DNA from: Myxococcales bacterium
Lineage (GTDB): Bacteria > Myxococcota_A > Polyangia > Polyangiales > Polyangiaceae
Direction of reading: 5' to 3'
NCBI GenBank assembly: GCA_025359105.1
Contig: JANYHK010000007.1
Coordinates: 42,958 to 74,957, forward strand
Length of the DNA stretch: 32,000 bases
The translations under genes were made by a program, and so were the position numbers. Every line of letters starts with the position of its first letter. The first letter of the stretch is position 1. Below, piece by piece: positions 1 to 32,000 of this stretch. The notes under the pieces were generated by a model, which was given only the letters and a program-made list of their open reading frames with translations, was not told the origin of the DNA and made no database searches.

Positions 1-2723
1 TCGTCATCGACGGCCAGGACGTCGTCGCGAGCGAGCGGGCGACGATCCTCGACGTCGCCCGCCGCGAGAAAATCTTCATCCCCACGCTCTGCTACGACCC
101 GCGACTTGCCTCGTTCGGCGCCTGCCGCGTGTGCCTGGTGGGCGTGAAGGGCGCGCGCGGGCCCATCGCCGCCTGCACGACGCCGGTGCGCGAGGGGATG
201 GTCGTCGACACGAAGGATCCAACGGCCACGCGGGTCGCCAGGGGCACCGTCGAGCTCGTCCTCTCCGACTACCCGGCCGCCGCCCTCGCCCGGGAGGGAG
301 AGCGGAACGAGCTCCGCGACGTCGCCGCGCACTTCGGCCTGGAGAGGAGCCGCTTCGCGGGCGAGCGCCACGAGTACGCCAAGGACGATCGGCACCCGTA
401 CATCAAGGTCGACATGAACGAGTGCATCGTCTGCGGGCGATGCGTGCGCGCGTGCGACGAGATCCAGGGCACCTTCGCGCTCGCATACGCGGGCCGCGGC
501 TGGGGAACGCGAATCGTCGCCGGCGCAGACTCCGGCTTCAAGGACAGCGCGTGCGTCTCGTGCGGCGCCTGCGTGCAGACATGCCCGACCGGGGCGCTCG
601 ACGAGGCGGCCTTCCGCACGAAGGAGACGCTGGATCGCACAGTGACGACGACGTGCGCGTACTGCGGCGTCGGATGCTCGCTGGAGGTGCACGTCCGCGG
701 CGAGCAGGTCGTCTCGATCGACCCCGCCGAGCACGGCCCATCGAACCTCGGCCACACCTGCGTCAAGGGCCGCTTCGCGCACCAGTACGCGCGCGCCAAG
801 GATCGACTGACCTCGCCCATGATGCGACGCCCCGACGGCACGTGGCGCGAGGCGAGCTGGGACGAGGCGATGGGCTTCGTCGCGAGCCGCATCGGCGAGA
901 TCGTCGCCAAGCACGGCCCCGACGCTGTCGCCGCGATCAGCTCGAGCCGCTGCACGAACGAGGAGAACTACGTCCTCCAGAAGCTCTTTCGCGCCGCCGT
1001 CGGCACGAACAACATCGACAACTGCTCGCGCGTCTGCCACTCGCCGACGTCCCTCGGCCTCATTCGCTCGCTCGGCGAGTCGGGCGGGACGAACTCGTTC
1101 GAGGACATCGATCACACGCATTGCCTCCTCGTCACCGGCGCGAACCCCACGGAGGGACACCCCGTCGTGGGTGCGCGCATGAAGGAGGCCGCGCTGCGCG
1201 GCGCCAAGCTGATCGTCATCGATCCGCGCCGCATCGAGCTCGCCGCGATGGCCGACGTGTACCTGCAGCTTCGCCCCGGCTCCAACGTCGCCGTCTACAA
1301 CGGCCTGGCGCACGTCATGCTGCGCGACGGCCTCGTCGACGCGGAGTTTCTGGCCGGCCGCGTCGATCTGCTCGACGAATTCCGCGCCCACGTCGCCCAG
1401 TGGGATCCGAAGCGCGTCGAGGAGATCAGCGGCGTCCCCGGCCGGGATCTCGAGCGCGCGGCGCACCTCTACGCGACGACGTCGCCGGCCGCGATCTTCT
1501 ACGGCCTCGGCGTGACGGAGCAATCGCAGGGCGTCTCCGGCGTGCGCACCCTGACGAACCTCGCCATCTTGACCGGCAACTTCGGCAAGCGGGGGGCGGG
1601 CTCGAACCCGCTGCGCGGCCAGAACAACGTGCAGGGCTCGAGCGACATGGGAGCCCTCCCCACCTACCTCACGATGTACCGACGCATGAACGACGACGCG
1701 GTGCGCATCGCCTTCGAGCAGCGCTGGGGCCGGTCCATCCCCACCGAGCGCGGCCTCATGATCCCCGAGATGTTCACGAAGGCCGTGAGCGGCGAGCTCA
1801 AGGCGATGTACGTCTTCGGCGAGGACATCGCGCAGACCGATCCCAACCTCGAGCACGTCGACAAGGCGCTGCGAAACCTCGATCTCCTGGTGGTCCACGA
1901 CATCTTCGAGAACGTGACCGCGCGCTTCGCGCACGTGATGCTGCCGGGCTCGAGCTTCCTCGAGAAGACCGGCACGTTCACCAACGCGGAGCGACGCGTG
2001 CAGATGGTTCGCGAGGCGGTCGCGCCGCCGGCGGACGCGCGGCGCGATCTCGACATCTTGCTCGATCTCTCGAAGCGCCTCGGCTACACGATGCCGCACG
2101 CGTCCGCAGCCGACGTGATGGACGAAATCGCCGCGCTCACGCCGCACCTGACCGGCATCTCGCACGAGCGGCTCGGTACGCAGGGGCTGCAGTGGCCAGT
2201 GTGGACCAAGGAGCACCCGGGCACGCCCGTGCTCTACGAGGAGAAGTTCGCGACCCCCAACGGGCGCGCGCGCCTGTTCGCCGTCGACTGGGAACCGCCG
2301 GGCGAGCTCGCGAGCGACGATTTCCCCCTCGTCCTCATTACCGGCCGTCAGCTCGCGCACTACAACTCGGGCACGCAGACGAGGCGCACGGGCAACCTCG
2401 AGCTGCAGGGCGAGGACTGGGTCGAGCTGAACCCGGACGACGCCGCCGATCTGACCATCGCCTACGGCGACGTCGTCGAGGTCGAGAGCGCGCGCGGCAA
2501 GGTCACGACGCGCGCGTGCGTCACGAAGCGCGTGGCACCAGGGAACGTGTTCCTCGCCTTCCACTTCCCGGACGTGAAGACGAACCTGCTCACGAGCGCG
2601 AGCTCCGACCCGGGCACGCGGTGCCCCGAGTACAAGGTGAGCGCGGTGCGCATTCGCAAGGTCGCGGCGAACGCGGCGCCGACGCCGATCGCCAAGGGCT
2701 TCCGGCAGGACGCGTTCGACTGA
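1..2723 (+). CDS. fdhA: Formate dehydrogenase alpha subunit, NAD-dependent/NuoG-like type (molybdopterin oxidoreductase), 5' end truncated by the window edge
   Basis: The reading frame is open from base 3 (VIDGQDVVASERATILDVARREKIFIPTLCYDPRLASFGACRVCLVGVKG, a 2Fe-2S ferredoxin-like N-terminus), so the GTG at 129 in the ORF track is not the true start. Motifs present: 4Fe-4S CIVCGRCVRAC and CVSCGACVQTCPTGAL, MopB-type cluster TTCAYCGVGCSLEV, CVKGRF, and a long molybdopterin-binding body. The active-site motif CSRVCHSPT uses a TGC Cys codon, not TGA. fdhD follows 5 nt downstream. Confidence 0.93.
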   Translation, partial: VIDGQDVVASERATILDVARREKIFIPTLCYDPRLASFGACRVCLVGVKGARGPIAACTTPVREGMVVDTKDPTATRVARGTVELVLSDYPAAALAREGERNELRDVAAHFGLERSRFAGERHEYAKDDRHPYIKVDMNECIVCGRCVRACDEIQGTFALAYAGRGWGTRIVAGADSGFKDSACVSCGACVQTCPTGALDEAAFRTKETLDRTVTTTCAYCGVGCSLEVHVRGEQVVSIDPAEHGPSNLGHTCVKGRFAHQYARAKDRLTSPMMRRPDGTWREASWDEAMGFVASRIGEIVAKHGPDAVAAISSSRCTNEENYVLQKLFRAAVGTNNIDNCSRVCHSPTSLGLIRSLGESGGTNSFEDIDHTHCLLVTGANPTEGHPVVGARMKEAALRGAKLIVIDPRRIELAAMADVYLQLRPGSNVAVYNGLAHVMLRDGLVDAEFLAGRVDLLDEFRAHVAQWDPKRVEEISGVPGRDLERAAHLYATTSPAAIFYGLGVTEQSQGVSGVRTLTNLAILTGNFGKRGAGSNPLRGQNNVQGSSDMGALPTYLTMYRRMNDDAVRIAFEQRWGRSIPTERGLMIPEMFTKAVSGELKAMYVFGEDIAQTDPNLEHVDKALRNLDLLVVHDIFENVTARFAHVMLPGSSFLEKTGTFTNAERRVQMVREAVAPPADARRDLDILLDLSKRLGYTMPHASAADVMDEIAALTPHLTGISHERLGTQGLQWPVWTKEHPGTPVLYEEKFATPNGRARLFAVDWEPPGELASDDFPLVLITGRQLAHYNSGTQTRRTGNLELQGEDWVELNPDDAADLTIAYGDVVEVESARGKVTTRACVTKRVAPGNVFLAFHFPDVKTNLLTSASSDPGTRCPEYKVSAVRIRKVAANAAPTPIAKGFRQDAFD

Positions 2724-2728
2724 CGCCC

Positions 2729-3562
2729 ATGCCCGCCGCCCCGCAGCAGCCGCTGACCGGCGCCCGAACGGTGGACATCGTGCGCGTCGGCGCGGCCGGC
2801 GTCGCCCGCGAGGACGACGCCGTCGCGGTCGAAGAGCCGCTCGAGATCCGTGTGTCCGGCGATCCGCTCGCGATCACGATGCGGACGCCCGGCCGCGATC
2901 GCGAGCTCGTCCTCGGCTTCCTGTGGGCGGAGGGCGTGATCACGTCGCTCGCCGACGTGGGCGCGATCACACACTGCGGCCGCACCGGCGACCCGGGGCG
3001 CGAGAACACGATCGACGTCACCGCCGCGCCCGGCGCCCGGCTCGCAGTGCCGGACGGAGTCGGCGCACGGCGCGGGACGCTGACGACGAGCGCGTGCGGC
3101 GTGTGCGGGAGGCGTTCGATAGACGATCTCCTGGCGCGCTGCGTACCCCTCGAGGGCCACGCGCGCCTCTCGCTTGCCGCGGCGGCGCGCGCGGTCGAGT
3201 CCTTGCGTGGCAGCCAGCCGCTCTTCGCGCGGACCGGCGGTTGCCACGGCGCCGCCCTCGCCGATGCCACGGGCGCTCTCGTCGCGACGTTCGAGGACGT
3301 CGGCCGCCACAACGCCGTCGACAAGCTCGTGGGCGCGCGCCTCCTCGCGGGCGGCCTGCCCGCGCGCGAGCACGCGCTCGTCGTCAGCGGACGAACCAGC
3401 TTCGAGATCGTGCAAAAAGCGGTGGCCGCCGGGATCCCGCACGTCGTCGGCATCAGCGCGCCGAGCTCGCTCGCGATCGACACCGCGCGCCGCGCCGGGG
3501 TGACGCTCCTCGGCTTCGTGCGCGGCGCAGAGCTCGTCGTCTACGCCGGCGAGGTCACTTGA
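2729..3562 (+). CDS. fdhD: Formate dehydrogenase accessory sulfurtransferase FdhD
   Basis: ATG at 2729 lies 5 nt after the fdhA stop. FdhD hallmarks are present: TTSACGVCGRRSIDDL, GGCHGAAL, DVGRHNAVDKLVG. The 131..3562 ORF in the track is an out-of-frame read-through of fdhA that happens to join this gene's frame. Confidence 0.9.
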   Translation: MPAAPQQPLTGARTVDIVRVGAAGVAREDDAVAVEEPLEIRVSGDPLAITMRTPGRDRELVLGFLWAEGVITSLADVGAITHCGRTGDPGRENTIDVTAAPGARLAVPDGVGARRGTLTTSACGVCGRRSIDDLLARCVPLEGHARLSLAAAARAVESLRGSQPLFARTGGCHGAALADATGALVATFEDVGRHNAVDKLVGARLLAGGLPAREHALVVSGRTSFEIVQKAVAAGIPHVVGISAPSSLAIDTARRAGVTLLGFVRGAELVVYAGEVT

Positions 3563-4757
3563 CCTCGAACGTCAGCTTCGCGCCGTCCTTCATCGTGATG
3601 TAGGCGACGAGGCGACGCCACGTTCCGTTGCCACTCGACTCGTCGACCGCGATCATCTCGGACACGATCCTGCGCAGATCGCGCGACGCCTCCACCGCGC
3701 GAAACGCGCCTTCGGCGTCCATGGCGACGACCTCGAGTGAGTACGTCTTGGTCTCGGCGCGCCGCACGTTGACGATCAGCACGGCCTGCGTGATGCGCCC
3801 CGGCAAGACGGCGGCGATGTCGGCGAAGACCGCCTGCGCGACGGGCATGAAGTGCGGGCGTGACGGCTCGCGCGGCGGCGGAACCGAGGCGCTCGGACGC
3901 GAGGGGGGCGGGGGCGGCACCTCGATCTCCGGACGCGACTCCCTCATCTCGATCGGGGGATGCGAGCGGGGCGATATCTGTGAGGGCCGGCTCGAGAGTG
4001 GCGACGCCGGCTCGGCGCGGGTGACGCGCTGGGACTGCGGCGCAGGCGTCTCGCCTTGCATCTGGTTGGGGCGCGACGACACCGGCGCCGGCGCGACGGC
4101 GGCCATCGTGCCCGAGGAGGTGCGCAGAGCACCCACCGACTCGATGCGTGGCGCGCTGCCTTCCTCGCGCGGCAGGGGGCGCATTGCGGGCATCGCCGGG
4201 TTGGACGGCCTGAACGACGGAGAGGTGGTCACGCGCATCGACCCGCCCGACGGGGTCATCCGCCGGACGAGCTTGCCGCTGGGTACGCGGTTCGGCGGCG
4301 CCGTCGTGCCGGCGCTCTCGAAGAGCGCGTAGTAGATCGTGCGCGTCCCACGCTCGATGCGAAAGACGCCGTCGGCCCGCGACGCGTTCAGGACGATGCG
4401 CACGAGCCGCTCCGCGTGCCCGCGGTCCTCGAGCGTGATCTCGTTCTCGAGGAGCTGCTTCAACCCGAGCTCGTCGAAGAGCGACTTGGCGACCTCCACC
4501 TTGCGTGTGCGCTTCATGTAGCCGGGGCGCTGCGCCCATCCCCACGAGAAGCTCCCGTCCGCGCCGAGCGTGGCGACCTCCTCGGTCAGGGCGTTGAAGA
4601 GGATCTCCTCCCCTTTGCGGTAGGTGAGGCGCGCGTTGCGATCGTCGTGCGCGACGTCGTCGTACGGCGCGATGCGCCCGCGCAGACGCTCGAGCATGCG
4701 CTGCACCTCGCTGTCGACGCTCTCCGCAAGGTGGAAGATCTTTTCATCGAGCTTCAT
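3555..4757 (-). CDS. Hypothetical two-domain protein with a Pro/Ser-rich low-complexity linker
   Basis: The minus-strand ORF has high third-position GC from the ATG at 4757 (MKLDEKIFHLAES...). The region upstream of that ATG, up to the ATG at 4841, has clearly lower GC3. It has an N-terminal globular part of about 150 aa, a P/S-rich linker of about 130 aa, and a C-terminal part of about 100 aa. I recognise no family motif. Its stop overlaps the fdhD stop convergently. Confidence 0.6.
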   Translation of the reverse strand: MKLDEKIFHLAESVDSEVQRMLERLRGRIAPYDDVAHDDRNARLTYRKGEEILFNALTEEVATLGADGSFSWGWAQRPGYMKRTRKVEVAKSLFDELGLKQLLENEITLEDRGHAERLVRIVLNASRADGVFRIERGTRTIYYALFESAGTTAPPNRVPSGKLVRRMTPSGGSMRVTTSPSFRPSNPAMPAMRPLPREEGSAPRIESVGALRTSSGTMAAVAPAPVSSRPNQMQGETPAPQSQRVTRAEPASPLSSRPSQISPRSHPPIEMRESRPEIEVPPPPPSRPSASVPPPREPSRPHFMPVAQAVFADIAAVLPGRITQAVLIVNVRRAETKTYSLEVVAMDAEGAFRAVEASRDLRRIVSEMIAVDESSGNGTWRRLVAYITMKDGAKLTFEVK

Positions 4758-5217
4758 GAGGCTCTTGCTCGGTCCCTTCGCAGTTCCCTGCGACACACGA
4801 TCTACGTCCCGCTCCGGTCGTGTCGTAAGCACTTGGACCATCCCCTCGTGGCTGGTGTTCGCGCCTTCAGGCCACACATAGTGGCGACCAGTGGCCCGCG
4901 GGGTGTCACGAATCGTACCGAACCACCGCGATCGAACAAGACCTATGCCCACCGCAAGGACGGGCGACAAATGGCGACAAAGTAGATGCCGACGCCGACA
5001 CCTCGGGGCCGCAACCTCTCTGCCAAAAAGAAGTAACCCGTGGGAGCGTCGCCTGTCACCCCGGTCACTACAGTTACCGGGAACGCGGCGCCCGCTTCGA
5101 AGACGGCGGTCTCCCTCCCGGGGCGCGGTGCTCCGCGCGCACGGGCGCGGACGTACGCACACTCACCTTCAGTGTGTGGGGTCCAAGCGAACCATGGGTG
5201 AATATTGTTGAGTATTT

Positions 5218-5246
5218 TTGACAAAATATCCGTCAATGTAGGAATT
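5218..5246 (+). promoter_or_regulatory. Candidate sigma70-type promoter for the lipoprotein gene at 5286
   Basis: A perfect TTGACA sits at 5218-5223 in a locally AT-rich patch. It is followed 15-17 nt later by the weak -10 candidates TAGGAA / GGAATT. The -10 match is poor, so this is tentative. Confidence 0.25.
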
Positions 5247-5285
5247 TTCTAGCGTGAACGGCTTTCGAGTGCCAAGTGGAGGCGT

Positions 5286-5582
5286 ATGAAGACCGTGGCG
5301 CTTCTCAGTGTTCTTGGCGTTTGCTCCCTTACTGGCTGCGCGTCGGCGCCCCCGCCGAAGCCCACCACTCCCGTCGAGACGACCGGGGCTATGGTGCCGT
5401 CGCGTGAGGCGTTCACCCCGCCCGATCAGTGGGAGATGCAGATCGCCGACAAGCCGGCCGCCGGCACGACCACCGACGTGGCCAAAGACGCCCCTGCGAC
5501 CAAGGTGCAAGCGGACTCGACCGCCGCCAAGCGCCAGACGGGTGGCCTCGTCACGATGCCCGGCAAGCGGACGGGCAAGTAA
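5286..5582 (+). CDS. Small secreted lipoprotein, function unknown
   Basis: GGAGG lies 5 nt upstream of the ATG. The signal peptide MKTVALLSVLGVCSLTGC carries the lipobox L-T-G-C. The mature part is low-complexity and A/T/P-rich. Confidence 0.7.
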   Translation: MKTVALLSVLGVCSLTGCASAPPPKPTTPVETTGAMVPSREAFTPPDQWEMQIADKPAAGTTTDVAKDAPATKVQADSTAAKRQTGGLVTMPGKRTGK

Positions 5583-5593
5583 ACACCGCGCCC

Positions 5594-5610
5594 GAGCGCC
5601 GGTGGCGCTC
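5594..5610. terminator. Short GC hairpin between convergent genes (possible bidirectional terminator)
   Basis: GAGCGCC-GGT-GGCGCTC forms a 7-bp perfect stem with a 3-nt loop. It lies between the lipoprotein stop (5582) and the yqjG-like stop (5609-5611), and it overlaps the latter. There is no U tract. Confidence 0.3.
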
Positions 5611-6580
5611 AGCAGCGGCCATGCGGCTGCGTGAAGTCCAGGACCGGCCCGACGGGAACGATGCCCGTCGGGTTGATCGTCGCGTGGCTCTCGTAATAGT
5701 GCCGCTTGATGTGGTCGAAGCTCACCGTCTCCGCAACACCCGGGAGCTGGTAGACGTCCCGCACGAAGCCGGTGAGGTTCGGGTAGTCCGCGATGCGCCC
5801 CAGGTTGCACTTGAAGTGACCGTAGTAGACCGCGTCGAAGCGGATCAGCGTAGTGAAGAGGCGAATGTCCGCCTCGGTCAGGCGCGCGCCGCAAAGGTAG
5901 CGACGTGTGGCGAGCAGCGACTCGATCCAGTCGAGCGACTCGAACAGGGGGCGTACGCCTGCTTCGTACGCCTGCTGCGTCGTGGCGAAGCCCGCGCGGT
6001 AGACACCGTTGTTCACGGTCGTGTAGATGCGCGTGTTCAGCGCGTCGATTTCCGAGCGTAGGTCGGCGGGGTAGTAGTCGCCCGCGCGCGCGCCGACGCC
6101 GTCCCACGCCGAGCCCATCATGCGGATGATCTCGGCGGACTCGTTGTTCACGATGGTCCCCGTCTTCTTGTCCCAGAGGACAGGGACGGTGACGTGGCCG
6201 GAGTAGCGCGGCTCACTTGCCGTGTAGACCTGGTGGAGGAAGCGCGCGCCGTGGATGGGATCGGGCACGGTGCCGGGGCCCTCGTCGAACGTCCAGCCGT
6301 GCTCGCCCATGCGCCAGTGGACAACCGAGACGTCGATGAGATCGTGCAGGCCCTTGAGCTCGCGGAAGATGAGCGTGCGGTGCGCCCACGGGCAAGCCCG
6401 CGAAACGTACAGGTGGTAGCGCCCGGGCTCGGCGGCGTGCCCGCCCTCGCCGTTCGGGCCGGGGTTCCCGTCCGGCGTGACCCAGCTGCGGAACTGGGTG
6501 TCTTTGCGGACGAAGTGGCCTCCCGTCGACTTGGTGTCGTACCAGTGGTCGTGCCACGCACCGTCAATCAAGACTCCCAT
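5609..6580 (-). CDS. yqjG: Glutathionyl-hydroquinone reductase (Xi-class GST, YqjG family)
   Basis: From the ATG at 6580: MGVLIDGAWHDHWYDTKSTGGHFVRKDTQFRSWVT...GRYHLYVSRACPWAHRTLI. The CPWA active-site motif is diagnostic. The length (323 aa) and the C-terminal GST fold (TEADIRLFTTLIRFD) fit the YqjG/ECM4 family. Confidence 0.9.
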   Translation of the reverse strand: MGVLIDGAWHDHWYDTKSTGGHFVRKDTQFRSWVTPDGNPGPNGEGGHAAEPGRYHLYVSRACPWAHRTLIFRELKGLHDLIDVSVVHWRMGEHGWTFDEGPGTVPDPIHGARFLHQVYTASEPRYSGHVTVPVLWDKKTGTIVNNESAEIIRMMGSAWDGVGARAGDYYPADLRSEIDALNTRIYTTVNNGVYRAGFATTQQAYEAGVRPLFESLDWIESLLATRRYLCGARLTEADIRLFTTLIRFDAVYYGHFKCNLGRIADYPNLTGFVRDVYQLPGVAETVSFDHIKRHYYESHATINPTGIVPVGPVLDFTQPHGRC

Positions 6581-6618
6581 GGTACGAAGCAATGTACCTT
6601 GGGCCACGCAGGTCCTCC

Positions 6619-7587
6619 ATGATTCCCCGCACGCGCAACCGATGGGCCCTGGCGGCGTCGGGCATGCTCGTGCTCGGCGTCGGCGCAGCACGCTACGGTC
6701 GGGACGCCGTGGCGCCGCGGACGTTCGATACGCCGGTGGAGACCGCGGACGCGGGGCTCGTCCCGTGGTGTGCGCCGGGGCTGGAGCCGATCGCGGGCGG
6801 CGGCTGCTTCGCGCCCGCCGCGCCGAGCACGAAGCGTCCCGCCCCGCTCCTCGTGTATTTGCACGGACGCTTCGAGAGCGCGGCCCCCGAGGCCGAGCTC
6901 GACCGTCAGCGCCGCGTGGCGGAGCGCGCCGCGGCGAAGGGCTTCGCGGTCCTTGCGCTCCGCGGGCGCGAGGGGCAGTGCCTGCAGCCAGAGCTCGCGC
7001 ACTGGGTGTGCTGGCCGGCGAGCGAGCGCAGCGTCGACGCGGGCGCCGGCTACGTCGCGTCGTGGGCGCCGGTGATCGCCGAGGCGGAGACGCGCGCGGG
7101 AAAGGGCAAGCGGTTCGTGCTCGGCTTCTCGAGCGGCGGGTTCTTCGCGGTCATCCTGGCGACGCGTGCCCTCGTCGCCGCGGACGGGTTCGCGATTGCG
7201 GGCGCCGGTCCGATCGTGCCAACGCGCGCGCGCGACGAGGCGAGCAAGCCGCCGGTGCTCCTATTGTCGGCCGACGACGACCCGTCGCAGCCCGACATGC
7301 TGCAGCTGGGCGACGAGCTCACCCGCGAGCGCTGGCCCCACGACGTGTACTCGCGCGCGGGAGGGCACGAGCTGCTCGATCCGGACATCGACGCCGCCCT
7401 CGCCTTCTTCACGCGCTCGGCGACCGAGAAGCTCCCGCTCCGCCCGCCGTTGTCCCAGCATGTCCCTCGCCCGCACGATCCGGACGTCCGCGACGCAACG
7501 CCGGAGCCGCCCGTCTCGCCGGCGCCCCCGCGCGCCGACCTCCCGATGCCCGCATCCCGCCCCGCTGAGGAGGAGGACGGGGGCTAG
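6619..7587 (+). CDS. Secreted alpha/beta hydrolase (esterase/depolymerase-like)
   Basis: A hydrophobic N-terminal signal-like segment is followed by LLVYLHGRF. The nucleophile elbow is GFSSGG (GxSxG), with an acidic LLLSADDDP stretch and a GGHE His, giving a Ser-Asp-His order typical of alpha/beta hydrolases. The start is ambiguous: ATG 6592 or ATG 6619. Confidence 0.7.
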   Translation: MIPRTRNRWALAASGMLVLGVGAARYGRDAVAPRTFDTPVETADAGLVPWCAPGLEPIAGGGCFAPAAPSTKRPAPLLVYLHGRFESAAPEAELDRQRRVAERAAAKGFAVLALRGREGQCLQPELAHWVCWPASERSVDAGAGYVASWAPVIAEAETRAGKGKRFVLGFSSGGFFAVILATRALVAADGFAIAGAGPIVPTRARDEASKPPVLLLSADDDPSQPDMLQLGDELTRERWPHDVYSRAGGHELLDPDIDAALAFFTRSATEKLPLRPPLSQHVPRPHDPDVRDATPEPPVSPAPPRADLPMPASRPAEEEDGG

Positions 7588-7620
7588 GAATCCGGTGTTT
7601 GAAAAACACCAGATTCCTAG
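7584..7620. terminator. Long inverted repeat between convergent genes, embedding both stop codons (candidate bidirectional terminator)
   Basis: CTAGGAATCCGGTGTTT-GAA-AAACACCAGATTCCTAG forms a 17-bp stem with one mismatch (7593/7611) and a GAA loop at 7601-7603. The hydrolase TAG (7585-7587) and the complement of the SDR TAG (7617-7619) are both inside the stem. Confidence 0.5.
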
Positions 7621-8636
7621 GCCGCCGACGGACGCAGGCTCTCGAACGTGCGGCGCAGCCCTTCGTCCGTGGAGATATTCGGCGACCAGCCGAGAGCCTT
7701 GATCTTGGAGTTCTCGAAGCGGTTGCCCTTCCACGCCGTGCGCGTCTTGTACGGCGTGAAGACGGCGGGGAGCTGCCCCCTCGAGAACGTGTGGTACCTG
7801 GCGACTGCGTGGGACAGAACGGTGAGCGCGGGGTACGGCACGCGCACCGAGCGCACGGGCTTCACGTCTCGCTTGTAGCGCGAGAGGTAGGTCTTGGCGT
7901 CCACGAGGTCGTCGTCGACGACGTTGTAGACCTCACCCACCGCGCGCGACGACTGCCCCGCGACGACGATGGCGTCGGCGCAATTCTCGACGAATGTGAG
8001 CGGCAGCGCGTTGTCGCCACCGAGGTGGAGGAACACGCCGAACAGGTTCAGCCCTACGCGCGACGACATCGCGGGGCCGCCAGGGCCATAGATTACGCCG
8101 GGGCGCAGCACGACCACCGGGACGTTGCGCTTCTCGGCGTACTCCCACACGAGCTGCTCTTGCTTGAGTTTGCTCTGCGCGTAGGGATCGCGGAGGTCGG
8201 GGTGGGTCTCGAGGGGCGTCCTCTCGTCGACGACAGTGCCGCGCGGCGCGTCCGCGACGCCGTAGACGGCGAAGGAGCTGCACAGGATGATCTTCGGGGG
8301 CTTGGGGCGGCTCGCCGCAGCCTCGAGGAGGTTGCGCGTCGTGACGACGGTGCCCAGGAACATGTCCGCCGCCGCGCCGCTCATCGCCGCCGCGAGGTGG
8401 TAAACGGTGTCACAGCCTTCGAGGACCTTCGCCGCTTCGTCGCGCGTTGCGAGGCTGCCGGTGCGCACCTCGACCTTCGCCCCCTTCGCGGCGTCGCTGT
8501 GCAGGACCGCGTCGAGGCGCGTGCGCTTCGACCCGGAGCGCAGGAGCAGCACCAGATCGCGCTCGCCGCGCGCCAGGAGGCGCTCTACCACGGAGACGCC
8601 GAGAAAACCGTTGCACCCGGTCACGAGGACACTCAC
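7617..8636 (-). CDS. NAD-dependent epimerase/dehydratase family protein (extended SDR)
   Basis: The GTG start at 8636 overlaps the upstream TGA (GTGA), and AAGGAGG lies 8 nt upstream. The N-terminus SVLVTGCNGFLG is a TGxxGxxG Rossmann motif, and the catalytic YxxxK is present in PYAQSKLKQ. Confidence 0.85.
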   Translation of the reverse strand: MSVLVTGCNGFLGVSVVERLLARGERDLVLLLRSGSKRTRLDAVLHSDAAKGAKVEVRTGSLATRDEAAKVLEGCDTVYHLAAAMSGAAADMFLGTVVTTRNLLEAAASRPKPPKIILCSSFAVYGVADAPRGTVVDERTPLETHPDLRDPYAQSKLKQEQLVWEYAEKRNVPVVVLRPGVIYGPGGPAMSSRVGLNLFGVFLHLGGDNALPLTFVENCADAIVVAGQSSRAVGEVYNVVDDDLVDAKTYLSRYKRDVKPVRSVRVPYPALTVLSHAVARYHTFSRGQLPAVFTPYKTRTAWKGNRFENSKIKALGWSPNISTDEGLRRTFESLRPSAA

Positions 8637-9721
8637 TTGGAAGCCTCCTTCCCGCTCGTCTGCGCGAAGATGTCGTCCATCCACTTGGACACGCGGAGGA
8701 TGTCCGCGTACGGAATCGGTGGCGGCGTCCCGTTGTGGATCGCCTCGTAGAAGTGGCGGAACAGGTAGTTCAGGCCGGAGAAGAAGTGGAACTCGCTCTT
8801 GGCGAACTTGCGCGCGTTGCGGGTGCCGGCCTGCGCGTACTGCCTGGCCATCTCGAACGCCGGGATGAGGCGCCCTATCGCGCTCGGCAGCTTGGCCGAC
8901 GTCTCGAGCGTGACCGTGCGGGCCGCGAAGTCCGCGTGCACGGTGTTCTTGGTGCCGAAGACGCGCACGTAGTGGGGAGGCGGGCGGATGTGCGACGAGA
9001 ACGTGCAGTAGCTCGTCGCCGTCTTTCCCTGGATCATGACGCGGAGCTCGTCGGCCATCGAGTCGCGCGCGTCACCGAAGCGCTGGGCGCGACGTACGGA
9101 GCCGTTCGCAGTGACCTTCGCGTCGTCGTCGTCGATGAACTCGACCACCTTGTTCAGGAGGTGATCGATGTTGTTGTGAAAGAGCTTCCCGGGCAAACGG
9201 TGGACCCAGTGGGCCGGATCCCCGAGGATGGCCGCGCCGAACGGGCCCGCGAGGTTGTACCCGAAGAACGACTCGACGTGGACGACCTCGCCGATCTCGC
9301 CGCTCCGGATCAGCTCGCGCATCTCGAGCGCCGGCGGATCGAACAGGTACGTGTAGCCGATCGTCATGACCTTCTTGGCGGCCCGGACGCGCTCGACGAG
9401 CTTCTTCGAGTCCTCGAAAGTGAGCGTCAGCGGCTTCTCGACGTAAACGTGCGCGCCGGCCTCGAGCGAGCGCGTCGCCAGAGCGAGGTGCGAGCCCGGA
9501 GGCGTGGTGATGTGCACGACGTCGGGCTTCTTCTCGGCGAGCAGCCGGTCGAAGTCGGTCGTGAAGTAGTCGAGCCGGTACCGCATGGCGATCTGCTCGG
9601 CCATGATCGGCTCGATGTCGCACACGCCCACGACCTGGGCGAGATCCGGCATCTTCTGGATCTCTTCGATGTGTCCGTCGGCGATCTTTCCGCACCCGAC
9701 GATGGCTACGCGCAAGGACAT
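8633..9721 (-). CDS. Gfo/Idh/MocA family oxidoreductase
   Basis: MSLRVAIVGCGKIADGH is an N-terminal Rossmann motif, and the family EKP motif appears in VYVEKPLTLT. GGAGAG lies upstream of the ATG at 9721. The gene sits 37 nt downstream of the lyase gene. Confidence 0.9.
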   Translation of the reverse strand: MSLRVAIVGCGKIADGHIEEIQKMPDLAQVVGVCDIEPIMAEQIAMRYRLDYFTTDFDRLLAEKKPDVVHITTPPGSHLALATRSLEAGAHVYVEKPLTLTFEDSKKLVERVRAAKKVMTIGYTYLFDPPALEMRELIRSGEIGEVVHVESFFGYNLAGPFGAAILGDPAHWVHRLPGKLFHNNIDHLLNKVVEFIDDDDAKVTANGSVRRAQRFGDARDSMADELRVMIQGKTATSYCTFSSHIRPPPHYVRVFGTKNTVHADFAARTVTLETSAKLPSAIGRLIPAFEMARQYAQAGTRNARKFAKSEFHFFSGLNYLFRHFYEAIHNGTPPPIPYADILRVSKWMDDIFAQTSGKEASK

Positions 9722-9758
9722 GGTCTCTCCAGGAGCTTCAGGACTGGCGACTATACGG

Positions 9759-11990
9759 CTATTTGACCGCGCAGGCTGCGACGTTCAGGAGGAGCACGCC
9801 GGCCGCCGACGCCGAGAGATTCCCTCCGGGAACCAGGGATATTTTGCAGGTAGCGCCGGAAGATTCGGGGACGGCAGCGTACTTGGCGCCCGGTGCCAGC
9901 CCGACGACGACGTGGCGGGTGGCCTGCGCCGGCACCTTGTACCAGACGGCTGCGGCGACCTTCTGCGGCGCGGCGCTCGTGAAGAGGTAGGCCTCCGATT
10001 CGAGCAGGACGCCGTCGAGCCCCTCCGCTTCCAGCTTCACGGCCACCGGCGGGGCGTCGGCGGCGGCGCCGACGACGACCGTGTGCAGGAAGCGGCGCTC
10101 CGTCTTGCCGCGCGGCGACGAGATCTCGATGCGCGTGGAGTCGATGCCCGCCGCCGGATCGTTCTTCATGAAGATGGTGTCGGTCTGGAGCGTCGGCTCC
10201 TTGAGGAGCTTCGCGGTCACCCCCTCGGGGATCACCGTCGTGAGCGTCGCCGCCGAGCGGCCGACCGGGATCTTGATGACGGAGCCGGTGACCGTCGGCG
10301 TGACGCCCGCGTGGCCGGCCCAGGTCGTCCCGTAGGTGCCCTTGGTCAGCGTGAACCGATCGTAGACGACGACGCGCGCCTGCCCTGGCGTCTTCATCGA
10401 GTCCATCGGCGTTCGCGAGAAGACGACCTCGCGCTCGGCGCGCGCGACGCTGTGGGTCTTGTGGTACTGCGGGTAGTCGTCGGGGTCGTACGCGTCGCCG
10501 TACTCGGCGAGGGCGTACGCGACGCCGCCATTGTCCTCGTAGCGCGCGACGTGGGCGAGCTTGGAGTAGATCTGCTGGTTGGGGTTCCAGCGGTTGTTCT
10601 CCTTCTTGTCGTCCACGAGGATGACGTTGTGGCTCGTCGACGAGTACGAGTCGTAGTCGCCCGGATCGATCACGAGCATGTCACCGCCGCGCGCGATCTC
10701 GAAGTGCCCCTGGTCGAGGTGCTGGTGATCGCCGAAGAACGCGCTGGAGGTCAGCGAGAGCCACGTGGCGCGGTCGGTCCAGTCGCTCCTCGCGAACATC
10801 GTGCCGGTGCCTTTGGCGAGGTAGCTGGTCGGTCCCTTGCGCGGGTCCTCGGAGACGCGGCCAGGCTCGTCTCCGAGTGCCTTCAACCAGTTCCACACCG
10901 GCTCGCCGGGGCGCTTGGCGAGGCGGCCGAGCCACACCGCCTGGCGGGCGACCGGATCGTCTTTGGGAAGCGCCATCGCGACGCCGTAGAACTGCTGCGG
11001 GAAAGGCGTCGCCGGTTTGTGCGACCAGTCGGCGCTGTCGTAGGTGTGGACGGTGTCCGGTAAAAACCCGTGGTTCTGGAAGGCGATCGACTCACGGAGC
11101 CACGGCAGATCGGTGACCATCTTCGCGGGGCCGCCCGACGAGGCTCGCCCCTCCCCGTCGGCGTAGATGCCGAGCACAGCGCCGATGAGGCGCGCGTACT
11201 GCCAGCCCTCGGGGTAATCGCCGCCCACGAGGCGCGTGCGGTAGCCGGGCACGATGATCGTGTTCCAGATCTCGCGGGCGTGCTTTCGCATCGCGTTGCC
11301 CTTCGGATCGTCCCCGTCGCACGCGAGCCCGCCCATGCCGGCGGCGCCGAAGTAGCCCATGAAGTGGTTGCTCCACGGCTCGGTCGGCCGGTAACCGCCC
11401 TTCTTGTACCAGAAGACGTACGTGTGGAGCCGCGCGCAGGCGTGCTTGCGCTGAGCGCCGTCGAGCGCGTCGTAGAGCCAGTCGGAGGCGATCGCCGCGA
11501 GGAAGCCGACGTTGCGGATCGCGTAACCGTCGTCGCGCTCGGCGGACTTGTCGCCGCCCTTCTTGTCGCCGACCTCCGTCTGGTCGTCGAAGAGAGCGGT
11601 CAGGTACTGGACGGCGGCTTTGGTGTAATCTGCACGTTTCAGGATGCGCCCGCAAAGGGCCAGATCGAGCGCCATGTTCGCCCAGTCCTCGCCCATGTGG
11701 CCGCTCGACACCTTCTTGGCGAGGCCCTCGTCGCAGTTCTGCTGGAGGATCGTCCAGCTCGGGTGGTTCACGTGCGACATCGCCTCGAGGCCGCTCAGGC
11801 GATCGGCCGTGAGCAGGATGCGCGGGTGCGTGCCCAGCTTGAAGTCGGTCGTGAGCGGGAGGGTCCCTTGCGGACCAGACGGGATCGGGGTCGCGGTGGG
11901 CGTCTCGCTGCTCGTGTCGGGAAAGCGCTCGACGCGGCGGCAGCCGGAGGCGTAGAGAGCGATCGAGGCGAGGGCAATCGCGAGGCGCAT
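9759..11990 (-). CDS. Heparinase II/III-like polysaccharide lyase family lipoprotein
   Basis: The signal peptide MRLAIALASIALYASGC has the lipobox A-S-G-C. The N-terminal half is alpha-rich (alginate-lyase/DUF4962-like, WSNHFMGYFGAAG). The C-terminal half has the pattern FFGDHQHLDQGHFEIARGGDMLVIDPGDY, which is typical of the heparinase II/III C-terminal domain. The family assignment comes from motif memory only. Confidence 0.75.
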   Translation of the reverse strand: MRLAIALASIALYASGCRRVERFPDTSSETPTATPIPSGPQGTLPLTTDFKLGTHPRILLTADRLSGLEAMSHVNHPSWTILQQNCDEGLAKKVSSGHMGEDWANMALDLALCGRILKRADYTKAAVQYLTALFDDQTEVGDKKGGDKSAERDDGYAIRNVGFLAAIASDWLYDALDGAQRKHACARLHTYVFWYKKGGYRPTEPWSNHFMGYFGAAGMGGLACDGDDPKGNAMRKHAREIWNTIIVPGYRTRLVGGDYPEGWQYARLIGAVLGIYADGEGRASSGGPAKMVTDLPWLRESIAFQNHGFLPDTVHTYDSADWSHKPATPFPQQFYGVAMALPKDDPVARQAVWLGRLAKRPGEPVWNWLKALGDEPGRVSEDPRKGPTSYLAKGTGTMFARSDWTDRATWLSLTSSAFFGDHQHLDQGHFEIARGGDMLVIDPGDYDSYSSTSHNVILVDDKKENNRWNPNQQIYSKLAHVARYEDNGGVAYALAEYGDAYDPDDYPQYHKTHSVARAEREVVFSRTPMDSMKTPGQARVVVYDRFTLTKGTYGTTWAGHAGVTPTVTGSVIKIPVGRSAATLTTVIPEGVTAKLLKEPTLQTDTIFMKNDPAAGIDSTRIEISSPRGKTERRFLHTVVVGAAADAPPVAVKLEAEGLDGVLLESEAYLFTSAAPQKVAAAVWYKVPAQATRHVVVGLAPGAKYAAVPESSGATCKISLVPGGNLSASAAGVLLLNVAACAVK

Positions 11991-12059
11991 GGCGGACTAG
12001 AGATAGTCGGCCGAGGCTCCGAGGTCGAGAGTGGGGTCTCGTGGTAGAGTCATTCGCCC

Positions 12060-13022
12060 ATGATGCGAGGCTCCTCCCTGGGCGGCGCGGCGGCGCTGGC
12101 GACGGCGTGCTCGCTCGTCGCGCTCGGTGCCTGCGGCGTCGACATCACGGGCACGCTCGCAGACGGCGACGCGGGCAGCACCGGCGACGCCACGACCGAC
12201 GCCACCGGAAAGGACGCCACGGCGGACGCGAGAGACGACGGCGCGGCCACGAAGGACGGCAGCGACGACGGCGGAGGTGGCGGCGACGGCGGACCCGACG
12301 GTGCGCGCGACGCGAGCGCCGACGCCGCAGCGGACGCCACAGATGGCGGCCCGTGCGCGCTCCCCGACGGAGGGGCGGGCATCACGTGCGCGGGGACGTG
12401 CGTGGATCCAGGCAACGATCACGAGCACTGCGGCAGCTGCGTTCCTTGCGCCGCCTCCGCCGCGTGCGAGACGGGCGCGTGCGTCGATGTCGCCGCCTCG
12501 CTGTCGGGCTTGCGCTACGAGCAACCATGCAATAACGGCATCCGCCCATTCTGCGGGACGGGCGCGGGCGGCAGCAAGACGGCGGCGGTGACGGGCACGA
12601 CGGGGAAGAGCTACGAAATCGCCTTCCGCGTGCGCGGCGTCGTCGAGCAGAAGCAGTACAACAACACCACCGCGGGCGGCGCGACCGGGACGAACGCGAG
12701 CTTCTTCATCGCGGCCGGCACCCCGAACGGCGACGGCTGGAACGTGGTTGCGCTGGGCGTGAGCGCGCCGGTAGGGAGGGTCTACTTCAACGCGGGCGCG
12801 TCGAACCACTCCTACTCCGACGGACTCGACTACCACGCGACGCTCCGCGCCAACGCGGGGGCAACGCTGACGCTCGCCGTCGATCCCCGCGACGGACTGG
12901 AGGCGCCGAACGTCGACAACGGCGGAACGCCCATCGTGGTCCCGGGCATCGCGCCGGCGCCGAACCCGTTCGACGGTCAGTTCATCCAGCTCGACGTCGA
13001 GTCCGTCCGCGCTCTGCCTTAG
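12060..13022 (+). CDS. Secreted lipoprotein with a D/A/T/G-rich linker, a Cys-rich module and a C-terminal unknown beta-rich domain
   Basis: The lipobox is LVALGAC. A low-complexity acidic linker follows (DGDAGSTGDATTDATGKDATADARDDG...). Next comes the Cys module CALPDGGAGITCAGTCVDPGNDHEHCGSCVPCAASAACETGACV, and then a domain of about 170 aa with no motif I recognise. Confidence 0.75.
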   Translation: MMRGSSLGGAAALATACSLVALGACGVDITGTLADGDAGSTGDATTDATGKDATADARDDGAATKDGSDDGGGGGDGGPDGARDASADAAADATDGGPCALPDGGAGITCAGTCVDPGNDHEHCGSCVPCAASAACETGACVDVAASLSGLRYEQPCNNGIRPFCGTGAGGSKTAAVTGTTGKSYEIAFRVRGVVEQKQYNNTTAGGATGTNASFFIAAGTPNGDGWNVVALGVSAPVGRVYFNAGASNHSYSDGLDYHATLRANAGATLTLAVDPRDGLEAPNVDNGGTPIVVPGIAPAPNPFDGQFIQLDVESVRALP

Positions 13023-13037
13023 CGACCCAGAAGCGTC

Positions 13038-13322
13038 TCAGTCTTCGGGCGATGCGGCCGACAGCCAAGCACGGCGGGCCGCGGCGTAGGCGGCGCGCGA
13101 AGCCTTCGTGATGTTCTCGTGCGGAGGCGACGCGAGCCCACGCTTGGCGAGCTCGGGGCCCAGCTTCTGGAGGACGAGCACGCGGGCCTCGGCGAGTGTC
13201 CCCGGCCATCCGCCTTCCATGGCGCGGCCCTCCCGACGTAGCGTCTCACGCCACGACGCCACCCAAGTTGCGGCGACGGTGCGCACGCACTCGTCGAGGA
13301 CAGCGTCGCCTGCGACCGTCAC
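13038..13322 (-). CDS. Hypothetical small protein (third gene of the rbp operon), start uncertain
   Basis: The minus-frame ORF has about 80% GC3. The GTG at 13322 avoids overlap with the upstream gene; the alternative ATG at 13400 would overlap it by 29 nt. No recognisable motif. Confidence 0.4.
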   Translation of the reverse strand: MTVAGDAVLDECVRTVAATWVASWRETLRREGRAMEGGWPGTLAEARVLVLQKLGPELAKRGLASPPHENITKASRAAYAAARRAWLSAASPED

Positions 13323-13371
13323 GGCTCGAACCCGGCAAGGGGCTGGAAACCCAGAATGATGGTGTGCTCGT

Positions 13372-13752
13372 TCATGCGCGGTAGGTCGCCGTGGCGACAT
13401 AGCGCAAAATTCGCCCACAATGCGAGGACCGCACGCTGCCCTGGCAAACGTCCTCACCCTCGAACACGCCCGTGTGCTCGCGGAGCGCGCGCATGACGGG
13501 GTACGTGACGTCGTGGCCGCCGTCGACGCAGGACGGGTCGCCGCACGGAATCTCGAAATGGGCCGGCGCCGAGGCGAGCTGGACCCGACGCGTGTGCGTC
13601 GTCGATCCCGCCGCCTCGCCGCGGTGCTCGGAGAGCTCGAGGTTGAGCCCCTCGAGCTCCGGCACCTCGACCGTGAGTCGTGGCGCTTCGTCCTCTCGAC
13701 GGCGGCGCTCGGCGAATCGCCGAGCGGCCTCCGTCTGCTTCTGCGCCCGCAT
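13372..13752 (-). CDS. Hypothetical Cys/His-containing small protein (possible zinc-binding)
   Basis: The ATG at 13752 is 14 nt downstream of the rbp stop, and GC3 is high. The basic N-terminus (RRFAERRRRED) is followed by FEIPCGDPSCVDGGHD ... CQGSVRSSHCGR, i.e. CxxxxC plus Cx8HC. Confidence 0.55.
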   Translation of the reverse strand: MRAQKQTEAARRFAERRRREDEAPRLTVEVPELEGLNLELSEHRGEAAGSTTHTRRVQLASAPAHFEIPCGDPSCVDGGHDVTYPVMRALREHTGVFEGEDVCQGSVRSSHCGRILRYVATATYRA

Positions 13753-13766
13753 CTGCCGGTGTTCGC

Positions 13767-14138
<372 letters not shown>

Positions 14139-14603
14139 GATGAACCTCTTCCAGTATTGGCAGTGACGGCAGTTGTCGCGTTATTTTTTTGATCGGACGA
14201 GCCGCTGCGTGCGATCGCGGGTGACGCGCTTTCAAGTTGCGCCAACCACACGTTTCGTCCCGAGTGCATGAACGCGTTGCCAGTGCCGGAAGTGGCCTAC
14301 AGCTACGAGTCGATCCGCCGGAAACGGTGACGTGACGGGACGTAGCATAGCTCATTTCCGCGAAAAGGCGAGGGGGCGCGTGCCCGCACCCCCCGCCGCG
14401 CGGGGCGTATTGGCGCGTCCCGTGAGCACCCTGCCGGACGGCGCCCTCCTCCCCGTGACGGCAGCGGCGGACGAGGTGGCGACGGCGGAGGAGGCGGTGG
14501 TTGGCGGTGGGCAAGTACGCGCCCAAGGCGAAGTCGGCGCAGCTTCACCGACGCGACATGAGAACGTTGGCCGGCGGCAAGTAGCCGGAACCCGCGCGCG
14601 GCG

Positions 14604-15359
14604 TCACTTGCAGGCGACGCTGCAGCGCGCGTTCAGGCATTGACCCAGGGCCACGAGCGCGTCCTGCCCCGCCGGCTCTGCGGTGGCGCACGCGTTCTCG
14701 CAGGTCGGGTCCCCGGCGCAGCGCGCGAGGCACGAGATGAGACGCGTACAGCTCGCGTTGTTGGAGCACGCGGCGCCCTGGCTGCAGCAGCTCGTGTCCA
14801 TGCACGTCCCGCAGGCGGGGTGCGTCCAGGTGATCGAGCCGCATTGGCCCGGCGTCGCGCCGCCGCCTCCAGAGCTGGAGCTGCCACCGCTCGTACTGCC
14901 GCCCGAGCCTCCACTGGTGCTGCCGCTGCTCGAGCCTCCGTTGCTGCCTCCCGCGCCGGAGCCGCCGCCCGAGCTACCTCCGCTGGTGCCGCCGTTGCTC
15001 GTGCCACCGTCCGTCGCCTTGCACGTGGTGAACGCTTGCTGGGACGGGCTACACGTGGAGGCGAGGGCCGACTTGGTCGCGGCGTCGTCGGTCTTGCCGT
15101 CGATGCCGCACTTCGTGGCGTGGTAGGCGCAGTCGAGGTAGGTGCCGGCCTGCGAGCTGCACGACGGATCGCCCATCATCTTGGTACACGTGTCCTTGTC
15201 CGACGCCGAGTAGACGTCGTTCGGGCAAGGCGGAGTCACGCTGCACGAGAAGCCGCTCCCTCCCGAGCCGAAGGTCGTCGTGCTGCTTCCGGAACACGCG
15301 ACCATCGAGAGCCCGCCCGCCACGACTGCCACGGAAATAAAATTTCGGATCGTACGCAT
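14604..15359 (-). CDS. Cys-rich secreted lipoprotein with two disulfide-type modules joined by a Gly/Ser linker
   Basis: The ATG at 15359 has GGAGG/GGAG upstream. The signal is MRTIRNFISVAVVAGGLSMVAC. The N-module has 8 Cys, the G/S linker is about 60 aa, and the C-module has 14 Cys (QCGSITWTHPACGTCMDTSCCSQGAACSNNASCTRLISCLARCAGDPTCENAC...RCSVACK). Confidence 0.75.
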   Translation of the reverse strand: MRTIRNFISVAVVAGGLSMVACSGSSTTTFGSGGSGFSCSVTPPCPNDVYSASDKDTCTKMMGDPSCSSQAGTYLDCAYHATKCGIDGKTDDAATKSALASTCSPSQQAFTTCKATDGGTSNGGTSGGSSGGGSGAGGSNGGSSSGSTSGGSGGSTSGGSSSSGGGGATPGQCGSITWTHPACGTCMDTSCCSQGAACSNNASCTRLISCLARCAGDPTCENACATAEPAGQDALVALGQCLNARCSVACK

Positions 15360-15560
15360 GGTGCTCCGAACCTCCGCGCGCCGTCGTCGCAAGCGGCGTG
15401 CCCCTCGGTCCGAATTCCCTGTTTCGCGTGGTTGCGCGCGGAACGGGGAATCGCGTGAACGGCGCGTCACGCCTGCGGTGAGGACGCGCGGGTGTCCGCC
15501 GCACAAACGGCTTATTTTCCAGCCGAACGGGAAGGGAAGGAAGCGCGGCTCCTTCTCGTA

Positions 15561-16376
15561 TCAGGGCGTTGGCAGCGGCAGGCCGAGCGCCCCGGGGCCG
15601 CCCATCACGCACGTGCCGAAGAACTCGCTCGGGCAGCCGCCGGCGAGGAAGCGCGTGCGGCAAGCAGCCATGCAGCCGCTCATGTCGCCTCCGGCAGAGC
15701 AGGTGCCCGGGCACTCGCTCGCCATCTGGCAGACCTTGGCGCACGCGCGTTTGTGTTTCGCGAGCGAGGCGGCGCGGGCGGCGTTGCACTTCTCACGCGC
15801 CGCGCCGCATCCACCGGTCACGCAGCGGTCGGCGGCGCCGACGCACGCGTCGCGGCACGCTCCGCACGAGGCCGCGCACGCGCGCTTGCACGCGTCGTCC
15901 TGGCACGCACGCTTGCACGACCCGCAGCCGGTGACGCAGCGCTTTCCGCATGCGTCGCAGCCGGCGGTGCACTTGGGCTTGCACGTCTCTTCCTGCACGT
16001 CCAGGCACGGGTCCGGCACGCACGACTGCTCGAACAGGAACTTGCAGGACAGCAGGTTCGGCCGACCGGAGGGCGTCTCGTCCCTGGACGAATCGTCGGC
16101 CGGAGGCTCCCATGCGCAGTCGCGTGCGAGCTCGGCGACGATGGCTTCGTCCTTCCACGACGCAGGCGCGGGCGGCGCCGGGGGGCCTGCGTCGCGAGGA
16201 GGCGCGCTCGGCGAAGCGGCGGGCGCGCTCGGCGCGGCGACAGGACCCGATGCGGACGGCAACGAGGCGGTCGCGCCCCCCGGCGCCGTCGCGTGCGCTG
16301 CGATGGGTGGCGACTCCGCCCTTCGCGTGCAGGCGAAGGGCATGAGCGCGAGCGCGAGCAGGGCGAGGCTTCGCAT
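15561..16376 (-). CDS. Lipoprotein with densely repeated CX3C/CX2C motifs (Csp/DUF326-like Cys-rich helical repeat candidate)
   Basis: The ATG at 16376 has GGAG about 10 nt upstream. The signal is MRSLALLALALMPFAC, followed by an A/P/S linker. Then comes CKPKCTAGCDACGKRCVTGCGSCKRACQDDACKRACAASCGACRDAC and further Cys pairs, roughly 28 Cys in about 165 residues. Confidence 0.7.
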   Translation of the reverse strand: MRSLALLALALMPFACTRRAESPPIAAHATAPGGATASLPSASGPVAAPSAPAASPSAPPRDAGPPAPPAPASWKDEAIVAELARDCAWEPPADDSSRDETPSGRPNLLSCKFLFEQSCVPDPCLDVQEETCKPKCTAGCDACGKRCVTGCGSCKRACQDDACKRACAASCGACRDACVGAADRCVTGGCGAAREKCNAARAASLAKHKRACAKVCQMASECPGTCSAGGDMSGCMAACRTRFLAGGCPSEFFGTCVMGGPGALGLPLPTP

Positions 16377-16600
16377 GGGCCGCTCCGCAGAGTACACGCG
16401 CGCATCACGGCGCGAGCAGCGCTTCGAGCTTGGCGAGCAGCGCGTCGTGCGCCGTCCTCTGGACTGCGCAGGAACCTTGCGCGGACCATTGGACGGCCTC
16501 CGGGTTCGCACCGGAGATGCCGGACGGCTGCGCAGGTCGCACGTCATCGCGCGAGAAGCTCCACGGGCCTCGACGGAGACCACGTGCTAGAGCGGGGCCC

Positions 16601-17671
16601 ATGCAGCGAGCTCATGCATGGGTCGGGCTGGCGTTGGGCCTCGCCGTCGCCTGCTCCTCGTCCTCTCCGTCGTCCGGTCCGGGCGGCGGCACTTCGAGCG
16701 GCGCGCCGGCGTCGACGGGGGACGCCGGCCTCCCGCCGCAGGCGAACCCGGGCGAGTCGCAGGTGTCGTTCCATACGCCGAAGGACCAAGCCACGCAGCT
16801 CGTCGTCGGTATCGACGCCGAGGACTTCGCCTCCCAGGGCTACATGGTCAGGGCGCTCGAGGTGGTGGTCACCGTCGACGGCGTCGTCGCGGCCCGCGAG
16901 ACCCTCGACGCGGAGGCGGGCGCGCTGTTCCCCCACGCCGTGCGGCTCGTCGCGCCGAAGGACAGGCCGAACGCGGCGGTCGCCATCAAGATCACGGCGC
17001 GCGCACCCGGCGCCGATCTCGTCTTGCGCACGGCGAAGACAGCCTTCGTCGCCGGACGGACACGCCTCGCGTACCTCTTCCTCGAGACGCGCTGCACCCT
17101 GTTCGGCATCGGCGGCGGCGGGTCACCGCCGGGGCCGACGTGCACGAACCCCGGCGAGACGTGCATCGGCGGCGCCTGCGCGCCCGACGCCCTCGGGGCG
17201 CTTCCCGACTTCACCGCGGACTGGGCGACGAACCCCCCGAGCGCATGCGGGACCGGCGCGGCCGGCGAGCTCCTCGTCGGAAAAGGCCAGACCGCGTTCG
17301 CTCCCGTCGCCGACGGCGACACGCTCACCCCCGAGTGCGGCCCGCAAGGCGGGCACCACCTGTGGATGGCGCTTCGCATGAAGAACGTCGGCCAGTTCGG
17401 AAGCAAGACGGTCCTCTCGGCGACGCAGCCGGCCGGCACGGCGTCGGTCCCCCTCACCGGCTTCGCATACGCGTGGGCGCCCGCCGCCGCAGGGCAATGC
17501 GAGCTGGTCGGCGTGCGCTTTCAGCTCGACGTCGGCGCCACCCCGGTCGCCGCGTTCCTCGGCAAGCCGCTCGACATCACCGCCACGACGGACGACAAGG
17601 CCGGCCACCACGCGTCGATCGTGAGCCACGTCACGATCGCGACCGCGCCGGTCGGTCCCTTCTGCCACTGA
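16601..17671 (+). CDS. Secreted lipoprotein, function unknown
   Basis: The ATG is at 16601. The signal MQRAHAWVGLALGLAVAC has the lipobox L-A-V-A-C and is followed by an S/G linker. There are two beta-rich regions separated by a small Cys knot (PTCTNPGETCIGGACAP). No motif I recognise. Confidence 0.75.
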   Translation: MQRAHAWVGLALGLAVACSSSSPSSGPGGGTSSGAPASTGDAGLPPQANPGESQVSFHTPKDQATQLVVGIDAEDFASQGYMVRALEVVVTVDGVVAARETLDAEAGALFPHAVRLVAPKDRPNAAVAIKITARAPGADLVLRTAKTAFVAGRTRLAYLFLETRCTLFGIGGGGSPPGPTCTNPGETCIGGACAPDALGALPDFTADWATNPPSACGTGAAGELLVGKGQTAFAPVADGDTLTPECGPQGGHHLWMALRMKNVGQFGSKTVLSATQPAGTASVPLTGFAYAWAPAAAGQCELVGVRFQLDVGATPVAAFLGKPLDITATTDDKAGHHASIVSHVTIATAPVGPFCH

Positions 17672-17737
17672 GACGCTACCGAGCCGCGTTCGCTCTTCGC
17701 GCCGCCGCGTGGCGCGCCGTCCAGGTACAGTGGGCGC

Positions 17738-18008
17738 ATGTGCTGTTTTTCCCAGCCCGTGAAGCACATCGCCGGCACGAAGATCTTTGCGCGCGCGACG
17801 TCGCCGGCGCACCAGGTCGTCGTCTACTCGATGCGTCTGCGCGCGGACGCCGATGTAACCGCCGCCGCGCTGGGCGGCGTCGCGCGGGCCGCTGGGCGCC
17901 CACGTCGACGCGACACGCGCGCGCGGCCTCGTCGATCCGAGCGCCCCCGGTTGGGGCAAGGCGCTCTTCGGCCCGCAGCGCAACGCCGACGTCTACGTCC
18001 CCTCCTGA
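17738..18008 (+). pseudogene. Probable frameshifted/internally deleted remnant of a conserved hypothetical gene (N-terminus MCCFSQPVKHIAGTKIFAR...VVVYSM)
   Basis: The frame starting at ATG 17738 has good GC3 and a protein-like sequence for about 50 codons. It then degenerates into an Arg-rich, low-GC3 translation. From about 17889 a different frame becomes protein-like with high GC3 (PLGAHVDATRARGLVDPSAPGWGKALFGPQRNADVYVPS, stop at 18006-18008). Confidence 0.35.
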
Positions 18009-18130
18009 CTCCTGAGCGGCCGGTTGGACACGACGCAGAGCCTTCCGGCAAGTAGCGGAAATTTCGGAAAGATCGGCAAACGGCGGCGTGCCCGAGATCT
18101 TTTGGTCGCGCCGCCCGTACTACGTTTCTG

Positions 18131-19606
18131 ATGCAGCTCCGAAACGTGGCTCTCTGGGTGGCGTTCGGGGTCGTCGCCTCCAGCGCGGGGGCGATGGCGA
18201 TCCCCGTCGCGAAGAGCGCACACACCTCGCAGACCGAGGTCGGGCCCGAGCCCACACCCAAGATCGATCTGTCGCACTTCTCCGCGGGCCAGACGCTCCT
18301 CGTCGACGGGCGCCTCGGGCACGCGACGCTTCCCCAGAATGGCGCCGGCGAGACATACTTCTTCGCGTCGGTGACCGGCAGCGCCCCGGCCGGCGTGAGC
18401 GCGCCGCCCTTGAACCTCGCCATCGTCATCGACCGCTCCGGCTCGATGAAGGGGGACCGCATCTCCAACGCGCTCGCCGCCGCCGTCGGCATGGTCGATC
18501 GCATGCGCGACGGTGACAGCGTCACCGTCGTGAGCTTCGACACCGAGGCCACGCTCGTCGTGCCGCCCACGCTGGCGCACGCGTCGACCCGATCGTCGAT
18601 CGACGCGGCGATCCGCTCCATCCGCCTCGGCGGCGACACGTGCGTCTCGTGCGGCCTCGACGAGGGGATGCGCCAGCTCGATCAGACGGCGCTCGGCCCC
18701 GAGCGGGTCAACCGCATGATCCTCCTGTCCGACGGCGCGACGAACCACGGCGTGCGCGATCTCCCCGGCCTGCGCGGCGTCGCCGGGCGCATGCGCGACC
18801 GCGGGATCACCATCTCGACCATCGGCGTCGACGTCGACTTCGACGAGAAGGTGATGACGGCTATCGCCGCCGAGGGCAACGGCCAGCACTACTTCGTCGA
18901 GTCGCCCACCGGTCTGGCCGCGGTCTTCTCGCGCGAGTTCGACGATCTCCTCGCCTCCATCGCCAGCGACACCGAGCTCGCGATCGACCTGCCGTCCGGA
19001 GTCGAGGTCGACCAGGTCTTCGATCGCAGCTTCCGCCGCGACGGCTCGCGCATCATCGTCCCGTTCGGAACGTTCAGCGCAAAAGAAGAGAAGACCGTCC
19101 TCGTGAAGCTGAAGGTCCCCGCCAGCCAGGTCGGCGTGCAGCCCGTCGTGGACGTGAAGCTGACCTACCGCGACCTCGCCCAGAAGAACGTCGGCTCGTG
19201 CGCCGGCGCGCTCGCAGTGGTCGTCACCGCCGACGCGGGAACGGCGCAAAAAGACCTCGATCCCTACGTGGCCACCCGCCTCGAGCGAAGCCGCACCGCG
19301 CAAACCCTGAGCGAAGTGAACCGCCTCTTCGAAGCCGGCCAGGTCAACGCCGCGCTCCTCCGCCTGAAGCAGCAGGACGACAACCTCGCCAAGACCGAAG
19401 CCCTCGCCCGCCGCGCCCCACCCCGCCCTTCGCCGGCCATGCACACCCGCTCGATCGAGGAAGACCTGAAGCAGCAGCGCGTCGCCGTCTCCAACGCCAG
19501 CAACGGCATCGCCCCCCCCAAAGCGCCCGCCCCCGCCCCAAGCTCCCACGCCGGCAAAGCCTCCCGAAAAGAAAACGAGCTCGAGAAGCTCGACTTCTGG
19601 AAGTAG
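18131..19606 (+). CDS. Secreted von Willebrand factor A (vWA) domain protein
   Basis: The signal peptide is MQLRNVALWVAFGVVASSAGAMA. The MIDAS motif is IVIDRSGSM (DxSxS), with downstream LLSDGATN and TIGVDVDFD elements of the vWA fold. The C-terminal extension is about 200 aa and includes a predicted helical/coiled segment. Confidence 0.9.
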   Translation: MQLRNVALWVAFGVVASSAGAMAIPVAKSAHTSQTEVGPEPTPKIDLSHFSAGQTLLVDGRLGHATLPQNGAGETYFFASVTGSAPAGVSAPPLNLAIVIDRSGSMKGDRISNALAAAVGMVDRMRDGDSVTVVSFDTEATLVVPPTLAHASTRSSIDAAIRSIRLGGDTCVSCGLDEGMRQLDQTALGPERVNRMILLSDGATNHGVRDLPGLRGVAGRMRDRGITISTIGVDVDFDEKVMTAIAAEGNGQHYFVESPTGLAAVFSREFDDLLASIASDTELAIDLPSGVEVDQVFDRSFRRDGSRIIVPFGTFSAKEEKTVLVKLKVPASQVGVQPVVDVKLTYRDLAQKNVGSCAGALAVVVTADAGTAQKDLDPYVATRLERSRTAQTLSEVNRLFEAGQVNAALLRLKQQDDNLAKTEALARRAPPRPSPAMHTRSIEEDLKQQRVAVSNASNGIAPPKAPAPAPSSHAGKASRKENELEKLDFWK

Positions 19607-19722
19607 CCCCGTCGCGAGCGTCCCCTCTGCCAAGGGGCGAAGGAGAGAGGCGAGCCCGCCAAGCCGCGCGCGTCCCTGTAAGCTCCGAGCCTGCCCCGCG
19701 TTCACCGAGGGAGAGGCCACCC

Positions 19723-22700
19723 ATGCATTCGCGTTCGTCGACACGCCGCGCCACCGTTCCCTTCACCCTGTTCGTGGTGGCCGTCGCCGGCTGCGGCGCC
19801 TCGGAGAGCGCGCCGAGGAGCCCGAACGCGACCGCCGCGCACGACGCGCCGGCGCCTGCCGGGTACCCGGGTGCGATGGGGGGCGCTGCGCAAGCGGCGC
19901 CCGCGATGGAGGCGGCGAAGAAGGCCGACGACGCGTCGCCGAAGAAGCCCGAGGAGACGACCTGGAAGCGCTCGCAGGTCGCGGCCAACGCGACGCGCCT
20001 CATGGTCGGCGAACGCGAAGAGCTTCCGCTGAAGACGATGCAGGCCAAGATCACCGTCGACGGCTTCCGCGCGCGCGTCCTCATCGACTACGTCTACGGC
20101 AACGACCGCGACCGGCAGCTCGAGGGGACGTTCCAGCTCCGGCTGCCCGAAGAAGCGTCGCCGTACTTCTTCGCGTTCGGTGAGAGCACGTACGAGGCCA
20201 AGCCGGTCGCCGCCGGTCCCACGCCGCAGCCGCTGTTCTTCGCCGTCGCCGAGACGCGCAAGATGGGCGACGGGCCGCTCGAGATCATGAACGAGCGTCA
20301 GTCTTCGTGGATCCACCCGAAGGAGGCGCGCATGGTCCCGCGCGAGAAGGCCGCGTTCGCGTACGGCGAGACGGTGCGCCGCCGCGTGGATCCGGCGCTC
20401 ATGGAGTGGGCGGGCGCCGGCGTCTTCAACGCGCGCGTGTTTCCGCTCGCGCCGCACAAGCTGCATCGCGTCGTCGTCGGCTACGATCTCGACCTCGTCC
20501 GCATCGGCGACGATCTCGAGTACCGCTTCGATCTGCCGGAGAAGACGCCGCAAGCGATGGTGGACATCCGCGTCGCCAAGCTCGCCGGCGTCGCGACGAC
20601 CACGACGCCCGCGGCCCCGCCCGCCGCCGACGAGCGCCGCCAGTACTTCCACTTCGAGAACCCGAAGGACCGCACGCTCACCTTGCGCATGAAGTCGCCA
20701 GGCGCGCCGGCCATCGTGGGGAGCGACGCGAAGACCGGCGACTACTTCGCCGCGCAGGTGAAGCCGACGCTCCCCGCCGGCGCGCCGAGCGCATCGATGG
20801 ACAGCGCGGTCTTCCTGCTCGACACGTCGCTCAGCTCGAACCCCGATCGCTTCAACGTGTGGCTCAAGATGATGCGCACGGTCCTCGACGCGAACCGCCC
20901 ACAGCTCAAACGCTTCAACGTGCTGTTTTTCGGCGTCGACGCGCGCTGGTACAAGCTCGGCTTCGCGGAGAACACGCCGGCGGGCGTGGACGCGCTCATG
21001 ACGACGGCCGGCGGCCTCGCGCTCGAGGGCGCGACGGACATCGGCGCCGCGCTCAAGGAAGCCGCGCACCCGGCGTGGCTCGAGGCGAAGCCGGGCAGCA
21101 AGAGCTACGACGTGTTCCTGCTCTCCGACGGCGCGGCGACGTGGGGCGAAGGGAACCTGTACGCGCTCGGGCGCACGTTCGCGTCGGGCAGCGCGGGGAG
21201 CCTCTACGCGTACCAGACCGGCCTCGCGGGCACCGACGTCGCGGCCCTCACGCACCTGGCGCGCGAGAGCGGCGGCGCGGTCTTCTCCGTCACCGGCGAG
21301 GCCGAGATCGTGCGCGCCGCGACGGCCCACCGCGCGCGTCCGTGGCAGCTGGCTTCCGCCACCGTCGCGGGCGGCTCCGACGTTCTCCTCGCGGGCCGCC
21401 CGAAGGCGATTTTCCCGGGGCAAACGCTCCTCGCCGTCGGGCGCGGCGCGATCACCGCGGGCGCCGAGCTGGTGCTGACGCTCGAGCGCGACGGCCAGAA
21501 GCAGACCGTCAAGACGAAGCTCGGCGCGCCGGTGCCCTCGAAGCTCGCGCCGCGCGCGTACGGGCAGGTCGCGACGTCGCAGCTCGAGGAGCTCGAGGTG
21601 GCGACCGAGGGCGTGTCGAAGGCGTACGCGACGCACTTTCGCGTGACCGGGCGCACGTGCTCGCTCCTGATGCTCGACAGCGAGCAGGACTACGAGCGCT
21701 TCGCGATCCGCCCCGAAGAGGACGCGTTCGTCGTGAAGGGGACCCCCGCGGGCGATCTCTTCGCGGCCACGCTGAAGCAGACGTACGACACGCTGGGCGA
21801 TCCGAAGGCGAGCTTCATGGCGCTCCTCGCCAAGCTCGAGAAGACGCCGGGCGTGAAGCTGCAGGTGCCGGCGGCGTACAAGATGGCGGTGACGCAGATG
21901 CCGGCGTCCGCGTTCGCGGTCGACGCCGCGCCGCTCGCGACGAAGCTCACCGCCAAAGCGCAGCTCGCGCCGAACCTGCTCGCGATGCTGGCGAAGCACG
22001 AGCTCGACTACGATCGCATCAGCGACGACGCGCGCGCGCGGCAGGGGCAGGCGGGGCCGGGCGACGCGCTGAAGGCGCTCTCCTCACTCGTCGAGGAGAA
22101 CCCCGGCGACGCGGTCCTCGCGCGCGACGTCGGCTTCTCGGCGATGGACCTCGGCCTCCGCCCGCAGGCCTACCACCTGTTCCGACGCGTCGCCGACATG
22201 CGCCCCTACGAGCCGCAGACCTACCGCGCGATGGCGCAGGCGCTCGCCGCCATGGGCAAGACGGATCTGGCGCTCGCGTACTACGAGATCCCGCTCATCG
22301 GCGAGTGGGACCCGCGCTTCGGAGATCTGCGCGCGATCGTCGAGCTCGACTACCTGCGCTTCTTGCGCGGCATCGCCGCCGGCAAGGCGAAGACGACGGC
22401 GAGCGAGTACGCGAAGGCGCGCCTCGAGACGCTCGCGAAGAAGATCGGCATGACGGAGGCGGACCTCGTCGTCACGATCACCTGGAACACCGACAACACC
22501 GACGTCGACCTGCACGTGACCGAACCGGGCGGCGAAGAGTGCTTCTACAGCCACCGCCAGACGCGCACGGGCGGCGAGCTCACGCGCGACGTGACCCAGG
22601 GCTACGGCCCCGAGATGTACGTCCTGAAGCGCGCGCCGACCGGCCGCTACCTGGTGCGCGCGCACTACTACGCGTCGGATCGCAACCGCGCGAGCGCGCG

Positions 22701-22824
22701 CACGAAGGTCTACGTGACGACCTACGAGGACTGGGGCACGCCGAAGGAGCGCGCGACGGAGAAGGTCGTCACGCTCGAGACCGGCAAGGAGATGCACGAC
22801 ATCGCGCTCATCGACCGGCGCTGA
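19723..22824 (+). CDS. VIT-vWA-TPR-DUF2135 multidomain lipoprotein (YfaP-like C-terminus)
   Basis: The ATG at 19723 has GAGGGAGAGG upstream, and the lipobox is VAVAGC. A VIT-like region follows (LPLKTMQAKITVDGFRARVLIDYVYGN...EGTFQLRLPEEASPYFFAF). The vWA domain has the MIDAS motif FLLDTSLSS and FLLSDGAATWGE. A TPR-like helical region follows. The C-terminus is LVVTITWNTDNTDVDLHVTEPGGEECFYSHRQTRTGGELTRDVTQGYGPEMYVL, which matches the DUF2135 signature as I recall it. The 5' 1083 nt of the 18640..22824 track ORF is a frame artefact over the previous gene. Confidence 0.9.
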   Translation: MHSRSSTRRATVPFTLFVVAVAGCGASESAPRSPNATAAHDAPAPAGYPGAMGGAAQAAPAMEAAKKADDASPKKPEETTWKRSQVAANATRLMVGEREELPLKTMQAKITVDGFRARVLIDYVYGNDRDRQLEGTFQLRLPEEASPYFFAFGESTYEAKPVAAGPTPQPLFFAVAETRKMGDGPLEIMNERQSSWIHPKEARMVPREKAAFAYGETVRRRVDPALMEWAGAGVFNARVFPLAPHKLHRVVVGYDLDLVRIGDDLEYRFDLPEKTPQAMVDIRVAKLAGVATTTTPAAPPAADERRQYFHFENPKDRTLTLRMKSPGAPAIVGSDAKTGDYFAAQVKPTLPAGAPSASMDSAVFLLDTSLSSNPDRFNVWLKMMRTVLDANRPQLKRFNVLFFGVDARWYKLGFAENTPAGVDALMTTAGGLALEGATDIGAALKEAAHPAWLEAKPGSKSYDVFLLSDGAATWGEGNLYALGRTFASGSAGSLYAYQTGLAGTDVAALTHLARESGGAVFSVTGEAEIVRAATAHRARPWQLASATVAGGSDVLLAGRPKAIFPGQTLLAVGRGAITAGAELVLTLERDGQKQTVKTKLGAPVPSKLAPRAYGQVATSQLEELEVATEGVSKAYATHFRVTGRTCSLLMLDSEQDYERFAIRPEEDAFVVKGTPAGDLFAATLKQTYDTLGDPKASFMALLAKLEKTPGVKLQVPAAYKMAVTQMPASAFAVDAAPLATKLTAKAQLAPNLLAMLAKHELDYDRISDDARARQGQAGPGDALKALSSLVEENPGDAVLARDVGFSAMDLGLRPQAYHLFRRVADMRPYEPQTYRAMAQALAAMGKTDLALAYYEIPLIGEWDPRFGDLRAIVELDYLRFLRGIAAGKAKTTASEYAKARLETLAKKIGMTEADLVVTITWNTDNTDVDLHVTEPGGEECFYSHRQTRTGGELTRDVTQGYGPEMYVLKRAPTGRYLVRAHYYASDRNRASARTKVYVTTYEDWGTPKERATEKVVTLETGKEMHDIALIDRR

Positions 22825-22827
22825 ACG

Positions 22828-23214
22828 CTACTTCTCGTCGCCGCCGCACGACGTCCACATGAGGAGGACCTCGGCGTCGGCGGGGGCGAACGGGACCTGG
22901 CGCGGCGGCATGGCGCACGCCGCGACCTGGACGCCCATGCGGCTTCGCTGCGCGAGGGCCACGGCCGTCTTGGAGAAGTCGTGGTCCTCGACCGCCATGC
23001 CGTCCCCCGCGTGGCACGCGAAGCACGCGCGCTTGAGGATCGGCAGCACGTCCTTCTCGTAGCTTGGAATCGTGCCCGCGCAGGAGGCCGGCTTCTTGAG
23101 CGTACACGCCACCGGCGGCGGGGGAGGCGTCCGCGGGGTCGTGATGGGCGCCGGGGGATCTACACATGCCGCGAGCAACGCGGCGCCAAGAGCGAGCACG
23201 AGCAATGACTTCAC
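22828..23214 (-). CDS. Small lipoprotein with a CxxCH haem-binding motif (planctomycete-type cytochrome c-like domain)
   Basis: The GTG start at 23214 overlaps the upstream stop (GTGA). The lipobox is ALLAAC. DVLPILKRACFACHAG matches the PSCyt1-type pattern (PIL...CxxCH). Confidence 0.75.
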   Translation of the reverse strand: MKSLLVLALGAALLAACVDPPAPITTPRTPPPPPVACTLKKPASCAGTIPSYEKDVLPILKRACFACHAGDGMAVEDHDFSKTAVALAQRSRMGVQVAACAMPPRQVPFAPADAEVLLMWTSCGGDEK

Positions 23215-24161
23215 GCGAAAGGCTTCTCCTCGACGCGCGCGCGCGCGTTCTCGATGGTCACGGCGCGATGGCCGATGCCGTGATCTTTGCTAGCAGCGTC
23301 CCACGGCAGCGGCGCGCGCTTGGGCACGGAGCCCGGCGCCGGCAGCGGGAAGATGAGCGAGCGGGCGGAGTGATGGGACACGCGCCCGGTCACCTTGTGG
23401 TTCTCCTGGTGGATGTGCCCGTAGAAGACCGTCGCGTCGCGCCCGGAGAGCAGCTCCAGCGCGCGCGCGCCGTCCTTCGTCGTCCAATCCCATTCCGGAA
23501 AGAGGTCGAAGAGGGGGCGATGGGCGAGCACCACGAGCGGCGCGCCGGCGGGGACGCGCGCGATCTCGCCCTTGAGCCAGTCGAGCTGCCCGTCGCCGAG
23601 CGTGCCACCGGGCGCCGACGCGTTGTCGAGCGCGATGAAGTGGACGCCCTTGTGCTGGAACGACTGGGTGAGCGGCCCGAAGGCCTCCTTGTAGGCGGCG
23701 CCTTGATCGGGGGCGGCGTCGTGCTCACCGGGGAGGAAGTAGAGCTTCTTGACCGTGAGACCGGCGACGATCTCCTTGAACTCGGCCAGCCGCGCGCGCC
23801 GCTCCTTGGCGTCGTCGGTCGTGTGCGTGAGATCGCCGGTGAAGACGATGAAGTCCGGCTGCGCGGCCGACGCGTTGATCGCGGCGACCGTCTTCTTGAG
23901 GCACGTGTCGGCCTCGGGGTTCGGTGCGCCCTTGAAACCCCAGTGCGTGTCGGTGAGCTGGAGGAAGAAGAAGTCCTCGACCTTCGCAGCCGCCGGCGCG
24001 CCTGCCAGCGGACCACCGGAGACCGGGGCCGCGCCGGATGCGACCTGGGGCGTTACGCCGCTGGCCTCGGCGCCGCCGCAGCCGATCAGGCCCGACGCGA
24101 AGACCACTCCACCTAAACCGGCGAGCGCGAGCACGTCGCGTCGACGAAGATCCTGACTCAT
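23211..24161 (-). CDS. Tat-exported lipoprotein metallophosphoesterase (calcineurin-like)
   Basis: The ATG at 24161 has GGAAGGAA upstream. The twin-arginine signal MSQDLRRRDVLALAGLGGVVFASGLIGC ends in the lipobox L-I-G-C. Phosphoesterase motifs are LTDTHWG, FTGDLTH, LPGEHD, LAHRP and YGHIHQ. Confidence 0.88.
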   Translation of the reverse strand: MSQDLRRRDVLALAGLGGVVFASGLIGCGGAEASGVTPQVASGAAPVSGGPLAGAPAAAKVEDFFFLQLTDTHWGFKGAPNPEADTCLKKTVAAINASAAQPDFIVFTGDLTHTTDDAKERRARLAEFKEIVAGLTVKKLYFLPGEHDAAPDQGAAYKEAFGPLTQSFQHKGVHFIALDNASAPGGTLGDGQLDWLKGEIARVPAGAPLVVLAHRPLFDLFPEWDWTTKDGARALELLSGRDATVFYGHIHQENHKVTGRVSHHSARSLIFPLPAPGSVPKRAPLPWDAASKDHGIGHRAVTIENARARVEEKPFA

Positions 24162-24191
24162 TTTCCGCGTTCCTTCCTGGACCCTCGCAGA

Positions 24192-24247
24192 AACGAACGA
24201 GCGGGGCAATGGTTCCATGGAACGGTCGGCGTGGCCCGCTCGTTCGT
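24192..24247. promoter_or_regulatory. Symmetric divergent pair of candidate ECF-type promoters (GGAAC-N16/17-CGTT on both strands)
   Basis: On the plus strand, GGAAC (24219-24223) is followed by a 17-nt spacer and CGTT (24241-24244). On the minus strand, GGAAC (complement of 24212-24216) is followed by a 16-nt spacer and CGTT (complement of 24192-24195). The two -35 elements form the palindrome GGTTCCATGGAAC. The -10 regions lie in a perfect 13-bp inverted repeat: ACGAACGAGCGGG at 24193-24205 and CCCGCTCGTTCGT at 24235-24247. Confidence 0.45.
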
Positions 24248-24345
24248 ACGGTCGGCTCACTGTGGTCACACCGGTTACCCTCTCCGAAGCCTGGCTCGAT
24301 CTGTTGCCCGCCGACGGGGGTGCCCTGTGGTACCAACCCGAGTCG

Positions 24346-24885
24346 ATGGGGACGATCCCGCCCGAGTCGCGGTCGCCGCTGACAGACGCCCTCGGGCACG
24401 CCGACGCGCTGTATCGCCTCGCGTACCACCTCGCCGGCGAGCGCGAGGACGCCGAGGACCTCGTCCAGGAGACGTACGCGCGCGCGTTCAAGGCGAGCGC
24501 GCAGTTCGTCGAAGGTACGAACCTGCGCGCGTGGCTCTGCCGGATCCTGCGTAACACCTACGTCGACGGCTTCCGGCGAGGACGCGTGAACCCGGTGCGT
24601 GGCGAGCTCGACGACGACGCCCCCGCCTCCGCGAAGGACGGAGCGCCGGAGCCGCTGCGGGGCGACGAAGAGCTCGAACGCCTGCGCGGTGTCGTCGCCG
24701 AGGACATCGAGGCCGCGCTCGCGACCCTCTCGGTCGACGCACGCACCGTGGTGCTGCTCGATCTCGAGGGCTTCACCGAGACCGAGCTGGCGACGGTCCT
24801 CGGTTGCGCGGTGGGGACGATCAAATCACGGCTCACCCGGGCGCGCGCCGCCCTGCGGGCCAAGCTGGCGGACTACGCGAGGTGA
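24346..24885 (+). CDS. ECF-family RNA polymerase sigma factor
   Basis: Region 2 is ALYRLAYHLAGEREDAEDLVQETYARAF...NLRAWLCRILRNTYVDGFRR. Region 4 HTH is LSVDARTVVLLDLEGFTETELATVLGCAVGTIKSRLTRARAALR. The start at ATG 24346 gives a typical lead-in of about 19 aa. The ATG at 24217 lies inside the promoter palindrome and is rejected; the GTG at 24262 remains possible. Confidence 0.9.
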   Translation: MGTIPPESRSPLTDALGHADALYRLAYHLAGEREDAEDLVQETYARAFKASAQFVEGTNLRAWLCRILRNTYVDGFRRGRVNPVRGELDDDAPASAKDGAPEPLRGDEELERLRGVVAEDIEAALATLSVDARTVVLLDLEGFTETELATVLGCAVGTIKSRLTRARAALRAKLADYAR

Positions 24886-24890
24886 GCATC

Positions 24891-25655
24891 ATGGACTGCG
24901 AAGCCGCCAGACCCCTCCTCCTCCCGCGCCGGCGCAAGACGCTGGACGACGTGACCGCCGAGGCCGTCGAGCAGCACCTCGCGGGTTGCGCGGCATGCCG
25001 CCACGAGGACGCCGCCGACGCCGAGCTGACGCGCGCGCTGGGTCGCATCGCCCGTCGCGAGGCTCCGAAATCGCTCGTACGCGCGGTGGAGGCGCGCTGG
25101 TCGCCGGCACCCACCCCCCGGACGACCAGGACCGGCACCCGTACGGTGCTCGCCATGCTCGCCGGGGCCGCGCTCGCCGCCGCCGCGCTCCTCGTGTGGC
25201 GCGGACGCACGCACTCCGAGGCCATGTACACGGAGGCCGTCAACGATCACCTGCGCCTCCTCTATAGCGATCACCCTCTGGAGGTCGAGAGCGGCGGCGT
25301 GCACCAGGTGAAGCCGTGGTTCGCGGGGCGCCTCGACTTCGCGCCCGTCGTCGCCTTCGGCGGGGACGCCGACTTTCCGCTCCAGGGCGGCGCCGTCGCG
25401 TATTTTCTCGATCGAAAGGCCGCCGCCTACGAGCTCAAGCGGCACCTGCACCCGATCACGCTCTTCGTCTTCCGGGCGGACGGGCTCGCCTGGCCCACGG
25501 CGACCCGTCCGATCGGCCATGCCCGCGGGTCGGCCGATACGATGCGGGGCTTTCATGTCCTCTTGTGGCGTGACGGGGACCTCGGGTACGCGCTCGTCTC
25601 GGATCTGAACGAGCGCGAGCTGGGCAGTCTGGCCGACAAGATCGCCGGCCCCTGA
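24891..25655 (+). CDS. Membrane-spanning ZAS-type (zf-HC2) anti-sigma factor
   Basis: The ATG is 5 nt after the sigma stop. The HxxxCxxC motif is HLAGCAAC, and there is one TM segment (VLAMLAGAALAAAALLVW). The periplasmic domain carries VNDHLRLL...HQVKPWFAGRLDFAPVV...ITLFVF, a pattern I associate with anti-sigma partners of ECF sigma factors. Confidence 0.85.
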   Translation: MDCEAARPLLLPRRRKTLDDVTAEAVEQHLAGCAACRHEDAADAELTRALGRIARREAPKSLVRAVEARWSPAPTPRTTRTGTRTVLAMLAGAALAAAALLVWRGRTHSEAMYTEAVNDHLRLLYSDHPLEVESGGVHQVKPWFAGRLDFAPVVAFGGDADFPLQGGAVAYFLDRKAAAYELKRHLHPITLFVFRADGLAWPTATRPIGHARGSADTMRGFHVLLWRDGDLGYALVSDLNERELGSLADKIAGP

Positions 25656-25706
25656 CACCGGGAAAGAGACCTCCCGGCGCCGCTCCCGTAGGATGGCGGC
25701 TCGGGC

Positions 25707-27116
25707 ATGCGGTGCAGCCGGTGGAGCGTCGGTCTGGTGGCGATGGGCGTCGTCGCGTCCGCGAATCGCCCGGCGCGCGCGGACGATCCGCCGACGCCGC
25801 TGTCCGACATCGCCGTCGCGCCGCCCGAAGAGCTCCATCGCAAACAGCGCCTCCACGACGAGGACCTCGCGCGCAAGAAGGAGGGCCGGTACGTCACCGG
25901 CCTCCCGCTCGCCAACTACGACCACGACATCGGCTTCGGCTTCGGCGCGCGCGTCTACTGGTTCGACAACGGCAAGCGGAGCGATCCTCTCTTCGCGTAC
26001 ACGCCCTACGAGCACCGCGTGTTCGCGCAGGCGTTCGCGTCCACCGGCGGCGTGCAGTACCACTGGCTCGACTACGACTCGCCGCACTTCATGGGCTCGC
26101 TCTTCCGCGTGCGCGCCAGCTTCGAGTTCCAGCAGAACATCGCGCAGAACTATTTCGGCATCGGCGCCCGCAGCCTGCAGCCGCTGTCGTTCCCGGGGTC
26201 GAAGGACACGTTCGCGCACGCCTCCGACTACGACGCGCACCTGAACGCGGTGCAGCCCGACGGCACCACGTACGCGCTGTACGACAAGTACTTCGGACGG
26301 CGACCCCAGGTCGCGTTCGCCGCCGAGCGCCACCTGCTGGGCGGCCTCGTGCGCGCGCTCTTCGGCGTCGGCCTCTCGAACACGACCATCCGCCAGTACA
26401 CCGGCACCAACACCGACGCCGACGGAGCCTCCGGGCCCGTGCAAGCGTTCGAAGCGCCCACGCGCCTCGCCCTCGACTGCGCGGCGCGGCGGATCGTCGG
26501 CTGCGAGGGCGGATGGGACAACGTGCTGCGCCTCGGCCTCTCGCTCGATACCCGGGATTTCGAGCCGGATCCGAACTCCGGCGTGTACGCGGAGCTGTCG
26601 AGCGAGTACGGCCTCCGCGGCCTCGGATCGGACTACGCGTACGCGCGCGTGCTCGGCTCGGTGCGCGCGTTCTACAGCCCGATCCCCAAGCTCGCCGATC
26701 TCGTCCTCGCCGGCCGCTGGCTCTACGAGGTGCAGACCAAGGGCACGCCGTTCTTCTCGATGAGCAACATGCCGTTCATCGACGACAACCACGCCGGCCT
26801 CGGCGGCTTCCGGACGCTGCGCGGCTTCCGCGACAGCCGCTTCGTCGGCCCCGTCATCGCGCTCACCAACTACGAGGTGCGGTGGACGTTCCTCCGCTTC
26901 CGCGCCGTCGGGCAGAGCTTCGGCCTCATCGCGGTGCCGTTCATGGACATCGGTCGCGTGTTCGACAACGTCTCGACGACCGGCTTCAAGGACTGGAAGC
27001 GAACGCAGGGCGGAGGGTTTCGGATCGCGTGGAACGAGGCGACGATCCTCATGGCCGACTACGGCTTCAGCGACGAGGACGCCGGGCTGTACGTGAACTT
27101 CAACCACATCTTCTAG
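25707..27116 (+). CDS. Outer-membrane beta-barrel protein, Omp85/surface-antigen (D15)-like, without POTRA domains
   Basis: There is a signal peptide, then alternating beta-strand-like sequence throughout. The GLGGFRTLRGFR motif resembles the Omp85 GG..LRGF loop-6 motif. The C-terminus ...LYVNFNHIF ends in an aromatic residue, as is typical of OMP beta-signals. Confidence 0.8.
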   Translation: MRCSRWSVGLVAMGVVASANRPARADDPPTPLSDIAVAPPEELHRKQRLHDEDLARKKEGRYVTGLPLANYDHDIGFGFGARVYWFDNGKRSDPLFAYTPYEHRVFAQAFASTGGVQYHWLDYDSPHFMGSLFRVRASFEFQQNIAQNYFGIGARSLQPLSFPGSKDTFAHASDYDAHLNAVQPDGTTYALYDKYFGRRPQVAFAAERHLLGGLVRALFGVGLSNTTIRQYTGTNTDADGASGPVQAFEAPTRLALDCAARRIVGCEGGWDNVLRLGLSLDTRDFEPDPNSGVYAELSSEYGLRGLGSDYAYARVLGSVRAFYSPIPKLADLVLAGRWLYEVQTKGTPFFSMSNMPFIDDNHAGLGGFRTLRGFRDSRFVGPVIALTNYEVRWTFLRFRAVGQSFGLIAVPFMDIGRVFDNVSTTGFKDWKRTQGGGFRIAWNEATILMADYGFSDEDAGLYVNFNHIF

Positions 27117-27240
27117 GTGTGTCCGCCTTGTGAGGGCGTCGAGAAGGTGCAGACGGGCTGGATCGGACGCGCCGGCAGCGCGCGATCGGCGCGGCGTGGA
27201 AGTCGGCGGAGGTCCAAGCAACATCGCGCACTTGAAGCGG

Positions 27241-27302
27241 GCTCGCGAGGTGGCCCCGCACTCCGGCGCGAGGTGCTCGCGAGGACGTGCGAGCGCGAGG
27301 TG
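27241..27302 (+). promoter_or_regulatory. Triple direct repeat CGCGAGGTG upstream of the GH76 gene (candidate regulator binding sites)
   Basis: CGCGAGGTG occurs at 27244-27252, 27267-27275 and 27294-27302. GCTCGCGAGG also occurs twice (27241-27250 and 27275-27284). All copies lie within 90 nt of the ATG at 27334. Confidence 0.3.
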
Positions 27303-27333
27303 CGGCACGGCGGCTGCAAACTTGGGGGTTGTC

Positions 27334-28986
27334 ATGCGACATGTGCCCTCCCCTTCTCTCCTCTTGTTGTGTCTGTTTGCCGTGCTCGCGGAGATGGCAT
27401 GCGCGAGCGCGGAGATCGGCGATCCGCCGGCCGTCGCGGACCCGCCGGGGGTCGCAGAGGTGGGCGGCGACGCAGGTCGGGACGGACGGGCGGCGCCGGG
27501 GGCGCTGCAGCAGGGCGACGACGGAGGAGCGGGGACGGACGCGGGCGCGGCCTCGGGCGACCTCGGGCCGGGCGGCGACTTTCGGGCGTACGCCGACGCA
27601 GTCGCGGCGGGGCTGCAGCGCTTTTACGATCCGGCGACGGGCCTCTTCCCGACGACCGGCTGGTGGAACTCCGCCAACGCCATCACCGCGCTCGCGGACT
27701 ACTCGCTTCGCACGGGCTCGCAGTCGTACGTCGCGGATTTTGGAAATACGTTCGACAAGAACCGCAGCAACAACTTCCTGAACGACTACTACGACGACGA
27801 GGGCTGGTGGGCGCTCGCGTGGATCAAGGTCTTCGATCTGACCCACGACGCGCGCTACCTCGACATGGCCAAGACGATCTTCGCCGACATGACCGGCGCG
27901 TGGGACGCCAAGTGCGGCGGCGGCATCTGGTGGAGCAAGGCGCGCGGCTACAAGAACGCGATCGCCAACGAGCTGTTCCTCGAGGTCGCCGTTCGTCTGC
28001 ACCAGCGCTCGCCGGGCGACGGCGCGGCCGCGGGCAGCTTCCTCGACTGGGCGAAGCGCGAGTGGGCGTGGTTCGACGCGTCGGGCATGATCAACGCCGC
28101 GGGCCTCGTGAACGACGGGCTCGACGCGTCCTGCAAGAACAACGGGCAAGCGACGTGGTCGTACAACCAGGGCGTCGTCACCGGCGCCCTCGTGGAGCTC
28201 GCGGCGGTGACCGGCGATCACGCGCTCCTCGATCGCGCCGCCGGGATCGCGCACGCGGCGATGAAGGCGCTCGCCGACGAGGGCGGTGTCCTGGGCGAGC
28301 CGTGCGGGGCTTCGTGCGGCGGCCCCGACGTGCCGCAGTTCAAGGGCGTGCTCATGCGCCATCTGGCGTCGCTCCACACGGCGACCGGCGCCGCGGATGT
28401 GCGCGCCTTCCTCGCCACGAACGCCGACTGGATCTGGAACGCCGCGCGCGGGGCCGGCGACGCGATCGGCGTGCAGTGGGCGGGGCCGTTCGATCGAGGC
28501 GACGGCGCGCGGCAGTCCGCGGCGCTCGACGCTCTGAACGCCGCGATCCCGTTCTCCGAGGTCGAGGCGAACGCGCTGCTCCACAAGAGCGCGACGGCCA
28601 ACGCGGCGTGCGCGGCGGATCAGGGCGCGGACAAGGCGTTCGACGGCGTGGGCGCCACGAAGTGGTGCGCCGGCGCGACGGCCGGCGCGTACTGGCTCGC
28701 GCTCGACGTCGGCAAGCCGGCGACGACGAGCCGCGTGATCGTTCGCCACGCCGGCGCGGGCGGCGAGAAGCAAGCGTGGAACACCCGCGACTTCGCCGTC
28801 GAAGTGAGCCTCGACGGGACGACGTGGTCCAGGGTCGCCACCGTGAAGGGCAACACGCGGCCCGTCACGATTCACCGCTTCGCGCCCGCGCAGGCGCAGC
28901 ACGTGCGGCTCGCGATCACCGGACCGCAGAGCGATCCCGCGACGGTCGCCGCGCGCATCTACGAGGTGGAAGCGTACGCGCGCTGA
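27334..28986 (+). CDS. Secreted glycoside hydrolase family 76 (alpha-1,6-mannanase-like) with a C-terminal F5/8 type C (discoidin/CBM32-like) domain
   Basis: A signal peptide and G/D/A linker precede the GH76-like motifs WWNSANAITALADY, YYDDEGWWALAWIKV (catalytic DD), GGIWWSK, NAIANELF and WSYNQG. The C-terminal region of about 130 aa (ADKAFDGVGATKWCAG...YWLALDVG...VRLAI...IYEVEAY) is typical of the discoidin fold. Confidence 0.88.
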   Translation: MRHVPSPSLLLLCLFAVLAEMACASAEIGDPPAVADPPGVAEVGGDAGRDGRAAPGALQQGDDGGAGTDAGAASGDLGPGGDFRAYADAVAAGLQRFYDPATGLFPTTGWWNSANAITALADYSLRTGSQSYVADFGNTFDKNRSNNFLNDYYDDEGWWALAWIKVFDLTHDARYLDMAKTIFADMTGAWDAKCGGGIWWSKARGYKNAIANELFLEVAVRLHQRSPGDGAAAGSFLDWAKREWAWFDASGMINAAGLVNDGLDASCKNNGQATWSYNQGVVTGALVELAAVTGDHALLDRAAGIAHAAMKALADEGGVLGEPCGASCGGPDVPQFKGVLMRHLASLHTATGAADVRAFLATNADWIWNAARGAGDAIGVQWAGPFDRGDGARQSAALDALNAAIPFSEVEANALLHKSATANAACAADQGADKAFDGVGATKWCAGATAGAYWLALDVGKPATTSRVIVRHAGAGGEKQAWNTRDFAVEVSLDGTTWSRVATVKGNTRPVTIHRFAPAQAQHVRLAITGPQSDPATVAARIYEVEAYAR

Positions 28987-28996
28987 GCCGCTCAGC

Positions 28997-29596
28997 TCAG
29001 CGAGCCGCGGCGCGGGCCTGCGCGAGGATGTCCCGTGGCGACGCGCGATCGGTCATGTTCTCGCCGACCTGCTTCCACGCGATGGTGCGATCCTTCCGCA
29101 CGACGAAGACCGACGGCACGGCGATGTCCTGCCCCTCCATCGCCACGCCGTACGCCGTCGCGACCTTCAGATCGAGATCGCCGAGCATCCGAAAGTGCAG
29201 CCCGAGCTCGCCGGCGAGCTTCACCGACTCGTCCGCCGCGTCGACGCTGATCGCGACGAGGCTCCCGCCCTCGGCTTCGAGCTCGCCTCGCATCTTCTCC
29301 AGCTCACCGAGCTGGCGGCGGCAAAAGGGTCACCAGAACCCGCGGTAAAAGACGATCACCGCGGGTCCCTTCGTGGTGAGCGCGGTGAGCGACGTCGTCG
29401 CGCCGGTCTGATCGGGCAGGGAGAACTCGGGCGCCTGCGCCGCGGCGACGACCAGCCCCGCGCGCCGCGCGATCGGGCGGTACACGCCGAAGGCCACGAG
29501 GGCGCCGAGCACGACGACGACGACGCCGAGCACGAGGCCGACGCGCTTGAGGATGCGGCGCGCGCGCGACGGCGTCTTGGCGGCGATCTCACTCAT
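28997..29596 (-). CDS. Membrane-anchored Prx-like/AhpC-TSA thioredoxin-fold redoxin, interrupted by an in-frame TGA at the first position of the CxxC motif (selenocysteine candidate or pseudogene)
   Basis: Track ORFs 29330..29605 and 28997..29293 are in the same frame. They are separated only by the TGA at 29330-29332 plus 12 sense codons. The joined sequence reads ...PAVIVFYRGFW-TGA-PFCRRQLGELEKMRGELEAEGGSLVAISVD..., so TGA sits exactly where Prx-like2/redoxin proteins have WCPxC. The N-terminal TM helix is VGLVLGVVVVVLGALVAFGV. The start is taken as ATG 29596. Confidence 0.6.
29299..29315 (-). other. SECIS-like hairpin downstream of the in-frame UGA
   Basis: On the mRNA the hairpin is CCAGCU-CGGUG-AGCUGG, a 6-bp stem (7 bp if the C-G closes to leave a GGU triloop). 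It starts 15 nt after the UGA, and the G-containing apical loop lies 21-25 nt after the UGA. As I recall the generic bacterial SECIS descriptor, the apical loop lies 16-37 nt from the UGA, which this fits. The stem is short. Confidence 0.4.
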
Positions 29597-29660
29597 CGGC
29601 GGCAACGTAGCACGGCGCCGGTGGCGCGTTTCAGCGTGTTTTCAGCCGTTTCGTGAGGGG

Positions 29661-29689
29661 TTGCCCCACCCCCGCGCGCGCCTTATGTT
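29661..29689 (+). promoter_or_regulatory. Candidate sigma70-type promoter of ssrA
   Basis: TTGCCC (29661-29666) is followed by a 17-nt spacer and TATGTT (29684-29689). This lies about 24 nt upstream of the mature tmRNA 5' end, consistent with a processed leader. Confidence 0.4.
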
Positions 29690-29712
29690 GCACACGCCTC
29701 TTCCCCACTTTC

Positions 29713-30073
<361 letters not shown>

Positions 30074-30105
30074 CTATCTCATAACAATTTCAAATAGATG
30101 TAATT

Positions 30106-31233
30106 TTACACCTCGCCAATTGCCGTCAGGTTGCCGTAGATTGGCGCGGGTTGCTCTAGAAGTCGGATCGCGCGCTCGGTCTCCCCTTGTGCGAGGTGCA
30201 TGTAGCCGAGCGTCGTGCCGAGGTCTTCGTGACCGGCGAGTCGTTGGATGCTGAGCGCCGGAGCGCCGCGCATCGCGAGGTGCGAGCAGAACGTGTGGCG
30301 CAGGATGTGAAGCCCTCCTGTGCCGCGCAGTTTCGCTAGCTGCTGCGCTCGGGCCATCCACTTCTGGAGGACCTTCGCGGTGACGGGCTGGCCGTCGTCC
30401 GTGTAGAGGACGCGAGCGCCGCGGAGATGACGATGCGCGGTGAGCGCTTCGCGTAGCCGCGTCGTCATGGGCACGACGCGCGACTTCATCCCCTTGGTCT
30501 CGGTGACCTTCCCCTTCCACGCCGAGCGCTCGATCGTGAGCAGCCCGCGACGCAGGTCGCAGTCTCCCCATTCGAGCGCGATGATCTCGCCACGTCGAAG
30601 CCCAGCATCACCGCCGATCAGAGTCAGCAGGTGGATGCGTGGATCGATCTTCTCGGAGGCGTCGACCAGCCACGTGTACTGGTCGAAGTCGTAGAACTTC
30701 GGTTTGCACTTCTGCCTCTTGAGGAGGAGGAAGCGGTGAGGCACTTCGCGGATCACCTTCCACCGCGTCGCGGCCCTGAACACCGTGTTCAAGGCAGACG
30801 CCGCGTTGTTGTAGGTGGCCGCGCCGTACTTCACGAGCACCCTCTTGAGTCGGTCCTCGTCCGCGGCTGCGAACGAATCGAGGCGGCGGCGAGCAAAGTG
30901 CGGGAGCAAGTAGTTCCGGAAGATGGACTCCTTGCTCTCGATGCCACTCGGTTTGTGCTTGTTCGCCACGCACCACTCTTCGATGAAACGCTCTCGGAAC
31001 GCTTCGAGCGTCGGGACCGGCCCCTCCACCACCTCCTTTCCATACGTCCCGTCGAGCAACGTTCCGCGGACGTCGCGCTCGTAGCGCTCGGCTCCGCGTT
31101 GCGTTTGCACGGGCGAGACCTTGCGGACACGCTCGCGCCTCCCGTCGGGGTGTTCGAAGTCGACATCGATCAACCAGAACCTCCGCGCCTCGCCCGTCAC
31201 CGGGTCGCGGCGCAACACACGTCGCACGCTCAT
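30106..31233 (-). CDS. int: Tyrosine-type site-specific integrase
   Basis: The ATG at 31233 has GGAGGA 7 nt upstream and overlaps the xis stop (ATGA). The catalytic-domain motifs are GLRRGEIIALEW (Arg I), HILRHTFCSHLAM (HxxR), LAGHEDLGTT and LGYMHL (Tyr). The N-terminal part is arm-binding-like. Confidence 0.92.
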   Translation of the reverse strand: MSVRRVLRRDPVTGEARRFWLIDVDFEHPDGRRERVRKVSPVQTQRGAERYERDVRGTLLDGTYGKEVVEGPVPTLEAFRERFIEEWCVANKHKPSGIESKESIFRNYLLPHFARRRLDSFAAADEDRLKRVLVKYGAATYNNAASALNTVFRAATRWKVIREVPHRFLLLKRQKCKPKFYDFDQYTWLVDASEKIDPRIHLLTLIGGDAGLRRGEIIALEWGDCDLRRGLLTIERSAWKGKVTETKGMKSRVVPMTTRLREALTAHRHLRGARVLYTDDGQPVTAKVLQKWMARAQQLAKLRGTGGLHILRHTFCSHLAMRGAPALSIQRLAGHEDLGTTLGYMHLAQGETERAIRLLEQPAPIYGNLTAIGEV

Positions 31234-31601
31234 CGTCGTTTCCTCCGTGAGCGCGAGACGCAACCTTGGCCTGACGCGAACCAGCGTAGCACCGCGTCGC
31301 GCAAGATCCGGTAGGTCCCGCCGATGCGCTGGCCGCCGGGAATAGCCCCACGCGCGAGAGCGTCGTAGACGGTCTTACGGTTCAGGCGGAGGAGCTTGGC
31401 GAGCTCCTCGACGTTCAGGAACTCGGACGGCGGCACGGGCGGCGCGGGCGCAACGTCGTTCGCCTGGGGGACGCGAAGCGAGGCCGGGGCGAGGCGACTG
31501 CTCGCCGCGACCTCTTCGACGGCCCCGAGGAGCGGCGCACGACGGCGCCGCAACAACTCGGGACCGCTCAACGCGCGAGCTTCGGCAAGCGCACGCGCCA
31601 C
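31230..31601 (-). CDS. xis: Excisionase-family helix-turn-helix DNA-binding protein (start uncertain)
   Basis: The C-terminal LNVEELAKLLRLNRKTVYDALARGAIPGGQRIGGTYRILRDAVLRWF matches the excisionase/MerR-like HTH pattern. The stop overlaps the int start. A shorter product from the GTG at 31436 (about 68 aa) is equally plausible. Confidence 0.7.
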   Translation of the reverse strand: MARALAEARALSGPELLRRRRAPLLGAVEEVAASSRLAPASLRVPQANDVAPAPPVPPSEFLNVEELAKLLRLNRKTVYDALARGAIPGGQRIGGTYRILRDAVLRWFASGQGCVSRSRRKRR

Positions 31602-31984
31602 GTCGCACCAACCTTGACCCCGACCACGCCGCCACCGAGGTCCGCGATCCGGTCGTTCCCCGTGCGCTTCGCCATGCGCCGAAAGCGGCAGCGAAGCGCG
31701 CGAGGCGACATGTGGAGGCGCGGCGCCGCGACCTCCGTTGGAAACAGCTGCCCCGACGATGGCGCAGCGTCCGCAGAACGAGGCGCTGTCGGCGGGGGCG
31801 TCGCCGACCGCAGAGTCGGCCGCTCGCTGCCGGGTCGCTTCGCGAGCGACACCACGGGTCCATCCTTGGTCGGCGGCTGCGGCTCGTCGCCACCAGCGGT
31901 GGAAGTCGCAGCGTTCTGCGACTCGGCGCTGCGCGGGGTCGGGTGGAGCACGGTCTCGGTCGGCGGTGCGGCCGGTGCGGGCAT
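31568..31984 (-). CDS. Hypothetical island protein, Pro-rich N-terminus, possible small DNA-binding C-terminus
   Basis: This is a minus-strand ORF upstream of xis. The C-terminus LHMSPRALRCRFRRMAKRTGNDRIADLGGGVVGVKVGATWRVRLPKL is weakly reminiscent of phage Xis/AlpA-type winged helices. The N-terminal 80 aa is low complexity, so the real start may be internal. Confidence 0.35.
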   Translation of the reverse strand: MPAPAAPPTETVLHPTPRSAESQNAATSTAGGDEPQPPTKDGPVVSLAKRPGSERPTLRSATPPPTAPRSADAAPSSGQLFPTEVAAPRLHMSPRALRCRFRRMAKRTGNDRIADLGGGVVGVKVGATWRVRLPKLAR

Positions 31985-32000
31985 CGCTGTCGTCGGCGTG

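Follow-up and report, generated by a model that had tools for sequence, protein, structure and literature searches.

A single redoxin gene, interrupted by one in-frame TGA, lies on the minus strand of the window (the whole 32-kb stretch of DNA that was analysed). In the ORF listing and its translation, two adjacent minus-strand ORFs (29605..29330 and 29293..28997) share the same frame, and between 29605 and 28997 this frame has one internal stop only, the TGA at 29332..29330, where the sequence reads VIVFYRGFW-[TGA]-PFCRRQLGELEK. The start codon is likely the ATG at 29596, which public gene callers also chose for an 88-residue N-terminal fragment. The gene and its parts are as follows.

28997..29596, minus strand: redoxin coding sequence, 199 codons followed by a terminal TGA (28997..28999), predicted to be read through the UGA at codon 89
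29483..29542, minus strand: predicted membrane anchor VGLVLGVVVVVLGALVAFGV, hydrophobic, residues ~19–38, identified from the translation
29075..29440, minus strand: AhpC/TSA thioredoxin-fold domain, residues 53–174, covering PF00578 profile positions 3–123 of 124
29330..29332, minus strand: in-frame UGA, predicted Sec codon (U89), first position of the U-P-F-C redox motif
29321..29323, minus strand: TGC codon of Cys92, the putative resolving partner of U89, in a column without variation in alignments A1 and A3
29299..29315, minus strand: predicted bacterial SECIS minihelix, 17 nt, CCAGCUC-GGU-GAGCUGG, with a 7-bp stem

When the stop is replaced by Cys, the joined protein matches Pfam AhpC-TSA (PF00578) with an E-value of 1.5e-27 and a score of 96.5 bits against a cutoff of 26, and also matches Pfam Redoxin (PF08534) with an E-value of 2e-21. 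Both matches run across the TGA. At the N-terminus, the translation shows a strongly basic segment preceding the 20-residue hydrophobic segment. The third-position GC content is of the coding type on either side of the TGA (0.89 and 0.90, in a window of 70% GC), and the gene carries no further disabling lesion. A sequence-only reading of this DNA had described the two ORFs as one thioredoxin-fold protein with a single TGA at the position of its redox-active Cys, and had anticipated that an automated annotator would report fragments. The shared frame and the Pfam matches across the TGA agree with the first of these points, the homologues described below carry either Cys or TGA in that column, and gene callers do split the gene into products of 88 and 98 amino acids.

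The TGA is present in independent assemblies. The C-terminal fragment was matched residue for residue on contigs from SRR20627842, SRR23617167 and SRR20627840, three independently assembled contigs that are 99.8–99.9% identical to the window. Within the redoxin gene, these differ from the window by one base, a non-synonymous change (Ile7Thr) far from the TGA, and all three assemblies of this 99.8%-identical strain have TGA at redoxin codon 89. A sequencing or assembly error is thereby excluded.

We then compared the TGA column with that of homologues in genomes, using one genome per prokaryotic species (GTDB representatives), a set that yielded 30 relatives and does not include the source genome. 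The two closest (L001 and L002), both Polyangiaceae-labelled metagenome-assembled genomes, encode proteins with 50% and 53% identity and have TGA in the same column, with the motifs VFYRGHW-TGA-PFC and VFYRGFW-TGA-TYC. Of the remaining 28 relatives, 27 have a WCxxC motif with TGC or TGT at the TGA column, while the remaining one, which gave the weakest full-length match, lacks CxxC. The sequence-only reading had reasoned that a simple pseudogene could be recognised by close relatives with TGC and no conserved hairpin, together with additional lesions in this copy; instead, the closest genomes carry TGA and the gene is free of further lesions.

A metagenome scan with a four-sequence profile extended the comparison. 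Among the best 80 metagenomic loci, the 27 closest (38–71% identity) all have TGA in the Sec column. Across all fetched loci, 62 forms have TGA and 45 have TGC or TGT, and TAA or TAG never occurs. Taken with L001 and L002, the approximately 60 metagenomic loci that have TGA in this column represent 43–49 distinct sequences, depending on the length of flank compared. The alignment at this column, which had been proposed as a check, therefore returned only Cys or TGA at the motif. A rough neighbour-joining tree groups the TGA forms into a large, deep clade with a single Cys form in it, P0001/L034, the sister of the window protein.

The frame beyond the TGA is open in all 60 TGA forms for which enough sequence was available, with 106–268 codons (median 110); the redoxin itself has 110 codons after the TGA, equal to this median. 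The family's best-conserved block, GVAMEGQDIAVP, is found ~60 residues beyond the TGA, and residues downstream of the UGA are invariant in alignments A1 and A3. Judged from this conservation, the region after the TGA is under protein-level constraint. A shared TGA column combined with an open downstream frame is a pattern that a private nonsense mutation cannot give.

One established criterion for bacterial selenoproteins asks that two or more different homologues have the TGA in a shared column (PMC1088965); here, the TGA is shared with the two Polyangiaceae-labelled genomes and with ~60 metagenomic loci. The alternation of Sec and Cys in one column is the signature by which bacterial selenoproteins are defined under the same criteria (PMC1088965). 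The first protein search, with a single sequence, returned four relatives, and a profile search returned 1324. The best-scoring full-length relatives from the profile search are Cys forms that go by the names ‘peroxiredoxin’ or ‘redoxin’, and no relative bears the name of a selenoprotein.

Downstream of the UGA, the mRNA can form a compact hairpin. The predicted minihelix begins after a spacer of 14 nt, has an energy of −10 kcal/mol, and lies within the stretch that encodes R-Q-L-G-E-L-E. Its apical loop, GGU (29308..29306, minus strand), is 3 nt long, begins with GG and lies 21 nt from the UGA. The bacterial SECIS model of PMC13188914 specifies a loop of 3–9 nt, a stem of 4–16 bp, a minimum free energy of −7.5 kcal/mol or lower, a UGA-to-loop spacing of 16–37 nt, and a G at one or other of the two leading loop positions, with G or U as the usual next base. 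The minihelix falls within every one of these limits, which bears out the suggestion of the sequence-only reading that its geometry is compatible with a bacterial SECIS element. An Rfam gathering scan of the window detected no curated SECIS family, and the neighbouring tmRNA was the sole match.

As a single sequence, the hairpin is less informative. The 81-nt region folds no better than its shuffles (z=−0.14), and an equally good model-compatible hairpin follows 4.7% of the 515 UGA triplets in the window. Taken alone, the window hairpin is only mildly unusual and is weak evidence. Since the DNA is 70% GC, single-sequence folding is uninformative and the argument rests on comparative data.

For that comparison, 29 distinct TGA forms were chosen for carrying the peptide motif QLG.L, with no regard to structure. 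The first of the two leucines (+7) is encoded by CTC in 27 of the 29 and the second (+10) by CTG in 28, compared with gene-wide frequencies of 0.54 for CTC and 0.34 for CTG; these are exactly the choices that let CAG-CTC pair with GAG-CTG. The codon of the loop glycine varies freely with a preference for GGT (15/29, against 0.11 gene-wide), which gives the GGU loop. The closing pair is formed by the third base of one variable codon and the first base of another, and is CG in 17 homologues, GC in four, AU, GU and UG in two each, and UA in one, leaving it unpaired in a single sequence (n=29). Across the 29 homologues, 89% of stem cells are paired, falling to 19–52% when the 3′ strand is slid by 1–3 columns, and the observed covariation score was reached by none of 500 shuffles. 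The frozen synonymous stem codons and the covarying closing pair argue that the hairpin is under RNA-level selection, although the conserved QLxEL peptide, together with codon bias, could account for some of the conservation of the stem. The hairpin is thus conserved where the TGA occurs, the second comparison that had been proposed from the sequence.

In other subclades the hairpin differs but its distance from the UGA is nearly the same, as with GUCGCC-AGUUG-GGCGAC and GCCGGC-AGUUC-GCCGGC, and a single Glu-to-Gly replacement there converts one U-A pair to U-G. A strict contiguous-stem model was passed by 63% of Sec forms, 4% of Cys forms and 14% of GC-matched Cys forms. The closest Cys relative, P0001/L034, keeps the stem and has the loop GCG; its stem could be a fossil SECIS element left by a recent change from Sec to Cys, or could mean that the conserved peptide contributes to keeping the stem. 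The SECIS element of E. coli fdhF has a 17-nt minimal upper helix located 11 nt after the UGA. The redoxin hairpin resembles it in being a small apical stem-loop of ~17 nt within the coding region, with G and U in the loop, but differs in its spacer of 14 rather than 11 nt and its 3-nt GGU loop without a bulged U, and the two sequences are unrelated.

Taken together, these data lead us to read the redoxin TGA as a functional Sec codon served by a SECIS element, in one intact selenoprotein gene, with a probability of roughly 0.88. Under the established bacterial mechanism, the minihelix (29315..29299) would fold 14 nt downstream as the ribosome nears the UGA (29332..29330), where it would be bound by SelB, the Sec-specific elongation factor, carrying Sec-tRNA(Sec). 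Competing with release factor 2, SelB would bring Sec to the UGA, and after Sec a further 110 codons would be translated up to the true stop at 28999..28997. The product is probably a membrane-anchored, periplasm-facing thiol:disulfide oxidoreductase with a thioredoxin fold. From what is known of the family, the U89 selenolate would attack an oxidised substrate (a disulfide, or a sulfenate or peroxide), a U89–C92 selenylsulfide would form with C92 as the resolving residue, and a membrane reductant system would then re-reduce the selenylsulfide. By analogy, the redoxin may work like a periplasmic reductase of the TlpA/ResA type or like a thiol peroxidase.

Three other explanations were weighed. 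The one that survives best, though we consider it improbable, is that the family is truly one of selenoproteins and the organism has lost its Sec machinery, leaving the gene as a stranded relic that yields an 88-residue truncated peptide. Consistent with this, we detected no selA, selB or selD in the 32-kb window (Pfam, 20 window ORFs) or in any fetched locus, and an ARAGORN search of the window and of 60 homologous loci gave no tRNA-Sec. An FdhA-like ORF (3..2723), the one formate dehydrogenase-type gene that the window contains, has no internal stop, and so this FdhA does not use Sec. Moreover, the cultured Polyangiaceae Sorangium and Chondromyces are absent from the Sec users listed in the supplement of a 2016 survey (PMC5029168). 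Against a relic, the redoxin gene has no second lesion, is equally coding-like in GC3 on both sides of the TGA, keeps a perfect SECIS hairpin, and in the 99.8%-identical strain differs by only the one non-synonymous substitution far from the TGA. The two other Polyangiaceae-labelled genomes, furthermore, keep both TGA and hairpin at ~50% protein identity, which requires long-term upkeep of Sec decoding in the lineage.

Less probable still is that the UGA is recoded to Trp or Cys, by a near-cognate or suppressor tRNA or by a local change of the code. The JGI gene call for the homologue P0006 does give W at this position, where its DNA has TGA. Against this, UGA is the stop codon of 7 of the 13 confident genes in the window (the redoxin included), and so UGA is not reassigned here; relatives without the TGA have Cys in the column, the classic Sec/Cys pair; Trp as the nucleophile of a CxxC motif would abolish redox activity; and a G-rich, small-loop hairpin at the canonical distance is specific to recoding of the SelB type (PMC13188914). 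The least credible explanation, a plain nonsense pseudogene or a pair of independent small genes, draws on the 88- and 98-residue products of automatic gene callers, but fails on a stop that falls exactly at the Cys column and is always TGA in ~60 homologues, which at 38–71% identity are not copies of one assembled sequence, on a downstream frame that is always open, on a Pfam domain that spans the stop, and on fragments of which neither alone is a complete thioredoxin fold.

Returning to the reading of the gene as a selenoprotein, we asked which family it belongs to. The best PDB match by sequence is the BCP-type peroxiredoxin 2cx3 (1e-14), with further matches to ResA, DsbE and TlpA (2e-8 to 9e-5). 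By sequence, 2cx3 is the nearest fold with a solved structure. When the two proteins are aligned, Cys92 coincides with the peroxidatic Cys (FSPVC) and U89 with the Ser of the same F-S-P-V-C motif, such that the catalytic Thr/Ser of peroxiredoxins is replaced and the motif becomes a thioredoxin-like UxxC. The redoxin therefore differs from BCP/PrxQ in that the Thr/Ser of PxxxT/SxxC is absent and Sec or Cys stands there instead, while compared with the TxxU motif of Sec-peroxiredoxin its Sec is three residues earlier.

All NCBIfam matches fall below their cutoffs. The best is NF040769, ‘SelL-related redox protein’ (57.9 bits against 120), and other scores are ResA (56.1/170), BCP (44/140), DsbE (25.8/123), TlpA (23.7/230) and PrxQ (23/260). 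The SelL-related proteins are likewise Prx-like and have their redox motif at the same place, but the redoxin matches only positions 2–100 of the 173 in the NF040769 profile, and its motif is UxxC rather than UxxU. With TlpA, ResA and CcmG (DsbE), it shares an N-terminal anchor or lipoprotein tether, the thioredoxin fold and a W-C/U-x-x-C motif, yet it scores far below the NCBIfam cutoffs for these families and has its best PDB match in the AhpC/TSA branch.

Prx-like proteins with UxxC and a PF00578 domain, on record since prokaryotic selenoproteomes were first surveyed, are an established family of bacterial selenoproteins (PMC1088965, PMC2398784, PMC9312934, PMC13188914), defined by UxxC or UxxU as opposed to the TxxU of Sec-peroxiredoxin (PMC1088965, PMC9312934, PMC13188914). 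A study of the Sargasso Sea reported 22 Prx-like sequences and noted the same motif difference from Sec-peroxiredoxin (PMC1088965), and a GOS study reported 225 ‘Prx-like 1’ selenoproteins (PMC2398784). The reference protein of the family is WP_010940744.1 from Geobacter sulfurreducens. By its PF00578 domain and predicted W-U-P-F-C motif, the redoxin is a further member of these Prx-like thiol:disulfide oxidoreductase selenoproteins, which have been known since 2004–2005. Common to both are the PF00578 domain, Sec as the first residue of UxxC, a bacterial SECIS element immediately downstream inside the coding region, and Cys homologues that are far more numerous overall. The window clade differs in being extracytoplasmic, tethered by a lipoprotein signal or an N-terminal anchor, and in coming from high-GC soil-type lineages rather than from Geobacter or marine plankton.

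The tether is a general property of the homologues. Most carry a lipobox Cys at the end of a lipoprotein-type signal peptide, and an anchor like that of the window protein occurs in a few; the family is therefore exported and membrane-tethered. In an all-against-all BLAST of flanking ORFs from 34 loci, we found no recurrent conserved neighbour gene, with at most three loci sharing one. We saw no ccdA/dsbD or sel genes in the flanks of these 34 loci, and no cytochrome c maturation genes next to the redoxin.

The gene points to Sec decoding in the source organism and the related Polyangiaceae-labelled genomes, and to selenium being spent on an exported, tethered thiol oxidoreductase. In line with this, myxobacteria do include documented Sec users, with Haliangium, Plesiocystis, Myxococcus and Stigmatella in the survey supplement (PMC5029168). 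A literature search for selenoproteins in Sorangium or Myxococcota gave nothing relevant. We also propose, at slightly less than even odds, that the redoxins belong to a large and deep clade of extracytoplasmic proteins, nearly all of them with Sec, in aerobic high-GC soil bacteria. As drawn, this clade spans the Polyangiaceae-type myxobacteria and a Rubrobacter-like subclade, with the 17-nt SECIS element written into Q-L-G-E-L. If the clade holds up in this form, Sec decoding would have been kept in a myxobacterial family whose cultured members are not listed as Sec users, and Sec would serve a periplasmic redox function there.

The mechanism and the family are already well known, and the redoxin opens no new kind of system. 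What is modestly new is an exported clade that appears to be almost entirely Sec-containing, in high-GC soil-type lineages that include Polyangiaceae-labelled genomes. The compact hairpin, with its clear comparative support, offers a convenient natural minimal bacterial SECIS element in a conserved peptide. Elsewhere in the window, the only TGA with coding-like flanks that came up as a second selenoprotein candidate (17669, plus strand) looks like an ordinary stop.

Current annotation misses the Sec clade, as NCBIfam scores are below cutoff and gene callers either split the gene or read the TGA as W. On the reading preferred here, the proper annotation of the locus would be a single selenoprotein carrying a translation exception at 29332..29330, rather than two fragments or a pseudogene, and the same correction would be due for dozens of metagenomic homologues, including the one publicly translated with Trp.

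Among the homologues of the redoxin that carry TGA at the redox-motif column (Sec forms), one subclade has the motif W-U-PWC[KR]HQLGEL (loci L057, L068, L072, L074, L075 and L101). Three of its members (L057, L072 and L074) continue in the same frame behind the redoxin domain into a C-terminal extension of ~145–160 residues; Gly, Ala, Leu and aromatic residues abound in it, and its end shows a β-barrel-like pattern. A second large Sec subclade, with the motif GDW-U-PYCNGQLASYAR, comprises L061, L067, L076, L079–L096 and others, and near the motif is almost the same as Cys-containing ‘peroxiredoxin family proteins’ of Rubrobacter/Rubrobacteraceae, of which the protein P0020 is an example (GDWCPYCNGQLASYAR). 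Downstream, this subclade has a distinct, bulged hairpin, ACGGGC-AGUUG-GCC(U)CGU, that the simple contiguous-stem SECIS test fails to detect. In L081, a metagenomic contig of 1002 nt, the same TGA-containing motif occurs at 186 and at 783, ~600 nt apart, a doubling that could reflect either tandem duplication or faulty assembly.

Two protein relatives, with their loci:

L116, 97..618: redoxin homologue P0006, a public JGI gene call (JGI sample 3300086342)
L034, 3680..4213: P0001, the closest Cys-containing relative

In the JGI gene call for P0006, VFYRGFWWTYCRGQLGEL, the Sec position is filled by Trp. The underlying DNA has TGA there, followed by the same hairpin, CCAGCUCGGUGAGCUGG, and the Trp is therefore the annotator's rendering of TGA. 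The P0001 locus retains the SECIS-like stem, with a GCG loop. It lies in a redox or metal-stress neighbourhood, made up of two genes of the AhpD/CMD family, genes for ECF sigma and anti-sigma factors, and a MerR-MerC-thioredoxin_3 cluster; the redoxin gene of the window has no such surroundings.

Beside the window redoxin gene lie two features:

29713..30073 (+): tmRNA gene ssrA, tag peptide ANDNAIALAA
30106..31263 (-): phage-type integrase gene, directly after ssrA

The ssrA gene is divergent from the redoxin gene, ~115 nt upstream of its start. An integrase adjoining ssrA is the classic layout seen where a genomic island has inserted at the ssrA 3′ end. For the near-identical strain (99.8% identity), the contigs of two independent assemblies stop within ssrA (window positions 29824 and 29826), a hint that this sequence varies between strains or is repeated.

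Elsewhere in the window, two further features concern the Sec trait or TGA codons:

3..2723 (+): molybdopterin oxidoreductase, formate-dehydrogenase-alpha/NuoG-like, with N-terminal 2Fe-2S and 4Fe-4S domains, truncated by the window start
17669..17671 (+): TGA, context ...GPFCH-TGA-DATEP

No stop interrupts the frame of the molybdopterin oxidoreductase, which marks the enzyme as a non-Sec form; it is uninformative on the Sec trait, for or against. Of the window's TGAs other than that of the redoxin, only the one at 17669..17671 has coding-like composition on both flanks (441 codons upstream, 127 downstream), and most likely this TGA simply terminates the ORF 16346..17671 as a normal stop codon, just before a VWA-domain gene.
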